This document shows positions 1 through 64,000 of a stretch of 64,000 bases of DNA, piece after piece. Positions within the stretch are counted from its first letter, which is position 1. Each line of letters starts with the position of its first letter. The position numbers and the translations under genes are program-made. This stretch comes from Candidatus Brocadiia bacterium (lineage in GTDB: Bacteria; Planctomycetota; Brocadiia; SM23-32): assembly GCA_046538485.1 (NCBI GenBank), contig JBKHIT010000003.1, forward strand, positions 32,001 to 96,000. Reading direction: 5' to 3'. The notes beneath the pieces are model-generated. The model was not told the origin of the DNA and did no database searches. It saw only the letters and a list, made by a program, of their open reading frames with translations.

Positions 1-6
1 TTCAAT

Positions 7-1350
7 TCACTGTGTACGGGCAGCGCCGAGCCGGTCGGCGATTTTGCGAGTTTCCTGGAGAGCTTCTTCGCGCGAATCGAGCTCGCCTTCCAATTGTTGT
101 TCCCGGATCTGCCCCAGAATCTCACCGAATGCCGGCCCCGGTTCATAGCCCATTTCAATCAGATCGTGTCCATCTACAAGGGGCTCGGGTTCAATTTCTT
201 CTTCCGAAAATTCACGTTTTTTCTTCAGGACATAATTGAGGTGGTCCAGGCATTTCCAGCTGGCCATAGCATCGGCCCGCACAATTTCGCATAAATCGTC
301 GAAGAGTGGTTCAGCGAACAATTTTTTGAGGGTGCTATCTTTCATCTTGTCGGCGTTATTGAAATACATGTGTCTTTTGACCAGCCACGTGATGTTCGCT
401 GTTTCGTTTTTCGATAGTTTGAGCCGCCTGCATACGTTTTGCGCGATTTCTTCGCCGATACGTTCGTGCTCGGGAAAGTGTTTCGGTTTTTCGCGACTGG
501 CTGCAGGTTTGCCAATATCGTGCAACAGAGCCGCCATCGCAAGCTCAAAAGAGGGATGAGGCCCGAGCTTTTGGACGGTCAACAGGGTATGGATAAATAC
601 ATCGCCTTCGGGGTGGTAGTTTTCGGGTTGTTCGCAGCCTTTTGTATCCCGCAGCTCCGGGAAAATTTCGGTGAGCATCCCCAGCTGGTCCATCAAACGG
701 AGCGAACGCGCGGGATTTTTATCGGTCAGTATAATCTTGAGTTCATCGCGGAGCCGCTCGGCGGAAACTTCTGTCACAAGGTCGCTGAGTTTCCCCAGCG
801 CCGCACGCGTTTCGGTTTCGATATTCAGATCCAATCTACCGGCGAACCGTACGGCTCGTATGATGCGAAGATGGTCTTCCCGGAACCGTTCTTCCGCTTT
901 GCCGATCGCCCGGAGAATGCCTTTTTTCAGGTCTTCCCGGCCGCCAATCAGGTCGATGAGCTCTTGGGCGACGGGGTCCCAGTACATGCCGTTGATTGTA
1001 AAATCGCGTCTCCGGGCGTCCTGTTCAAGGTCCGTAAAATTCACGTTTTCCGGGTGGCGGCCGTCGGTGTAGCCGTCTTCGGTCCTGAACGTCGCGACTT
1101 CAAACGCTTTGCCTTCTTTCAGGACGAGCACGACGCCGAATTTGGCGCCCACAGGTTTGGTGCGGGGGAAAATTTCTTGGATCTCTTCGGGACTGGCGTT
1201 TGTGGCGATGTCGTAATCTTTGGGCTTCTCGCCCGTAATAAGATCCCGGACGCATCCTCCGGCGAAAACGGCTTCGAATCCACGGGAGTGCAGATCGCGG
1301 ATAATCTCCCTGGCGGTTCGATAGGAATGGGTTTGTGGTTCGATCAACAT
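7..1350 (-). CDS. cca: CCA-adding enzyme / poly(A) polymerase family nucleotidyltransferase with HD domain
   Basis: Motifs AGGCVRD..KDYDIAT, RRDFTING, EDHLRIIRAVRF and SAERLRDEL, then HPEGDVFIHT and LLHDIGK (HD). Start set at ATG 1350 (ORF track extends to 1413). Confidence 0.9.
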   Translation of the reverse strand: MLIEPQTHSYRTAREIIRDLHSRGFEAVFAGGCVRDLITGEKPKDYDIATNASPEEIQEIFPRTKPVGAKFGVVLVLKEGKAFEVATFRTEDGYTDGRHPENVNFTDLEQDARRRDFTINGMYWDPVAQELIDLIGGREDLKKGILRAIGKAEERFREDHLRIIRAVRFAGRLDLNIETETRAALGKLSDLVTEVSAERLRDELKIILTDKNPARSLRLMDQLGMLTEIFPELRDTKGCEQPENYHPEGDVFIHTLLTVQKLGPHPSFELAMAALLHDIGKPAASREKPKHFPEHERIGEEIAQNVCRRLKLSKNETANITWLVKRHMYFNNADKMKDSTLKKLFAEPLFDDLCEIVRADAMASWKCLDHLNYVLKKKREFSEEEIEPEPLVDGHDLIEMGYEPGPAFGEILGQIREQQLEGELDSREEALQETRKIADRLGAARTQ

Positions 1351-1437
1351 GCTGATATCCCGCTGAGAATTTAGCGTTAAATCGATTATACACGGCCTGG
1401 ACCGTAGGCCCAAGGACAGGGATTGCCAGGCACCAGT

Positions 1438-1761
1438 TCATCCAGAGCCCAGCCCGATGAGCAGGAGGATGTTTCCGCGATCGGGAAAAAGATTTCTGAT
1501 TCGTTCCTTTTTGAAGATCTGAAAAATCATCAGGAGCAGAACGGCCAGAGTAAGGCTGAAACCGGCCGTGAAAAAAGGTCCTGAATAGAGAATGGCTTTC
1601 TTAAAGAGAGTCCCTGCGAGAGGAAAGAGAGCTGCGCACCCAAGCATAGCCCATCCGCCGCAGTCCCCGACAATGTGGAGGAACGGATCGAAAATGAAGT
1701 TCAGGTTTGATGCATAAGCGCGAGCGTCCTGTCTCTTGAACACGGTCGGGCGAGACTCCAT
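1438..1761 (-). pseudogene. Possible fragment of an EamA/DMT-type membrane transporter
   Basis: Short hydrophobic ORF (PFLHIVGDCGGWAMLGCAALFPLAGTLFKKAILYSGPFF) resembling the second half of EamA transporters; stops inside a hydrophobic segment. Confidence 0.3.
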
Positions 1762-1815
1762 ACTGGATATTCTGCCATTTGTAACAACCGGAACCTGACA
1801 AACAGGAGGAAGACC

Positions 1816-2520
1816 ATGAAAAGAGCGGTCCCGATGGCGTTGTTATTTTTACTGGCTTTGACCTTTTGGATCGAATGCACGACGGGAGGCAAGAAGATGG
1901 CCGAAGCGGTTGATTTGCCCGAACCAAAAAGCAAAGGAAAAGTGTCGCTTGAGGAAACGCTTGCGGGAAGACGAAGCCGACGGCATTTTAGGGAAAAATC
2001 CATTGCCCTGGGAGATCTTTCGCAGGTGCTCTGGGCCGCCCAGGGGATCACGGGAGCCCAGCACAAGAAACGCACGTGTCCTTCGGCGGGGGCAACCTAT
2101 CCCCTGGAATTGTTTGTCGTCGTGGGCAACGGGGGAGTGAAAGGCCTGGACGCTGGAGTCTACCATTATGAACCTGGCAGTCATTCTCTGAAAAAAGGCT
2201 TTGATCAGGACGTGCGGGAAAAACTCGCGCGAGCCGCGCTGCGGCAGCAATTTATTGGTCAGGCGCCGGTGAATATCGTGATTGCCGCCGATTACAGTCG
2301 GACGACGGGACGATACGGGGATCGGGGGCACCGCTACGTCCACATGGAAGTAGGACACGCCGGGGAAAATATTTACCTGCAGGCGGAATCATTAGGTTTA
2401 GGCACGGTGGCTGTGGGGGCTTTTGAAGACGATGATGTTGGGGAAGTCGTTCGGCTGCCCGATAAACTGGCTCCTCTCTACATCATGCCACTGGGGTATC
2501 CGACAGACCGTTCGCGGTGA
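1816..2520 (+). CDS. SagB/ThcOx-family nitroreductase-like FMN oxidoreductase
   Basis: RRSRRHF, LWAAQG, RTCPSAGATYPLE, EVGHAGENIYLQAESLGLGTVAVGAF. SD AGGAGG before 1816 and a second SD+ATG at 1897. Confidence 0.9.
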   Translation: MKRAVPMALLFLLALTFWIECTTGGKKMAEAVDLPEPKSKGKVSLEETLAGRRSRRHFREKSIALGDLSQVLWAAQGITGAQHKKRTCPSAGATYPLELFVVVGNGGVKGLDAGVYHYEPGSHSLKKGFDQDVREKLARAALRQQFIGQAPVNIVIAADYSRTTGRYGDRGHRYVHMEVGHAGENIYLQAESLGLGTVAVGAFEDDDVGEVVRLPDKLAPLYIMPLGYPTDRSR

Positions 2521-2670
2521 TTGAAAGTTGTTTCATGCCGAAGGATGCGGCAACAATTAGCCCTCCGTAGGAAACCCGATGGCGCTGCGCTGTTCTGGGA
2601 TGCGGGGGACCGGATCATTACGTATTTGCACACTTTGGGCGCATGCTGAGCCGTATCCTCTTCCCAGAGT

Positions 2671-2725
2671 TCCGCGTTCTGAACTCCGGCCCCGCAAAGG
2701 TGGTGCTGAAGTCCAGTCCGCTCAT
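2671..2725 (+). repeat. Dispersed short repeat family A (REP-like), copy 1
   Basis: tccgcgttctgaactccggc...gctgaagtccagtccgctca; near-identical at 37206-37250 (-) and 55252-55298 (+). Confidence 0.85.
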
Positions 2726-2939
2726 CTGCCAACGCCAGGGGACGGGACACGGGTGTGAACCGTACGGACCGTTGAGCATATGCGGGTCAAAGTTACAACG
2801 TTAGTGGCGAAATGACCCCCTGAATTCCGCCCCCGGATAGCGCGTCGCTTAGCCTTGCAATCGGCGAGAGAACTGTTATCCTGTGCCGGTTGTTATCGGG
2901 CGTTCCGCGCGCCTATCGTGCCACTTATGGATGTGTCCC

Positions 2940-4148
2940 ATGAAGATACGTTTTGTTCCTTTCGAAAAACTTCCCTACAGCGACACCAGCTGGGCTCTCA
3001 TTGAGGGGCCGGACGATTGTGTTTACGCGGCGTCGTGTTGCGAAATGACAGCCGGGGGAACGGTATTTGTCGTTCGGTATGATCCGAAAACCGAGAAGCT
3101 CGAGTACCTGCTGGATGTTGCTGAAGCAGTGGGGCAAAGCCCGCAGAACGATCGGGCGACTCAATGCAAGATTCACTACAGTATGCTGGTGGACGACGAA
3201 GGGGTGATGTACGGGGCGACCCACCTGAGCGGACCCGCAAAATCTCAGCTTCAGTATAATCCCTGGAGCACTTTTGACGACCCCCGGCGCAGTTACGTGG
3301 GATCGCGGATGTTCGCGTACGACTGTGGGGTGGAAAAGGTCCTCTGGACCGATACGCTTATCCCCTGGGAAGGCTGCCGGTGTCTGGCTCTCGATCAGAA
3401 ACGGCGACGTCTCTACGCGGTGGGATATCCGCGGGACCACTTTTATATGTGGGAAATTGATACCCACCAGCGTCACGATCTCGGCCGGATCGGTTCGGTT
3501 AACCCCCAGGCTATCTGGCTGGATTCTCGAGATCGGGCTTACACGACCACAGACTACGGAAAGATACTGGTTTATGATCCTGAAAGGGAAGACTTGAGCC
3601 AGACCGATCTTCAAACGCCGTGCGCGCCTTATCAGAAGGGCTGGCACAACGTTGTTTACGATGCTGTTAAAGTGCCGGGCACCGACGACGTTGTGGGGGT
3701 GAACTGGAACCTGGCTCCGTATCTTTTCCGCTTCAGCCCGGGTGATAAAAGTGGTACCGGGAGATTGCAGAATCTTGGGCCTGCAAGCCCCGGCATCGAA
3801 GGCCGAAAGCTGCGGGGTGTCAATACGGACCACGCAGGAGGGCTTGTTTTCACCGCCGGAGGGGAACTGTTGTTTTCGGTTAGTCGCACACGCGGGGCCG
3901 GCGCCTCGGGGCGCGTAGCCACCTTAAAGAAAATGGATCTGGAGTCGCGGGAAGTGGAAGTTCTGGGGGATCTTGTGGACGAAACTGGTGTTGAGATCGC
4001 ATACATAAGCCGGGCCGTAAGGATCGGCCCTCGCGATCTGGTGATGGGGGTGGTGGGGCGTATCCCGACAGGCATTGTGCATGTCAAACTCGATGAAGAG
4101 CTGGCCAACGGCCCCTATCAGGAAACACAGAGACGATATTGGGGTTGA
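2940..4148 (+). CDS. Uncharacterised beta-propeller-like protein
   Basis: Repeated blade-like motifs (YDPKT, YDPER, DLG), QCKIH motif, no signal peptide. Start set at ATG 2940. Confidence 0.7.
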   Translation: MKIRFVPFEKLPYSDTSWALIEGPDDCVYAASCCEMTAGGTVFVVRYDPKTEKLEYLLDVAEAVGQSPQNDRATQCKIHYSMLVDDEGVMYGATHLSGPAKSQLQYNPWSTFDDPRRSYVGSRMFAYDCGVEKVLWTDTLIPWEGCRCLALDQKRRRLYAVGYPRDHFYMWEIDTHQRHDLGRIGSVNPQAIWLDSRDRAYTTTDYGKILVYDPEREDLSQTDLQTPCAPYQKGWHNVVYDAVKVPGTDDVVGVNWNLAPYLFRFSPGDKSGTGRLQNLGPASPGIEGRKLRGVNTDHAGGLVFTAGGELLFSVSRTRGAGASGRVATLKKMDLESREVEVLGDLVDETGVEIAYISRAVRIGPRDLVMGVVGRIPTGIVHVKLDEELANGPYQETQRRYWG

Positions 4149-4162
4149 ATTGGAGGAGAGAA

Positions 4163-5413
4163 ATGCGCCCGGATCTTGACAATCGCAATTGGCCCGTTCC
4201 GTTCAACCGGCGAGCGAGAAAAGAAGCTCCGAAGCAAGCCGGTTTGTTGCATCAGGCCGGAACGCGTTCGTTTGTTTCGGAAGGTTATGTCCTCGCGAAA
4301 GAGCTGGCAATTAAGGGCACGCTTCGGCCTCTGCCCCCCGGAGAGTCGGCTATTACCGCGCTGGAAGTGGGGCGGAAGTATGTGTTCGGGGCCACTTCGG
4401 GAAGACGAGCACACGTATTTGCATACAATCCTGAACCGGCAAGAGAGGCTGTGATTCCTGTCGCCTGTCTGGAAGAGCATGCGGGTGTGCGCAATTCCCT
4501 CATCTGGCTCGATGGATATGGTCTGGTAGCGGGGACGACCGGTGGCGTCGAGGACGATTCCAAGAGTGGAGAGCTGTTCCGAATTCCCGTGCCGCACGTG
4601 GGAGATGTCATTCAAGAATGGGGCGGAAGTCCTTCCGAACCCGAAGCTCTCGGCGTGCCGGTGAAAGGAGAAGGAATTGCGTGCATGGTGGGCGATCCAG
4701 CCCGACGTATGGCTTATGGGCTGACGGCTGAGACGGGCATGATTTTTGGGTTTGATGCCAAAAATGAGGAGATTCGATGTTACGAACCTGTTGATCAGCT
4801 CGGGCGGTTCAGTCCTCATCTTTTGATGGGGCCCGATGGGTTTCTCTACGGATGTGCGACGGCCGGACAGATCATCCAATGGGATCCTGACCGCGAAGAA
4901 TCACGGGAGACAGGATTGTTTCTGCCCAGCATGGCGGGGCGCTCCAACTACAGCGAAGTGGGGGATTGGGCTCTCGATGTGCAGTCCGGACTCATTTATG
5001 CCGGGGATGTGGCCGATGGGTTGGTCTCGATGATCGATGTGGCCGCGGGTGAAGTTCGTGTGCTCGGAAAACCAACGAGACAGTCGCACGTTCGGGCTAT
5101 TGCCGTCGCGGCGGACGGACGGGTTTACGGTGTTGCGGGCGAGCGGGATAAGATCTGCCACCTGTTTTGCTACCATCCTCCGACCCGGGAGATGCGCGAT
5201 CTCGGCGTGCTTGTTGCCGGAACGGAAAGGCGCTGGTACGGGTATGAATTCGAATGCGCTGTGGCCAGCGCAGACGGACGCGTGTATTTCGGCGAAAGCG
5301 AAAGGGTAAGCCATTTGTTCGTGTATTTCCCGCCGTTGAAACCCGTGACAGGCACGGAGTCAAGCTGCCTCGAAGCCCCGAAAGAAATCGGTCCCTCCGG
5401 CAGTCAGTTATAG
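4163..5413 (+). CDS. Uncharacterised beta-propeller-like protein
   Basis: SD GGAGG before ATG 4163; repeated GPDG/ADGRVY/WDP/DLG blades; 14 bp downstream of the previous gene. Confidence 0.7.
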   Translation: MRPDLDNRNWPVPFNRRARKEAPKQAGLLHQAGTRSFVSEGYVLAKELAIKGTLRPLPPGESAITALEVGRKYVFGATSGRRAHVFAYNPEPAREAVIPVACLEEHAGVRNSLIWLDGYGLVAGTTGGVEDDSKSGELFRIPVPHVGDVIQEWGGSPSEPEALGVPVKGEGIACMVGDPARRMAYGLTAETGMIFGFDAKNEEIRCYEPVDQLGRFSPHLLMGPDGFLYGCATAGQIIQWDPDREESRETGLFLPSMAGRSNYSEVGDWALDVQSGLIYAGDVADGLVSMIDVAAGEVRVLGKPTRQSHVRAIAVAADGRVYGVAGERDKICHLFCYHPPTREMRDLGVLVAGTERRWYGYEFECAVASADGRVYFGESERVSHLFVYFPPLKPVTGTESSCLEAPKEIGPSGSQL

Positions 5414-5649
5414 GCTCCGGTTACGAGTCAGGGAGAACCGGGGAAAAGTTCACAGAAAGCTTTTTTCTGTGCTGCAGCGGGTCTTGAGTGTTTGAGGCTC
5501 AGCCCACAGACAGGTAGAATAGGCGCGAAGAGGCCGGGCTATCGGGTTGTTATCCATATTCTTGCAAAAGTTGGGAGAAGATAGATCTTCTCGTAGAATC
5601 TGAAATTTCCAGATTGCGGACGAGTAAAAAGTGGCCGAGGTTCATTTGT

Positions 5650-7515
5650 ATGGATCAAAAGACAACAGGATCAGCAGCGGGTTATTACGCGATTGTGGTG
5701 TTGACAGCTATTGCGCTGTATAGCGCCACTCTGGCCGCTGGATTTGTGTCGGATGATCGCCCTCTGATCCTTGAGAGTAGCAGGATTCACAGTCTTTCGG
5801 AGGTATCAGGGTATTTCCTGGAGCCCTTTTCACAAAAAAGCCAGGTTGGTCGAAGTGCTCAGTACTACAGGCCTGTTGTATCGACCAGTTTCGCGGTGGA
5901 TTATGCGATAGGCGGGCCACGAGGGGCCTGGTGGTTTCATCTCACGAATATGATGGCGTATGGAGCATGTGCAGCGGCGGTTTTCGCTTTGCTGATGTTT
6001 CTGACGGACAATCGAGACGCATCATTTTTCGGGGCAATCGGTTTCGTAGTCTTGCCCGTCCACGTCTCATCTGTGTGCTGGATCTCAGGGCGGACGGATA
6101 TTTTCGCGTTGCTTTTTGCGGCGATGGCGTTGTTGTGTTTATTAGAAGGGCGCGCTGCCGAAAGGAGGCCCACCTCCTGGTTTTTGCTGGCATTTATATT
6201 TTCTCTTCTGGCGATGTTTTCGAAAGAAGTTGCGCTGGTTCTTATCGGTCTTTGGGCTGTTTTCGAAATTGCCATGGGCCGTAAAGAGCGCTTTAATGCC
6301 GGTATTCTGAGGCGTGCTTTTGCTGGAGGAGTTCTTGTGTGCGCGACCGTGATCTATCTGATTTTTCGGTGGCGGGCCATCGGCGCACTGGGAGCTGGAG
6401 ACGCGGCTCGCAATTTTGATGTTATGAGCTTAAAAGGTATTGCGACGATATGTCGGTGTTTGCTTTCGTATCTGGGAAAACTCGCACTGCCTGTGCAGTT
6501 GAGTTTCGGGTATGAATTTGATCCTTACTCGAGCCTTAGCTGGGAGCCGATAGGGATGCTTATCGGTGGCGGTGTCTTGGCATTAATCACCGTTTATGCT
6601 CTGGTGAGACGGCCTCTGGTAGGATTTGGGTTGAGCTGGATTTGGCTGGGCCTAACACCCGCGTTAAATTTCGTGCCGATCAATGAGATTGTTGCTGAAA
6701 GGTTCTTGTTCTTGCCATCGGTTGGTTTCTGTTTGCTGCTGGCGGTGGCCTTGATGGATATTACGCAGAAGAGTAACGAGGGCCTTTCGCGTGCAGCAAT
6801 GATCGCTGGAACCATTTTGATTATAGGATGGGCCACGAGAGCCGTTGCGGCCATTCCGATATGGCGTTCCCAGAGGACTCTGTATTTCTCGACATTACGT
6901 ACAGCGCCGACCCGGCCGCTTTCCCACGTGATGACGGGGGAAATTTATCTGGACGAGGTTCCTGTTCCCAAGCGAGCGGCGGTGCATTATCGTGCGGGGT
7001 TGCGTTATGCCGAAGAGAGGATTGTCGTACGACAACTCGCCCACACTCAACTTGGCAAAATTTACTCCCGGGAAGGGCAGCTTTTTGGAGCAAGCTGCCA
7101 TTTGAGTCGAGCCTACAGGCTCAACCCGACTGGAAGAGGGGCGGCGGATGAACTGGCAGGAATTTATGTCAAAGCGGCGTTCTGGTGTTTGGGACAAATG
7201 AACGATCCGCGCCGAGCGCTTGCTATACTGGCGAAAGCAGAGAAAATGGATTCCGATGCGAGGATGCTGCATTATCTGAAAGGGGTGGCACTCGCGCAGC
7301 TAGGCAAATTAGAGGATGCCAGGGATGCCTTGATATATACGACTCGCAAGCATCCGGATCTGGCTGTGGCTCATCGGCAGCTGGCTGTCGTGTATGAAAA
7401 AATGGGCAAATTGAGTCGCGCATTGCGGGAAGCAGAGCATGCTTTTAAAATAGACCGATCTCCGGAGAGCGAGACGCTTGTTGAGCGCATCAAGGAAAAA
7501 ACAAATTTGCGATAA
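5650..7515 (+). CDS. TMTC-like GT-C fold membrane glycosyltransferase with C-terminal TPRs
   Basis: FVSDD loop, YYRP, FHLTN, WISGR, SKE, AERFLFLPS; about 10-11 hydrophobic segments followed by helical TPR-like repeats. Confidence 0.8.
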   Translation: MDQKTTGSAAGYYAIVVLTAIALYSATLAAGFVSDDRPLILESSRIHSLSEVSGYFLEPFSQKSQVGRSAQYYRPVVSTSFAVDYAIGGPRGAWWFHLTNMMAYGACAAAVFALLMFLTDNRDASFFGAIGFVVLPVHVSSVCWISGRTDIFALLFAAMALLCLLEGRAAERRPTSWFLLAFIFSLLAMFSKEVALVLIGLWAVFEIAMGRKERFNAGILRRAFAGGVLVCATVIYLIFRWRAIGALGAGDAARNFDVMSLKGIATICRCLLSYLGKLALPVQLSFGYEFDPYSSLSWEPIGMLIGGGVLALITVYALVRRPLVGFGLSWIWLGLTPALNFVPINEIVAERFLFLPSVGFCLLLAVALMDITQKSNEGLSRAAMIAGTILIIGWATRAVAAIPIWRSQRTLYFSTLRTAPTRPLSHVMTGEIYLDEVPVPKRAAVHYRAGLRYAEERIVVRQLAHTQLGKIYSREGQLFGASCHLSRAYRLNPTGRGAADELAGIYVKAAFWCLGQMNDPRRALAILAKAEKMDSDARMLHYLKGVALAQLGKLEDARDALIYTTRKHPDLAVAHRQLAVVYEKMGKLSRALREAEHAFKIDRSPESETLVERIKEKTNLR

Positions 7516-7551
7516 ATCCGAGAAGAATAGCAAGGGGGTTGGAGGAAACGA

Positions 7552-9063
7552 ATGGAAAAAAACAGCGGAGTGACAGCCAAAGATCTTTTTCAGCATGGCA
7601 GGGGCATAACGTACGATGATTTTATTCTCCTTCCCGGATATATTTCCTTCGGGTTGGATGATGTCGATATGGAAACTCAGCTCACCCGTGAAATAAGCCT
7701 GAAGAGACCTGTCGTCAGTTCTCCCATGGACACGGTGACAGAAAGCGAGATGGCTATTCGTCTTGCCCTTCTGGGGGGTATAGGGTTCATACACTATAAT
7801 AACACCGTGGAGGAACAGGTTCAGCACGTCTCCCACGCAAAACGGTTTGAGAACGGCTTTATAACCGATCCGGTGGTTCTTTCGCCCGATGATCGGATCG
7901 AAGATGTGGACCAGATTAAAGAAGAACACGGTTTCAGCGGAGTTCCGATTACCGAGGATGGAGAGCTTGGCAGCCAATTGGTAGGGATTGTGACCCGTCG
8001 AGATGTCGATTTCGAACCGAATCGTCAACGGTTGTTGAAGGAGGTTATGACAAGTGATTTAGTGACGGCGGCGGAGGGAATTACTCTGGAGGAAGGGAAC
8101 CGAATTCTTAAGGAAAGCAAGAAGGGTAAGCTGCCTATTGTGGATGATGATGGGAATTTGGTGTCGCTGATGAGTCGCACCGACCTTCGGAAGAATCAGG
8201 ATTTTCCCCTGGCAAGCAAAGACCCTTCGAAACAGCTGTTGGTTGGCGCGGCGGTAGGAACGCGAGAATGGGACCGGAAGCGCCTTGAAGCCCTCGTTGA
8301 CGCCGGGGTCGATGTTGTTGTATTCGACAGTGCTCAGGGTTATTCATCTTTCCAGACCGAGATTGTGAAATGGGCAAAAAGTCATTTCCCCGATCTCCAG
8401 ATCGTTGGTGGTAACGTTGTGACGGTAGAACAGTGCCGTGGGCTGATCGATGCCGGCGTTGATGCGTTGCGGGTTGGTATGGGCAGCGGTTCGATCTGCA
8501 TAACGCAGGAAACCGTGGCTGTTGGGCGTTCCCAGGGCTGTGCTGTGTACGAATGTGCAGCATTTTCACGGGACAAAGGTGTTCCTGTCCTTGCCGATGG
8601 GGGAGTTCGTTCAATCGGGCATATTGCCCGTGCCCTGGCGATTGGAGCTTCGACCGTTATGATGGGTTCCATGCTGGCCGGAACTGATGAAGCCCCGGGC
8701 GAGTATTTTTACGAAGGTGGAGTGCGACTTAAACGATATCGAGGTATGGCTTCCCTTGAAGCCATGGAAGAAGGTGGGGACAAGCGCTATTTTACGGAAG
8801 ACCAGCCGCTCAAAGTTGCTCAGGGCGTCAGCGGTGCCGTAGTGGATAAGGGATCGGTTGTCGATTACATACCATATCTTATGCAGGGCGTGAAACATAC
8901 AATGCAAGATATGGGTTATCGGACGCTCCAGGAGCTTCATGAGGCGCTGTATAAAGGCGAGCTTCGGTTTGAATCTCGAAGCATGTCAGCCCAGAAGGAG
9001 GGGAGCGTTCACAGCCTGCATTCCTTTAACGAACCACACCGTTTCACTCCGAGAAAAAAGTAA
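7552..9063 (+). CDS. guaB: Inosine-5'-monophosphate dehydrogenase with CBS pair (eukaryote-type signatures)
   Basis: [12 protein letters not shown] subdomain, catalytic loop [33 protein letters not shown]. Confidence 0.97.
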
Positions 9064-9184
9064 CTTTCGAGTGCCCTCCCGTTTGATGTATCATCGATAG
9101 TGGTTTCCTGCGGCTGTTCCGCGGTCGAAGCGTTATTATTGTATCTGCTTGTTAAATGTGGTTTTAGTGAACACTGGGTAGCGG

Positions 9185-11029
9185 GTGAGGCACGTGTTTC
9201 GAATCCGTATTTGCATTCTTGTTTGTATGTTCCTGCTCGGGGGGGGTGTTTTATTGGCTCGTCTCGGGCAGATGCAAATTGCATGGCACGAGGAGTTTTC
9301 GCCCGAACAGCAGTTGCCCTCAACGCAGGGTCGCCCTCTGCCAACTGTCCGTGGGACAATTTACAGCGCAGATGGGGTTGAACTCGCCTATGACAGACCA
9401 TGTTTCGATCTATCCATCCACTATTCTGAACTGGAGAAAGAAGAATGGATTGACACTGTGGTCGGTTTGATGGAAGTTAACCGGGGAAATTTGAGGAAAC
9501 GAGCCCAATCTATCATCAAACGGGTCGAACGCATTTGGCGCGGAGTGAAGGAACATACCGGGTTAGAAAACCTTCGCATCGTTGAACAGGAGCAATACCA
9601 CCCGGTCGTAAAAGATATCCCCGCTGATGTGGCGGCGGCCGTGAAGGCTTTTCCAGAACGGTTTCCGAAACTTAGTGTTATTTGCCGGGCAAAACGGGTA
9701 TACAGCGAGAAATCGCTGGCCCCTCAGGTCGTCGGCCGGTGCGCCCCAATCTCTGCCGAAAAGTGGCGCGAGTTGAAAGCTGGTGGGAATATATGGACAA
9801 CGGAAATGCCGATTGCCAAAATCGGAAAACGGTACCGCCAGGACGATAGAATTGGGGTGAGCGGGTTGGAAAAATTCTATGAATCCGTCCTGCGCGGCCG
9901 ACGCGGCTACGTCGAGGAAGAGATCTATTTCCGGCCCCTCACTGTGGAAAGAAGAGAAAATGAGATCTCCCCGGAACCGGGCTACAATATTTACCTTACC
10001 CTGCGGGCGGATTTTCAACAGATCGTTAATGATAGCCTTCGGTGGGCCTCTGAGCAACCTCAGCTTGCTTTCAAGAGCGGCGCGCTGGTAATCGTTGGAG
10101 TAAAAACGGGGGCTCTTCTCGCCGCAGGCACATATCCCAGTTGCGATCGGGAACAGTACCGAAAACATTTTAAATCGCTTGTCCAGGCCGAATTTAGTCC
10201 GCTGCTTTTTCGCCCGACCCAAAGCGCGATACCTACTGGTTCCGTCTACAAACCTATCACAGCGATTGCTGGATTGGAAGAGGGGGAAATAACCCTTGCC
10301 ACCAGTTTCCGATGTGAGGGGCGCAAACGCTTCCATGGACGCTGGTTCCACTGTACGGGCTTTCACCGAGATATCGGTCTTTTGAAGGCCATTGAACGTT
10401 CATGCAATATCTACTTCTATGAAGTGGCCAAACGTCTGAAGGGAGAAAAACTGGCCAGCTGGGGCAAGTCTTTTGGCCTAGGACAAAATACGGGCATAGA
10501 TCTGCCATATGAACGGAGTGGTAATCTTCCTACACCGCAGACTCTTTTCGGTCGTTTGAACCTCGCGATAGGTCAGGGCAAGATTCTCTGTACCCCACTT
10601 CAGGTCGCCCGAGTCTACGCGACCATAGCGAATGGTGGAGTTTTAATTCAGCCCCATCTGCTTGACCGTGTTACCGGACCAGAGGGCGAGCTCGTTCGCT
10701 ATTTTGAGCCTGATATGAAAACCATTGACGTGAAAGCTGAGACTATGAAGGCTGTGAAACGGGGAATGTATCGAGTGACGAGTTCGACCGGGACCGCGCG
10801 TCATGCGGACCTGAGGCCATTTGGGGTCGCAGGAAAAACCGGCACAGCCGAGATCGGGATTGAGGGCATCAATCACGCGTGGTTCGCGGGATTTGCACCT
10901 TACGAAGATCCAAAAATTGCCTTTGCCGTGGTCAGTGAGCGTAATCCGGGACACGGAGGTAGCCACGCCGCTCCTATTATTCGGCGGGTCCTGGAGAAGA
11001 TCTGGCCTTCTGTTAAAAAAATGCCTTGA
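9185..11029 (+). CDS. mrdA: Class B penicillin-binding protein (PBP2-like transpeptidase)
   Basis: N-terminal TM, RGTIY, GVSGLEKFYE, SxxK (SVYK), SxN (SCN), KTG, HAWFAGFAP. Confidence 0.85.
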   Translation: MRHVFRIRICILVCMFLLGGGVLLARLGQMQIAWHEEFSPEQQLPSTQGRPLPTVRGTIYSADGVELAYDRPCFDLSIHYSELEKEEWIDTVVGLMEVNRGNLRKRAQSIIKRVERIWRGVKEHTGLENLRIVEQEQYHPVVKDIPADVAAAVKAFPERFPKLSVICRAKRVYSEKSLAPQVVGRCAPISAEKWRELKAGGNIWTTEMPIAKIGKRYRQDDRIGVSGLEKFYESVLRGRRGYVEEEIYFRPLTVERRENEISPEPGYNIYLTLRADFQQIVNDSLRWASEQPQLAFKSGALVIVGVKTGALLAAGTYPSCDREQYRKHFKSLVQAEFSPLLFRPTQSAIPTGSVYKPITAIAGLEEGEITLATSFRCEGRKRFHGRWFHCTGFHRDIGLLKAIERSCNIYFYEVAKRLKGEKLASWGKSFGLGQNTGIDLPYERSGNLPTPQTLFGRLNLAIGQGKILCTPLQVARVYATIANGGVLIQPHLLDRVTGPEGELVRYFEPDMKTIDVKAETMKAVKRGMYRVTSSTGTARHADLRPFGVAGKTGTAEIGIEGINHAWFAGFAPYEDPKIAFAVVSERNPGHGGSHAAPIIRRVLEKIWPSVKKMP

Positions 11030-11117
11030 AATCCGGCGATGACATTAGGCGGCCGGTCGGTTAAACTAATATGGATTTTTGCGGAAAAGGACGTCTCCAA
11101 AAAGGGAGGAACGGACA

Positions 11118-11573
11118 ATGCGTGCATTAAAAGTGTGTCTCTGGATTATAGGCGTGTTGTATCTGCTGTCCGTCGTGGGGTTATTTCTTCCGATGAGCAC
11201 TCTTGAGTCGCTCGCGCACGCGGTGGCAGAAGGTGAAATTCCGCAGTCTCCAGCCTTTGCATATGCGGTACGGGTTTTATCCGGCACTTTTGTGCTGATC
11301 GGTATCTTTTACATTATTCTTGCGCGGGAACCTGAACGATACCCTGTTCTTGTGCCGTTCTCCGGCGTAGGTTCGATAGCCATCGGACTTATATCGGGCG
11401 TCGCAGGGGGACTCGGTCAACTACCCATGGCGTGGTTCCTGGTAGATTGCTTATCTCTCTCAGGTTTTGGAGTTCTCATCCTGATTTTCTGGGGGATTTC
11501 CCAGAATAAGTCCCCGGAAGAACCGGAGCCCGTTGTCGATGAAAGCTTCGATGAACCGGACCTGAGTTGTTAA
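11118..11573 (+). CDS. Hypothetical 4-TM membrane protein
   Basis: SD GGAGG before ATG 11118; four hydrophobic segments and an acidic tail. Confidence 0.7.
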   Translation: MRALKVCLWIIGVLYLLSVVGLFLPMSTLESLAHAVAEGEIPQSPAFAYAVRVLSGTFVLIGIFYIILAREPERYPVLVPFSGVGSIAIGLISGVAGGLGQLPMAWFLVDCLSLSGFGVLILIFWGISQNKSPEEPEPVVDESFDEPDLSC

Positions 11574-11639
11574 ACAGGTTTTTACCGGGACCGGTGGGGT
11601 TTCCCGTATCCTGGTGTCATTCAGAAACGGCCAGTTTTT

Positions 11640-13421
11640 CTAACCCGTTGTATCCGTTTTGCCGCCTCTGACCTCGACCAATTCCTGGTCGGCCCACTGG
11701 ATATCTTCGGCACGTAGCTCAACATTGACGCGCCCATTGAAGCTGTTGATTATCGGTTCGAAGGCGAGACAAAAAGGTTCATCGCTTCTTTCCTGAAGAG
11801 GGTTGAGCCAGTCGGCTTTTCTAAAAGCGATGACTTTAAGGGTTGTGTCGTTTTGGCGAACCTTAAAAGATAAATGATTGCGGTGACTTCCCACGAGTTT
11901 AGGATTGCCCACCACTGTGAGATCGGTTGCGGCGAAGAGCGGGTCAGGATTGCCTTTTCCGAAGGGGGCGAGAACTTTGAATTCTTCCACCGCGGGGCGA
12001 GTTAATTGTTGAAGACCAATTTCTCCTTCGAGTTCCAGCTGCGGGACGGGCGGCTCGTCACCGAGTTTCTTCCGGGCCAGAGCGTTCATCTTCTCCCTGA
12101 AGGTATCGAGTTTTTCCAGCGGTAGGGTGAGACCGGCGGCGCCCTCATGGCCACCGAAACGCACCAGAAGCTCTTCGCAGTCGGCAATTGCGTTAAAGAG
12201 ATGAAAGCCAGGTATACTGCGGGCGCTGCCTCGAGCCAGATCTTCTTGTTCGTGGAAGACAAACGTTGGCCGCCAGAAACGTTCGGCCAGCCGTGAGGCG
12301 ACCAACCCCACCACGCCCGGATGCCATTCTTCGCTCGATAGCATGAGGCACCCGATTTGTTCAGGGTTATACTGTGCTTCGACTAACTGCTGAGCTTGTT
12401 CAGTGGCAAGACGCTGGATGCTCTGACGTTTTCTATTTTGTTTCTGCAAATGTTCAGCTATTTCGCTGGCTTCACGCGGGTTATCGGTCACAAACATATC
12501 CACCGCAGCCCGGGCATCGGCGACGCGGCCTGCTGCATTGAGGCGCGGGGCAAGCTGGAAACCTATGTGGTAAGTCGTCAAATTTGATTTGCCGGCAATC
12601 CTTGCTACTTCCATGAGGGCTTGAAGTCCAGGAATTCGTGACTGCGGAAGGATGCGAAGGCCAAAACGGGTGAGTATACGGTTTTCATCGACAAGAGGTA
12701 CGATGTCGGCAACCGTTCCAATTGCCACAAGAGGCAGCATTTCCATCAAATGTTCCCGGTAATCTTCGGGCATGGTTCCCCCGCCGGCGAGACGTTGCCC
12801 AAGAGCCCAGATGAGTTTATATGCGACTCCAACCCCTGCCAGACCTTCGTAACCGAATTCACATTGCCCAAGATGAGGATTGAGTATAGCACGGGCGTTC
12901 GGAAGCTCACCTTTTAGTTCGTGGTGATCTGTGATAATTAGATCGAGACCAAACTCGCTGGCTTTTTTGGCTTCTTTACGTGCTGATATGCCACAATCGA
13001 CGGTCACGACAACATCAGTGCCGCTGGATTTTATCTCCGATAACGCATCGCAGTTGAGACCGTAGCCTTCTTCAAGTCGCCGGGGGATATAATAGTCTAC
13101 TTCAGCGCCCAGGATTTTAAGAGACCGCACTAGAATTGCCGTCGCACAGATACCGTCCGCATCGTAATCACCATAAACGGTGACTTGTTTCCCCTCTTTT
13201 GCGGCGGAAAACAAAAAATCAGCGGCTTCTTTCAAAGCTTCGTGGTCACGGGGATCGTGCAAGTTGTGGAGTGATGGTTCAAGAAAAGCGCGTGCGTCTG
13301 AGAATTCTGTAAGCCCCCGATTCACCAGCAAACGGGCTGTCACTGGAGAGACTCGAAGGCGGTCCTGAAGTTGACGAACCGAGGTGGGCTCCGGGGCCGG
13401 GAATATCCATTTGCGTTCCAT
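11640..13421 (-). CDS. recJ: Single-stranded-DNA-specific exonuclease RecJ
   Basis: YGDYDADG, TVDCG, TDHH, PRLNAAGR, RGSARS, GGHEGAAG, PFGKGNP. Confidence 0.96.
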   Translation of the reverse strand: MERKWIFPAPEPTSVRQLQDRLRVSPVTARLLVNRGLTEFSDARAFLEPSLHNLHDPRDHEALKEAADFLFSAAKEGKQVTVYGDYDADGICATAILVRSLKILGAEVDYYIPRRLEEGYGLNCDALSEIKSSGTDVVVTVDCGISARKEAKKASEFGLDLIITDHHELKGELPNARAILNPHLGQCEFGYEGLAGVGVAYKLIWALGQRLAGGGTMPEDYREHLMEMLPLVAIGTVADIVPLVDENRILTRFGLRILPQSRIPGLQALMEVARIAGKSNLTTYHIGFQLAPRLNAAGRVADARAAVDMFVTDNPREASEIAEHLQKQNRKRQSIQRLATEQAQQLVEAQYNPEQIGCLMLSSEEWHPGVVGLVASRLAERFWRPTFVFHEQEDLARGSARSIPGFHLFNAIADCEELLVRFGGHEGAAGLTLPLEKLDTFREKMNALARKKLGDEPPVPQLELEGEIGLQQLTRPAVEEFKVLAPFGKGNPDPLFAATDLTVVGNPKLVGSHRNHLSFKVRQNDTTLKVIAFRKADWLNPLQERSDEPFCLAFEPIINSFNGRVNVELRAEDIQWADQELVEVRGGKTDTTG

Positions 13422-13957
13422 AGCCTTGTCAGTATAGCGGGCTCACTGTCCTCAGGCAAGGCGCGCCTGAAATCCGTCATGTTGAGCCTGGAAGATGTTG
13501 TCGAGACCGTTGGTGTCGGCCGGGAAGATGCGACATCTCTTTGCCTGTTCGCGGTGTGAACAGCGCCTGTCCCAGCGAACAATGAAATCTCTCTACAATT
13601 ATTGACTGTGTCCATAAATATTTGCTTGGCATCGGCTTCAGAATGCAGGCCTCAAAGCGGGTTATGAATCCAACGTAAGTTGGATGTTGTTTATCTGTTC
13701 TCTGGTGCCCAATCTCGTCGTTCTGCTGATCCAGTAGAGAGACATTACTCCGGAAGGTACGCCGATTTGTAATGATACTTGAATTTGACTGGCTGATGCT
13801 GACGCGCGCCAATGTGGTTCCACGGTAACATGCCAGCGAGAGACGCTTTCCGCCGGAAGGTTTGTCTGTTATAGTGCTGATACAAAGGAGCGAAAATCGT
13901 CTTTTTAATCACCCGGACTGGGCTTTGCGAACCCTCAGATCTTCAGTGAAATATACA

Positions 13958-16270
13958 ATGCCCGCTCATGAGACATCGAAGATCGTTCTGCGAGGATTTT
14001 CCTGGCCCACGTTGTTCCTGCTGATACTTATTTTTTTATGCATCATGATTTTGACCTGGCGTGCCGTAGCACGTGCGGGGAGCCGTGGGGGGGCAGTGGT
14101 TCTTGTTTTGCTCCGCGGAGTGGCACTGGTTGCTTTATGCCTGGCAATTTTGCAACCGGAAATTGTCAGGAGAAAAACTGAGATTCTTCGAAGCGAGATC
14201 ATTGTTCTTCACGATGGTAGCATGAGCATGAATTTGCCTTCGGGGGCGGAGGCGCTCAGCCGTCAGGAAACCGTCCAAAAAGCCTTCGTGGCGCAGCCGG
14301 ATTTCCTGGATAGTATTCGACGCGATTTCAACGTCAAATTTCTGGAATTTGGCGACAAAGTTCTGGAAGGCGGCGAGGAGATGTTGCTTCGAGCCGAGGG
14401 CGGCAAAATGCCCCGAACGGATCTACAAAAGGCTTTAAAAACCGTGCTGGATGATCATGCGAGCGATGCGCTGGAAGGGATAATTCTCGTGAGCGACGGG
14501 GCCGATACGGAATTGAGCTCTTTGCCTCAGCAAAGACATGACACTCTCGATGGAGAGCTTGAAAGACTGGGCATTCCTGTTTTTACTTTGTGTCCCGTGG
14601 ATGGGACCGCCCTTTCGGATATTGCACTCTCCGGAATTCGGTGTTCCCGACTTGCTTTTGTGCGTTCACGATGGAAGGCTGATGTGCAAATTTCCACTGA
14701 GGGACTCTCAAGTGGTCGCTGCCACGTTGTCCTGCGCCGGAGGGGCAATATTGTTGATATTGCACAACTGAATTTGCGCAAAAACAAGACGCGCTATGAG
14801 GTAAGTCTATCCTTCGTGCCCGATAAGACAGGACGGACACTCCTGTCTTTCGAGGTTCAACCGCACCCCGATGAAAAGTATTACGCTAATAACCGCCTGG
14901 GAGTTGTGTTAAATACTGTCAGAGATAAAATACGGGTGTTACAAGTGGGCGGACGGCCGAGCTGGGATGTACGTTTCCTGCGCCGTTTCTTAAAGCAGAT
15001 TCCGACCGTTGATTTAGTTTCTTTTTTCATCCTGCGGGATCAAAGCGATAGACCTGAGCCCAGGGGCTCTGTGCGTGGAAGCTATGTAAATCTCATTCCA
15101 TTTCCAACGGAGGAATTATTTACGCGTGAACTGAGAACATTTGATATCATCATTTTTCAGAATTTCGACTATCGGATTTTTCTCGGCTATCGGGTCGATT
15201 TCCCGAGCTATCTTGAGAACATTTGTGAACATGTACTGAAACGCGGGGCAGGGTTTATTATGATTGGCGGGAATCAAAGCTTTGACCGCGGGCCGTACGC
15301 GGGGACGGGAATAGCACAAATACTCCCCGTCGATTTGAAAAAAGGTCAGGGTGCGATCGATGAACGTTCTTATAAGCCGGTCCTTACCGATTCTGGACAG
15401 AGTCATCCCATTACGAAAATCGAATCAGGAACAGAAGAAAATGATGAAGCGTGGCAACGCGCACCTGAACTGAACGGTTGTCACGTTCTCCCCGAACTCA
15501 GTAAAGACGCCCTGGTGCTGCTGAGACATCCGTTTTTGAAGGGTGAGCAGGAAGGGGTTCCGATTGTAGCCGTGAGAGAGACGGGAGAGGGCCGAACAAT
15601 GGCAATTTTGACGGACGAACTCTGGCGGTGGAGTTTTCGATCTGTTGCTGAGGGAGCTGGGATCAGCATTTACAACCGTTTTTGGCGCAACGCCTTACGG
15701 TGGTTGCTCGGTGAGACGGGCAAGGATAGGGTGGACTTGCAGGTTCAGGATAGGAAAGTTCATGCGGGCCAGGAAATCCGGGGCAAAGTAGAAATCTATG
15801 GTGCAAATTATAAGCCTGAAAAAAATTCACAAGTAGGGGTTAATTTGTTTAACAGCGAAGGGGATAAAAAGTTTGAGAAAAAGCTTGCAACTGACGAAGA
15901 AGGGAAAAGTTTATTCAGTCTTCCCGGGCAGCCCCATGGCGTTTATAAGATTGAAGCGGGTCGCTTATCGGCCGACAAAGCCGAACAAAGTGCGAGCGTT
16001 TATATCTCCGTTGAGACGGATCCACTTGAGACGCGTCATTTGAGTCCTGATGAGAGGTTGCTGGCGTGGATAGCGGAAGAAAGCGGTGGAAAGTTCTATA
16101 ACGTTGCTCGGGAAGATCTCCCGGCAGATTTACCTTTGGATGGAGGGCATGTCGAGAAGATGGTCGCTCGAGAGACCGATCCGCTCTGGAGCAATTGGGT
16201 GATGTATGGCGTGGTGGCCGCGTGTTTGATGTTCGAATGGTGGTTACGGCGCCGGCGCGGCCTGACATGA
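13958..16270 (+). CDS. Membrane protein with vWA-like and glutamine-amidotransferase-like (DUF1355-type) domains
   Basis: N-terminal TMs, MIDAS-like DGSMSM and SDG, Ig-like middle region, GAGFIMIGG, GEGR..WRW, C-terminal EWWLRRRRGL. Start uncertain (13862-13958). Confidence 0.75.
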   Translation: MPAHETSKIVLRGFSWPTLFLLILIFLCIMILTWRAVARAGSRGGAVVLVLLRGVALVALCLAILQPEIVRRKTEILRSEIIVLHDGSMSMNLPSGAEALSRQETVQKAFVAQPDFLDSIRRDFNVKFLEFGDKVLEGGEEMLLRAEGGKMPRTDLQKALKTVLDDHASDALEGIILVSDGADTELSSLPQQRHDTLDGELERLGIPVFTLCPVDGTALSDIALSGIRCSRLAFVRSRWKADVQISTEGLSSGRCHVVLRRRGNIVDIAQLNLRKNKTRYEVSLSFVPDKTGRTLLSFEVQPHPDEKYYANNRLGVVLNTVRDKIRVLQVGGRPSWDVRFLRRFLKQIPTVDLVSFFILRDQSDRPEPRGSVRGSYVNLIPFPTEELFTRELRTFDIIIFQNFDYRIFLGYRVDFPSYLENICEHVLKRGAGFIMIGGNQSFDRGPYAGTGIAQILPVDLKKGQGAIDERSYKPVLTDSGQSHPITKIESGTEENDEAWQRAPELNGCHVLPELSKDALVLLRHPFLKGEQEGVPIVAVRETGEGRTMAILTDELWRWSFRSVAEGAGISIYNRFWRNALRWLLGETGKDRVDLQVQDRKVHAGQEIRGKVEIYGANYKPEKNSQVGVNLFNSEGDKKFEKKLATDEEGKSLFSLPGQPHGVYKIEAGRLSADKAEQSASVYISVETDPLETRHLSPDERLLAWIAEESGGKFYNVAREDLPADLPLDGGHVEKMVARETDPLWSNWVMYGVVAACLMFEWWLRRRRGLT

Positions 16271-16336
16271 CTTTAGTTCAAGGCTGTGCAATTTTTAATA
16301 GATTTACAGGGACGAGGGAGGTTGTACAGCAGGATT

Positions 16337-18487
16337 TCAGCCGGCACCGAATTGGTCTGTGTTGGGATAGGAGGAAGTATTTGCCCGGACGGCCGGGAGA
16401 TAGCAATGAAGGGTGTAATCCATAACCATTCTGTCCGCGTTGAAGCGCCAGGCCAGCGATTTGATAGCTTGTTTTTGTCTTTCGATCCAGCCTCGCGGGA
16501 TACCATTTTTGTCTCGTTTGTAGAAGAGAGGGACCACGGTAGCTTCCAATGATTCGTAGAGTCGTTTGCTATCGAGGCGATCCTGTTCGTCAGGTACGGA
16601 ATGTTCTGTGCCTTCCCCTATGGCAAATCCATTCTGGCCATCGTAAGCTGAGGCCCACCAACCGGCCAGAATAGAGAGGTTTAAGCCGCCGTTTAGGACA
16701 ACTTTTTGTCCGCTTGTCCCACATGCTTCGAGCGGACGGCGAGGGGTATTTAGCCAGACATCGACCCCCTGCACAAGGTGCCGACAAACGTTGATATCGT
16801 AGTCTTCGAGGAAAAGGATTCGCCCTTTAAATCGGGGATCTTCTGAGGTCTGGATTACTTTTTGTATAACTCGTTTGCCGGGATCGTCCGCCGGGTGCGC
16901 TTTGCCAGCGCAAATAATCTGCACTGGGTTATCCTCATCGTTGATAATGGCGTTGAGTCGGTCGAGATCTTCCAGCAAAAGTTCGGGCCGTTTATAAGTG
17001 GCAAAACGCCGGGCAAAGCCAATAGTAAGAATCTCAGGTTCGAGACGGATGTCCGCATGATCAAGGAGGCGAGAAGCGTGTTTTTGCTGGCAGCACTGCC
17101 GACAGGCACAGCGGTGGATGTAGTGCATTAAATGGGCTTTTTGACTTCGATGTAAATCCCATAGTTCTTCGTCATCTATACGGTCTATATCAGCCCACGT
17201 TTCGGGATAACAGAGATGTTTCTCCCAATTTTGCCCCAGATATTGCGAGTAAAGTTGTGCCATTGGAACTGAGATCCAGGAACGAACATGTACACCGTTT
17301 GTAATGTGTTCGATAGGAACCCGGTTTTGGGGTTTTGCTGGCCAGAGGTGGTTCCACATCGCGCGAGCGACGCGCCCGTGTTGAGCGGAGACCGCATTGA
17401 CGCGATGGGACATTCGCATCCCGAGCGTTGTCATGCAGAGCGGCTCGCCATCGTCCTGAGGATTGGATCGACCCAACGCAAGGAATTCATTCGGAGAAAG
17501 TCCCAGTTTGCGTCGCAGCGGCCGAACAGTGCGTTCGACAAGCTCCGGTGGAAATCTGTCATGACCGGCTTCCACGGGAGTATGAGTAGTGAAGACCGAC
17601 GCAGCCGATGCTCTTTCACGAACATCCCTGAAACTCCGTTTTTCGCGTTCCATCATACTCCGCGCAAGTTCCAGTGCTGCGAAAGCACTGTGACCTTCAT
17701 TGAGATGGAGAACGCCAGGTTGAATGCCCAGGGCTTTAAGCGCCCTCAATCCGCCGACTCCGAGAACGAGTTCTTGCCGGATGCGTGTATCGGTGTTTCC
17801 CCCGTAGAGAGTGACTGTCAGATCGCGATCATCCTGATTGTTATCTTGCACGTCGGTATCCAGAAGAAGCAGGCGATTGCGACCGACCCGGGCAGACCAA
17901 ATGGCAATATGGACTCGGGAATCGCCTGTTTCCACTGCGACCTGCAGAGGTTTACCGTCCTTGTCTTTTTCGCGGTCCAGAGGCATATTAGAGACGTCGG
18001 CTTCCGGATATTTTTCCTGTTGCCAGCCCGTTTCGCCCAGCGCCTGATGGAAATAACCCCGGGCGTAAAACAAACCAACGCCGACAATGGGGATGCCCAG
18101 ATCGGAGGCACTTTTTAGATGGTCGCCTGCCAGAACGCCCAACCCACCGGAATACAATGGAAGCGATTCGTGAATGCCGAACTCAGCGCTGAAATAAGCC
18201 ACGGGGCGGGCCCGCAGGGCGCCGGCATGGTAGGCCCCCCACGTTTGAGATTGTTCCAGGTATTCCCGTAAGAGATGGAAAGCGTGATTGATACGAGCCT
18301 CAAGGGCCAGTTCGCTCGCTTTTTCCTCCAACTTCTCAAAGGAAAAACGCGTAAGAAACGCGATGGGATTGTGATTAACTTCCCGCCAGAGAACCGGATC
18401 AATATCCCGAAAAACATCGATAATTTCCGGTTCCCAGGTCCAGAAAAGGTTCCTGGAAAGTTTACGCAATTCTGCGGCGGTATCCAC
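16337..18487 (-). CDS. glgP: Alpha-glucan (glycogen/maltodextrin) phosphorylase
   Basis: YFSAEFG, YSGGLGVLAGDHLKSASDLG, HLNEGH, GFARRFATYKR, EACGTSGQK (PLP lysine). GTG start. Confidence 0.95.
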   Translation of the reverse strand: MDTAAELRKLSRNLFWTWEPEIIDVFRDIDPVLWREVNHNPIAFLTRFSFEKLEEKASELALEARINHAFHLLREYLEQSQTWGAYHAGALRARPVAYFSAEFGIHESLPLYSGGLGVLAGDHLKSASDLGIPIVGVGLFYARGYFHQALGETGWQQEKYPEADVSNMPLDREKDKDGKPLQVAVETGDSRVHIAIWSARVGRNRLLLLDTDVQDNNQDDRDLTVTLYGGNTDTRIRQELVLGVGGLRALKALGIQPGVLHLNEGHSAFAALELARSMMEREKRSFRDVRERASAASVFTTHTPVEAGHDRFPPELVERTVRPLRRKLGLSPNEFLALGRSNPQDDGEPLCMTTLGMRMSHRVNAVSAQHGRVARAMWNHLWPAKPQNRVPIEHITNGVHVRSWISVPMAQLYSQYLGQNWEKHLCYPETWADIDRIDDEELWDLHRSQKAHLMHYIHRCACRQCCQQKHASRLLDHADIRLEPEILTIGFARRFATYKRPELLLEDLDRLNAIINDEDNPVQIICAGKAHPADDPGKRVIQKVIQTSEDPRFKGRILFLEDYDINVCRHLVQGVDVWLNTPRRPLEACGTSGQKVVLNGGLNLSILAGWWASAYDGQNGFAIGEGTEHSVPDEQDRLDSKRLYESLEATVVPLFYKRDKNGIPRGWIERQKQAIKSLAWRFNADRMVMDYTLHCYLPAVRANTSSYPNTDQFGAG

Positions 18488-18691
18488 AGCCCATTTCCTT
18501 CAATCCGGTGTAGTGTTTAAAAATCGAATTTAGCCCCGTTTAGTTACGCGAGTATAGCAAAGCAAGCTTTTGCTCACAAGATCAAGTCATCTATCTTACA
18601 GTGTTGCCCTTGATATGCGAGGGGTCGCAGCCTACACTCTTATGCGAAAGCGAGCTTCGATACAGGAGTTGTTCAAATAGGGGAAGCGTTT

Positions 18692-19165
18692 GTGAAATAT
18701 TGCCCGAAATGCGGAGAGGTTTATCCTGATTCTGCCAGTTTTTGCAAAAGATGCGGCGCGGAACTTGAAGAAGACGGAGGTGTTTTCAGGACCGAACCGG
18801 ACGAGGAAGAAGAAACAATAGCGCTCTGGCAAAGAGGTTTGATTTATTTTTTTGAACTCTTCCCTGGCCTGGCGCGTCCGACCGTTATCCTGGCTGCGGC
18901 GGCCACTTTTGTCCTGGCGGCGGTGGCCATCAGCCTGGGTTTCTTTCTATTGACCCTGCACGTCATATTTGCCTCCTTTGCCATAGGGGCCGGAGGTGTA
19001 ATGCTGTATTGGACGGCTTTGAGCTGGTTGCTATACGGCTATATTTGCCTGCCCGTTGAGGCAATGTCCGAATTCGAGGGTAAACATTGGACCGTTCTTT
19101 TCCTGGCTTCGATACTTCCGGTGACGGCTTTCTTCTGGTATGCAAAAACACAATTGGGGCAGTAG
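18692..19165 (+). CDS. Zinc-ribbon domain membrane protein
   Basis: N-terminal CPKCG..FCKRCG followed by about 3 TM segments. Confidence 0.75.
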   Translation: MKYCPKCGEVYPDSASFCKRCGAELEEDGGVFRTEPDEEEETIALWQRGLIYFFELFPGLARPTVILAAAATFVLAAVAISLGFFLLTLHVIFASFAIGAGGVMLYWTALSWLLYGYICLPVEAMSEFEGKHWTVLFLASILPVTAFFWYAKTQLGQ

Positions 19166-19174
19166 GTTCTGCCA

Positions 19175-19209
19175 TAAAATAAGCGCGCCTTTCGTGTGAA
19201 AGACGCGCT
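19175..19209 (-). terminator. Hairpin between convergent genes, probable intrinsic terminator
   Basis: agcgcgcctttc-gtgt-gaaagacgcgct (one mismatch), preceded on the + strand by an A-rich tract. Confidence 0.6.
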
Positions 19210-19230
19210 GAAGTAATGTTGCCCAAATTT

Positions 19231-19626
19231 TTATTCTGATTTCAGGTTGTCAAAATCGATCACGTTTCCCTGGTTCTGAAGATTCATTTCGCCGGGACGT
19301 ACGATTTTGTTTGAGGATTTTTGGCGGGCCTTTTGTAATTCTTGCTGAACTTGCTGGCGCATTTCCTCAATTTTAGGCTCGGCTTCATCGGCGAATTTGT
19401 TAAATGCTTCTTCGATTGAGCTCGCTTTGATTTCGAAACTAACAGGCAGTTGTTGGACGCCGACAGGGGTTTGCATTCCGAGGGCAACTTGGCCGACAAA
19501 CCGCGAATCACTTTCTTCATCAACAGGCTCCATCATTTCAATCCGTTTGACCGGGAATTTGTTATCTTCTTCGTCTTCTTTCACATATTCTTGACGTTTA
19601 TAGATCATGCCATGCCTTTGTTCCAA
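19231..19626 (-). CDS. Hypothetical cytoplasmic protein
   Basis: Protein-like 131-aa ORF (FVGQ..TPVG..LPVSFEI.A.SIEEAF) with a coiled-coil C-terminus; no competing gene. Confidence 0.7.
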   Translation of the reverse strand: MEQRHGMIYKRQEYVKEDEEDNKFPVKRIEMMEPVDEESDSRFVGQVALGMQTPVGVQQLPVSFEIKASSIEEAFNKFADEAEPKIEEMRQQVQQELQKARQKSSNKIVRPGEMNLQNQGNVIDFDNLKSE

Positions 19627-19967
19627 AAAGAAGAACTTGTCCGAAAACTAGACCATCGACTTTTGCTGACCAAAGATGTGCACGTTGCTCGTTAAAAGGA
19701 TTGATTTTACGAGTAAAAGAAATCCAACCACTCGCATCGATGCAAGGGGTCACTGAGTAGAGGAAGAGAGTTAAGCTACTTTGATGCCACCTGATCTATT
19801 TTACTCTATCGGCCGAAAGATTTAAAACGTAATGCGGTTTTGTTGCGGCCGAGAAAATCTGTGCGTCCATTCCGCTTGTTGCAAAGACAAGGTTTCATTC
19901 GGTATAGTGGATAATTGATTTGTGTTTGCTGTACGCACCGCTGCAAGTATTTCAAAAGGCGGCACTT

Positions 19968-20957
19968 ATGGATTCGTCGGATGTGAAAAAATCCCACCTG
20001 GAGAGCCCTCATGTGAGCATTGTTATCCCTGTGTACAACGAAGAGGGTAATATCGCGGAAGTCAGCGCTGAGATTGTTGAGGTTTTGGGACAACAGGAGT
20101 GGAGTTACGAACTGATCATAGTCGATGATGGCAGTACGGACGCGACTCTTGTCGAGGCGCAGAGGGTAGTGGCAGATCACGAGAGAGCGTGCGTAATCGA
20201 ACTGAGGAGAAATTACGGCAAATCCGCGGCGCTGAACGCCGGTTTCGACCATGCCTGCGGCGAAGTGGTGGTTACGATGGACGGGGATGGTCAGAACGAT
20301 CCCCGGGATATCCCGAAACTTGTTGACCAGTTGGGGGACGGATACGATGTCGTCAGCGGCTGGCGTCAGCACAGAAAAGAAAGATTCTGGCGGCTTATAC
20401 CGAGCCATATGGCAAATCGTCTAATCGGCTGGATAACCGAAGTTCATTTGCATGACTACGGGTGTTGTCTGAAAGCCTATCGTGCGTCTGTTTTGGAGGA
20501 TGTTCGCCTGTACGGGGAGATGCATCGGTTCGTCCCGGCTCTTGTCAGGTGGGTTGGCGGGGAAGTGACCGAACGACCGGTGAACGACCGTGCTCGGCAC
20601 GCGGGGAAGAGCAAATTTGACGGCATGGGACGCACGGTTGAAGTGCTGCTCGATCTTACTACCGTGAAGTTCATGATGCATTATCTTACCAAACCGCTGT
20701 ATTTTTTTGGTCGAATAGGCTTGCTCCTCATGTTTATGGCGTTTACGGTGCTGGGAGTTTTGATCTGGTTGAAGCTTGGGTACAGGATTAACATGACGGG
20801 AAACCCGCTGCTCTATTTGAGTATCACGTTTCTAATCATCAGTGTACAGATCTTCTTGATGGGGCTTATCATGGAGGTGTTAACGAGGACGTACCATGAG
20901 TCGCAAGGCCGTAAAATGTACGCTGTCAGGGAGGTTCATGGAGAGAAGGATGAATAG
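19968..20957 (+). CDS. GT2 polyprenol-phosphate glycosyltransferase (ArnC/GtrB/Dpm1-like)
   Basis: SIVIPVYNEE, VDDGSTD, RNYGKSAA, MDGDGQNDP, LYGEMHRF; two C-terminal TMs. Confidence 0.9.
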   Translation: MDSSDVKKSHLESPHVSIVIPVYNEEGNIAEVSAEIVEVLGQQEWSYELIIVDDGSTDATLVEAQRVVADHERACVIELRRNYGKSAALNAGFDHACGEVVVTMDGDGQNDPRDIPKLVDQLGDGYDVVSGWRQHRKERFWRLIPSHMANRLIGWITEVHLHDYGCCLKAYRASVLEDVRLYGEMHRFVPALVRWVGGEVTERPVNDRARHAGKSKFDGMGRTVEVLLDLTTVKFMMHYLTKPLYFFGRIGLLLMFMAFTVLGVLIWLKLGYRINMTGNPLLYLSITFLIISVQIFLMGLIMEVLTRTYHESQGRKMYAVREVHGEKDE

Positions 20958-20993
20958 AGGCGATTTTCGGTTTTTGGGTCGATTGATTAGCTT

Positions 20994-22163
20994 ATGAACA
21001 TTTTGATTGTGAATTACGAATTCCCTCCCGTTGGCGGGGGAGGAGGGCGAGCTGTTTACAAACTTGCCAGGCAGTGGGCGCGGACGGATAGCGTGGATTA
21101 CGTAACATTGCGGGCGGGAGATTTGAAGTCACGTGAGAATGTCGACGGCATACGATTGCATCGGGTGAGTTCTTTAGGCCGGGAAGATTTGAATGCTGCT
21201 CCTATTCGTTCGCTTCTATGGTACCCGGTAAGCGGCCTGCTACGAGGAATGGAACTGTTGAGTCGGCAAAGATATGACGTCATAAACAGTCATTTTGCTG
21301 TTCCTTCTGGATTGTTGGGCACGTTTCTTTCCGCCATTTGCGGTATCCCCCATGTAGCGTCGATCCACGGCATAGATATCTATGATCCTTCCCGCTGGAT
21401 ATCGCCACACGTTTGTTTTCCAGTCGGAATGGTGGTTCGCTGGGTCCTCCACCGGGCGAACCGAGTGATTGCTCAATCGACAGATACCGCCCAAAATGCT
21501 CAAAAGTATTACGGTAAAGATCTGGCACGAAAAATGGAGATTGTTCCTCTTGCTTTTGATCCAAAGGAACCCGAAAAGCTGGCGGGTGGAAGTTCGGCAA
21601 AACTGGAGGAAATGGGTTTAAGTTCGGATTCAGTTTGTTTGATTGGCGTGGGACGATTGGTGAAACGGAAGGGATTTGCCAATCTTATCCGTTCACTGCC
21701 TGAGTTGCCTGATCAAGTGCAGTTGTTAATCGTTGGTAACGGCCCCCAAAAGGAGGAACTGGTGCGTATTCGGACTTCCCTTGGTTTGGAAAAGCGTGTA
21801 GTGTTGGCCGATCACCTGACAGACAGGGATAAGTACCGATTTTTGAGGGCAGCGGATATATTTGTTTTGCCTTCTGAACACGAGGGTTTTGGCATAGTGT
21901 TGCAGGAAGCGATGTCGGTAGGATTGCCCATAGTTGCGACATCACACGGCGGGCAGACAGATCTCCTTGAAGATGGACTGAACGCCATCCTGATTGATTC
22001 AAGTGAGCCGAAATGCATTGCTGAAGGGATAATGCGATTGATAGAGAATCGTCAGCTCCGACGCCGAATGTCGAAAGCGAATCTCCAGCATATTCGCGAT
22101 TTTAACCCGCCTACAATAGCTTCGCGTTATATAAACATTTTTAGAGAAAACGTAAAAATTTGA
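20994..22163 (+). CDS. Glycosyltransferase family 4
   Basis: NYEFPPVGGGGG, GRLVKRKG, EGFGIVLQEAM. Confidence 0.9.
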   Translation: MNILIVNYEFPPVGGGGGRAVYKLARQWARTDSVDYVTLRAGDLKSRENVDGIRLHRVSSLGREDLNAAPIRSLLWYPVSGLLRGMELLSRQRYDVINSHFAVPSGLLGTFLSAICGIPHVASIHGIDIYDPSRWISPHVCFPVGMVVRWVLHRANRVIAQSTDTAQNAQKYYGKDLARKMEIVPLAFDPKEPEKLAGGSSAKLEEMGLSSDSVCLIGVGRLVKRKGFANLIRSLPELPDQVQLLIVGNGPQKEELVRIRTSLGLEKRVVLADHLTDRDKYRFLRAADIFVLPSEHEGFGIVLQEAMSVGLPIVATSHGGQTDLLEDGLNAILIDSSEPKCIAEGIMRLIENRQLRRRMSKANLQHIRDFNPPTIASRYINIFRENVKI

Positions 22164-22425
22164 CTTCTGCCGGGAATTAAGCTCGATCTTATCAGATTAC
22201 CTCTGCTTGATATGAGATTGTGAAAGCTCAAATAGGAGTAGGGCTTCAATATTTTGATTTTCATGCCGTGGTCGACCAGAATGGCGCGTAAAGGTCGCTG
22301 ACTGGACAGACCACGCGCAGAATGATATGAGGGGTTTAAAACCCGAGTGTAATACTATGTATGAAGGACTTGGAAAACCCAATCGACTGGAGTGGAAATC
22401 CTGTTTTGTTGGGAGTAAACGGGAT

Positions 22426-23763
22426 ATGAAACGCGTACTGATGATCGTATACTATTATCCGCCATGGGGCGGAGCGGGTGTGCAGCGAACGGTGAAGTTT
22501 GCGAAATATCTTCCCTCCTTTGGATGGGAGCCTGTTGTCGTGACGCCAGAACGGCCTCTCTGCACTCTGCCGGTGAAGGACGAGACGCTTTGCGAGGAAG
22601 TTGCTGATGTCAAAGCGTATTACACCCCGACCCTGGAGCCATCGGACATATATCGCCTGTTCCCGCGAGCCGAGAGCGGGGGAAGCGGGGAGGATGAAAG
22701 CTCATCTGGATCGCGGCTGAAAAGATATTTGGCAAAAGGTATTGGTCTCAGTGCGAAGAAAATGGTAAAGAGGCTGTTTTATTCCATTTGCATCCCTGAT
22801 TCGCAGGCCATGTGGTATTTTCTCTCGCGGAACCGGGCCGTGCAGATTGCACGCGAGAATCATGTGGATGCCATCTATTCCAGTTCACCAAAGCCGACAG
22901 TAAATTTGTTGGCGGCGTACGTGAGAAAAAAGACCAAATTACCGTGGCTGGCAGATTTCCGGGATCCCTGGGATTATCAGAAGTCTATGCTCCCGGGTTT
23001 GCGGTGTCTTGACCGGAATTTAGAAAGGACAACGCTTGAAAATGCATCGCACGTATGTGTGGTGCGGAAAAGTCACAAGGAAAGAATGGTTCAAAACTTA
23101 CCATATCTGTTTTCTGACGATGTAACCGTCATCAGGAATGGGTACGATGAAGAGGATTTAGCCTCTGCCGGTACCAGGCAATTTTCTAAATTTACGATCG
23201 TATATGCGGGCGAATTTTACGATGCTCGGTTGCCCGGCCCCCTTTTAAAAGCTGTAAGGAAGCTTCGGAATGATTTCCCTGATATCGGCCGAGATCTCCA
23301 ATTGAAAGTTGTTGGTGAACCAGATCGGCAACTCTTCCGTTTGTGCAAAAAATACGAAGTATCCGATTGTGTCGCACACGAAGGATATAAGACACACGAG
23401 GTCGCATTGTCTTACATGAAAGGTGCTCATCTGTTGTACCTTGATACGATGGGCAATTGCGTTCCGGGGAAAACGTACGAGTATCTTGCGGCCGGGCCAC
23501 CCATTCTTGCTCTTCTCAAAGAAAATACAGAGGTCGCTCAAATGATCCGTGAGGCGGATGCCGGAACTGTGGTGGACCCGAGTGACACCTCTCGCGCATC
23601 AGAAACCATTGCGAGATACTACAGACGTTACAACGCTGGCGAATTGAAAAATAACAGCCGAAAGAATCCGCGAATTAGCCGCTACGAACGGCGTAACCAG
23701 ACACAACGTCTGGCAGGCCTTATGGATCAAATAATCGGAATGCCTGTGCGTGACTCGAAGTGA
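22426..23763 (+). CDS. Glycosyltransferase family 4-like (GT-B)
   Basis: YYYPPWGGAGVQRTVKFAKYL, ADFRDPW, NGYDEED, PGKTYEYLAAG. Start set at ATG 22426. Confidence 0.85.
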   Translation: MKRVLMIVYYYPPWGGAGVQRTVKFAKYLPSFGWEPVVVTPERPLCTLPVKDETLCEEVADVKAYYTPTLEPSDIYRLFPRAESGGSGEDESSSGSRLKRYLAKGIGLSAKKMVKRLFYSICIPDSQAMWYFLSRNRAVQIARENHVDAIYSSSPKPTVNLLAAYVRKKTKLPWLADFRDPWDYQKSMLPGLRCLDRNLERTTLENASHVCVVRKSHKERMVQNLPYLFSDDVTVIRNGYDEEDLASAGTRQFSKFTIVYAGEFYDARLPGPLLKAVRKLRNDFPDIGRDLQLKVVGEPDRQLFRLCKKYEVSDCVAHEGYKTHEVALSYMKGAHLLYLDTMGNCVPGKTYEYLAAGPPILALLKENTEVAQMIREADAGTVVDPSDTSRASETIARYYRRYNAGELKNNSRKNPRISRYERRNQTQRLAGLMDQIIGMPVRDSK

Positions 23764-23764
23764 G

Positions 23765-24874
23765 CTATTCGCAACTTTTCCTCTCGAGTTCCTTGCAAGC
23801 TTTGTCATACAGTCTGGCGGTCCGCTGCCAGGTCAATTTCTCCGCGCCTCCTCGGGCAGCTTTTCCGTAGCGGCCGCGAAGCTCAGAATCCTGAATGAGT
23901 TTCCGCACGGCCTGCGCGAGAGAGTTTACGTCCCGCGGTTCCACCAGCAGGCCCGTCCGCCCGTTGATAACCGCGTCTTTCAGCCCTGTTATGTCATAGC
24001 CCACAACGGGTTTCCCACATGCAGCGGCTTCCAGCGCGACCTGACCCCAGCCCTCTCGTCTCGAGGGCATGCAGACAAGAATACAGTTCTGAAGCAAACG
24101 AACCTTTTTTTCGCCTTCAACCCAGCCCGGAAAGTCGACCCATTGCTCAATCCCTGCCCGATGAATAAGCTTTTTGAGCTCACGTTCGTCGGGGCCCGTT
24201 CCCCCAATAACAAGGCGAATATCAGGAAAATCTTTCTTTACACGCGCAAATGCTTCGACCAGATGGTTAAGCCCTTTATGGTCGATGTCAATTCTGCCGA
24301 GGTACAAAATGTAGTTTTCGTGGCCTTCCTGGCATTCGAACCGAGAAATATCAATCCCGGGCGGAATAACTTTGATTGCGGGGAAGAAAGGGCACCGCTT
24401 TCTAATATTGGATGCCAAGCTGGATGAAAGGGCAATGCCGCCTTGAAAGTGCCTGAGGTTGTGTTTGAGGCGCGCTCTCAGCAAAGGCGCGGCCCGTGGA
24501 TGCTTTTCCAGTGCCTCGAACGGATCCAAACGAAAGTCCGCGATCGCCGGCTTGCGGGATACGCACGGGGCAAACGTGGGACTGAACGCGCTGATGGTCT
24601 CAACGAGAATATCATACGAGCCCTGACTGACGCGTTCCAGAGACCTCAGGCAGTATCCCAGCCGGCTGCAGAGTTTTCCAGGAAGGCGATACCCGTGGCG
24701 GTATTGCACGCCATTGACCGTGCTGCGCACCGGCCCGCCCGGCCAGCCTGGCGTCACCACTTCGATTTCGTGATTCTCTTTGAGTCCGGAGCAGAGACGA
24801 TTGATCTGATAGGCTTCCCCACCCCCAAACCAGGGGTTATCGGCATGATCGGAACTGAGGAACAGTATTTTCAT
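23765..24874 (-). CDS. Glycosyltransferase family 4
   Basis: NPWFGGG, YLGRIDIDHKG, EGWGQVALEAAACGKPVV. Confidence 0.9.
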   Translation of the reverse strand: MKILFLSSDHADNPWFGGGEAYQINRLCSGLKENHEIEVVTPGWPGGPVRSTVNGVQYRHGYRLPGKLCSRLGYCLRSLERVSQGSYDILVETISAFSPTFAPCVSRKPAIADFRLDPFEALEKHPRAAPLLRARLKHNLRHFQGGIALSSSLASNIRKRCPFFPAIKVIPPGIDISRFECQEGHENYILYLGRIDIDHKGLNHLVEAFARVKKDFPDIRLVIGGTGPDERELKKLIHRAGIEQWVDFPGWVEGEKKVRLLQNCILVCMPSRREGWGQVALEAAACGKPVVGYDITGLKDAVINGRTGLLVEPRDVNSLAQAVRKLIQDSELRGRYGKAARGGAEKLTWQRTARLYDKACKELERKSCE

Positions 24875-25171
24875 GGGGTTTTTCCCAATGGCCCCTGATT
24901 AAATTGTGCCGCAAAAAGAGCTTAACCGTCCTATCTCGACATTGATAGCATACTTTAAGCGCCTCACGTTGGGCAAATAGACGCACTGGGCCGCCGAAAA
25001 AACTCTTCTCGAATCAATGCAAAGACGAAATCATCCGGCCATATTGCCAACACATCCGCACGAACTTTTACTCGACTCAGAAAAGCATGTGCATTATTGT
25101 GTTGGAAAGTTCACATTACCTGCACGGACGTTACTTGTCGCGGTATCTCCTTTTCGCAAGAGGCTTTTGCA

Positions 25172-26575
25172 ATGGTGCATCAGGACGAATCGGCGGATTG
25201 CCAGACCCAGGTGCAGGAACCGAATGATCCGCATGACGAAAATCCATGGGGCGGGAAAGAGTTCGGTCTTGCGGTTCTGCTGTTTGCGTTTGTCTTCGCT
25301 CAGCGTGGGATCCAGGGACAGAATGATCTCTCCCGTTTCGTCGCCATCGATAGTCTCGTCAATCGCGGGACCTGGCAGATCGAGGGGTCTGCCTGGGCCG
25401 AAAAGCGTCAAACCCGGGACGGGCGCAGCTACATGCTGATGAACGATGTGGTCAAACATCCGCATAACGGTCACCTGTATTCCAGCAAACCTCCGGTCCT
25501 GAGTTTCATGGCGGCGGGAATACTGCGAATATTTCAATGGGTCGGAGCGCAGTTCCATTTTCAAAGACCATACGATGCCAAACCGACGTTCCTGTTGACG
25601 TGGTTGGTTGTTGGTAGCCTGGTCGCACTGGCATTCTACGGGATGCGCCGGGAAGCTGGCCGCTTGCTCCCATCCCGAACCGCCAACCTGGCGACAGTGT
25701 TGGCTCTGGGAGGCACGCTTTTTCTGGCATATTCCACGACATTCAACAATCATACCGTCGCGGCCACTTTGATCCTGACGGCATTTTTCGGGCTGGGTAT
25801 GGCCGAAGGCAACAAAGAACCCCCGCCGCTGTCGGTTCTGGGCGCCGGGTTCTGTATGGGGTGGGCTCTGGTGATTGATATCCCCGCTGGCGGGGCTTTT
25901 GGCCTGGCCTTCGGCCTCTACATCATTTTTCACCTGCGTTCGATCGGCAAGCTGAGCCTGTTCGGAATCGGCGCATTGCCGGCGTTTCTGCTTCACTGCG
26001 GAATTCAATACCCCATTTGGGAAAGCATCCTGCCGGTTCAAGTTATGGACAATCTCGGCCACCTGGAGGGCAGTTATTGGCAAAATCCCGTCGGACCGGA
26101 TACCTGGAATATTCCCCGCTGGAAATACTGGCTCCTCACGCTGTTCAGCATGCGCGGACTTTTCACCCTCAGCCCGGTCCTGCTTTTTGGGGCCGCCGGC
26201 CTGGCCGATAATATGCGTAACGGAGAGGCAGAAACGCTAAAAGGAACAAGAGGCCAGAAGATTGCGGCCCTTGCGGTTGGGTTTGGAGTATTGGTCAACA
26301 TCATTTATTACAGTTTGGAAGCACCGACCAATTTTGGCGGATCCTGTTTTGGATTCCGATGGTACATTGGATTTACGCCCCTGCTATCCTGGTATGCAAT
26401 ATCTTATTTTGCGTCGCACCGCGATGACGAGCGTGTGCGTCGATTGTTCTACATTCTGGGCCTGATTTCCGTAACCTATGCGCTCATCGGCATGCAAGAC
26501 CCCTGGCAATTGATGGAAAATAATGCTCATCCCGCTGTCCGAATATTATTACTGCTGCGGGGATTCGCAGGCTGA
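25172..26575 (+). CDS. Multi-TM membrane protein, putative GT-C fold glycosyltransferase (paralogue 1)
   Basis: QNDLSR in first loop, YSSKPP, YSTTFNNH, GGSCFGFRW; about 10-11 TMs. Start set at ATG 25172. Confidence 0.65.
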   Translation: MVHQDESADCQTQVQEPNDPHDENPWGGKEFGLAVLLFAFVFAQRGIQGQNDLSRFVAIDSLVNRGTWQIEGSAWAEKRQTRDGRSYMLMNDVVKHPHNGHLYSSKPPVLSFMAAGILRIFQWVGAQFHFQRPYDAKPTFLLTWLVVGSLVALAFYGMRREAGRLLPSRTANLATVLALGGTLFLAYSTTFNNHTVAATLILTAFFGLGMAEGNKEPPPLSVLGAGFCMGWALVIDIPAGGAFGLAFGLYIIFHLRSIGKLSLFGIGALPAFLLHCGIQYPIWESILPVQVMDNLGHLEGSYWQNPVGPDTWNIPRWKYWLLTLFSMRGLFTLSPVLLFGAAGLADNMRNGEAETLKGTRGQKIAALAVGFGVLVNIIYYSLEAPTNFGGSCFGFRWYIGFTPLLSWYAISYFASHRDDERVRRLFYILGLISVTYALIGMQDPWQLMENNAHPAVRILLLLRGFAG

Positions 26576-26644
26576 GATTTGAATAGAAAAAGTTATCAAA
26601 ACCAATTCGTGATACATTAATGCGGTCGAGGATTTGGGGATAAA

Positions 26645-28018
26645 ATGAGAACAAATGGCAAGGAAGAAAGTCGGGGAGTTGAGATCGAGCATGCCCGCCG
26701 GCTTGCCCTGTTCGTCTTGCTATTCCTCTTCGTCTTCACTCACCGAGGCATTTTAGGCCAAAATGACCTCAGCCGTTTTGTAGCCGTTGATAGCATAGTT
26801 AACAGGGGCGTTTTCTATATCGATGACTCCAGATATCTGCAGCAGTCATCGGAAATGGGAAAAGACGGGTCTCTTTTTTTGCACAACATCGCATACAATC
26901 GACAAAATAGCCATTGGTATACCACAAAGTCACCTGTCCTCACGGTTTTGCTGGCCGGAGTGCTTAATATTTTTCGCCTGCTCGGTGCCGAGTTCAGTTT
27001 TCAAGGACATCGGGCAGCGATACCAACATTTGTTTTGACCTGGCTTCTCATCGGTTCTTTAACGAGCCTGGCGGTCTATTTTTTCCGAAGAAACGTTACC
27101 CCTTGGGTTGCCGGCCTCGAAGCGGATCTCGTGGTGGTTTTAACCCTCGGCGGTACCATTTATTTGTCGTATTCAACAACGATGAACCATCATACTTTCG
27201 CGGCGTCTCTTATTTTGATTTCCTTTTTCATTTTGCGTATGCCGGAAGCTTGTGTGGATATTCCGCCGGCCCGGGCGGCCACTGCGGGCCTGCTTATGAG
27301 TCTGGCGACGGTTGTCGGTTGGGCGGACGGTTTAGCTTTTTCACTGGCTTTTGGTCTTTATCTGATTTTTTATGTCCGTTCCTGTCGGTCAATTGCCGCG
27401 TATTGCCTTGGGGCAATTCCGCTGCTGGCGCTTCATTGCGCCCTCCAATACCCGATATGGCGTAATGTTGTTCCATTCGAACTGATTGGGGCCACCGACT
27501 ATCATGCAGGGCCGTATTTGAAACTTTCCTTGCGACAGTTCACCTGGGCGATCCCGCGTTACAAATACTGGTTGCTGACTTTGATCAGTACCCAGGGACT
27601 CTTTGTCTTGAGTCCAATTGTTCTGATTGGTGTGGCGGGGATAGGTGACGCTGTCCGGGGATCCTGGCATGGTTGGCGAGGGGGGGAACGTTCAGATGCT
27701 TCTCGCGGCCATGTCGCACTGACCGTTGTTTTCGGGATTATTCTTCTGGTTTCGTATTACAGTTTCTTCTCCAGTCGGGATCTGGGCGGTGCTTGTTTTG
27801 GATTCCGACAATACATCGGTTTTATTCCGTTGCTGTCCTACTACGCTGTAAGCTATTACTCACGGCACAGGGACGAAACGTATTTCCAGGCGTTTTTTTA
27901 CCTGTTTGGTATAATTTCTTTGATGTATGCCCTTATTGGCATGCAGAAACCCTGGACGCTGATGGAAAACAATATGCATCCCGCTGTTCAGGCTTTGCTA
28001 CGGATTCGGGGTTTTTGA
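26645..28018 (+). CDS. Multi-TM membrane protein, putative GT-C fold glycosyltransferase (paralogue 2)
   Basis: Collinear with the upstream gene: QNDLSRFVAVDS, YTTKSP, YSTTMNHH, GGACFGFRQY, MENNMHPAV. Confidence 0.65.
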   Translation: MRTNGKEESRGVEIEHARRLALFVLLFLFVFTHRGILGQNDLSRFVAVDSIVNRGVFYIDDSRYLQQSSEMGKDGSLFLHNIAYNRQNSHWYTTKSPVLTVLLAGVLNIFRLLGAEFSFQGHRAAIPTFVLTWLLIGSLTSLAVYFFRRNVTPWVAGLEADLVVVLTLGGTIYLSYSTTMNHHTFAASLILISFFILRMPEACVDIPPARAATAGLLMSLATVVGWADGLAFSLAFGLYLIFYVRSCRSIAAYCLGAIPLLALHCALQYPIWRNVVPFELIGATDYHAGPYLKLSLRQFTWAIPRYKYWLLTLISTQGLFVLSPIVLIGVAGIGDAVRGSWHGWRGGERSDASRGHVALTVVFGIILLVSYYSFFSSRDLGGACFGFRQYIGFIPLLSYYAVSYYSRHRDETYFQAFFYLFGIISLMYALIGMQKPWTLMENNMHPAVQALLRIRGF

Positions 28019-28055
28019 GTGTGAGGGCACCGGGATGTTTTTTGGTGTAAGTCCA

Positions 28056-28709
28056 TCAAGTATTCTCCGCTTCTGGTTCGGAATTTTTGGCGCCAGGTCC
28101 GGGCAGCGTGGTGACGACGTTCTCGGTCTCTTCAGGGGTCCCAATGCCGGCCGTAAGGCTGGTTTTAAGAAGATCTTCGACCGACATTCCTTCGATTTCT
28201 TGGACGTTTCCTTCCCCTACGTAAACGGTGAAACCACCCAACTGATAGCTCATCGGGAGATAGACGGCAATGCGGCCTTTTTCCGCTTTTCCAACGGTTT
28301 TCTCGGGTTCTTTTTGTGTGATCAATCCGAGCATATGGACGGTATCATCGCGCAGGGAGATCCGGGCCGGGACGCCGCGTGTGCGTGCGTCCGTGCCCCC
28401 GAGGAACTGTAGCAAATCTTTGATACTTGAATAGAGACTTTTAACGAGGGGGATTCGCTCGACTATGGCTTCGCCCAGGCCGACCAGTTTTCTAAAGATC
28501 CAGTTGCGTGCGCCAAGGCCCACAAGATATATTCCGGCGAACGCGAGCACAACACCCAGTCCCGGCACCGCGGGCAGACCAGCTGCTTTCAGAGCAGAAC
28601 GAACTGAACTATCAAGCCAGACCATAGCTCGAAAACAAACGTAAATCGTCAGAACAGCGGGAGTCGTGACAATAATCCCCTGCATGAATGTCCGGAATAC
28701 CGATCGCAT
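28056..28709 (-). CDS. DUF502-family membrane protein
   Basis: Two N-terminal TMs, RIPLVKSLYSSIKD, AVYLPMSYQLGG, MSVED. Confidence 0.85.
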   Translation of the reverse strand: MRSVFRTFMQGIIVTTPAVLTIYVCFRAMVWLDSSVRSALKAAGLPAVPGLGVVLAFAGIYLVGLGARNWIFRKLVGLGEAIVERIPLVKSLYSSIKDLLQFLGGTDARTRGVPARISLRDDTVHMLGLITQKEPEKTVGKAEKGRIAVYLPMSYQLGGFTVYVGEGNVQEIEGMSVEDLLKTSLTAGIGTPEETENVVTTLPGPGAKNSEPEAENT

Positions 28710-28852
28710 GATGTGCTCCTACTTTAAAAATTAGCGTTTGCCAGGATCGCGAGATGTAAAGTGACGATTATAATCCAAACCATGTCTTTCCGTTGAGTGC
28801 ATATCCGTCTGAACTGTGCCTCAAAAAGGCTTGATCGATTGCAAAAAAAGTC

Positions 28853-28881
28853 TTGACATCGGGGAATGATTTTTGTAGTAT
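28853..28881 (+). promoter_or_regulatory. Sigma70-type promoter
   Basis: TTGACA-17 bp-TAGTAT. Confidence 0.6.
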
Positions 28882-29166
28882 TAATCGCCTTCAGGCAAAT
28901 TGATAGCGGTTGAGGTGTCTCTACAGTTACCTGAACGCTATTTTCGGGCGATTGCCTGATATTTTTTGACGGTAAAATTTGCTCGATTGCCGTACGAGAT
29001 TGACAGCTAACACCGCAACGGTGGACGCCTCCACACGCATTTTCCATCCGTTTCTAACAATTTTCCATGTGTTCGACAGTGGAGTGTATGTCCGTCGGAG
29101 TTGTTTATACAGTTGAAGTTTACCTGAGAGTTGAAAAAAAATGATCGGAAGAAGGAGGTGAAGATT

Positions 29167-29376
29167 ATGGGAAAAGGCGAAAACACTTCGGATACCCCGA
29201 AGAACAAGAAAGATCGGTTGCATTTTATCAAACAACGGCATCGGGAGCTGATTCTCGACCGGCGTGAAGGCCTGACTGACGGAATGCTTGAAGACGAAGC
29301 CGATGCTCACCACATGCTGGATGAACGCGAAGATCTACAGTTTATTGAAGAACTCGAAACCCAGGCCCGTATCTGA
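29167..29376 (+). CDS. Small hypothetical protein (69 aa; basic N-terminus, acidic C-terminus)
   Basis: Strong SD AGGAGGTG before ATG 29167; downstream of the promoter above. Confidence 0.65.
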   Translation: MGKGENTSDTPKNKKDRLHFIKQRHRELILDRREGLTDGMLEDEADAHHMLDEREDLQFIEELETQARI

Positions 29377-29394
29377 ATTTAGTTTGGGTCTGAT

Positions 29395-30405
29395 TTACCG
29401 GGCGAGAGCGACCAGGAACCCCTCAAACCAGGTTTCTCTTTCCGCCGCCTGAAGCGATTTGGTCTTCAGTTCAACATCGGCTTCCGCCAGCTGGTTGATG
29501 CATTGCGAAAGCCATTCACCAGACCGTTTTCCCACAGCTTTGGCGGCACGTCTGACAGCGAATTGGGGGAGCCCTACCTTATTTGCAATTTGTTTCTGGC
29601 TGGCGCCCGTCGCCCGAAGCCTTTTGACCCGCCATAATGTTCTCATCTGGCTCCCCAAGAAGCCTATCATACCGGTAGGAGTTTCTCCCCGTAAAAGGAG
29701 ATGGTCTGCCAACCGTATGGCGGTAGATACATCTCCACGGGCGATTGCGTGGCTTAAATCAAATATGGATCGAGAGCGGCTTTGGGGCACCAGTTCGGCC
29801 ACATGCTCTTCGGTGAGTGTGTTTTCGGAATCGGCATACAGGCACAGTTTCTCTAATTCTCGACTCAGTGCTGCCAGATCCGCCCCGATTGCTTCCAGGA
29901 GAGAATCTGCAGCGCGCGGTGTGAGCGTCTTCCCTTCACGGGAAGCACGCTCGTTCAACCAGCGTCGGGCTTTTTTCCACCGGAGTTTACTACAATCTAC
30001 AATTGTCGCAAACTCAGCAATGGCTTTTGCACCTTTCCGCCGCCGGTCAAGTTTTTTACAGCACAGGAGCAGAACGCCTTCTGCCGGCGGATTTTCCAGA
30101 TATTCTTGAACCCGATCTCCGTAATCATCAAGGAATTTCTGTCCATCCCGCACGATAACGAGTCTTTTGCCTTCCATGCCCATGAAAGGCCGCGTGTATA
30201 ATTCGTCGAAAACAGTCGGTGCATCCGGAAGATCTTCATGGTCCGTGGTAATACTACCTGGCAGATCTTCGGTTTCAAGAGCCGATCGAATCGCAGAGAG
30301 GCAAGCGGACACGAGAGAGGTGTCTTCACCGACGAGGGCATAAGCGGGACAAAGCCCCTTCTCTTTTAGATGGCGGGCGAAATCAAGCGCTTGTACTTCC
30401 GACAT
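29395..30405 (-). CDS. holA: DNA polymerase III delta subunit
   Basis: YALVGED, PFMG..RLVIV, LDRR, ELEKLCLY, SIFDL, ADVELK. Start set at ATG 30405. Confidence 0.88.
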   Translation of the reverse strand: MSEVQALDFARHLKEKGLCPAYALVGEDTSLVSACLSAIRSALETEDLPGSITTDHEDLPDAPTVFDELYTRPFMGMEGKRLVIVRDGQKFLDDYGDRVQEYLENPPAEGVLLLCCKKLDRRRKGAKAIAEFATIVDCSKLRWKKARRWLNERASREGKTLTPRAADSLLEAIGADLAALSRELEKLCLYADSENTLTEEHVAELVPQSRSRSIFDLSHAIARGDVSTAIRLADHLLLRGETPTGMIGFLGSQMRTLWRVKRLRATGASQKQIANKVGLPQFAVRRAAKAVGKRSGEWLSQCINQLAEADVELKTKSLQAAERETWFEGFLVALAR

Positions 30406-30557
30406 TTTCTTCTCCCGAATGTGACAGAAGAGAATTTTAGCAAAGATATGGGGCATTATAAAAGGAGTTTCCTGATGATTCTATTAAGCACGCTGATATG
30501 TTGATGATACAATGCTATCCAAAAGAGATACAAGCATGTATACGGAAAGGGACGAAC

Positions 30558-31223
30558 ATGGGTTTGGATGTGCAGCTTGAGCCGCTGGCCAATAAAGTTC
30601 TCGACGAAACGATTGCCCGTGTCTTCAGGGAAGTTCTGCGGTTCGTGGATTACCGTCAAAAAAGTCTTTCCCAGGCAGCTGATTCCATATTCAATCAGCC
30701 TGATTCCGGGGACGATTTGGAAAATATCGAGCGAGAACTCCACATTTATTTGCGTGAATGCTGGGATGGACTCGACGGTGTGGGCAGACTGATTAATGCC
30801 TGTCTCTACCCTCGGTTTCCTGAATCGGGTCTCTTGCCGCCTGAAGAGATGACGCGGCAGTGCACATTCTACACAGTGCGGCGCGATCTTCATAATAATC
30901 AAAAAACGCGTGAGCATCCCTTGAGCAATTTGATCTGGACAGAAACCTCGCAGACGCCTGCCTCAGGCTATAAGCGTTTAAGCTACCTCTACAACATCAG
31001 TCTTTTTTTCCCTTTACCCGTTGAGCGATCAGGGCTACTGGCAGGTGTTGCCGATTTGCCAGCCCATTACCGGAGCCTCATCCGCCAGCAGAATTTGGAG
31101 GAGTGTACCGCCAAAGAGGCGGTTAATGAGATTGGAGGATGGTTGAAGGGATTTATTGCCGAATGTTATGCGGAAATAGAGAGGGAATTCGAAAGACGGC
31201 TCGATCCCAATTCGGCGGGTTAA
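30558..31223 (+). CDS. Hypothetical all-helical protein (possibly degenerate HEPN-like)
   Basis: SD GAAAGGG before ATG 30558; helical pattern including WDGLDGVGRLIN. Confidence 0.6.
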   Translation: MGLDVQLEPLANKVLDETIARVFREVLRFVDYRQKSLSQAADSIFNQPDSGDDLENIERELHIYLRECWDGLDGVGRLINACLYPRFPESGLLPPEEMTRQCTFYTVRRDLHNNQKTREHPLSNLIWTETSQTPASGYKRLSYLYNISLFFPLPVERSGLLAGVADLPAHYRSLIRQQNLEECTAKEAVNEIGGWLKGFIAECYAEIEREFERRLDPNSAG

Positions 31224-31228
31224 AAAGT

Positions 31229-31516
31229 TCAATCAATGATGGGGGGGACCCGGAAACTGCCTTTTTGGTTTTCGGGGGCGTTTCGGAGGGCCTCTTTTTG
31301 AGATAAGGAAGGACGTTGCTGATCGGGGCGATCGACATTTTTGCGTGGGGCAATATGTATAAGCGGCTCGACATTTTCTGTGTCGAGTTCGTCAAGTTTG
31401 TCGATATAACTCAATATTGAGTCGAGCTGAGCGGCAAACTGTTCCCTCTCAGTATCGGTAAGAGTCAGCCGCGATAGGTGCGCGACGTATTCTACCTGAT
31501 CTTCTGTTATAGCCAT
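31229..31516 (-). CDS. gatC: Asp/Glu-tRNA amidotransferase subunit C
   Basis: MAITEDQVEYVAHLSRL..LDELDTENVEP..ALRNAP..FRVPPII. Start at ATG 31516. Confidence 0.93.
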   Translation of the reverse strand: MAITEDQVEYVAHLSRLTLTDTEREQFAAQLDSILSYIDKLDELDTENVEPLIHIAPRKNVDRPDQQRPSLSQKEALRNAPENQKGSFRVPPIID

Positions 31517-31524
31517 CAGATCCC

Positions 31525-31758
31525 TCAGCGCGGCGGTTTTTTTACCCGACCGCTTTTGATGCATTTTGTGCAGGCATGGATGTGTTTCTTGGCGCCATCG
31601 ACCATTGCCCAAACACGTTGAATATTCGGTTTAAACTTGCGTTTCGAGCGGCCCGTTTGCTTGATACCCACGCCGCCTTCACGTTTGGCTCGGCCCCGGC
31701 TCTGGACTTTATTACCATTTCCGGGTCCTTTTCCACATATATCACATTTATGGGACAT
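31525..31758 (-). CDS. rpmB: 50S ribosomal protein L28 (Zn-binding, PVC-type insertion)
   Basis: CDICGK..GN, RGRAKREGGVG..TG, KRKFKPNIQ, CTKCIKSG. Confidence 0.95.
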   Translation of the reverse strand: MSHKCDICGKGPGNGNKVQSRGRAKREGGVGIKQTGRSKRKFKPNIQRVWAMVDGAKKHIHACTKCIKSGRVKKPPR

Positions 31759-31869
31759 AACTCAACCCCGAATTTAACAGGGAATGGGAACACAGTTAGA
31801 AAGGATTTCAGAACACATTTATAATGGCATAATCGTGGAGAGAATTCAAGTATAAGACCGCGAGCCGGG

Positions 31870-32829
31870 CTATTGATTCATTCTTTCGACCATGTAGGAG
31901 CGGGCTGCACCGATGATACCAGCATCATCACCAAGTTCCGCAAACCGGATTTTTGTTCCACGCCAGCAAGCTTCCATCGTCCGCTTTTTTGCGGTCTGGC
32001 GGATTGGTTGCATGAGCATATTCCCGGCCGCTGTAACCCCTCCGCTGAAAACAATGACCTCCGGATTCAGGATGTGCAAAATATTAGCCACGGCAGTCCC
32101 CAGGTAATACCCTGTCGTTTCCATATTTTCAAGAGCTGGTTCGTCACCTTCAACGGCGGCTTCGTAAATATCCCTGGCGGTGAGTTCGTCACGTTTTTCC
32201 CGTAAGATTGTTTCCCCTCCGTCGTCGATCGTCTCCTGCATCCTGCGAACCATGTTCGTTGCGCTGGCGAGAGCCTCGACGCACCCCCGGTTTCCGCAAC
32301 CGCAGATCGGTCCCTCTGGTTCAAGGGTCATATGACCAATTTCGCCGGCGCAATCTCTGAACCCGTGCCAGACCTTGCCGTTAAGCACGATCCCGCCTCC
32401 GATGCCGGTGCCGAGAGTAAATTGCACGAGGGAAGATGCGTTTTTGCCGGCGCCCACCCATTGTTCGCCCAGGGCAGCGGCATTGGCATCGTTTTCAAGA
32501 AAGCAAGGAAGCCCGCTTCGGTCCTCGATCATCTGTTGCAGAGGAACATTGTCCCAACCTTCGAGGTTGGGGGCGAAAATAACAATCCCTCTTTTAAGGT
32601 CAAGAGGCCCCGGGCTGCCAATGCCTGCCCCGACAATATCAGAACTTTGCTCGCTGAGTTTCTCGCGACATTGCTCGATGGTCTCGTTAATTCGGTCAGC
32701 TACTCCTTCTGGCCCCCTGTCCGCTTGGGTGGTCATCCGGCAACGTACAAGGACTTTCCCTTCTGAATTAACCACACCAGTTTTTATATTGGTTCCGCCT
32801 AAGTCTACGCCAACGACCAGCTTGTTCAT
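31870..32829 (-). CDS. ROK-family sugar kinase (glucokinase-like)
   Basis: GVDLGGTN, ENDANAAALGE, GTGIGGG, GEIGH..CGCGNRGCVE. Confidence 0.92.
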   Translation of the reverse strand: MNKLVVGVDLGGTNIKTGVVNSEGKVLVRCRMTTQADRGPEGVADRINETIEQCREKLSEQSSDIVGAGIGSPGPLDLKRGIVIFAPNLEGWDNVPLQQMIEDRSGLPCFLENDANAAALGEQWVGAGKNASSLVQFTLGTGIGGGIVLNGKVWHGFRDCAGEIGHMTLEPEGPICGCGNRGCVEALASATNMVRRMQETIDDGGETILREKRDELTARDIYEAAVEGDEPALENMETTGYYLGTAVANILHILNPEVIVFSGGVTAAGNMLMQPIRQTAKKRTMEACWRGTKIRFAELGDDAGIIGAARSYMVERMNQ

Positions 32830-33000
32830 CGATTGTTTCCTCTAAAGATATGTTGGACAATGTACGATGAGGTTATTTTATGTGGGCTTTGTGCTCATAT
32901 TCAAGTTGGAGCAAGCAAGCTTTTACAGCAAAATAACCCCGTTATTTGCTTGCGAGTGGAGCTTCGGTCGTTTAGGTTTTAATTGAAGAGATAACGACCG

Positions 33001-33864
33001 ATGAAATGCTTTTGGGATAGCCCATTTATGGAATCCAGCAATGTCTGCATTACAAATGCTGGCCTATCAAATAAAGATTTTGCAGCAGCACTTCAGAAAT
33101 ACGATCTCGATTACAAAGAATGTTCCGCCGGCGAGGTTGTTTCTGCTGCGCGACATGGCGACATTGGTGCTCTGGTCATTGGTCAGCTTACTGATGCAGA
33201 GAACAGACTCTGGCTCTGTCGTCGTCTGAAACTTGATGATGAATTTAACCACATTCCCGTGCTGGCTATTACCTCGGGGGGCCCGCCCCGGCCACCGACA
33301 GATCACGTGCGTATCGAGCCGGATGAATATGTGCCGAACATGGCTACCGAAGAGGCAGTGGCTCTTTCGGCCTATCAAGCTTTGCTTCAGGGAGAGTCGA
33401 GACGGAACCGGGGAACAAAATTCTATACTCGAGCGGTGAGCGGAAGCGACCTCAGATTATTGCCTGAAGTCGGTGTTATTATGGAAACGATGTTGGCTTT
33501 AACCTCTCTACCTGACGAAGAGAGCCGACGCCTCCGTTACGCAGTGCTCGAAATGGGCTCCAATGCCATTGAGTGGGGAAATCAGGGTGAATTGAGGCGT
33601 GGAGTGTATTTTAAGTTTTTGGTTACAAACGACCGGATTGAAGTCAAAATCAGGGATAGCGGTGGGGGGTTCGATGCTGAAGAGATGGTGGGCGAAAACA
33701 TGCCCGAACCCGAAGAACAAATGCGTATTCGGCAAGACGCCGGTATGCGTTTAGGGGGGTACGGCGTGCGCGTCTGCCAGGAATTCGTTGACGATGTAAC
33801 TTACAACGAGCGCGGTAATGAAGTGACCCTGGTGAAAGAATTGCCGGGAGCCGCCCCCGAATGA
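33001..33864 (+). CDS. Degenerate receiver-like domain fused to an RsbW/SpoIIAB-type anti-sigma HATPase
   Basis: LCRRLK..HIPVLAIT receiver remnant; C-terminal EMGSNAIEWG, DSGGGFD, GGYG, YNERGN. Confidence 0.75.
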   Translation: MKCFWDSPFMESSNVCITNAGLSNKDFAAALQKYDLDYKECSAGEVVSAARHGDIGALVIGQLTDAENRLWLCRRLKLDDEFNHIPVLAITSGGPPRPPTDHVRIEPDEYVPNMATEEAVALSAYQALLQGESRRNRGTKFYTRAVSGSDLRLLPEVGVIMETMLALTSLPDEESRRLRYAVLEMGSNAIEWGNQGELRRGVYFKFLVTNDRIEVKIRDSGGGFDAEEMVGENMPEPEEQMRIRQDAGMRLGGYGVRVCQEFVDDVTYNERGNEVTLVKELPGAAPE

Positions 33865-34793
33865 TCATTACTGTCACGCTGAATCCCGCCCTGGATAAAA
33901 CTCTCGAAGTTCCTGCATTCAAGGTAGGACAACATGCCCGTGCCACTCGAACCGGGTTGCTCCCGGCAGGAAAAGGGATCAATGTTGCCAGAGGTGTCCA
34001 GCGGCTTGGCGTTTCTTGTGTGGCAACGGGTCTGGTGGGGAAAAATGAAATGCCTCTGTTTACAGAACAACTCTCCCGAGATAAAGTCCGCGCGAATTTG
34101 TGCACTGTCGATGGTTTGACCCGCACGAATACCACAATTCTCGATCCAGAGGAAAGAACGACGACACACCTGCGAGAACAGGGCTTTCAAGTTGTTCCGG
34201 AGGACCTTCAAAAATTGAAAACCGTTCTTTCCGAAGAATTGAATCGACCGAAAGGCAGCGTTTGGATCTCTTTTTGCGGCTCGCTGCCGCCGGGTATCAG
34301 TCTTGATGAATTCGTAGAACTTATTCGCATTTGTGCGACCGATGCTTCAGTTATTGTGGATACCAGCGGCCCAGCTTTGCGGGCGTCCATTGATTCCGGC
34401 GTTGTCAACACTGTTAAACCCAACATCGCTGAATTGGGAGAGTATTTTGAGCTTGAACTTCAGCTCGAAGACGCGGTGGCAAAATGCCGGGAATTACTGT
34501 CATTAGTTCCGACCGTCTTGCTTACCGCCGGAGCGGAAGGTGCATATCTTGTGCGCGAAAGAGAGACTCTGGGGGTATCGTGCAACTTACCCGCAGACGA
34601 TGTGAAAAACACAGTCGGTACGGGCGATGCGTTTCTTGCCGGATGGTTTTCCGCGCTGGAAAGCGGATCAGAGGGGCGAGCAGCGCTTTTCCGGGCTGTG
34701 GCCGCCGGAGCCGCCGCCGCGCGTAGTGAGACAACCGTGGGATACCATTTGGCGGACATCGAAGAACTGCTGCCGGAATGCCGAGAACTATGA
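33861..34793 (+). CDS. 1-phosphofructokinase-family (PfkB) hexose kinase
   Basis: MIITVTLNPALD, GKGINVAR, GSLPPG, VDTSG, KPN..E, NTVGTGDAF; ATGA overlap with the upstream gene. Confidence 0.92.
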   Translation: MIITVTLNPALDKTLEVPAFKVGQHARATRTGLLPAGKGINVARGVQRLGVSCVATGLVGKNEMPLFTEQLSRDKVRANLCTVDGLTRTNTTILDPEERTTTHLREQGFQVVPEDLQKLKTVLSEELNRPKGSVWISFCGSLPPGISLDEFVELIRICATDASVIVDTSGPALRASIDSGVVNTVKPNIAELGEYFELELQLEDAVAKCRELLSLVPTVLLTAGAEGAYLVRERETLGVSCNLPADDVKNTVGTGDAFLAGWFSALESGSEGRAALFRAVAAGAAAARSETTVGYHLADIEELLPECREL

Positions 34794-34811
34794 CAACGGG
34801 TCGGTTCAGCT

Positions 34812-35918
34812 TCATTTAACGAGCATACCCGGCCGGGGGAGCATCTGCCCCTCCACTTCGACCTCCACCAAAGGCCAGTCGTCTGAAGGTTCCGTCAAAA
34901 GCTCGATACCGTGTTCCTCTATCAGAATGGTGTCCTCGCTTTTCGTTCCACGGATGGAGGGGTTCCATGCGAACGCCTGGGGTTTTTTAACGGCGTAGGG
35001 GGTGGTAGGGTTGACAATATATTCTCGTGGGAGGTATCCGATGGCACCGCCTTGATGGTGAAGTTCCCATTCATCTTCAAAACCGACCATTTTATATGCT
35101 TTCTGTCCGGCTGCAAAAACTTCAGAGGCAGGCCGACCGGGCCGGGTGTTCAGGATGAATTCAGCATCAACGCGACAGACCGCTTTATGCCGGGCGGCAA
35201 GATCTTCGGAGAGTTCCCCGAAATGAACGAACCGCGTCATCGCTGTCACCAGACCCTGTCTTCGTCCACACGCCACAAGCATAGCATACTGTTCGACTGG
35301 CATGTTTTTCGGTCGGGGGTGTCGCCACTGCCGTACGCGTTCATCGGCCGCGACCAGCAAAACCACAGGGGTCAACCCCTGGCGCGTGTATTCCAGCGCA
35401 AGAAGTGACGCAACTTCGGACTCGGCCATCCCGCGTTCTACGTGGCGGGCAGCGTTTTCCATCGCTTCGCTGGCGTCATGTCCCTGTTTTCGATACCGTT
35501 CGATTTCAGGTTCCAGCAACTGAAAACGCAATTGCTGGAAACCCGCAGGAGGAGACGGCAGATCGCAGGAACCATCATCAGCTACGCAACGTTCGCCGCT
35601 CAGAAGGCCGTCGACGATGTGATCCCTCTGGTCGGGTTCATGCCACGGGAAAATGGCCGTGTCCAATTCTATCCCGGCCAATTCTTCGGTCAGAAGCCGT
35701 TCTGTTTCAATATTATTCGCCACCAGGGTGACATTCTCGGGCGTTACGACGAAAGTCCCCACGCCGGTTTCCTGGGCGGAATTGACGACGTTGTTCGCTC
35801 CACATCCGAGCCAGGCGAAAGAATCCGTGCGCCCCATCACAATCCCGTCGAGATTGTTCTCCGAAATGAAACGGCGTACTCTTTCGCATTTCAGACCGAA
35901 TTCTTCAGCAGAATCCAT
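34812..35918 (-). CDS. M24-family (Xaa-Pro peptidase/creatinase-like) protein
   Basis: RHP, WELHHQGG..GY.PRE, AWNPSI, KSEDT. SD GGGAGG before ATG 35918. Confidence 0.8.
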   Translation of the reverse strand: MDSAEEFGLKCERVRRFISENNLDGIVMGRTDSFAWLGCGANNVVNSAQETGVGTFVVTPENVTLVANNIETERLLTEELAGIELDTAIFPWHEPDQRDHIVDGLLSGERCVADDGSCDLPSPPAGFQQLRFQLLEPEIERYRKQGHDASEAMENAARHVERGMAESEVASLLALEYTRQGLTPVVLLVAADERVRQWRHPRPKNMPVEQYAMLVACGRRQGLVTAMTRFVHFGELSEDLAARHKAVCRVDAEFILNTRPGRPASEVFAAGQKAYKMVGFEDEWELHHQGGAIGYLPREYIVNPTTPYAVKKPQAFAWNPSIRGTKSEDTILIEEHGIELLTEPSDDWPLVEVEVEGQMLPRPGMLVK

Positions 35919-36062
35919 CGTTTCCTCCCGACTGCATTCAGGTAGATTCAGGTAACACATTAACTATAACGGATATCCGTCTGCGTTTCTGCCGGAAGCA
36001 GGTATACCGGTGGTTTCTCATCTTCGCCGGATTGGAATGAACCACCAGAACGGAACCGGAGT

Positions 36063-37031
36063 CTATGACTGGCTGTTATAGTCAGCAATCCTGAGGAGCC
36101 ACGTCAGGTTTTTCAGGGCTTCGGCACCGTCGATAACTGCCGTTCCGGTCAAAAACTCACGGATCAGAAGCCGGAGGGGATCGGGATATTGAAATATGCC
36201 CCAATCAGTTTCAATTTCCGCACAGTAAATACCGTTTTCATTTTTTCCCCCACCGATGTCATAAGTATGCCCGTTGAGTTCGAAGCGTCTTATATGGCTT
36301 GTTTCTTTCTCAGGAAGTGTGCGATTGGTTACGATTTCGCACTCAACCTGCGTCCCATTACTCGCGTCTACTGTGAAAGAGGCTTTGGCTCCATAGCCGG
36401 AAAAAGAAGTTTCAAGTGACCGAAAATTGATCGTGGCGCCGGGGACGGTTGCCTGAAGACCAGCGAGCATGTGTGGAGCCAGGTCCATCCAGCTTTCCAC
36501 AGGGTTTGGGGCGCGGTCCCTGACGGGCGATGCAAGCTGTCCGCGAAATTTTTTAACCTCCGCGTCGTCCGTATTTTGTCCCAACAGTTCCTGGCATTTC
36601 CTCGCCGACACATGATACTGCGAACACATACCGAGTCGGACGCCGGCAGTGTCCGCGGCCGAAACGAGACTTTTTGCCTTATCAAGTATTTCTTCGCTTT
36701 CCGATTTCTCGTCATATACAAACGGTTTTTCGCAAAGTGTATCTTTCAATTCACCAATTGCCGTCAGAACGTGCTCAAAATGGCAATCCGGCGGCGTACA
36801 CACATCGACAATATCCGGATGTTCGCGTTCCAGAAGTTCCGCCAGATCCGTGTAGCCCGGACCTTCGTATCCGAAAAGATCTGAGAGCACGTCTTGTGTG
36901 TCGGCAACCGATTCAGAGCTCGTTCCGACAAAACCGCAGACGCGCGCTCCTTCGAAATCCCACCATTTGGCGTGATGTTTGCCGATTCCACTCGCTCCAA
37001 CCACCGCTACACTCTTTTGTTCTTGATCCAT
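36063..37031 (-). CDS. Gfo/Idh/MocA-family oxidoreductase
   Basis: VVGASGIGKHH, DIVDVCTPPDCH, LCEKP, DLAPH. Start set at ATG 37031. Confidence 0.85.
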   Translation of the reverse strand: MDQEQKSVAVVGASGIGKHHAKWWDFEGARVCGFVGTSSESVADTQDVLSDLFGYEGPGYTDLAELLEREHPDIVDVCTPPDCHFEHVLTAIGELKDTLCEKPFVYDEKSESEEILDKAKSLVSAADTAGVRLGMCSQYHVSARKCQELLGQNTDDAEVKKFRGQLASPVRDRAPNPVESWMDLAPHMLAGLQATVPGATINFRSLETSFSGYGAKASFTVDASNGTQVECEIVTNRTLPEKETSHIRRFELNGHTYDIGGGKNENGIYCAEIETDWGIFQYPDPLRLLIREFLTGTAVIDGAEALKNLTWLLRIADYNSQS

Positions 37032-37160
37032 GCTGTTTCTTTTCGTTGATCTACAGAAGGTTGTTGTCCGTGTGAAAACAGTTCTGCCGACAATTATATC
37101 ATCAGTTTTGTATATTGGAAAGAAAGGCCGGAAAAGCGGTCTTTTCAGCCCATCGGTTTG

Positions 37161-37193
37161 GGCTCTGTCTGAAAATCCGGATCTGAACTCGAG
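37161..37193 (+). mobile_element. Isolated left end of the MITE found intact at 39635-39796
   Basis: ggctctgtctgaaaatccggatctgaactcgag versus ggctctgtctgaaaatacggatctggattcgag at 39635. Confidence 0.75.
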
Positions 37194-37205
37194 TCTCAAT
37201 GGCCG

Positions 37206-37250
37206 TGAGCGGACTGGACTTCAGCCGAGGCTGGAGTTCAGAACGCGGAC
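37206..37250 (-). repeat. Dispersed short repeat family A, copy 2
   Basis: Reverse complement reads gtccgcgttctgaactccagcctcggctgaagtccagtccgctca. Confidence 0.85.
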
Positions 37251-37348
37251 CGGATCGATGCAACGACAAGCTCGCAGTCAAGATGCCTGCGCTACTGTAA
37301 CCACATTCCCTCGCTGTGCCCGGCTACGAGACCCTGGCGTCTTCTGTA

Positions 37349-37558
37349 TCACAGACATCGTATGCCTTCAGAGTGCGTTACACTCACCCATTCAGGTCCA
37401 AATGTCATTGCGAGGCGTTCCGCATAGCGGGACGCCGCGGCAATCTCGCTGTTGGGCCAACAAAACGACGAGATTGCTTCGCCCATCTTACGATGGGCTC
37501 GCGATGACTCATGAAGCGGTATCTCCGGGCTCAGCACGTAATCCTGCCTGTCAACGGT
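37349..37558 (+). repeat. Dispersed palindromic repeat family B (REP/MITE-like), copy 1
   Basis: Core gtcattgcgag(37404)...gcaatctcg/cgagattgc...cccatc-ttac-gatggg...ctcgcgatgac(37508); homologous to 42892-43031 (-) and 54918-55135 (+). Confidence 0.85.
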
Positions 37559-37873
37559 CTGGCTGCGAGGAGAGAAAGGTTCTTGTTGGCGGACCTTGCT
37601 TCCCCAGCACTTCTGCGGGATTTGCCCGTCTCAAGTCCAGTTTCGCCCGCCATTGGCGGGCTCAGCTGAACTCGAGTCTGCAGGATAGACGCGCGGCGCG
37701 ATGGGGAACAGGCAGCATGATTTTCGGGAAATGTCCGGCTACCAGCACCCGCACGGCCCACAGCGCAAATTCCTTTTTCACCTGAGAGCAGTGGACCTTT
37801 GAGGCCCTTTCATGTATGGTGCATCCGAAGTTCGGTTTGCTGATAAGCTTTGTGCAGATGGGGAATCTGAGAT

Positions 37874-39244
37874 ATGACTTGCGAACTTCCCAACATCCTG
37901 CTGATCACCACTCATGATCTGGGAACGTACCTGGGTTGTTACGGATGGGACCCGGTTTTGCGGACACCTAACCTTGATCGCGTGGCCCGGGAAGGCGTGC
38001 GATTCGAGAACCAGTTTTGCACCGCTCCTTACTGTAGTCCAAGCCGCGGGGGGATCATGACGGGCAAGTATCCCCACAAAAACGGGCTGATGGGCCTTGT
38101 TAATCTGGGTTGGGATATGCCTTTGGGTAATGAGCTGTTGCCCGGCTTGTTGGGGGAGGGCGGCTACGAAACGTTTTTGTTTGGGTTCCAGCACATTGCC
38201 AGCGATGCTTCCGGAATCGGATATGATTGCGTGAGTGAAAGAGGAAACTATGGATGCGACGCCGTCGCGCCACTGGCGGCCCAGTTTCTCAAAAAGAGAT
38301 CTGGCTCAGCGAAAAAACCCTTCTATGCAAAAGTTGGTTTTTCAGAAGTGCATCGACCATACCGCGTTTCGCGCGCACCCGAAGTCGATGAAGGAACGAT
38401 CCGGCCACTGCCGTTCCTGGAAGATACCCCGGGCTTGCGAAAAGATATGGCCATGTTCTACGGGGTGATTCAGAGAATGGACCGGGCCGTGGGGCATGTT
38501 CTAAAGGCACTCGAGTCCTCCGGCTTCGCTGAGAACACCCTCGTTATTTTTACCACCGACCATGGGTTTGCATTCCCCCGGGCCAAAGCAACCCTCTACG
38601 ATCCCGGTATCCGGACCGCATTGCTTATGCAATGGCCAGGGGGGATTGCGGAAGGGCAGGTCGCCGATGAACTGATCAGCAACGTTGATCTTCTCCCAAC
38701 TTTGCTTGAGATTACGGGAGTGCCCGTCCCACCGGAAGTCGACGGACGCTCTTTCTGGCCGCTGCTGCAGGGGGAGATGTACGAACCTCGCGAGGCAATG
38801 TTCGCGGAGAAAAACACCTCGCCGAACGACATCAAACGTTGTGTGCGCATGCCGCGATACAAATATATCCGCAACTACAACACCGGTCCGCGGCTCGAAT
38901 TGCCCACCGATATCGAGGTGACGGCTACGCGGGGTGATATGGGTGAAGAACATCTCAAACCCCGTCCGCAGGTGGAACTTTACGATTTTGAGACCGATCC
39001 GTGGGAGAAAAACAATCTCGCGGGCCAGGACGATTACGGCTCTATCGAGGAGCAAATGCGGAGAAGACTCCAAACTGTTCTCGAAGAAACAAACGATCCG
39101 ATTTTGACGGGTGATATTTCGCGCCCGGCCGGGGAGGCACAGCGTTTCGAAGAGGTCTGGAGTGAAGAAGCGATGCAAGGACGGCAGGAACGAGAGAACT
39201 CAATCATCCGGGAATACGAAGAGTTGAAGTCAGACCAGTCATAA
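37874..39244 (+). CDS. Formylglycine-dependent sulfatase (sulfamidase-like)
   Basis: PNILLITTHDLG, CSPSR, TGKYP, FTTDHG, KATLYDPG, ELYDFETDPWE; no signal peptide. Confidence 0.93.
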   Translation: MTCELPNILLITTHDLGTYLGCYGWDPVLRTPNLDRVAREGVRFENQFCTAPYCSPSRGGIMTGKYPHKNGLMGLVNLGWDMPLGNELLPGLLGEGGYETFLFGFQHIASDASGIGYDCVSERGNYGCDAVAPLAAQFLKKRSGSAKKPFYAKVGFSEVHRPYRVSRAPEVDEGTIRPLPFLEDTPGLRKDMAMFYGVIQRMDRAVGHVLKALESSGFAENTLVIFTTDHGFAFPRAKATLYDPGIRTALLMQWPGGIAEGQVADELISNVDLLPTLLEITGVPVPPEVDGRSFWPLLQGEMYEPREAMFAEKNTSPNDIKRCVRMPRYKYIRNYNTGPRLELPTDIEVTATRGDMGEEHLKPRPQVELYDFETDPWEKNNLAGQDDYGSIEEQMRRRLQTVLEETNDPILTGDISRPAGEAQRFEEVWSEEAMQGRQERENSIIREYEELKSDQS

Positions 39245-39264
39245 TAGCGTGGGAGAAGAATCGT

Positions 39265-39368
39265 ATGATCGGAGCAATCGCCGGAGACATCGTCGGTTCC
39301 GTTTATGAAGCCCGTCCGATTTGCGCGAAATTATGGATGAATTCCGCCTCCAATATTGCAAGGGGTAG
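39265..39368 (+). pseudogene. ADP-ribosylglycohydrolase remnant with large internal deletion
   Basis: SD + MIGAIAGDIVGSVYE (family N-terminus) joined out of frame to DLREIMDEFRLQYCKG-stop (resembles the family C-terminus). Confidence 0.7.
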
Positions 39369-39634
39369 TGGGGAGTGCTTATCAATCGTTCAAAAAGAGC
39401 CGCGGCGAGCTGGCAACCGCCGCAAACGCCTCAATCAGCTCCTGGTTTCTGGTCATTAACTGCGTGTCCGTTTTAATCGCAAGCGCTGCGAAGTAGCAGT
39501 CATACGCCGAGCAACCTGTGCTGTCGCCAGACGCAGGATCTCCGACGAAAAATCTCCTGTAGCGGTGTTTCTACCCCGGATATTTCAAGCGTCCTCAGCG
39601 CTGTAGCTGTGCCGTTGGTACCAACGGACCACTA

Positions 39635-39796
39635 GGCTCTGTCTGAAAATACGGATCTGGATTCGAGCGGCTGCATTTGCGGCTGGCTTTGTCCGCCTGT
39701 ATCGGCTTATCTCCACTGGATAGGCCTGCTTGGGCGTCCGCGCCATCCGCAAATTCGCTCGCTCTCGGTCCGACGACCGGATTCTCAGACAGAGCC
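39635..39796. mobile_element. 162-bp MITE with 20-bp terminal inverted repeats, flanked by TA
   Basis: TA|GGCTCTGTCTGAAAATACGG ... CCGGATTCTCAGACAGAGCC|TA (18/20 inverted match); no ORF inside. Confidence 0.85.
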
Positions 39797-39875
39797 TAAC
39801 TGGAGAGGGGAAAATAGCCGTTTCGCCGATGCTGTAACGCGGTTTAACGAATATTTACAGATATCGTTTCAGGGA

Positions 39876-42572
39876 CTATTTGTCGGCCTCCACGACCTCT
39901 CGTGGGAGAAGCAACTCTTCCTCATCACGCGCCAGGTAGGGGGGCACGGTCATCAACCGCCGATCTCCGGTGCCACGATAGAATTTCCATAACCGACCAT
40001 CCTCGCCCTCCGGTACCGGTACGCTGAAATAATCGGCACTGTCCAGCTGACCGAAATCAAACACTTTCTTGCCGCTTCCGTCTAACAACACGCCGTTGGT
40101 GGAAGTGGCAAATCCGCCAACGACTTTCGTGCCTTTGGGAACGTAAAAATACCGGTTCCATCGATGATATGGGTGTTCCGCGTCACTGAGACTTGACCGA
40201 AACGTCATCGGTTGGCCCGGGGTCCACTCGATGTGCGTCATGTCGCTGTGATCGGTCCACTCGATCTTATGAAGGCCACTGTGGGGTGTTTTGAATACGA
40301 CTTCACGCGTCTTGCCTTCGCCTTCGGGAGACACCACTACTTCCTGAATTGTTTTTTCCTTCTGACCGTCGATCCAGACAAGCTGCATCTCTATATCGCC
40401 CAACACGCCGCTGTAGATTTTGCCACCAGTCACCTGGAGGATGATCTGCCGGTTCCCTTTGCTGAACCACGTATACAGCGTATGCCGTCCGCGGTAGTTG
40501 GGATAATGTTCTGTCTTCACATCTTTCAGATCCAGCTCATCAACTGGCACGAGGTCAGTACTGTAGGAGACAGGTTCGAAGTCTATTTTGTCCTTTTCGT
40601 TGTTCTTCAGTCCCGCCTCCAGGATCCCAATAATTTCTTCGTCGGTGAAGAGTTTATCGCTGGTCCAGTCGTCGATGTCCACCACCTGTAATTCTTTCAT
40701 CTGTTTTTGCAGGTCCGCGCTCGGACCTTCTTTTTTTTCTTTTCCGTCACCTGCCGTGACATCGCCCAAAAGGTCGGCGATCTCCTCGCTCTCTTTCTCG
40801 GTCGAATCCGCTTTTCTATCGGATGCGCTTCTTTTGAGAGGTCTATCAACCGACAGTCTTCCCGCGTCAGCTTCATCCGGCACGCCGATGCCCCGTCTCC
40901 GAAGGGCACGGAAAAGCCCCCGAATGTGTATCAGCATCGTGTCCTGCATCCGGTAAGCATGCCGATAAAGGTCCTGCGCGGCCCTTTTGCTGGCCTTTCG
41001 CCCGTCGGCGTCGGCATACCGGAAATACAACTCCACGTAACGGGTGTAGACGATAAGTTCATCGAGTCGTGCATGCACCTCGGGATCTTGTGCGAGACGG
41101 CGCGCCTCCGCCAGGAGTTCGTACATCCGTGCCACCAGATCTTCGTGGGTGCGGACTTTCTCGGATTTTTTGGTTATCAGCCGGTAGAACGCTCGCATTG
41201 GTTGACGTGCCTGGCCAAAGGCGTTTGTCAAAAAATCATCGACCAACTCATCCACCTTTTTGGCAGCATCCACGTCCCAGACCAATCGGGTGGTCAGGTA
41301 GTAGCCCAGGCCATTGGCGCCCCAGGAGTCCGACGCTTCGGAGTTTATGAATCGAGCGCCTTTCTCATAGTAATACGGAATCCGCTCGGTCAGATATTTA
41401 ATTCGCCCGCCCCGGGCCCGGCAGGGCATGGCATTGCTCCACAGGTAAACGTCGTGATAATCCCGAATTCCGATCATGTTCGCGCGTTGGGCCCAGCCAT
41501 CAATCAGTTCTTCAAACGTGTATCCGCCTTTGATAAAAGCGGTGGCGATGCTTACGATCACCCTGGGATGGACGTCAACACTCGGGGGCGGCGAATGCAT
41601 ATTGTAGGCGTAGATCCCAACGTGTTTTTCCCCGTATCCCAGTTCGTTGATTGCTTCGGCCACGGCGTTGGCAAGCAGCACGGCCCGATCGCTCACGCTG
41701 CCCATTTTCTGGCACTCTTTGCACTGGCACCAACCACCGCCGTCCGATGGATCCATGGAGATACTGTCCCTCTTCGGGTTGTTCTTGATGCGACGCACGG
41801 CATCTTCAACGACCAGTTGACGGAGCCCTTCGTTGGCAATGCAGAATTTGTTGCCACCGCGTTTTCTATCTCGCAGCGCCAGATATTCCGGATGTTCATC
41901 AAACGCCTTCTGGTTCCTCCTGATGATCGAATCGTACGCATGGCCCGTACTTAGTTTTGCAGCCGAAGTGACCCGGTTCCGATCTTTCCACAGGCTCCAC
42001 ATTTGACCATCACTCCATGGAGCTCCTCTGGGGGCATTGCGGTTGTAGAAATCGGGGGCCTCGAAAACGTCCATTTTTACCTGTAAATCGGAGTCTTCGG
42101 GGATAACCTCCCAAGTTTCCGTCGGGAAAAAGCGCCGGTATCCGAGTCTGTACAAAAAGTCCCAGACCCCATGCTGCGCCGCCAGATCCGTCGCGCCGAC
42201 TAGGTATATGCCCTTTTGGTGGGTGCGAATCAGGTATTCATCCCGGCGGATTAGATCCTCCGGATCAAAGCGCTGAGCCAATCCCAGCTTCGGAAAGTCC
42301 TGATAGTTGCCAACAGCTATCCCTTCTGTCCCGTCTCCTGTTCTAACCTCAAACGTTCCGCCGGTGATCTGACGGAGGTAATCTGCCAGGTGCTGTGCGC
42401 TTTTAGTAACACGTTTACCGGCATCGGGAGAAACGACAATGTGCAAGTGCGCTTCTCCCTTCCGGGCGACGGAGATTTTCTCGCCCGCCAAAACTGTGGC
42501 CGAAACGAACCAACCCAGCAACAGGCCAACGACAATTGCTATAAGAACCGGCAGCTTTTTTTTCAGCTTCAT
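39876..42572 (-). CDS. Secreted DUF4838-like protein with GH67/GH20-like N-terminal domain
   Basis: Signal peptide, LADYLRQITG, GVWDFLYRLGYRRFFP, EHPEYLAL, SMDPSDGGGWCQCKEC, YAYNMH, LVWD, FG..MRAFY. Start set at ATG 42572. Confidence 0.8.
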   Translation of the reverse strand: MKLKKKLPVLIAIVVGLLLGWFVSATVLAGEKISVARKGEAHLHIVVSPDAGKRVTKSAQHLADYLRQITGGTFEVRTGDGTEGIAVGNYQDFPKLGLAQRFDPEDLIRRDEYLIRTHQKGIYLVGATDLAAQHGVWDFLYRLGYRRFFPTETWEVIPEDSDLQVKMDVFEAPDFYNRNAPRGAPWSDGQMWSLWKDRNRVTSAAKLSTGHAYDSIIRRNQKAFDEHPEYLALRDRKRGGNKFCIANEGLRQLVVEDAVRRIKNNPKRDSISMDPSDGGGWCQCKECQKMGSVSDRAVLLANAVAEAINELGYGEKHVGIYAYNMHSPPPSVDVHPRVIVSIATAFIKGGYTFEELIDGWAQRANMIGIRDYHDVYLWSNAMPCRARGGRIKYLTERIPYYYEKGARFINSEASDSWGANGLGYYLTTRLVWDVDAAKKVDELVDDFLTNAFGQARQPMRAFYRLITKKSEKVRTHEDLVARMYELLAEARRLAQDPEVHARLDELIVYTRYVELYFRYADADGRKASKRAAQDLYRHAYRMQDTMLIHIRGLFRALRRRGIGVPDEADAGRLSVDRPLKRSASDRKADSTEKESEEIADLLGDVTAGDGKEKKEGPSADLQKQMKELQVVDIDDWTSDKLFTDEEIIGILEAGLKNNEKDKIDFEPVSYSTDLVPVDELDLKDVKTEHYPNYRGRHTLYTWFSKGNRQIILQVTGGKIYSGVLGDIEMQLVWIDGQKEKTIQEVVVSPEGEGKTREVVFKTPHSGLHKIEWTDHSDMTHIEWTPGQPMTFRSSLSDAEHPYHRWNRYFYVPKGTKVVGGFATSTNGVLLDGSGKKVFDFGQLDSADYFSVPVPEGEDGRLWKFYRGTGDRRLMTVPPYLARDEEELLLPREVVEADK

Positions 42573-42891
42573 TCGGGCCTCTCGTATTGATCTCAGATAT
42601 CGTCGACAAGTTTCCCTTCCGGGGATTCCCCCGGCAGGATGCATTTTTTTCTAATCTCACATTTTTCTGTCTGCGACCTCCCCCACATCCTACCGCCTGG
42701 AGCCTTCGCATACAAAAAATTCCACTGAACGGCGATGTTAGTGGTAAGCGCCAGGGCCCTGAATATGCGGCGATCTTCTGGAGCTTACCTTCTTCGGGGG
42801 GCATAAAATCATAGCCTGGCCGGTGAGAGGCAACGATCATTATCTCGCGTGTGTGACAAACTTACTGTGTCAACGTGTCGTAGCTCAACCG

Positions 42892-43031
42892 GTGACAGGC
42901 AGAAATGCCGTACGTGTTAGCCCAACAGCGAGATTGCCGCGGCGCCCCGCTACGCGGAACGCCTCGCAATGACATTGTAAGCAGGGACGGCTAATGTAAT
43001 GCGGGCTAAATGCGTACGGAATGCCTGTCAC
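42892..43031 (-). repeat. Repeat family B, copy 2 (internally deleted), with perfect 10-bp terminal inverted repeat
   Basis: gtgacaggca(42892-42901)...tgcctgtcac(43022-43031); reverse strand contains acaatgtcattgcgaggcgttccgcgtagcggggcgccgcggcaatctcgctgttgggc. Confidence 0.85.
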
Positions 43032-43114
43032 ACTGGATGTTCACTGAACTCGCAGCTGATTGTTCAGGCTGGCATGCTGCCGTAGCCGCAACTGATTTTC
43101 GCCCCTTCTTGGGG

Positions 43115-46100
43115 CTACCAGTTCCGCACTGATTTCTTTTCTACGCCGAATTTGAATGTGATGTCCCGTGGCGGCGGATTGTTGCCGGGAGCTTTTGCCC
43201 TGACTTTCAGGACGTATTTGGTTTCCGCCTGCTTTGCCTCCTGCATCACATCGTCAATCCCGGCGAGCGGAGACTCGTCCTTTTCGACGGGCGCCGAGTG
43301 TTTGATTGTTGTCTCCGGTTCGTACTCGATCCGAATCAACGCCGTACCGCGGTATGCCATGGTATCTCCGCTTGACAACTTGCGCAGTCCTTTGTCCGTT
43401 TTTTCGAAAAGTCTGATATTTACCTTCTGCGCTCTGCGTCCCTGGAGGGAACGACGATAGTTCACGGCGGCGCGGGTTGCCTTTTTGGGTTTCTTCCCCC
43501 AGAGCCAGACCGAGGGTTGCTGAGTTTCGGGCTTCGGAACCGGGGCGAATTGTCCCGTCTCTATCCTCCCCTGTGCGTCCGAATCCCGAAATGCCCAGTC
43601 GTAGAGGAAAACAGAATCAATCGCGGCCCCCGCATCAATTTTAGCCTTATTCGTTGGGCCCAGGATGAGTCCCGGTTGGAGAATGCTCCCGTCGCGCCAG
43701 CGCACGACTGCTGGTGCCGACAAAAGGGCGACACGTTTGCCGTCGACAAAAAGGCGATACTGACCCATTTCCCAGCACAGAACCACATGGTGCCAGCCTC
43801 TGTCGTCCGGGAACGATGCCGATGTCTCCCGGAGTTTCGGGCCTTCTTCCGGGATAGGGGAGAGTTCGGTCGATTTCCAGTGATCCACGTGCGTGTTACG
43901 TTCGTAGGTTCGCAGGCGGAGGGCGGGGCGATTGTTGAGGGAAACCAGCTCGAGCGTGGTGTTCATATGATGCCGCAGCTGCGCGACAGGCAGCGGGACG
44001 GCAGCGGTTTTTTTTACTTGCAGATCAAACTCAAGCGTGCCGCTGAACCAGCTTGGCACCACCCCGTAACGGGCGTGCGCGCCTTGCGGATTGATTTCAA
44101 TTGCTTTCCGGCGTGAACCTTTCACCCGGTCCGCTTCCCCGTTTTCCGAAAGAACTCCACCCCCCACGTCTGGCGCCAGTCCTTTATCAAATGAGACCCC
44201 GAGACTGACTCCTTTCGGCCACGGAGCCGGGGGAGGGGTATCGGTGGAGCGGACCAGCAAAGCCCTCAATGATGTCACGGGGGCGGCGGGGACGTGTACG
44301 CTCTCTCGGGAGTTCAAGAGCTGTCCGGTCTCGAGATCCCAGACGCGGAAATGTTCGCCCTTCAGCTTGAGACCCGCCAGCGATGGATGGAGTTCGGTGT
44401 CGGGGGCCAGGGGCCATCCATACCATGCGAGCAGCAGAATGGCCTGACGCCGGTCTTTTGAGGGCGCGACGAAGACGCGTAGTTGTGAGGATGCCGGGGG
44501 GTTTTTCACGATGTTGGCAGCCCGGATTCGCCGCGCATTCCGCGTTATCGAGAACATGGGAAGCATCTCACGCTTGCCATCGACCAGACCGAAGCGGCGC
44601 GCAAGCGAGGTCACGCGGCGTTGTTTGGCACCGGCGTGCCGGTAGTACTCGGCCACGGCCCGCTGTTTGCCATGGAACGACCAGCCGTCAACTCCGAGCA
44701 CTTCGCCCCACACGACTTCATGAATACGATCTCGGCGCGCTCGCCAGGGATCTCCCCCGGCATCGTGGACGTAATTGAAACCAAAATAGCCCGGGATAAT
44801 GTCGCGAACGTAATCTTTTTTCCATTTGGGCCTGACGCGTCCGTATCCGGTCTGTCCGTACGGAGCGATATGTCCGAGGTGGGCGATGTGGGTTCCGCGG
44901 CGCCGGTAAAACTCCGGGATAATAAGGACATCGGGGTGATCTTCGCGTATTTTGCGATAGATGTGACCACAGGGTACGTCAGAATTGCGTTTTCCCCCGT
45001 TTTCCCCGTAGAAGCGGAGGACAATGCTCGTGTCGTAGTAGAAGATCGTGCATCCCCAGCGCTTTTTAGCATAGGCAATCTCCTCGGAAAGACGCTGCGC
45101 GATCGGGTAGACCGCCCACCAGGGGGTATGTTCGGGTATCAGCTTGTGGTAATTGTCTTTGACGGGGTCCGACTTGGGATTGGCATTTCCGACTCCCTGG
45201 ACCCACTTGTTTCCCGACCATCGCGGCTGGGGATGGCGGATTGTCGCGCCGGTTCGGAAACCGGCCTGGCGAATGATGCGGAAATAGTCGTCCATCGCGT
45301 GGTCCAGCTCCGGCGTGAGGATCGGCAACATACGCGGCGCACCGACAAACCCCGTCGAGTGGAAACCGCCTTCCAGATTCCACAGGATCATTCCCTGAGC
45401 GTTCATTTTTTTGAGGGCATCCACTGTCCTGTGAGCGGTGCGGATAAACGCCCGGCGGAGGAAGGCCTTTCCGTGCGGCGAGAGCACATCGACGGTATCG
45501 AGAATGGGACTCCAGAGGCGGCGCGGATTTGTTCCCTCGATGCCAAACTGCGGCGCTTTTTTCCCCCATTCCCCGAGGATATAACATGCGCCGACGGCCC
45601 CCCGGTCGGGCCATTCGAGCATCGGTGACTGAAACTTCTGATATTCTTTGTAGAAATCGCGCAGCACCCAGTGTCGCCGTTCTTTGTTTCCCGCAAAACG
45701 CAACGCGAATTCCAGCTCGAGTGTCTCGCCCGGGGGTATCCGGGGGAGACCTTTCGGCGGCATCACCAGCTCACCTCTGGCCACCGCCCGCACCCCGCCC
45801 GTTACCACCAGCGGGTAGACGTTTTCAGTCCCTTTTTTCGGTTTCGCAAAACCAAATCGCACCGGCGGGGCAAAACTTTCGTATGACGCGAAGATCTGGC
45901 CAATTTTTGTTTTTACTCCGATGGCTGTTGGCCGGTCGTGTGTGTTTCTGACATCCCCGTCTTTGAGTTTGTCAGCCGCAGCAGGGAGCCGGAGATGGAA
46001 CAATTCGAAACGAAAGTTCGCCACGGGGTGTTCCGACCGATTTTCGGCCAGAAGCCGCATTCGCAGGACGTTGCCCTTACGTTTGTACCGGACCCGCACC

Positions 46101-46465
46101 TCGCCCCATCCGTATTGGCGCGTCACCTGACGTTTGCGTTTGTCGAACGCGGCATTGGGATCTTTCAGCGAAGCCCGGGAAAACTCATAATCCCAGAAAT
46201 TGTTCTTTGGGTTGACTTTGCGTGTTTCCAGAACGACATTCGTGGCCGCCGGGAGCGGATTAGCGATCAACTGATCGCCCTGCCAGTTAAGAGAGAACGT
46301 CTTGTTGGCGAAGGTTAGTTTCGGGGGAGGGGGCGTTTTTATCCCCTCTGGTTCCCCCCGCGCCGGAGGCAAAAATGTCAGCAGGCCGACAAGAAACATC
46401 GCGATCGGCGCCGGTATTACCGCGAGGGATTTGGACCGGTTTTTTGATTTGGTGGACAATGTCAT
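43115..46465 (-). CDS. Large secreted protein: beta-sandwich + putative glycoside-hydrolase-like TIM barrel + LamG/ConA-like domain (paralogue A)
   Basis: Signal peptide; WPDR, AQGMILWNLEG, YAKKRWGCTIFYYD, PDVLIIPE; LamG-like WHHVVLCW..LFVDG..IDS. Confidence 0.7.
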   Translation of the reverse strand: MTLSTKSKNRSKSLAVIPAPIAMFLVGLLTFLPPARGEPEGIKTPPPPKLTFANKTFSLNWQGDQLIANPLPAATNVVLETRKVNPKNNFWDYEFSRASLKDPNAAFDKRKRQVTRQYGWGEVRVRYKRKGNVLRMRLLAENRSEHPVANFRFELFHLRLPAAADKLKDGDVRNTHDRPTAIGVKTKIGQIFASYESFAPPVRFGFAKPKKGTENVYPLVVTGGVRAVARGELVMPPKGLPRIPPGETLELEFALRFAGNKERRHWVLRDFYKEYQKFQSPMLEWPDRGAVGACYILGEWGKKAPQFGIEGTNPRRLWSPILDTVDVLSPHGKAFLRRAFIRTAHRTVDALKKMNAQGMILWNLEGGFHSTGFVGAPRMLPILTPELDHAMDDYFRIIRQAGFRTGATIRHPQPRWSGNKWVQGVGNANPKSDPVKDNYHKLIPEHTPWWAVYPIAQRLSEEIAYAKKRWGCTIFYYDTSIVLRFYGENGGKRNSDVPCGHIYRKIREDHPDVLIIPEFYRRRGTHIAHLGHIAPYGQTGYGRVRPKWKKDYVRDIIPGYFGFNYVHDAGGDPWRARRDRIHEVVWGEVLGVDGWSFHGKQRAVAEYYRHAGAKQRRVTSLARRFGLVDGKREMLPMFSITRNARRIRAANIVKNPPASSQLRVFVAPSKDRRQAILLLAWYGWPLAPDTELHPSLAGLKLKGEHFRVWDLETGQLLNSRESVHVPAAPVTSLRALLVRSTDTPPPAPWPKGVSLGVSFDKGLAPDVGGGVLSENGEADRVKGSRRKAIEINPQGAHARYGVVPSWFSGTLEFDLQVKKTAAVPLPVAQLRHHMNTTLELVSLNNRPALRLRTYERNTHVDHWKSTELSPIPEEGPKLRETSASFPDDRGWHHVVLCWEMGQYRLFVDGKRVALLSAPAVVRWRDGSILQPGLILGPTNKAKIDAGAAIDSVFLYDWAFRDSDAQGRIETGQFAPVPKPETQQPSVWLWGKKPKKATRAAVNYRRSLQGRRAQKVNIRLFEKTDKGLRKLSSGDTMAYRGTALIRIEYEPETTIKHSAPVEKDESPLAGIDDVMQEAKQAETKYVLKVRAKAPGNNPPPRDITFKFGVEKKSVRNW

Positions 46466-46481
46466 TGGCTTTCTCCTTGCA

Positions 46482-49400
46482 TTACCACCGATGGGAGTCT
46501 ATGCCGTGGCTCGCAGCCGAAAAACGAACGGTGCGCGCTGGAGGACCTTTGCCTTCGGGCAGGGGTTTCACCTCCATCACGTAAGACGTGCCCGTGTCCA
46601 CCTCCCCCTCGAGCATCCCCAGGTCGTCACCTGTATCTCCGGCGTCCAGCGACATGTCATCGGAAGCACCTAAATCTTCTCCACTTTCGATCTTTTTCGA
46701 CCTTTTGAAACGGAGTTTGCCGAGGCCGACTCCGTTATAGCTCTGGAGGGTCCCGAAGGCGACGCGTTGACGCCCGTGTTGCAATCTTTCGTAAAGAGTG
46801 ACCTGAAACCGCTCAGCTCGGCTCCAGTTCGGTGCGGGCCGTGAATTAATGCCGACGTTAACATTTTTGGGGAAGGAACCCCACAGCCAGACGGTGATGG
46901 GTTGTTTCTCTGGTTTTTCCACGGGTTTCATGCCGTTAGAAGACATCCGGGAGCCGGCCTGCTGTTTCGTGAAAGGCCATGTGTAGGCTATCAGCGAATC
47001 GACCAATGCTCTACCATTTTTCGACGTTTCTCCGCCTCCGACAATAAGACCCGGTTCCAGTGCGGTCCCATCACGACGGCGCAATTTGACCGGCCCGGAG
47101 GCCGAGTCGGTCAGGTTGCCGTCCACGTAAAGCCTGTACTGTCCGATATCCCAGGTCAGAACAACGTGGTACCAGGTTCCGGGTCGGAGTGCCGCGTGAA
47201 TTTTCCGGGTTTCGGCATCTTCCCCGGCAGAATCACCATCCCCGGTCTGCGCCGGAATCTCGCGGAACCGCAGGCCCAGAACCGTCTGACCGTGCTGTTG
47301 CTGGAGGGACAGTTCGAGGTCGAGATGATGTTTCAAGGCGAGGATGCGAAGGGGACGGTCGCCGCTTTTTTGGGGTTTGATGTCGAATTCCAGGGATCCA
47401 TTGAGCCAGCTCGGTACGACACCGTAGGCGGCCCGCGCTCCGGAGACCTGGAGGGCGTTGCCGTTTCGTGCCTTCGTTCGGTTTCCTTTCCGGGAACCAC
47501 GGTCTGTCCCGGGGGGACCACCGCCGAAATCGGGCGACATGCTTTTATCGAAGGAGATCCCCACCAGGACCCCTTCGGGCGGGTGTTTTCGCGTTTTCGG
47601 AGTACTTTGCAGGTAGAGCGCGCTCAATCCTGCGATCGGATCCGGTTCGACTTTGATAGGGGACCTCTTTGCGGGCATGAGACCGGTCCCGAGGTGCCAG
47701 GTGTGTTTCTGGGGCAAATCTATCCCGGGGAGATCTGGTTTCAGGCGGATCATATGACCGGAACCTTTTTGCCAGACCACCATCAGCAGAGCCCGTTTTT
47801 TGTCGGGGCTGAACACAACTCGTGTGCGGAGGTTTGCCGGAACAGAACGTTCTGCCACAATGCGGACAGGGTCCACAGATTCACCCAGACGCCACGCCCG
47901 GGAAAGGGGCGGCAAAGGATCTATATCGTCTTCGTCAAGGAGTCCGATTTGTCGGGCGGCCGCGGCAATCCGTTTTTGTTTGGAACGGGCGGCGTCATAA
48001 ATCTCGCGGACGCGGTGGGGATTTTCCCGGGCACTCCACATCAGCACATCGCCCCAGGCTACGGCTCGCCGGAGCTGTGGTTTACGTGCTTCGAGATTGG
48101 CCCCTTCGACATCCGTGACCGTGAAAGCATCGGCACGCCACTCCCGTACGCGGGGAGGTGTGCTTTCGAAAGCAATTTCTTCTGCGGCCATCTTCTCCGC
48201 TTCTTCATAGTCATATTCCATGTGCTGTTTGAGTGTCAGCACGTGTTCGCGTATCAACCGTTTCAGCTTGAGCTCGACGTATGGAGCGGAGTTGGCCCAG
48301 TAACTGTGATGCAACACATGGATGCGGTCCGGAATCGCGCGGCGCCATTTGATGCGCCGTGGAATTTGCCGGTAGCGCAGCATGTTGCCGATAACCCACC
48401 TGGGCGTGGGAAGACCGCCGATTCGCTTTTCTCCGGTTCCGCGAAGACTGTCGGTGAAAATTCTGTAGCCGGCCTTGCTTTTCAGAATTTCCGCCGATCT
48501 TGCCGATCGCCAGTGGCGTTCCGCATATCGAGGAATGAGCAGGACGTCGGGCTGGAGCTCGCGAAGACGCTGGAATGTCCTTGCGTTGAACAGCATCCAG
48601 TCTTCGAGCCGTCCCGGCCCGGCTTTTGACCAGAAGCCGTTGTCGTGGATGTAGAAGATGCTGCACCCCCAACGCTGTTTTGCGTACTCGATTTTATCGG
48701 AAAGCCGCCGGGCCAGCGGGTAGACGCGTCCGGCGGCAATCTCGTGGGACCTGGCATTCTTCAGGGGCGGCGCGAAATTTTCGTGTTCGCGATCATACGA
48801 TCCCGGCCCCTGCGTCCACCGTTGCCGCCGTTCACCGTAATGGAGCACTGAAGGGCGTATGCAAACCCCGGTGCGCAGACCGGCCTGGCGGAAACGTCTG
48901 AAAAAGTCGTCGGCGAGTTTGTCCATTTCAGGCGCGATATCGGGGAGACGCCGCGGGTCGCCGAATGGATACTCCGGATAGATATGACCGCCTTCGATAT
49001 TCCAGATCACCACGCCCTGCGCGTCGGCGGCCTGGAGGTGTTTGACGGCCTCATCGGCGAGCCCCATAAGTTTTTTGCGGAGTTTCTCGCGGCCCTCCGG
49101 TGTGCCGGTTTTCATCTTCGGCGCACGAAACCATCCACGGGGATTTTCGGGAGTGACGTGACGGGGGGAACCTGCCAGGATTATCTTGCCGATCGGTCGC
49201 CGGTCAGACCAGTTGATATGCGGTTTCTGGGCTGCGTGAAACGCTTTGTAGAAGGGCCGCAACACCGTTGCATCGGGTCGCGCAGAAGGAGCGAAGCGCA
49301 GAACAAATTTAAGCTGCAGCTCCTCGCCGGGCGGGATTTGGGGTCGCCCGAGGATCGGCAGCACAAAAGAATCCTCTTCCAGTGCGGCAACGCCCCCCAG

Positions 49401-50030
49401 AACGATCAGCGGGACCTGTGGATTTCGTTTCCCGCGGGCTCTGCCGAAACCAAATTGCACCGGGTTGTGAAAACTCTCGCACGTTGCGAACAGTTTTCCG
49501 GTCTCCAGGGGGACCTTGAAGGCATAAGGATGGTCGAGTGTAAGATGCACGACTCCGCGTCGAAGCCAGCCCGGGGTTCTTTCAAACGCGAACTCCAGCA
49601 ACCGTACGCGGAAATCAGCGATAGTTCGGTCGGACGTGTTTTTGAGAGTCAGCACCAGATCCAGCCGATCCGGTCCCGGGTTCCACTCCAGCTCGCCGAG
49701 TCCCCATGGATACGTATGGCGGATCTGTTTTTTGGCGGGGAAAACTTGGACTTTGGGAGAATCAACCGATGCCGTTACGAAGGAATATCCCCAGAGTTCC
49801 TTTTTTTCGGGGTTGTGTTTCTGCAGGATGAGACGCTCGACTGCGAAATGTTTCTCGCCGAGTATCCCGCCCCCTCGCCATCGCAGATGCGAGGGACCGT
49901 TTTTGTCAAAGGCTGCTTCTGGTTGCTGCGCGGAGACCGGCAGGGAACAGAACAGGGCAGGGAGCACCAAAAAAAGGGCGGTTATGCAGGTGCTGCCCGG
50001 TTTTGATACCCGAGCGCGTTTCTCCAGCAT
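46482..50030 (-). CDS. Large secreted protein, paralogue B of 43115-46465
   Basis: Signal peptide; WSDR, AQGVVIWNIEG, YAKQRWGCSIFYIH, PDVLLIPR; LamG-like WYHVVLTW..LYVDG..VDS; 16 bp from paralogue A. Confidence 0.7.
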   Translation of the reverse strand: MLEKRARVSKPGSTCITALFLVLPALFCSLPVSAQQPEAAFDKNGPSHLRWRGGGILGEKHFAVERLILQKHNPEKKELWGYSFVTASVDSPKVQVFPAKKQIRHTYPWGLGELEWNPGPDRLDLVLTLKNTSDRTIADFRVRLLEFAFERTPGWLRRGVVHLTLDHPYAFKVPLETGKLFATCESFHNPVQFGFGRARGKRNPQVPLIVLGGVAALEEDSFVLPILGRPQIPPGEELQLKFVLRFAPSARPDATVLRPFYKAFHAAQKPHINWSDRRPIGKIILAGSPRHVTPENPRGWFRAPKMKTGTPEGREKLRKKLMGLADEAVKHLQAADAQGVVIWNIEGGHIYPEYPFGDPRRLPDIAPEMDKLADDFFRRFRQAGLRTGVCIRPSVLHYGERRQRWTQGPGSYDREHENFAPPLKNARSHEIAAGRVYPLARRLSDKIEYAKQRWGCSIFYIHDNGFWSKAGPGRLEDWMLFNARTFQRLRELQPDVLLIPRYAERHWRSARSAEILKSKAGYRIFTDSLRGTGEKRIGGLPTPRWVIGNMLRYRQIPRRIKWRRAIPDRIHVLHHSYWANSAPYVELKLKRLIREHVLTLKQHMEYDYEEAEKMAAEEIAFESTPPRVREWRADAFTVTDVEGANLEARKPQLRRAVAWGDVLMWSARENPHRVREIYDAARSKQKRIAAAARQIGLLDEDDIDPLPPLSRAWRLGESVDPVRIVAERSVPANLRTRVVFSPDKKRALLMVVWQKGSGHMIRLKPDLPGIDLPQKHTWHLGTGLMPAKRSPIKVEPDPIAGLSALYLQSTPKTRKHPPEGVLVGISFDKSMSPDFGGGPPGTDRGSRKGNRTKARNGNALQVSGARAAYGVVPSWLNGSLEFDIKPQKSGDRPLRILALKHHLDLELSLQQQHGQTVLGLRFREIPAQTGDGDSAGEDAETRKIHAALRPGTWYHVVLTWDIGQYRLYVDGNLTDSASGPVKLRRRDGTALEPGLIVGGGETSKNGRALVDSLIAYTWPFTKQQAGSRMSSNGMKPVEKPEKQPITVWLWGSFPKNVNVGINSRPAPNWSRAERFQVTLYERLQHGRQRVAFGTLQSYNGVGLGKLRFKRSKKIESGEDLGASDDMSLDAGDTGDDLGMLEGEVDTGTSYVMEVKPLPEGKGPPARTVRFSAASHGIDSHRW

Positions 50031-50232
50031 GCAGCACCTCGCGGATTAGAAAATTAATTCTGGGTCCCGGACTGCAATTTCATTTAGTGTATGCGAGACT
50101 TCCACGGCGGGATTTGCCGTGATCCCACTTTGTTTTTCTCTCAAAAGTAAGAAACAACCCGGCCCTGCCGCGTCGCAATCATTGTAGAATAAGTTGCCTT
50201 CCGCAAGCAACGCAGGTTTATACTAAATGAGC

Positions 50233-50247
50233 GTTTAACCGTTAAAC
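50233..50247. promoter_or_regulatory. Palindromic operator candidate GTTTAAC-C-GTTAAAC
   Basis: Perfect 7-1-7 inverted repeat between a minus-strand promoter and the 50030 start codon. Confidence 0.5.
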
Positions 50248-50311
50248 AAGGTTAATAACCGGCTTTCGCAAGTTCATGGATGGAAAAGCATTCTAAAACG
50301 CTTCGCGGGAT

Positions 50312-50339
50312 ATTATACTGATTTTGCCAAAAGCGTCAA
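50312..50339 (-). promoter_or_regulatory. Sigma70-type promoter for the large-paralogue operon
   Basis: Minus strand reads TTGACG-16 bp-TATAAT. Confidence 0.6.
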
Positions 50340-50740
50340 ATCTTTTTTCTCGACAGCTATTTGCGTTGAGCAGGAATACTGGCGGAGGTGCAAGAGGGGA
50401 TAGGCCGAAAAAGTTTTACCCCAGAATCCGGCTCTGAGAGCCGCTGTTAAAAGACCCCGTTTTTCACACCATCGGCTTTAGTGTTCGCCCGGCATCGTTA
50501 GGAATCGGTGACAATCCAAAGCCAATCCCCGGTTATCAAAGAGTGCAACGACCTACAGCGCATATTCTTCTCTTGGGTTTTCTTTTCTTGACACGTTATA
50601 TGTTACGTTTAAAATGAAAGTTGGTACGGAGTGGTGGTGATTCGCCACTGGCAAAAGAAGTCCTATCGATTTTTGCTTGGATCTTGTTTGGTTTTTGAAC
50701 TGCTTTTGTGGTGGCAAACTTTGGTTTAAGGAGGTTTCTG

Positions 50741-51319
50741 ATGAGAAAAGTGGCAATTGTGGTTTCGGTGCTGGTGATGTTTATCGCATCCTGTCGTTCA
50801 CCCGAGCAGGCGACGCCTGAAGTTGTGAAACCGAAGAGCTCTTTTGAGGGCAAGACTTATTACACCAATGTCAATATCTGGTACGAGGGTGGAAGGGAAG
50901 ACGAGATACGCTCGACGAATTATCACCGGGGCAAAATTCTCCCGGCAGGCACCCCGGTGGCGATACAAGAGGTGAATACCGACGGTATACTCTTTGAACT
51001 GAAGGAATCCGGGGCAGAGTTGAAGTTGGATTACGTCCCGCGGCACACAGTGCTGTCAGTCAGCGAGTACTTTAAGCGAATGTTCAGCGAAAAGAATGTG
51101 CTCAAGGAAAAAGATTTTACGAAGGAAGAAATGGAGGCCATCGAGGCCGGAGAAGTCAGGCCCGGGATGAGCAAGGAAGCGGTCATTGTTGCTTACGGTT
51201 ATCCACCGTCCCACGAAACACCCGCCCTCAGTGCAAACACATGGCATTATTGGATTAGCCGTTGGAACCGACGTGTGGTGGAATTCAAAGACGGTAAAGT
51301 TGTCGAAACCAAAAAGTGA
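50741..51319 (+). CDS. Lipoprotein with C-terminal SmpA/OmlA(BamE)-like fold
   Basis: SD AAGGAGG, lipobox IASC, GMSKEAVIVAYGYP..WHYW..VEFKDGKV. Confidence 0.75.
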   Translation: MRKVAIVVSVLVMFIASCRSPEQATPEVVKPKSSFEGKTYYTNVNIWYEGGREDEIRSTNYHRGKILPAGTPVAIQEVNTDGILFELKESGAELKLDYVPRHTVLSVSEYFKRMFSEKNVLKEKDFTKEEMEAIEAGEVRPGMSKEAVIVAYGYPPSHETPALSANTWHYWISRWNRRVVEFKDGKVVETKK

Positions 51320-51464
51320 TGGGCCTGTGATCTTCCAACTCGCAGCATTTGCCAAAGCAGGCGGATGAACTGAATTAACAGTTGGTTCGCCTGCTTCTAA
51401 CGCTTTCCCCTGTAAATCTGGGGGGAAAGTGTGCTTACTGGCCCATCGGCTGCAGAGGGAAAGC

Positions 51465-52481
51465 ATGATTCAAATTGATGGCTCGCACCTTGAAGGGGGA
51501 GGGCAAATCCTTCGGACGGCTGTGGGTCTTGCGGCGCTCACCACAACTACGTGCCGAATCCATAGTATCCGCAAAGGACGAAATCGTCCCGGACTTCGCG
51601 CGCAGCATCTTCATGGGGTCAAGGCGATTGCCAAAATCTGCCACGCGACAGTTGAGGGTGCTGAGGTTGGTGCGCGGGAGATTGTTTTCCGGCCAAGCCG
51701 ACTCGATCCGCCCAAAGAAATCGAGGTCGATGTCGAAACGGCGGGAGCCGTGACACTTGTGATGCAGGGGTTGCTCATCCCTCTCGCCCGTACCGAAGGA
51801 CAGTCGGTTGTTGAACTTCGGGGCGGTACACACGTCAAATGGTCACCAGTTGCCGAATACTTGCAGCATGTTTTTGCTCCGTTCATGCGCAAGATGGGAC
51901 TCAATATAGACGTGGAATTGCAGCAATATGGGTTTTACCCGAAGGGCAGCGGTTCGCTGCGCGTAAATATAGGTCCCGGCTTGTTGAGCCCCGTCGATTG
52001 GACGGATTGCGAGCGAATAGACCGCGTTGATGTCTGGAGCGTTGCCACGGACAATTTGGAAGGCGCGCGCGTGGCAGAACGACAGGTTGAAGGAACCGGC
52101 ATCAGTTTTGACGATATCCATGTCAACTATGTTTCTGCGCTCTCAGCGGGCACTTCCATTTTTATCCGCGGACGAGGAGAGGGCATTATAGCTGGGGCTT
52201 CGGAACTCGGGCAGCGAGGCGTGCCCGCTGAAAAAGTCGGTCGCTCCTGTGCGAAAAAATTCGAGACCCAACGCCGCTCCGGAGAGTGCGTGGATAAGTA
52301 TATGGCGGATCAGATCTTGCCCTACCTGGCGCTGGCCGCAGGTGAGAGCCGAATTCGAGTCGCCGAGATCACCAATCATTGCCGAACGAACATATGGGTG
52401 ACGGAAAAGTTCCTGCCGGTCCGGTTCTTTGTGGACGAACAAAAGCGCATTATCAGCTGTCAGAATAATCGGAGGATATGA
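51465..52481 (+). CDS. rtcA: RNA 3'-terminal phosphate cyclase
   Basis: IDGSHLEGGGQILR, RPGLRAQH, GGTHVKWSP, GFYPKGSG, ADQ, catalytic His in NHCRTN. Confidence 0.93.
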   Translation: MIQIDGSHLEGGGQILRTAVGLAALTTTTCRIHSIRKGRNRPGLRAQHLHGVKAIAKICHATVEGAEVGAREIVFRPSRLDPPKEIEVDVETAGAVTLVMQGLLIPLARTEGQSVVELRGGTHVKWSPVAEYLQHVFAPFMRKMGLNIDVELQQYGFYPKGSGSLRVNIGPGLLSPVDWTDCERIDRVDVWSVATDNLEGARVAERQVEGTGISFDDIHVNYVSALSAGTSIFIRGRGEGIIAGASELGQRGVPAEKVGRSCAKKFETQRRSGECVDKYMADQILPYLALAAGESRIRVAEITNHCRTNIWVTEKFLPVRFFVDEQKRIISCQNNRRI

Positions 52482-52693
52482 GCGGCGGTACGAAGATTCT
52501 TCTCCCCGGTTGCGCGGTTTCCGAGACGCCGACTGTTGCCACTTTTACAACTTTGTGTCTTTCGTTAAAATGCGCTTTGAATCATGGAGCGCAAGGTGTG
52601 AGATTTCGTTAGCTCGGCTGCAAATAGAGCGGGCTGGTACGAGGAAATTTTTAAAACTTCTTTGCTCTTTTTTCCTGGAAAGGAAGGACACCC

Positions 52694-54019
52694 ATGAGTG
52701 AATTCTTCCCTGAAGTGAAAGATTCTGTGCCGTATGAGGGACCTGAGACGGACAATCCTCTTGCATTCCGCTGGTATGAGGCGGACCGCAAAGTGGGCGA
52801 CAAAACCATGGCCGAACACCTGAAGTTTGCTATCGCCTACTGGCATACGATGAAGGGCGACGGTTCGGATCCATTCGGCGGAGCGGTCTATGACCGTGCC
52901 TGGAATAAAGGCGCTGATGAGATGGAAATCGCCGAAAAAACCCAGGACGCCATCTTTGAATTCTGTCAGAAGATAGGCGTTGATTACTACTGTTTCCATG
53001 ATCGCGATATCGCACCGGCCGGCGATACAATTGAAGAAACCAATGCGAATCTTCAACATATGGTCGACCGGGCTCAAAAACTGCAGGAAGAGACGGGCGT
53101 CCAGCTTCTGTGGGGCACCGCCTGCCTCTTCGATCACCCCCGCTACAGCCACGGCGCCGCTACGAACCCCGATCCCAATGTTTTTGCCTATGCGGCCAGC
53201 CAGGTGCGACGGGCGATCGATGCGACCGTCCAGCTCGGCGGTGACGGATACGTTTTCTGGGGCGGACGCGAAGGTTACACGACGCTTCTGAACACCGATA
53301 TGAAACGCGAGCGTGAGCAGATGGCTCGCATGCTTCACATGGCCGTGGATTACGGTCGAAGCAACGGGTTCGACGGCGTGTTCCTGATTGAACCCAAACC
53401 CAAGGAACCGACCACCCATCAATATGACTTTGACGTTGCGACGTGCCTGGAATTCCTCCATGAATTCGATCTTCTGGACGAGTTCAAGATGAACGTGGAG
53501 GCGAATCACGCTACGCTCGCGGGTCATACTTACTGGCACGATCTCGCCACGGCGTCAAATTCCGGTCACCTGGGAAGCATGGACGTGAACCGCGGTAACC
53601 CGATTCTGGGCTGGGATACCGACCAGTTTCCGACCAACCTCTACAGCGCAACCCATGCCATGCTGGTTGTTCTGGAACAGGGTGGTCTGGACGGTGGTAT
53701 GAACTTTGACGCGAAAGTCCGCCGGGGTTCATTCGATACCGAAGATCTGTTCCACGCCCACATCGGAGGCATGGATGCTTTTGCCAGAGCACTGCTTGTA
53801 GCCAACAAGATCCGGGAAGACGGCGTGCTGGATGATTTCATCCAGGACCGGTACTCCGGATATGAGAGCGCCATCGGGAAACAAATCCTCAACGGCGAGA
53901 CCAGTCTGCCGGAACTCGAAGAATACGCCATCCAGAACGGCGAACCCGAACTCATCAGTGGTCGTCAGGAGATGCTCGAGAATATCCTGAACGATTATCT
54001 GCTGCGAGGAGATCTCTGA
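52694..54019 (+). CDS. xylA: Xylose isomerase (class II)
   Basis: AYWHT, FHDRD, FWGGREGY, IEPKPKEPT.HQYDFD, EANHATLAGH, GWDTDQFP, NFDAKVRR. Confidence 0.97.
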   Translation: MSEFFPEVKDSVPYEGPETDNPLAFRWYEADRKVGDKTMAEHLKFAIAYWHTMKGDGSDPFGGAVYDRAWNKGADEMEIAEKTQDAIFEFCQKIGVDYYCFHDRDIAPAGDTIEETNANLQHMVDRAQKLQEETGVQLLWGTACLFDHPRYSHGAATNPDPNVFAYAASQVRRAIDATVQLGGDGYVFWGGREGYTTLLNTDMKREREQMARMLHMAVDYGRSNGFDGVFLIEPKPKEPTTHQYDFDVATCLEFLHEFDLLDEFKMNVEANHATLAGHTYWHDLATASNSGHLGSMDVNRGNPILGWDTDQFPTNLYSATHAMLVVLEQGGLDGGMNFDAKVRRGSFDTEDLFHAHIGGMDAFARALLVANKIREDGVLDDFIQDRYSGYESAIGKQILNGETSLPELEEYAIQNGEPELISGRQEMLENILNDYLLRGDL

Positions 54020-54095
54020 TTCATCTCCGAAGGGAGTGCCAGCGAGCTCAATATGGAAGCGCCGGATTGGGTTCCGGGCGTTCAAAAATCCATAG

Positions 54096-54135
54096 ACCGC
54101 CCCGATAGTTTCAAAACGTCGGGGCGGTTTTTCTT
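54096..54135 (+). terminator. Intrinsic terminator after xylA
   Basis: accgccccga...tcggggcggt 10-bp stem followed by a T-tract. Confidence 0.8.
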
Positions 54136-54325
54136 CTCTGCTGCCATTCCGGATAATGATGACGGAAAACTGGAGACTCCCTTTGCACGCCGCTTGTTTA
54201 CTGGATACCGTTGAAAGCGCTTCTACAGCAAAAAATCCGGGCTGGGAGGCGTTGTAACGTTCAGTATGACAGGTATGCTGCTCGCAAGGGTTGGTGTGAA
54301 GCAAAAGAAACAGACAACCGAACGA

Positions 54326-54637
54326 GCCCCTGAAAGGGGCGATTGAGAGCGTAGCCCCCGGCGACTCTGCGTAGCGGGGGAACCGGGGGTTGGCGGGTGC
54401 CAGCGAACCCGCGCCCCGCGAGGCGGCTGAGCGCGGAAAATGTCAAGTTGCCATTTTGTTGCGCCATCTCCCGTTCGTTATCCGTTCACCAGAAACCAGC
54501 AACCAACAACCAGCAACCAGTTCCCTCTCAAGCGCCCCTTTGGGACGCAATCCATTTTTTCGCACCCTAAGGCCCCGAACTCCGGCGGCTGAGGCCGCCT
54601 TCGCACGGGGCTACACTCTCAGACGGCCTTTCGGGCC
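54326..54637. repeat. REP-like inverted pair (family C) enclosing a heptamer tandem repeat
   Basis: gcccctgaaaggggcgattgagagcgtagcccccg versus the reverse complement of 54606-54637 (ggcccgaaaggccgtctgagagtgtagccccg); ccagcaa-type units at 54489-54520. Confidence 0.65.
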
Positions 54638-54917
54638 GCTTGCATTGCCGTTCATTTTGGACTGTGGCGGGCGCGGGTTGCGCCGGACTACCAGGGACGA
54701 GCTATGCGGATGCAGATAAGTTGCACAAAAACTTGCGCACTTTCCCGCGGGAAATTTCTACGGAGGGCGCCGCTATGTCGTTATCTTTTTGCCGTTTGTC
54801 TTGCGTCGTTTTGTGGTGGACCTCCAGCCCACTTTTTTCTCAATGCACACTGTATCCCAGGGCTCCGACGACCTCCAGCCGTCTGCACCCCGGGCTGGTA
54901 TATGCTGTCCTTTCAGG

Positions 54918-55135
54918 GCGTATGCATTCAGCGTGCCCTACATCACAGCCGTCCATGCTCACAATGTCATTGCGAGGCGCTCTTCGCAGTGGGACGCCGC
55001 GCCAATCTCGCTGCTGGGCTGAAAAAACGACGAGCCTCCTCCGCGCGAGGCTACGGAGCCCAGCAGGATTGCTTCGCCCATCTTACGATGGACTCTCAAT
55101 GACACCTGAAGCTGCATCTCCGAGCTAAACAAGCA
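54918..55135 (+). repeat. Repeat family B, copy 3 (with an extra internal hairpin insert)
   Basis: cgtatgcattcag...acaatgtcattgcgaggcg...gattgcttcgcccatcttacgatgg...caatgac. Confidence 0.85.
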
Positions 55136-55251
55136 CACCGCTGCAGCGGTCCGTTGCGTCGGGAAACGCTCGAGAGCTGTAGATCCGCATCGCCGGGGCG
55201 GACCTGCCGTTTGTCGTTCGGCTGTTTTGCCGCGAGAGCTGTTGGTTTATA

Positions 55252-55298
55252 GTCCGCGTTCTGAACTCCGGCCTGCGGCTGAAGTCCAGCCCGCTCAT
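55252..55298 (+). repeat. Dispersed short repeat family A, copy 3
   Basis: gtccgcgttctgaactccggcctgcggctgaagtccagcccgctcat. Confidence 0.85.
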
Positions 55299-55854
55299 GT
55301 GTCACGCAAGCGGAGACGAAATCCGGGTCCAACGACACCATATTATGCCCACAACCAGTTCGTCTTGAGGTTCTCCTGGGATCCGCGCGCCCCTTAAACC
55401 GTCCCCGAAAGACTACAAAACTCTTTTCAGCGCCTGACCCGTGCAGGAGTCTTCGCAGTCGCGGATCTATTCCGGAGTTCCGGCAGCAACCACGGTTCCT
55501 CCGCCGCGTGGCGTACGTCCGTGTCGGGCACGGGTTCCGGGTCGCTGACAGGATCCGGCGCCCCCTGGCCCCTTCAAATCCTCTTTTTTTACCCATATAT
55601 AGATAATATTAATCATTGTATATAAATATTTAGGCAGTACTGGCTATTCGCGGAGTGTCAAGTTTCGCATCCTTGAAAAGTGCGGGTTCGGGGAGGGAGG
55701 TGAGTTTCGAATCATCTTTGAACAAAGAAATAAAGCGATTTAATTGCGGCACATGGTCCGGTAAAATGCGTAAGAGGACAGATTTTCCCGGCCTGTCGAC
55801 AGGGCGTGTTGTTGTCGTGCAGCCCATCCTGTCCCTTTTCCAGGAGAGAGACAG

Positions 55855-56637
55855 ATGAGAGATGCGAAGCGCCAGGGTACGGTTGTTTCGAAACGTTACG
55901 AACTCTGTCATGTGGCGTCTCGCGCGTTCAAACGGGATGGGTTTACTTTGATCGAGCTGCTTGTGGTTATTGCGATCATTGCGATTCTGGCTGCGATGCT
56001 GATGCCGGCTCTGGAGCGCGCCCGCGATGCTGCCCGGACCACCGTCTGCCTGAACAATGAGAAGCAGATATTTCTGGCATTTACCTTTTATGTGGACGGG
56101 CACAATGGTTTTTTGCCGCGGGCGGATACCACACTCTGGGGGGCGCCGCCGAGCGGGAACTGGAAGTGGGGGGGAATCATGGCCGACGAACTTGATCCAG
56201 CGGTTCGGCGCAACAAACATGGCAATTACATGGTTGTGACCCGTCCTCATTTCCGAGGTAACGGTTACCTGTCATGTCCCGCTGTCCCCGATCCAGATCC
56301 GGCCTGGAATACGTTCGAGTATTGCGATTACGGGATGAACTACTGGGGCATCGGCGGTTGCGATACTTTTGTCCCGGCGCCGCACACGGCGTATGTCAAA
56401 TTCTCCGATGTACGCTATCCCACCCGTCAAATCGGATTCGGGGACGGCTGGTGCAATATGTACGATCATCCGGGGTGGTATGCCTATCACCCCCAGTATC
56501 AGTCGGTGGCTTTTCCTCACCGGGATATGACAAATGCATTGTTTTGCGATGGACATGCAGAATCGAGAGACCGGTCCATAATTCAGCCTCCCTACACCAG
56601 CGACAAATTCGGCGGCGCGCCGTGGGGGAATCCTTGA
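55855..56637 (+). CDS. Prepilin-type N-terminal cleavage / H-X9-DG (DUF1559-like) protein
   Basis: [35 protein letters not shown]-terminal [13 protein letters not shown]. Confidence 0.92.
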
Positions 56638-56854
56638 GCGTCGGCTGTTGACGAGGGGGCTGGCGTGCTGATTCAGCGGCCACGCCGAGCGGGGGGCGGA
56701 AAAACTGGAAAGGAGACTGCCAGGCGAAAAGGGCCGAATATACGTTGAGTTTTTCAGGGCAAGTTTTTCTGTCAGAATGGCACCTTAAATCAGGTTATCT
56801 TCTGAATGCTTAAAAGTGCCGTTTTTTTTTACTGTGAGGTCAACCTGAGAGGGC

Positions 56855-56884
56855 AAAAAAAGAGCCTGCCAGTATGACAGGCTC
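56855..56884 (-). terminator. Intrinsic terminator downstream of the dksA-like gene
   Basis: gagcctg...caggctc stem with A7 on its left (U-tract on the minus strand). Confidence 0.7.
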
Positions 56885-56941
56885 GAATGGGTAAAGAAGA
56901 AAATTCAGGTTGCGGGAAACGGATCAGCGGAAAACGGGACA

Positions 56942-57430
56942 TCAATACAACTCGCTTGTTTCCATCTCACGCGACAACTGGTTCACGTCCGGAGTTTGAT
57001 CCACACTTTTCTCGACACCGACATCAGCTTCGGCGCCTTTGCCCGACGTTGCTGATTGGATGGGAGCTCCCTCGCGGCCCCGTTCGTGGGCTTCCTTGCA
57101 GGTGAGGCAAAGCGTGGCGAACGGACGTGCTTTCAGCCTGCGCTTGGCGATCTTTTCACCGCAACGCTGGCAAACTCCATACTCTCCCTCCTTGAGCAGG
57201 CGAAGAGCCTCCTCGATCTCGTCAATTTTTGTCGAGTCCGACTCTGCGATCCGGGCGGCCAGATCGTCTATTTCACTCTCTGATGCCATATCCATGAATT
57301 CTGTTGGATCATGAGCGGAAACGGATCTGGCGCGTTCCAGTCTATCCTGCAGGGCATGCAGGAGATCCTGTTCCATCGCAGTGAGCTGGTTTTCTAACCT
57401 TTTATTGTATTTTTTCTTTTTAGGGGTCAT
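56942..57430 (-). CDS. TraR/DksA-family C4 zinc-finger regulator
   Basis: Coiled coil with acidic tip (EFMDMAS), YGVCQRCGEKIAKRRLKARPFATLCLTC; SD GGAGG before ATG 57430. Confidence 0.9.
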   Translation of the reverse strand: MTPKKKKYNKRLENQLTAMEQDLLHALQDRLERARSVSAHDPTEFMDMASESEIDDLAARIAESDSTKIDEIEEALRLLKEGEYGVCQRCGEKIAKRRLKARPFATLCLTCKEAHERGREGAPIQSATSGKGAEADVGVEKSVDQTPDVNQLSREMETSELY

Positions 57431-57460
57431 CTTTAGGCCTCCTTTTTTCTCTTTATGTTC

Positions 57461-57476
57461 CGCAAAAAACATGCCG
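57461..57476 (-). promoter_or_regulatory. Sigma54 (-24/-12) promoter candidate
   Basis: Minus strand CGGCATGTTTTTTGCG has GG-N10-GC spacing, about 30 bp upstream of the start codon. Confidence 0.6.
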
Positions 57477-58174
57477 AACTGAGCCAGAATGCCAATTCAT
57501 CCCAATTTTGCAGGTCGAAATGCTATTATTCTGTTTTCGTCGTTAACTCATATTGTTAGTGGCCTGCCAGGCCAAAAAGTTCAAAACAGCCTTTGTTGTC
57601 CGTTCCACCAAAAACGGTAAGAACAGTTTTTGGCGGTTCGAGAAGCGGCCGTTGATGATTTTAGCTTTTTTTCAATTAAACGGAGATGCGTGACGAATCC
57701 TGCGCAAAAAGCTGACAAAGCAGATACGGTGCTGGCGACGCTCCCGGAGGGTGAATCCTTTCTTTTGAGCCGAAGTACACCCTGTGCTAATGAGAAATGT
57801 CGAAAAACTGCATCTAAGTCGCTCTCATCCATATCGTTATAACAATTATGCCGTTGGATTCATGAAATATCCGGGTTAGTCGGTCTGTTTCAGGCTTTAA
57901 CCCCTTTATTTTTCAGGAAGAATAAACCAAAACAGAGCACAGCAGATTCGGTGGCTCCGAAAAAAGATGCCATTCGGAGTTTTTCAATGCTGCATCTGTA
58001 TAGCTGGTTTCGGACGTCTTTGGACTGTACGAAAACGCAACAGTCAGTTAAAAATTCCCCCATTACCCCCTGTATTTGCGGTTTTCCATTGCACGCGCGC
58101 CGGCGGACCCCATAATGTAGGCATTGATGTATTTATTTATCCAAATATGAACCGCTCGCTGGAGAATTTGAATT

Positions 58175-59338
58175 ATGCCCGTGAAAAGCCGACACATGCC
58201 TGTCAACCAGCTGACATCACCACCTGGTCACCATTTTTTCGGCTACTACGATAAGTTTCCGTGGGATGAGACCGGACGGTACGTGCTTTCCTTGAAGACT
58301 GAATTCATAGATCGTCCTCCGTCCGCTGAAGACCGGGCAATTATCGGACTCATTGACACCGAACGGGACAACGAATGGATTCCAGTTACACATACTCACG
58401 CCTGGAACTGGCAACAGGGGGCGATGTTACAGTGGTTGCCTGGAGGTAACGGACGTGAAGTTGTTTACAATGCCCGCCGGGACGATGAATTCGTGGGCGT
58501 GATTCACGATACGGCCTCTGGGGAACGAAAAATCCTCCCGCGACCGATCTATGCCCTGAGCCGGGACGGGAAATGGGCGGTATCGGTGAATTTTTCCCGG
58601 ATTCATGTCTGTCGCCCGGGCTACGGGTACGCGGGAGTCCCGGATCCATGGGCCGAAGAGGCTGCGCCTGCCGAGGACGGAATTTATCTGATGAATATGG
58701 AGACGGGGGAGCACAGATTTGTTATTTCAATCGAGCAAATGGCATCGCGCGATCCAAGACCCGGAATGGACAATGCTAAACATTATTTCAATCACCTGCA
58801 ATTCAATAGCGATGGATCCCGATTTCTGTTTCTTCACCGCTGGAGAAAAGAGGAGGGTCGGGAGACGCGACTTTATACAGCTTCGCCGGGAGGCAGCGAC
58901 ATCTATTGTGTGGCCGACGAGGGAATGGTGAGTCATTTCGACTGGCGAGATGATAAGCATATACTGGCATGGGCTCGTCAGAAGGAACATGGCGATGCAT
59001 TTTACCTTTTCCATGATCAGACCACTGAGAAGGAAGTTATCGGGCGGGAAACGCTTACATGTGACGGACATTGTAGTTATTCGCCGGATCGCGCGTGGAT
59101 TTTGACCGACAGTTATCCGGACAAAGAACGAATGCGGGCCTTGATGCTATACGATCCTGATCGTGATCTCCGGGTCGATATAGGAAGGTTCTATGCCCCT
59201 CCGGAGCTCGATGGTGAAATACGTTGTGACCTGCACCCGCGATGGAACCGTGATGGAACGAAAATATGCTTCGATAGTGTTCACGAGGATCACCGACAAC
59301 TCTACGTAACCGATGTGAGTCAAGTTATCAGAGAATAG
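58175..59338 (+). CDS. TolB-like / oligogalacturonate-lyase-like beta-propeller protein
   Basis: FFGYYDKFPW, AWNWQQG, NH..FNSDG.RFLFLHRW, DGHCSYSPD, RCDLHPRW. Confidence 0.7.
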   Translation: MPVKSRHMPVNQLTSPPGHHFFGYYDKFPWDETGRYVLSLKTEFIDRPPSAEDRAIIGLIDTERDNEWIPVTHTHAWNWQQGAMLQWLPGGNGREVVYNARRDDEFVGVIHDTASGERKILPRPIYALSRDGKWAVSVNFSRIHVCRPGYGYAGVPDPWAEEAAPAEDGIYLMNMETGEHRFVISIEQMASRDPRPGMDNAKHYFNHLQFNSDGSRFLFLHRWRKEEGRETRLYTASPGGSDIYCVADEGMVSHFDWRDDKHILAWARQKEHGDAFYLFHDQTTEKEVIGRETLTCDGHCSYSPDRAWILTDSYPDKERMRALMLYDPDRDLRVDIGRFYAPPELDGEIRCDLHPRWNRDGTKICFDSVHEDHRQLYVTDVSQVIRE

Positions 59339-59380
59339 TTCAGTTTTCTGCGAGTCAAAAGGATGGAACAAAGGAGGGCC

Positions 59381-61351
59381 ATGGCAAAACGGGCAATAAT
59401 ACTCGGCCTTGATGCGCTCGTTACGCCGATTCTGGAGCGGTTTCTGGAGGAAGAGGAGCTGCCGAATTTTGCGAAGTTGCTCGAACGCGGGTGTCTTACT
59501 CGAATCCGGCCCACCGTACCGGCGCAGACGCCAACGAACTGGGCAACGATAGCAACAGGAGCCACGCCGGGAAACCATGGAGTTGTTACGTGGGGCTCTC
59601 ATCTTCCGGGTGAACCGGTCTCCGAGGACCACAGGGAAGCTGCTTTCGCTGCCGGGTTGTGCCGGGCAGAATATCTCTGGGAAGCGCTTGCTCGGCAGGG
59701 ACAAAAGAGCATTGTGATGAATTATGCGGGGTATCCGCCGACCACCGATAAAGCACTTTTCATAGACTGGTTGTATCAGCCAGTGCGCTCCTATTTTGAT
59801 CTCGCTCCACCGACGGTTTACCACAATTGTCCCGAACTCAACACGACTGACCCGATCGCAATACACCGTGCCGAGGATTGGATCAACCTTCCAGCTAGTT
59901 CCAGGCCTCACCTCGAGTTCAAAATGGAGGTTGTTCCGAGTACGGAAGGCAATGGCCCCCAGTATTACGGATTGATATTTGCGGAGAGGGAGAATTACAA
60001 TCGAGTTTTGGTCGCAGGGGATAAAGATGGGAGCGAACCCTGCGCTGTTCTTGCGACCGGGGAGTGGAGTGAATGGGTGAGAGAGGCTTTTGAATCGATG
60101 GAGATGGGGCCTGTGGAGGGCGCATTCAAATTCAAGCTACTGGAACTTTCGGGAGACGGTCGCCGGCTTCAACTTTATCGCACCGATGTTTTTCCCACTG
60201 ATGGTCGGCATTTTAGCGACGAAGAGGTCGGTCGAAAAATAATTTCCGAGTGCGGGCCGTATGTTCATTCTGCCCAGACGTGCAGCCTGCATTGCCGGGG
60301 ATGGGTTGACTGGGAGACCACGGACGAAACCATGAGAGCGGAAGCCGAATGGTGGGCGGATGCGGCGAAACGATGCGTGGAGGAAACGGGAGCGAGTTTG
60401 CTGATCTTGCACTGGCACAACCTGGATTCTATGGGACACACGTTTGTGCCCCGCGTGGACCCGACAGGTACGAGTTATGGTCCCGAAGCTGTTGAAGAAA
60501 ATTGGGAAAATATACGCAATTACTATCGAGCAGCCGACCGTTTCGTTGGTGAGTTCCTCAGACGTTTTGACGACGGAGAGACGCTTTTCTGTGTTGTTTC
60601 CGACCACGGGATGCCGGCCAACAAAAAAGCCGTTTCTCTGATCAACTTTTTTAAGCAAAAAGACTGGATAAATATCGAAGATGGGGAAGTCAACTGGGCG
60701 AAAAGCAAATTATGGATTTCCCAGAATCACCTATGGATAAATCTTGAGGGCAGAAACGAGGGCGGAATTGTTCCGCAGGAGGATTACAAAAAGCTTCGCG
60801 GCAAAGTGCGCACCGCCATGAAAGACATCAAAGATCCCGAGACGGGACGACATGTTTTTTCTTTTGTGTTGCCGCGCGAAGATGCGCCGATGGTCGGCTT
60901 GTACGGTCAATACACCGGTGATCTCGTCTTTTGCTATGAGGGGGGATATCGCTGGACAGGACCAGAGGTGATTGAGATGGGTGAGGAAAGGGTTGTGTTC
61001 CCGTGTGGTGGGGGAAACCATGGCCCGATGGTCTGCACGTACGAAACGCAAACGACTTCGGTGATGGGTACGCTGATGTTGGCCGGGCCGGGAGTTCGGA
61101 GCGACTGTTGGATTCCTCGGGAGGAACAATTTGCATACTCCACAACGGATGTTGCACCGACTATCGCCGAAATACTCGGGGTGGAGCCTCCGGCTCAGAA
61201 TGAAGGCCGAGTCCTGGGAGAATTTTTGACTGAGCGGGAGACCTCACGGCCCGATCGGTATCTTGAACCCCTCGGGCGCCCGTTGGTCTACCGCGATTCG
61301 GTCAAACCGCGCCCGAAAACATTGAAAGGCGATGTTACGGATGAGGAATAA
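59381..61351 (+). CDS. Alkaline-phosphatase superfamily nucleotide pyrophosphatase/phosphodiesterase-like protein
   Basis: ILGLDA, Thr nucleophile in QTPTNWATIATG, DSMGH, VSDHG, GNHG, DVAPT; SD AGGAGG before 59381. Confidence 0.85.
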   Translation: MAKRAIILGLDALVTPILERFLEEEELPNFAKLLERGCLTRIRPTVPAQTPTNWATIATGATPGNHGVVTWGSHLPGEPVSEDHREAAFAAGLCRAEYLWEALARQGQKSIVMNYAGYPPTTDKALFIDWLYQPVRSYFDLAPPTVYHNCPELNTTDPIAIHRAEDWINLPASSRPHLEFKMEVVPSTEGNGPQYYGLIFAERENYNRVLVAGDKDGSEPCAVLATGEWSEWVREAFESMEMGPVEGAFKFKLLELSGDGRRLQLYRTDVFPTDGRHFSDEEVGRKIISECGPYVHSAQTCSLHCRGWVDWETTDETMRAEAEWWADAAKRCVEETGASLLILHWHNLDSMGHTFVPRVDPTGTSYGPEAVEENWENIRNYYRAADRFVGEFLRRFDDGETLFCVVSDHGMPANKKAVSLINFFKQKDWINIEDGEVNWAKSKLWISQNHLWINLEGRNEGGIVPQEDYKKLRGKVRTAMKDIKDPETGRHVFSFVLPREDAPMVGLYGQYTGDLVFCYEGGYRWTGPEVIEMGEERVVFPCGGGNHGPMVCTYETQTTSVMGTLMLAGPGVRSDCWIPREEQFAYSTTDVAPTIAEILGVEPPAQNEGRVLGEFLTERETSRPDRYLEPLGRPLVYRDSVKPRPKTLKGDVTDEE

Positions 61352-61378
61352 CGTTATGAATGAGAGAGGAGAAGTTGG

Positions 61379-62380
61379 ATGATGCAAGAATTAGATCCGG
61401 ATAGCGAACATTTTGCATGGGCCGGCGCGGTTTCCATCGAAAGGGGGAACGGTTGGGTGCGGCCCTGGCGTATACCGCATGAAAAACGCCAGCTTTTTTA
61501 TCCCGACGTTTTGCAGCAGAAGGCTGCTATGCCGAGCGGGGTCCGGATTGCTTTTCGGAGCGATACGGCCGAAATCAGCGGGAAAATCGTACCTCAACCC
61601 GATATGTCGCCCGTCGATTTGTGTGTGAACGGAGAATTCGTGGCATCGAGTGGAGTGTTGAATGAGAAGGAAGAGTTTAATTTCACAGGACTTGAACCGG
61701 AAGATAAAAAAATCGAATTATGGTTACCGATGTTTGGTGATTTCCGCATAAAATCCCTCTCCCTCGCCGAAGGTGCATTCATCACGGCGGCCCACGATGA
61801 CCGACCTCACTGGATTACCTACGGCAGTTCGATCACACAGTGTCGGCAAGCGGAATCTCCCACGCAGACGTGGCCGGCGATTGTTGCGATGGAGCGCGGA
61901 TTGAACCTGACGTGTCTGGGGTTCGGAGGGCAATGCCATCTCGACCCGATGATCGCTCATATGATCCGTGATATGCCCGCCGACGTGATATCTTTCTGCA
62001 TCGGTGCGAACATCTACGGGAGCGCGAGCCTGAATCCTCGGACCCTGCGTCCGGCGGTCATCGGGAGTGTCAGGACGATTCGAGAAGGGCATCCCCGGGT
62101 GCCGCTCGTGTTGGTGTCCTGTATCTATCTGCACGGAGTCGAAGGTCAGAAGAATGCGGTGGGATTTACTCTTCAGGAGATGCGTGAGGAAGTGCAGGCG
62201 GCGGTCGAAGTTTTGCGAGAGCTGGGCGATGAGAATGTATTTTACGTGGATGGCCAGAAGATGTTTGGTCCGGGAAATGCTGGTGAACAGCCGGACGGTG
62301 TGCATCCAAACGCTGAGGGATACAAGGTTCTCGGTAAGAATTATCTGGATGTGGTCGCTCGTGAATATTTCCCTGAGTAA
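61379..62380 (+). CDS. SGNH/GDSL hydrolase with N-terminal beta-sandwich (SsfX3-like)
   Basis: YGSSITQ, LGFGG, GAN, DGVHP. Confidence 0.85.
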   Translation: MMQELDPDSEHFAWAGAVSIERGNGWVRPWRIPHEKRQLFYPDVLQQKAAMPSGVRIAFRSDTAEISGKIVPQPDMSPVDLCVNGEFVASSGVLNEKEEFNFTGLEPEDKKIELWLPMFGDFRIKSLSLAEGAFITAAHDDRPHWITYGSSITQCRQAESPTQTWPAIVAMERGLNLTCLGFGGQCHLDPMIAHMIRDMPADVISFCIGANIYGSASLNPRTLRPAVIGSVRTIREGHPRVPLVLVSCIYLHGVEGQKNAVGFTLQEMREEVQAAVEVLRELGDENVFYVDGQKMFGPGNAGEQPDGVHPNAEGYKVLGKNYLDVVAREYFPE

Positions 62381-62393
62381 TGAGGTCTGAGAA

Positions 62394-63551
62394 ATGCTCG
62401 GCGGAATTTTCCACAAAGACAAGAACGAATCTCCGGGTCCGTGGGATATAGACGCGCTGGAAGAACGGCCTTTCATCGACTGGATCGAGACAGAAGATCG
62501 TATTAAGTCCCTTTACTATGCGAACGAGCCTTACCACGGGGAGGAAACCCGGATTTATGCGATGTATTCGTACCCCCTTGATGTCGAAGAACCAGTGCCG
62601 GGAGTTGTACTTGTCCACGGCGGAGGTGGCCGGGTGTTCCCGGAATGGGTGGAAATGTGGGAAGAACGAGGCTATGCAGCGCTGGCTATGGATCTCAGCG
62701 GTTCCGGGGCTGACGGAGAGAGACTCGATCGCGGGGCAGGCCCGGATCAGGGACATCAACAGAAATTTGAGGATATTCGCGACGGAATTGAAAACACGTG
62801 GCCTTACCACGCTGTTGCTGCCGTTGTCCGGGCTACCACTGTCCTCTCCCTCCAGCCGGAAGTCGATTCGGAACGCATCGGGATGACGGGCATATCCTGG
62901 GGCGGGTATTTGACCTGCATAGCGGCCGGGCTGGATGAGCGGGTGCGGGCAGCAGTGCCTGTTTATGGCTGCGGTTTTCTGCACGAGAGTAGCTGCTGGG
63001 TCCCGATTCTGGACGAGCTCCCTCAGTCTGAAAGGGAGACCTGGATCGAGAAATTTGATCCGTCTCACTACATCCGGCGAGCAAAACCTCCGATGTTGTG
63101 GGTAACGCATCCGACGGACGACGCCTATAAGTTGGACAGCCATCGCAAAAGTTATGAAGCCCAGCCGGGACCAAAAGCCCTCTCTGTCCAACCCGGGCTC
63201 GGGCACAGTCATGAGGCCGGATGGTCTCCGGATGAGATTGAACTGTTTTTTAATTCCCATTTTGGGAGCGAAGAACCGCTTCCAAGGATTGAATGGCATA
63301 ATCTGGATGAGAAAACCGTGGCGGTGTCGGTTGAGGCCATAACGACCGTAAAGGATGCGACTTTGTATTGGACGACTGACACCTGCGATTGGCCCGAACG
63401 TGAGTGGTTTTCTGGGGAAGCGCGGGGAAGGGGGGCTATTTTTACGGCTGAGCTGCCCGAAGAGCGTCCGTTGAATTTTTTCATGAACGTGACCGATGAG
63501 CGCGGCGCAACGGTCAGCACGCCGTACCGAACATTTGAACAGAAATCTTGA
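62394..63551 (+). CDS. Alpha/beta-hydrolase (carbohydrate esterase-like)
   Basis: VHGGGG, GISWGG nucleophile elbow, FDPS, TDD, GHSH. Confidence 0.85.
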   Translation: MLGGIFHKDKNESPGPWDIDALEERPFIDWIETEDRIKSLYYANEPYHGEETRIYAMYSYPLDVEEPVPGVVLVHGGGGRVFPEWVEMWEERGYAALAMDLSGSGADGERLDRGAGPDQGHQQKFEDIRDGIENTWPYHAVAAVVRATTVLSLQPEVDSERIGMTGISWGGYLTCIAAGLDERVRAAVPVYGCGFLHESSCWVPILDELPQSERETWIEKFDPSHYIRRAKPPMLWVTHPTDDAYKLDSHRKSYEAQPGPKALSVQPGLGHSHEAGWSPDEIELFFNSHFGSEEPLPRIEWHNLDEKTVAVSVEAITTVKDATLYWTTDTCDWPEREWFSGEARGRGAIFTAELPEERPLNFFMNVTDERGATVSTPYRTFEQKS

Positions 63552-63579
63552 GGTTGACGATACGATCGAAGAGCTTTTT

Positions 63580-64000
63580 ATGAATCAGAATTCGTATTCC
63601 CCGGGCAAGAGCCGGATAGATCTTACTCTCAGCGAACTGAACCGGCGGCCCGAACTGGCTTCCGAGAAAGTTGCCGTTGGTGATAACCAATCTTATTGCC
63701 TGCGATTACTTCGATCCGATGACGAAGCGGCTCTTTTTTCGTATTTTGAACGTCTGGGGCCGGAGACGCGAAGCCGTTACGCTCCGCATCCTTTCGACCG
63801 CGAGGCCGCGGGAAAAATCTGTCAGGAAATCGATTACCTGACAGATGCCCGAATAGTGGCGGTTGCTGAAGACGCGGACGGGAGAATCGATGGTTACTTT
63901 ATCGTTCACTGGGGAGTCGGCGAAAACGAGCGCGAGCGTTTTTCAGATTACGGTATCAAACTTTGTCCGGCTTTGACCTGCATGGTGGCACCGTCAGTCG
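63580..64000 (+). CDS. Probable GNAT acetyltransferase, truncated by the window end
   Basis: Open frame from ATG 63580 to the end: LRLLRSDDEAALFSYFERLGPETRSRYAPHPF...APSV. Confidence 0.65.
   Translation, partial: MNQNSYSPGKSRIDLTLSELNRRPELASEKVAVGDNQSYCLRLLRSDDEAALFSYFERLGPETRSRYAPHPFDREAAGKICQEIDYLTDARIVAVAEDADGRIDGYFIVHWGVGENERERFSDYGIKLCPALTCMVAPSV

Follow-up and report, generated by a model that had tools for sequence, protein, structure and literature searches.

How did a planctomycete come to encode an IMP dehydrogenase (IMPDH) of the eukaryotic kind, and does the organism use it as its guaB? The window, a 64,000-nucleotide stretch of contig JBKHIT010000003.1 from a Candidatus Brocadiia bacterium, carries the gene at positions 7552..9063 of the + strand; all features described here lie on that strand unless stated otherwise. 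We consider it likely that this gene of the eukaryotic IMPDH subfamily is the working guaB of the organism, that it has been inherited vertically, and that its product is most probably regulated by GTP and GDP in a eukaryote-like manner.

The guaB open reading frame is intact, starts with an ATG codon in the translation, and encodes a protein of 503 amino acids, identified from the reading frame, TIGR01302, Pfam and an alignment with human IMPDH2. The stop-to-stop frame measures just 510 amino acids, which excludes room upstream for a longer N-terminus. The protein scores 621.3 bits against TIGR01302 (cut-off 481.5) and 438 bits against PF00478 (IMPDH), and is thus a member of the IMP dehydrogenase family. 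Two stretches match Pfam CBS (E = 6e-18, the best at residues 163–214) and mark a Bateman domain, a CBS pair at approximately residues 97–217 (7840..8202), the limits of which were estimated from the human IMPDH2 alignment. Identity as a GMP reductase of the GuaC/GuaB1 type is ruled out, since all GMP-reductase models score far below their cut-offs (NF052358, 232 versus 675; TIGR01305, 137 versus 492; NF003470, 153 versus 397). A protein-atlas comparison gives only generic IMPDH clusters for the window protein.

The genome to which the window belongs is a MAG, 88% complete with 4% estimated contamination. It contains one identified IMPDH gene, and the sole other Pfam match reaches 29 bits. No second, canonical guaB, for which the preliminary description had proposed a check, was found in this genome, and its 88% completeness leaves some room for one. 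The GMP synthase gene guaA is present at C132, away from guaB. Membership in the family, the single IMPDH found and the presence of guaA indicate that the window protein probably oxidizes IMP to XMP with NAD+. The NAD-dependent reaction would proceed through a covalent intermediate on Cys316 (8497..8499), which aligns with the catalytic Cys331 of human IMPDH2 in a loop of the GxGSICxT type.

The window gene belongs to the eukaryotic IMPDH subfamily in the sense of Buey et al. (2015; PMC4660370), not to canonical bacterial GuaB, and its host is a planctomycete of the class Brocadiia rather than a eukaryote. BLASTP identity is 55.5–61.4% to 11 eukaryotic or eukaryote-like sequences versus 43.4–45.2% to six canonical planctomycete GuaBs, and about 58% to solved structures. 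The similarity greatly exceeds any chance level: among PDB chains, human IMPDH2 scores 651 bits, the Ashbya enzyme 600 bits, and the best bacterial structure 367 bits; the alignment with human IMPDH2 (1b3o_A) pairs query residues 4–493 with human residues 15–510. The top two representatives in a library clustered at 50% identity, with near-equal scores, are a protein of the stramenopile alga Chrysophaeum (P0121, 58%) and a fungal-like protein (P0122, 60%). An NCBIfam scan assigned 34 of 35 representatives to TIGR01302, a model that does not discriminate the subfamilies, and P0169 to no model at threshold. Two careful maximum-likelihood trees separate the eukaryote-type core from canonical GuaB by a branch with 100/100 support. 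The window protein does not nest among ordinary GuaBs, and the trees support the earlier proposal of a bacterial sister lineage of eukaryotic IMPDH or a transfer related to it.

The window protein shares with human IMPDH2 and IMPDH1 (PDB 1b3o, 6u8e, 7rer and others) a full-length alignment, the Cys loop, the KKGK motif, residues of two allosteric sites (2 and 3), and the C-terminal ...VHSLHS segment. The peptides that the preliminary description quoted for the window protein are all present in the translation, and its human IMPDH2 strings are seen as quoted in the residue-by-residue alignment with 1b3o_A. Arg307 (8470..8472) corresponds to human Arg322 of the NAD/mycophenolate site, and Gln424 (8821..8823) to human Gln441; the alignment thus bears out the Arg322/Gln441 pair noted at the outset. 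Canonical GuaBs have Lys and Glu, respectively, at these positions. The contrast with typical bacterial GuaB holds within the same phylum, as the six canonical planctomycete GuaBs all contain KVEK, Lys322 and Glu441 and all read VKVGIGPGSICTTR; five of them contain LVPEGVEG, and L061 has LVAEGIEG. Partial sensitivity to mycophenolate is plausible, as predicted from the two residues equivalent to Arg322 and Gln441. The contact of Gln441 with mycophenolic acid comes from docking (PMC4345060).

The earlier description missed a regulatory signature regarded as eukaryote-only, the KKGK motif together with the residues of site 3. The KKGK motif occupies residues 190–193 (8119..8130) in CBS2 and is the counterpart of the prokaryotic RIEK, the Glu of which is replaced by Gly. 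The three residues of the third guanine-nucleotide site are all matched by alignment: Asn183 (8098..8100) corresponds to human Asn198, Leu212 (8185..8187) to Leu227, and Lys223 (8218..8220) to Lys238. Arg209 and Asp211, equivalent to the site-2 residues Arg224 and Asp226 of human IMPDH, are positioned just before Leu212. According to PMC4660370, Asn198, Leu227 and Lys238 contact GDP3, the Gly of KKGK contacts a GDP phosphate, and the N200K mutation of the Ashbya enzyme abolishes inhibition by GTP and GDP.

The signature extends to the relatives of the window protein. We compared 19 planctomycete eukaryote-type sequences (window included), nine from other bacterial phyla, and the six canonical planctomycete GuaBs. 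Asn198, Arg224, Asp226, Lys238 and Arg322 (human numbering) are present in all 28 bacterial eukaryote-type sequences, position 227 is Leu or Ile in all 28, and a K-x-G-[KT] motif is likewise present in all 28, in 22 of them as KKGK. Gln441 is conserved in all but one (L041, which has His).

The KKGK motif and the third site for GDP were both defined in the IMPDH of Ashbya gossypii (PDB 5tc3, 5mcp, 4z87; PMC4660370). This enzyme aligns with the window protein at 600 bits and shares with it KKGK as well as the residues that correspond to Asn200, Leu229 and Lys240 of Ashbya. The N-terminus of the window protein is shorter, with 18 residues before xTYDD compared with 34 in the fungal-like P0122; furthermore, inhibition by GTP and GDP is a prediction from residues in the case of the window enzyme. 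Canonical GuaBs, represented by those of Pseudomonas aeruginosa (4dqw), Bacillus anthracis (3tsb) and most Planctomycetota, catalyze the same reaction, share the TIM barrel into which a CBS pair is inserted, and match TIGR01302. They differ from the window protein in their identity of 43–45%, a KVEK or RIEK motif with Glu, Lys in place of Arg322, Glu in place of Gln441, and the lack of the site-3 residues. Their regulation is by ATP versus (p)ppGpp, or ATP versus GTP at site 2, as set out in PMC9462843.

The presence of the eukaryotic KKGK and third-site residues in the Bateman domain makes eukaryotic regulation most likely. We hypothesize that KKGK and the accompanying residues of the Bateman domain bind a third, guanine-only nucleotide. 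ATP would keep the octamers extended and active, and occupancy of sites 2 and 3 by GTP or GDP would compact them and inhibit catalysis. Such direct GTP/GDP feedback inhibition, predicted here from the amino acid sequence, would provide end-product control in a phylum mostly without (p)ppGpp synthetases. Human Arg231, located at the Bateman interface, is replaced by Gln216 in the window protein and by Gln, Glu or Ala in its nearest relatives, and is retained as Arg in most other bacterial members; therefore, the binding of nucleotides could be linked to the compaction of the octamers in a different way in this lineage.

No RelA_SpoT domain was found in the window genome. Among 151 genomes from the phylum, 14 have the domain, versus 11 of 14 control genomes, and its scarcity agrees with PMC8118318. 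A selective tie between the eukaryote-type enzyme and the absence of RelA/SpoT may exist. However, canonical GuaB persists in most RelA/SpoT-poor planctomycetes, so the absence of (p)ppGpp alone does not explain the eukaryote-type enzyme. A link of IMPDH type to RelA/SpoT presence within the phylum was rejected, because the RelA_SpoT domain is rare in both groups.

The window protein lacks the N-terminal 11 residues of human IMPDH, including Tyr12, the position of which falls on the initiator Met. Before the residue aligned with human Asp15 there are only three others, and Asp341 takes the place of Arg356, the filament partner; the protein thus lacks the features of the vertebrate filament-forming enzymes. 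The absence of the Tyr12 segment reported earlier is real, as the frame cannot extend upstream. The accompanying prediction that the enzyme does not form filaments is correct with regard to Tyr12 and Arg356. It is nevertheless uninformative, since PMC7018514 describes the assembly interface at the N-terminus as specific to vertebrates, which makes the missing tail trivial.

The gene has long been resident in the class Brocadiia and is inherited vertically there. Of 41 genomes drawn from the same family, order and class (window genome included), 40 have a eukaryote-type IMPDH, with identities of 60–78%, and no canonical guaB copy was found in any of the 41. Among 300 other Planctomycetota genomes, at least 62 encode the eukaryote type by a hand count: 15 of 15 from the same class, and at least 47 of 285 from other classes, where it reaches 15 further families. 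Vampirovibrio also carries it. A profile built from the deep groups described below, the matches of which are mostly core sequences plus spirochaete and Hydrogenedentota members, detected it in Hydrogenedentota and in Spirochaetota, including Leptospira. The window gene is part of a large, old bacterial gene set that extends from several classes of planctomycetes to Spirochaetota, Hydrogenedentota and Vampirovibrio. A related-loci search with the single window protein returned 24 loci, all from close Brocadiia relatives. A full-text literature search, in a collection with subscription journals mostly outside its coverage, returned no relevant paper on eukaryote-type IMPDH in bacteria.

The tree of 47 sequences groups the core, with eukaryotic IMPDH inside it, at 90/92 support, and three other trees agree. 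Within this core, the monophyly of the bacterial group is moderately supported, at 82/99 in a tree with long-branch intruders and 80/63 in the 47-sequence tree. Deep and diverse groups (P0126/P0127/P0145/P0150 and P0164/P0168) branch between the core and canonical GuaB and contain Arg322 and Gln441, with KKGK absent. Further intermediate groups are P0134–P0142, P0123/P0138 and P0160. A PDB search with P0127 and P0123 found no near-identical chain.

How the type came to be shared by bacteria and eukaryotes can be read in two ways. We tentatively entertain an ancient transfer from a eukaryote, in which an IMPDH, possibly from the stem of opisthokonts or Amorphea, replaced the native guaB of an early planctomycete and later spread to spirochaetes and Hydrogenedentota, with Vampirovibrio acquiring its gene independently. 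Most of the phylum has a canonical GuaB that groups with those of other bacteria, which makes replacement in some lineages plausible. Moreover, the bacterial clade is placed beside an opisthokont-like group, and not outside all eukaryotes, in three trees (SH-aLRT 81; SH-aLRT 96; UFBoot/SH-aLRT 80/95), and Vampirovibrio is separate from the other bacteria in all four trees. Vampirovibrio chlorellavorus is a predator of a eukaryotic alga. Against such a transfer, the core collapses to a four-way polytomy in the careful 47-sequence tree, the eukaryotes are thinly sampled with 12 sequences (nine stramenopiles, one fungal-like and two animal-like), and the AU test does not reject a monophyletic grouping of the 12 sequences that are named or eukaryote-like, a group chosen after the trees were seen, relative to the 27 bacterial ones (delta lnL 8.9, p-AU 0.277). 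The bacterial members have no introns, a host-like composition, and short N-terminal tails, in most of them three to five residues before the conserved DG motif; all that these properties establish is the old age of any transfer.

The reverse history, which we regard as rather unlikely, is a bacterial origin of the eukaryotic-type IMPDH and its third GTP site, with eukaryotes having obtained their gene from a bacterial donor or the type being an old sister lineage; in that case, the planctomycete gene would descend from the donor pool and would not be a recipient. The unrejected monophyly of the eukaryotes agrees with this history, as does the occurrence of the complete signature in at least four bacterial phyla, and the deep intermediate groups would fit a stepwise origin if they are prokaryotic. 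The type is, however, patchily distributed in bacteria, as the planctomycete counts outside the window's class illustrate, and none of the trees contains a supported bacterial paraphyly below the eukaryotes. With p-AU of 0.28 and trees that do not order bacteria and eukaryotes inside the core, the direction of transfer is undecided by the trees.

The occurrence of the eukaryotic type and its signature in at least four bacterial phyla shows that a current rule has exceptions. The third, guanine-only allosteric site and inhibition by GTP/GDP are called exclusive to eukaryotic IMPDHs in three papers, from 2015 (PMC4660370), 2022 (PMC9462843) and a 2024 review (PMC10912719). IMPDH is a major drug target, and accounts of its regulation usually draw a sharp line between eukaryotes and bacteria, with the third site missing from the bacterial enzymes. 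The reading of the window gene as a working guaB of the eukaryotic subfamily predicts bacteria that would control GTP synthesis in the eukaryotic way, many of them in a phylum mostly without (p)ppGpp synthetases. The logic of selectivity between bacterial and human IMPDH cannot be assumed for these lineages, Leptospira included. The bacterial orthologs, being easily expressed, could serve for studies of site 3, and the origin of eukaryotic IMPDH becomes a testable phylogenetic question. If the type is a bacterial invention that eukaryotes acquired from such a donor, the planctomycete enzyme would be an extant relative of the donor's enzyme, and would offer a simple bacterial model for the allostery behind human IMPDH retinopathies and dystonia.

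A mismatch between IMPDH type and the domain of life of the host has a counterpart in Cryptosporidium parvum, the IMPDH of which was reportedly recognized by Striepen et al. in 2004 as a bacterial-type enzyme gained by lateral transfer. That case is the mirror image of the present one, with a bacterial type in a eukaryote, and concerns a single parasite lineage, whereas here an old type is distributed over several bacterial phyla.

The surroundings of guaB are bacterial, as stated in the preliminary description, which had also noted the uninterrupted reading frame and a bacterial Shine-Dalgarno sequence. Direct reading of the sequence places the Shine-Dalgarno-like GGAGG at 7541..7545, 6 nucleotides upstream of the ATG; this element, the uninterrupted frame and the bacterial host set the gene apart from those of human IMPDHs. 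The upstream neighbor (5614..7515) ends 36 nucleotides before guaB and encodes a membrane protein with an N-terminal part weakly similar to PMT_2 (below the Pfam cut-off) and C-terminal TPR repeats. Its homolog precedes guaB in 7 of 33 related loci, a set in which several loci are from the same genomes fetched twice. The downstream neighbor (9185..11029) is a PBP2-type penicillin-binding transpeptidase with Pfam Transpeptidase and PBP_dimer domains, positioned downstream of guaB in 25 of the 33 loci. A RecJ-like exonuclease with Pfam DHH, DHHA1 and RecJ_OB domains (11640..13421, − strand) belongs to the same conserved neighborhood and follows PBP2 in 7 of the 33.

The GC content of guaB is 0.515 and its GC3 is 0.522, matching the neighboring genes (0.518–0.528 and 0.512–0.535, respectively). 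A 5,080-nucleotide contig from a second study spans positions 6800–9800 and both guaB junctions, with 48 differences (about 98.4% identity) and no gaps or joints. Eukaryotic contamination or a chimeric contig, suggested by the high similarity to eukaryotic IMPDH and by the MAG origin and estimated contamination of the genome, is extremely improbable and refuted by the gene content of the relatives, the conserved synteny and the second-study contig, together with the host-like composition and the Shine-Dalgarno sequence; the locus is not chimeric, the concern that accompanied the original observation. An ordinary bacterial GuaB that acquired eukaryote-like motifs by convergence, an explanation favored by the bacterial host and nothing more, has a negligible probability and is refuted by the trees and by the identity comparison, in which the similarity extends over the full length. 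In runs X3 and X4, coverage of the guaB stretch is limited to short pieces. No sigma-70-like site near guaB emerged from a promoter scan. One terminator-like site is located inside the guaB reading frame, a number not above the chance expectation.

The gene at 7552–9063 (+) encodes a 503-residue IMP dehydrogenase (IMPDH) that resembles the human and fungal enzymes more closely than canonical GuaB, the ordinary bacterial type. The ORF starts with ATG, preceded at a distance of 6 nt by GGAGG (7541–7545, +), and its stop-to-stop frame spans only 510 aa. The protein scores 621 bits against the NCBIfam IMP dehydrogenase model TIGR01302 (cut-off 481.5), and falls far under every cut-off of the NCBIfam GMP-reductase and GuaB1/GuaB3 models. 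It is composed of an IMPDH barrel and two CBS stretches (Pfam). The alignment to human IMPDH2 spans residues 4–493 of the query and 15–510 of the human enzyme, and places R307, C316 and Q424 at human Arg322, Cys331 and Gln441. All peptides quoted in the preliminary description are present in the translation. The strings it gave as typical of bacteria do occur within the phylum: of six canonical GuaBs examined, all have VKVGIGPGSICTTR and five have the second as LVPEGVEG, the remaining one (L061) reading LVAEGIEG. The observation of a eukaryote-type IMPDH in a bacterial gene context is confirmed in full.

The assembly was compared with public assemblies over positions 6800–9800. The possible source run of the window yields an identical contig over this interval. 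In a run from a different study, a 5,080-nt contig covers the whole interval, including both gene junctions, and differs at 48 letters, free of gaps and joints. A chimeric assembly at the locus is thereby refuted. The GC content of the IMPDH gene is 0.515 (GC3 0.522), that of the three checked neighbors 0.518–0.528 (GC3 0.512–0.535), and that of the whole window 0.53.

Among PDB chains, the protein is most similar to human IMPDH2 (651 bits), followed by human IMPDH1 (646), the Ashbya enzyme (600), 4af0 (572) and 8c53/6rfu (494), versus 354–367 bits for the best bacterial chains. Two representatives tie at 617 bits at the top of the 50%-identity library: P0121, the IMPDH of the stramenopile alga Chrysophaeum taylorii (58% identity), and the fungal-like P0122 (60% identity), which scores 763 bits against the Ashbya chain. 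The representative P0124 is vertebrate IMPDH2-like (880 bits against human IMPDH2). BLASTP gives 57.2–61.4% identity with nine sequences from stramenopiles, 58.8% with the fungal-like one and, in an alignment that is only partial, 55.5% with the animal-like one. Identity with six canonical planctomycete GuaBs is 43.4–45.2%. The 806-aa eukaryotic transcript-derived protein P0034 (eukprot) scores 969 bits against the profile, above any single IMPDH, while its best local alignment covers only 71–73% of the query. Possible explanations are duplication or fusion of an IMPDH, and misassembly of the transcript.

Three guanine-nucleotide sites of Ashbya IMPDH were defined by Buey et al. (2015; PMC4660370), who hold the third to be exclusive to eukaryotic enzymes. 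According to that paper, eukaryotic IMPDHs are defined by the motif KKGK (Gly), where prokaryotes have RIEK (Glu). The human IMPDH1 residues Asn198, Leu227 and Lys238 contact GDP3, Arg224 contacts GDP2, and Asp226 and Arg231 belong to the Bateman interface. The eukaryote-only status is restated by Fernandez-Justel et al. (2022; PMC9462843), and a 2024 review describes site S3 as specific for eukaryotic IMPDHs (PMC10912719). The window's protein contains KKGK at residues 190–193, Asn183, Leu212 and Lys223 at the site-3 positions, and Arg209 and Asp211. The sole changed position among those compared is Arg231, occupied by Gln216.

Residues were compared in a 92-row alignment that includes 28 bacterial eukaryote-type rows, 19 from planctomycetes (the window's included) and nine from Vampirovibrio, Spirochaetota and Hydrogenedentota. 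All 28 contain Asn198, Arg224, Asp226, Lys238, Arg322 and Cys331 (human numbering). In each of them, position 227 is Leu or Ile, and the motif reads K-x-G-[KT], with KKGK itself in 22. Gln441 is present in 27 rows and replaced by His in L041. The canonical GuaBs of the phylum contain KVEK, Lys322 and Glu441 (6/6), and none of the six has Asn at position 198. The signature held to be eukaryote-only in the IMPDH field is complete in these bacteria. Full-text searches of mostly open-access articles gave no report of the signature in bacteria. Since these residues are shared with eukaryotic IMPDHs, we infer that the bacterial eukaryote-type enzymes are probably regulated as the eukaryotic ones are, via GTP/GDP. 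Binding of GTP/GDP to sites 2 and 3 would compact the octamers. The library representatives P0148, P0151, P0198, P0184, P0191 and P0129 sit close to the eukaryote-type core but have no catalytic cysteine, position 331 being Asn, Gly, Thr or Ala. Gln441 is mostly replaced as well, with P0184 keeping Gln. These proteins may be non-catalytic IMPDH paralogues.

The canonical GuaBs split off in every IQ-TREE analysis, with SH-aLRT of 99–100 in quick trees and support of 100/100 in careful ones, and nesting of the gene among ordinary bacterial GuaBs clearly fails. The first tree set was restricted to library representatives of 440–600 aa. For the 77-row set, fifteen rows were dropped as partial, chimeric-looking or Cys-less, and a reduced 55-row set minus eight long or unnamed rows gave a 47-row set. 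The named eukaryotes in the trees are stramenopiles only, and fungi and animals are three sequences identified by PDB similarity alone. FastTree (155 rows) unites all 35 planctomycete eukaryote-type rows in one group (support 97). In the quick 77-row tree (LG+C20 PMSF), Planctomycetota, Spirochaetota and Hydrogenedentota form a clade of 26 rows (SH-aLRT 99), nested in a 42-row core with eukaryotes (96). In the quick 55-row tree, the bacterial clade (23 rows, 99) has an opisthokont-like group as its sister (96). The two join at 80/95 (UFBoot/SH-aLRT) in the careful 55-row tree, where the bacterial clade (82/99) includes the long-branch unnamed P0136, P0137 and P0140. The careful 47-row tree retains a core of eukaryotes and eukaryote-type bacteria (90/92). 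Its four branches, namely Vampirovibrio, the opisthokont-like group (96/97), stramenopiles (97/97) and the more weakly supported bacterial clade (80/63), form a polytomy. Separation of 12 eukaryotic or eukaryote-like rows, a group chosen after the trees were known, from 27 bacterial rows is not rejected by the AU test (delta lnL 8.9, p-AU 0.277). The trees do not settle the order of bacteria and eukaryotes inside the core. The proposal of a bacterial sister lineage of, or a transfer related to, eukaryotic IMPDH holds, with the gene outside ordinary GuaB and the locus not chimeric. A bolder, unproven reading would have eukaryotic IMPDH, together with its GTP site, originate in bacteria. P0136, P0137 and P0140 (with P0134, P0142, P0178 and others) belong to a diverse group that combines Asn198 and Arg322 with Glu441 and lacks KKGK. 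The former three lie outside the core in quick trees but within the bacterial eukaryote-type clade of the careful 55-row tree, which reflects either long-branch attraction or a fast-evolving side branch of the clade.

The nearest named proteins and loci belong to MAGs labelled Planctomycetota, Candidatus Brocadiia or 'Brocadiaceae'. Of 41 genomes from the window's family, order and class, its own genome included, 40 carry the eukaryote-type IMPDH (60–78% identity). It is in two pieces in two of them, and the single matchless genome is 70% complete. Canonical GuaB was found in none of the 41. An even sample of 301 planctomycete genomes, counted from the result table, gives sharply bimodal IMPDH matches. 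The eukaryote-type gene occurs in 15/15 same-class genomes and in at least 47 of 285 genomes of other classes, in 15 further families (57–66% identity, >620 bits when full-length). Nearly all remaining genomes have canonical GuaB (41–46% identity, ~340–370 bits), and 15 of the 301 lack a match at E ≤ 1e-30. Outside Planctomycetota, the type is found in Vampirovibrio chlorellavorus and Vampirovibrio sp., a Leptospiraceae MAG, Leptospira sp. GIMC2001, four Spirochaetota MAG proteins and one Hydrogenedentota MAG, and the Vampirovibrio, Spirochaetota and Hydrogenedentota members are 60–65% identical to the window's protein. The gene is one of an old, multi-phylum set of bacterial eukaryote-type IMPDH genes, not a one-off.

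A PF00478 search of the window's genome (5.19 Mb, 143 contigs, 88.3% complete) for a second, canonical guaB returned only the IMPDH gene and a 29-bit match to a different protein. GMP synthase is encoded elsewhere in the genome. The gene is therefore the organism's IMPDH, as far as an 88.3%-complete genome can show. Five planctomycete genomes with two IMPDH matches were searched again. In four, the second match is an IMPDH-related paralogue of ~300 bits, under the TIGR01302 cut-off, beside eukaryote-type guaB (G061:C219, G093:C260, G247:C291 and G198:C494). These paralogues may be GuaB1/GMP-reductase-like proteins. Only the very large genome G141 (12.3 Mb) has a second copy above the cut-off. 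Its two genes (G141:C99:74185-75552 and G141:C214:20519-21856), one eukaryote-type (634 bits) and the other scoring 525 bits, are the sole case of coexistence seen. In one relative (G008:C14:471164-472667), eukaryote-type guaB is split into two overlapping frames (residues 1–298 and 292–502), a possible frameshift, pseudogene or assembly error.

The Arg322/Gln441 pair, linked in the preliminary description to mycophenolate sensitivity, is present as R307 and Q424. A docking study places both residues in the mycophenolate site, where Gln441 hydrogen-bonds the drug (PMC4345060). Sensitivity of the window's protein is plausible from these residues. In mutagenesis of Tritrichomonas foetus IMPDH by Digits and Hedstrom, the two residues reportedly explained only part of the selectivity. 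The segment with human Tyr12 is absent, as described, with only three residues before the position of human Asp15, and the filament partner Arg356 is replaced by Asp341. However, the Tyr12/Arg356 N-terminal interface is vertebrate-specific, and polymerization is reported only in vertebrates, according to Johnson and Kollman (PMC7018514), so its absence is uninformative about this protein.

According to Fernandez-Justel et al. (PMC9462843), (p)ppGpp competes with ATP and thereby inhibits most non-proteobacterial GuaBs. A search of the window's genome found no RelA_SpoT ((p)ppGpp synthetase) domain, and only 14/151 planctomycete genomes (13/140 high-quality) gave one, versus 11/14 control genomes. 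This rarity agrees with a review (PMC8118318) that describes Planctomycetes, Verrucomicrobia and Chlamydiae as devoid of RSH genes. With a GTP-sensing IMPDH, feedback would be direct and free of alarmones. Nevertheless, the missing (p)ppGpp is context rather than explanation, because canonical GuaB is also common in the RelA/SpoT-poor planctomycete genomes.

The order guaB, PBP2-type transpeptidase, (small ORF), RecJ (7552–13421) is kept among Brocadiia-class relatives (loci L004–L036). Among 33 related loci, several of which are the same genomes counted twice, the transpeptidase follows guaB in 25, and four of the other eight stop ≤150 nt past guaB. RecJ follows PBP2 in seven loci, and a TPR membrane protein precedes guaB in seven. 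It is unusual for a purine gene to be paired with one for the cell wall. Within the block, conservation is highest for IMPDH (67–78% identity across related loci versus 40–55% for PBP2). Upstream of the TPR protein, a 424-aa ORF (4139–5413, +) has no Pfam match at E ≤ 0.001. Near-identical or ~98%-identical copies of the locus (6800–9800) are present in microbial-mat and salt-lake metagenome contigs from two studies.
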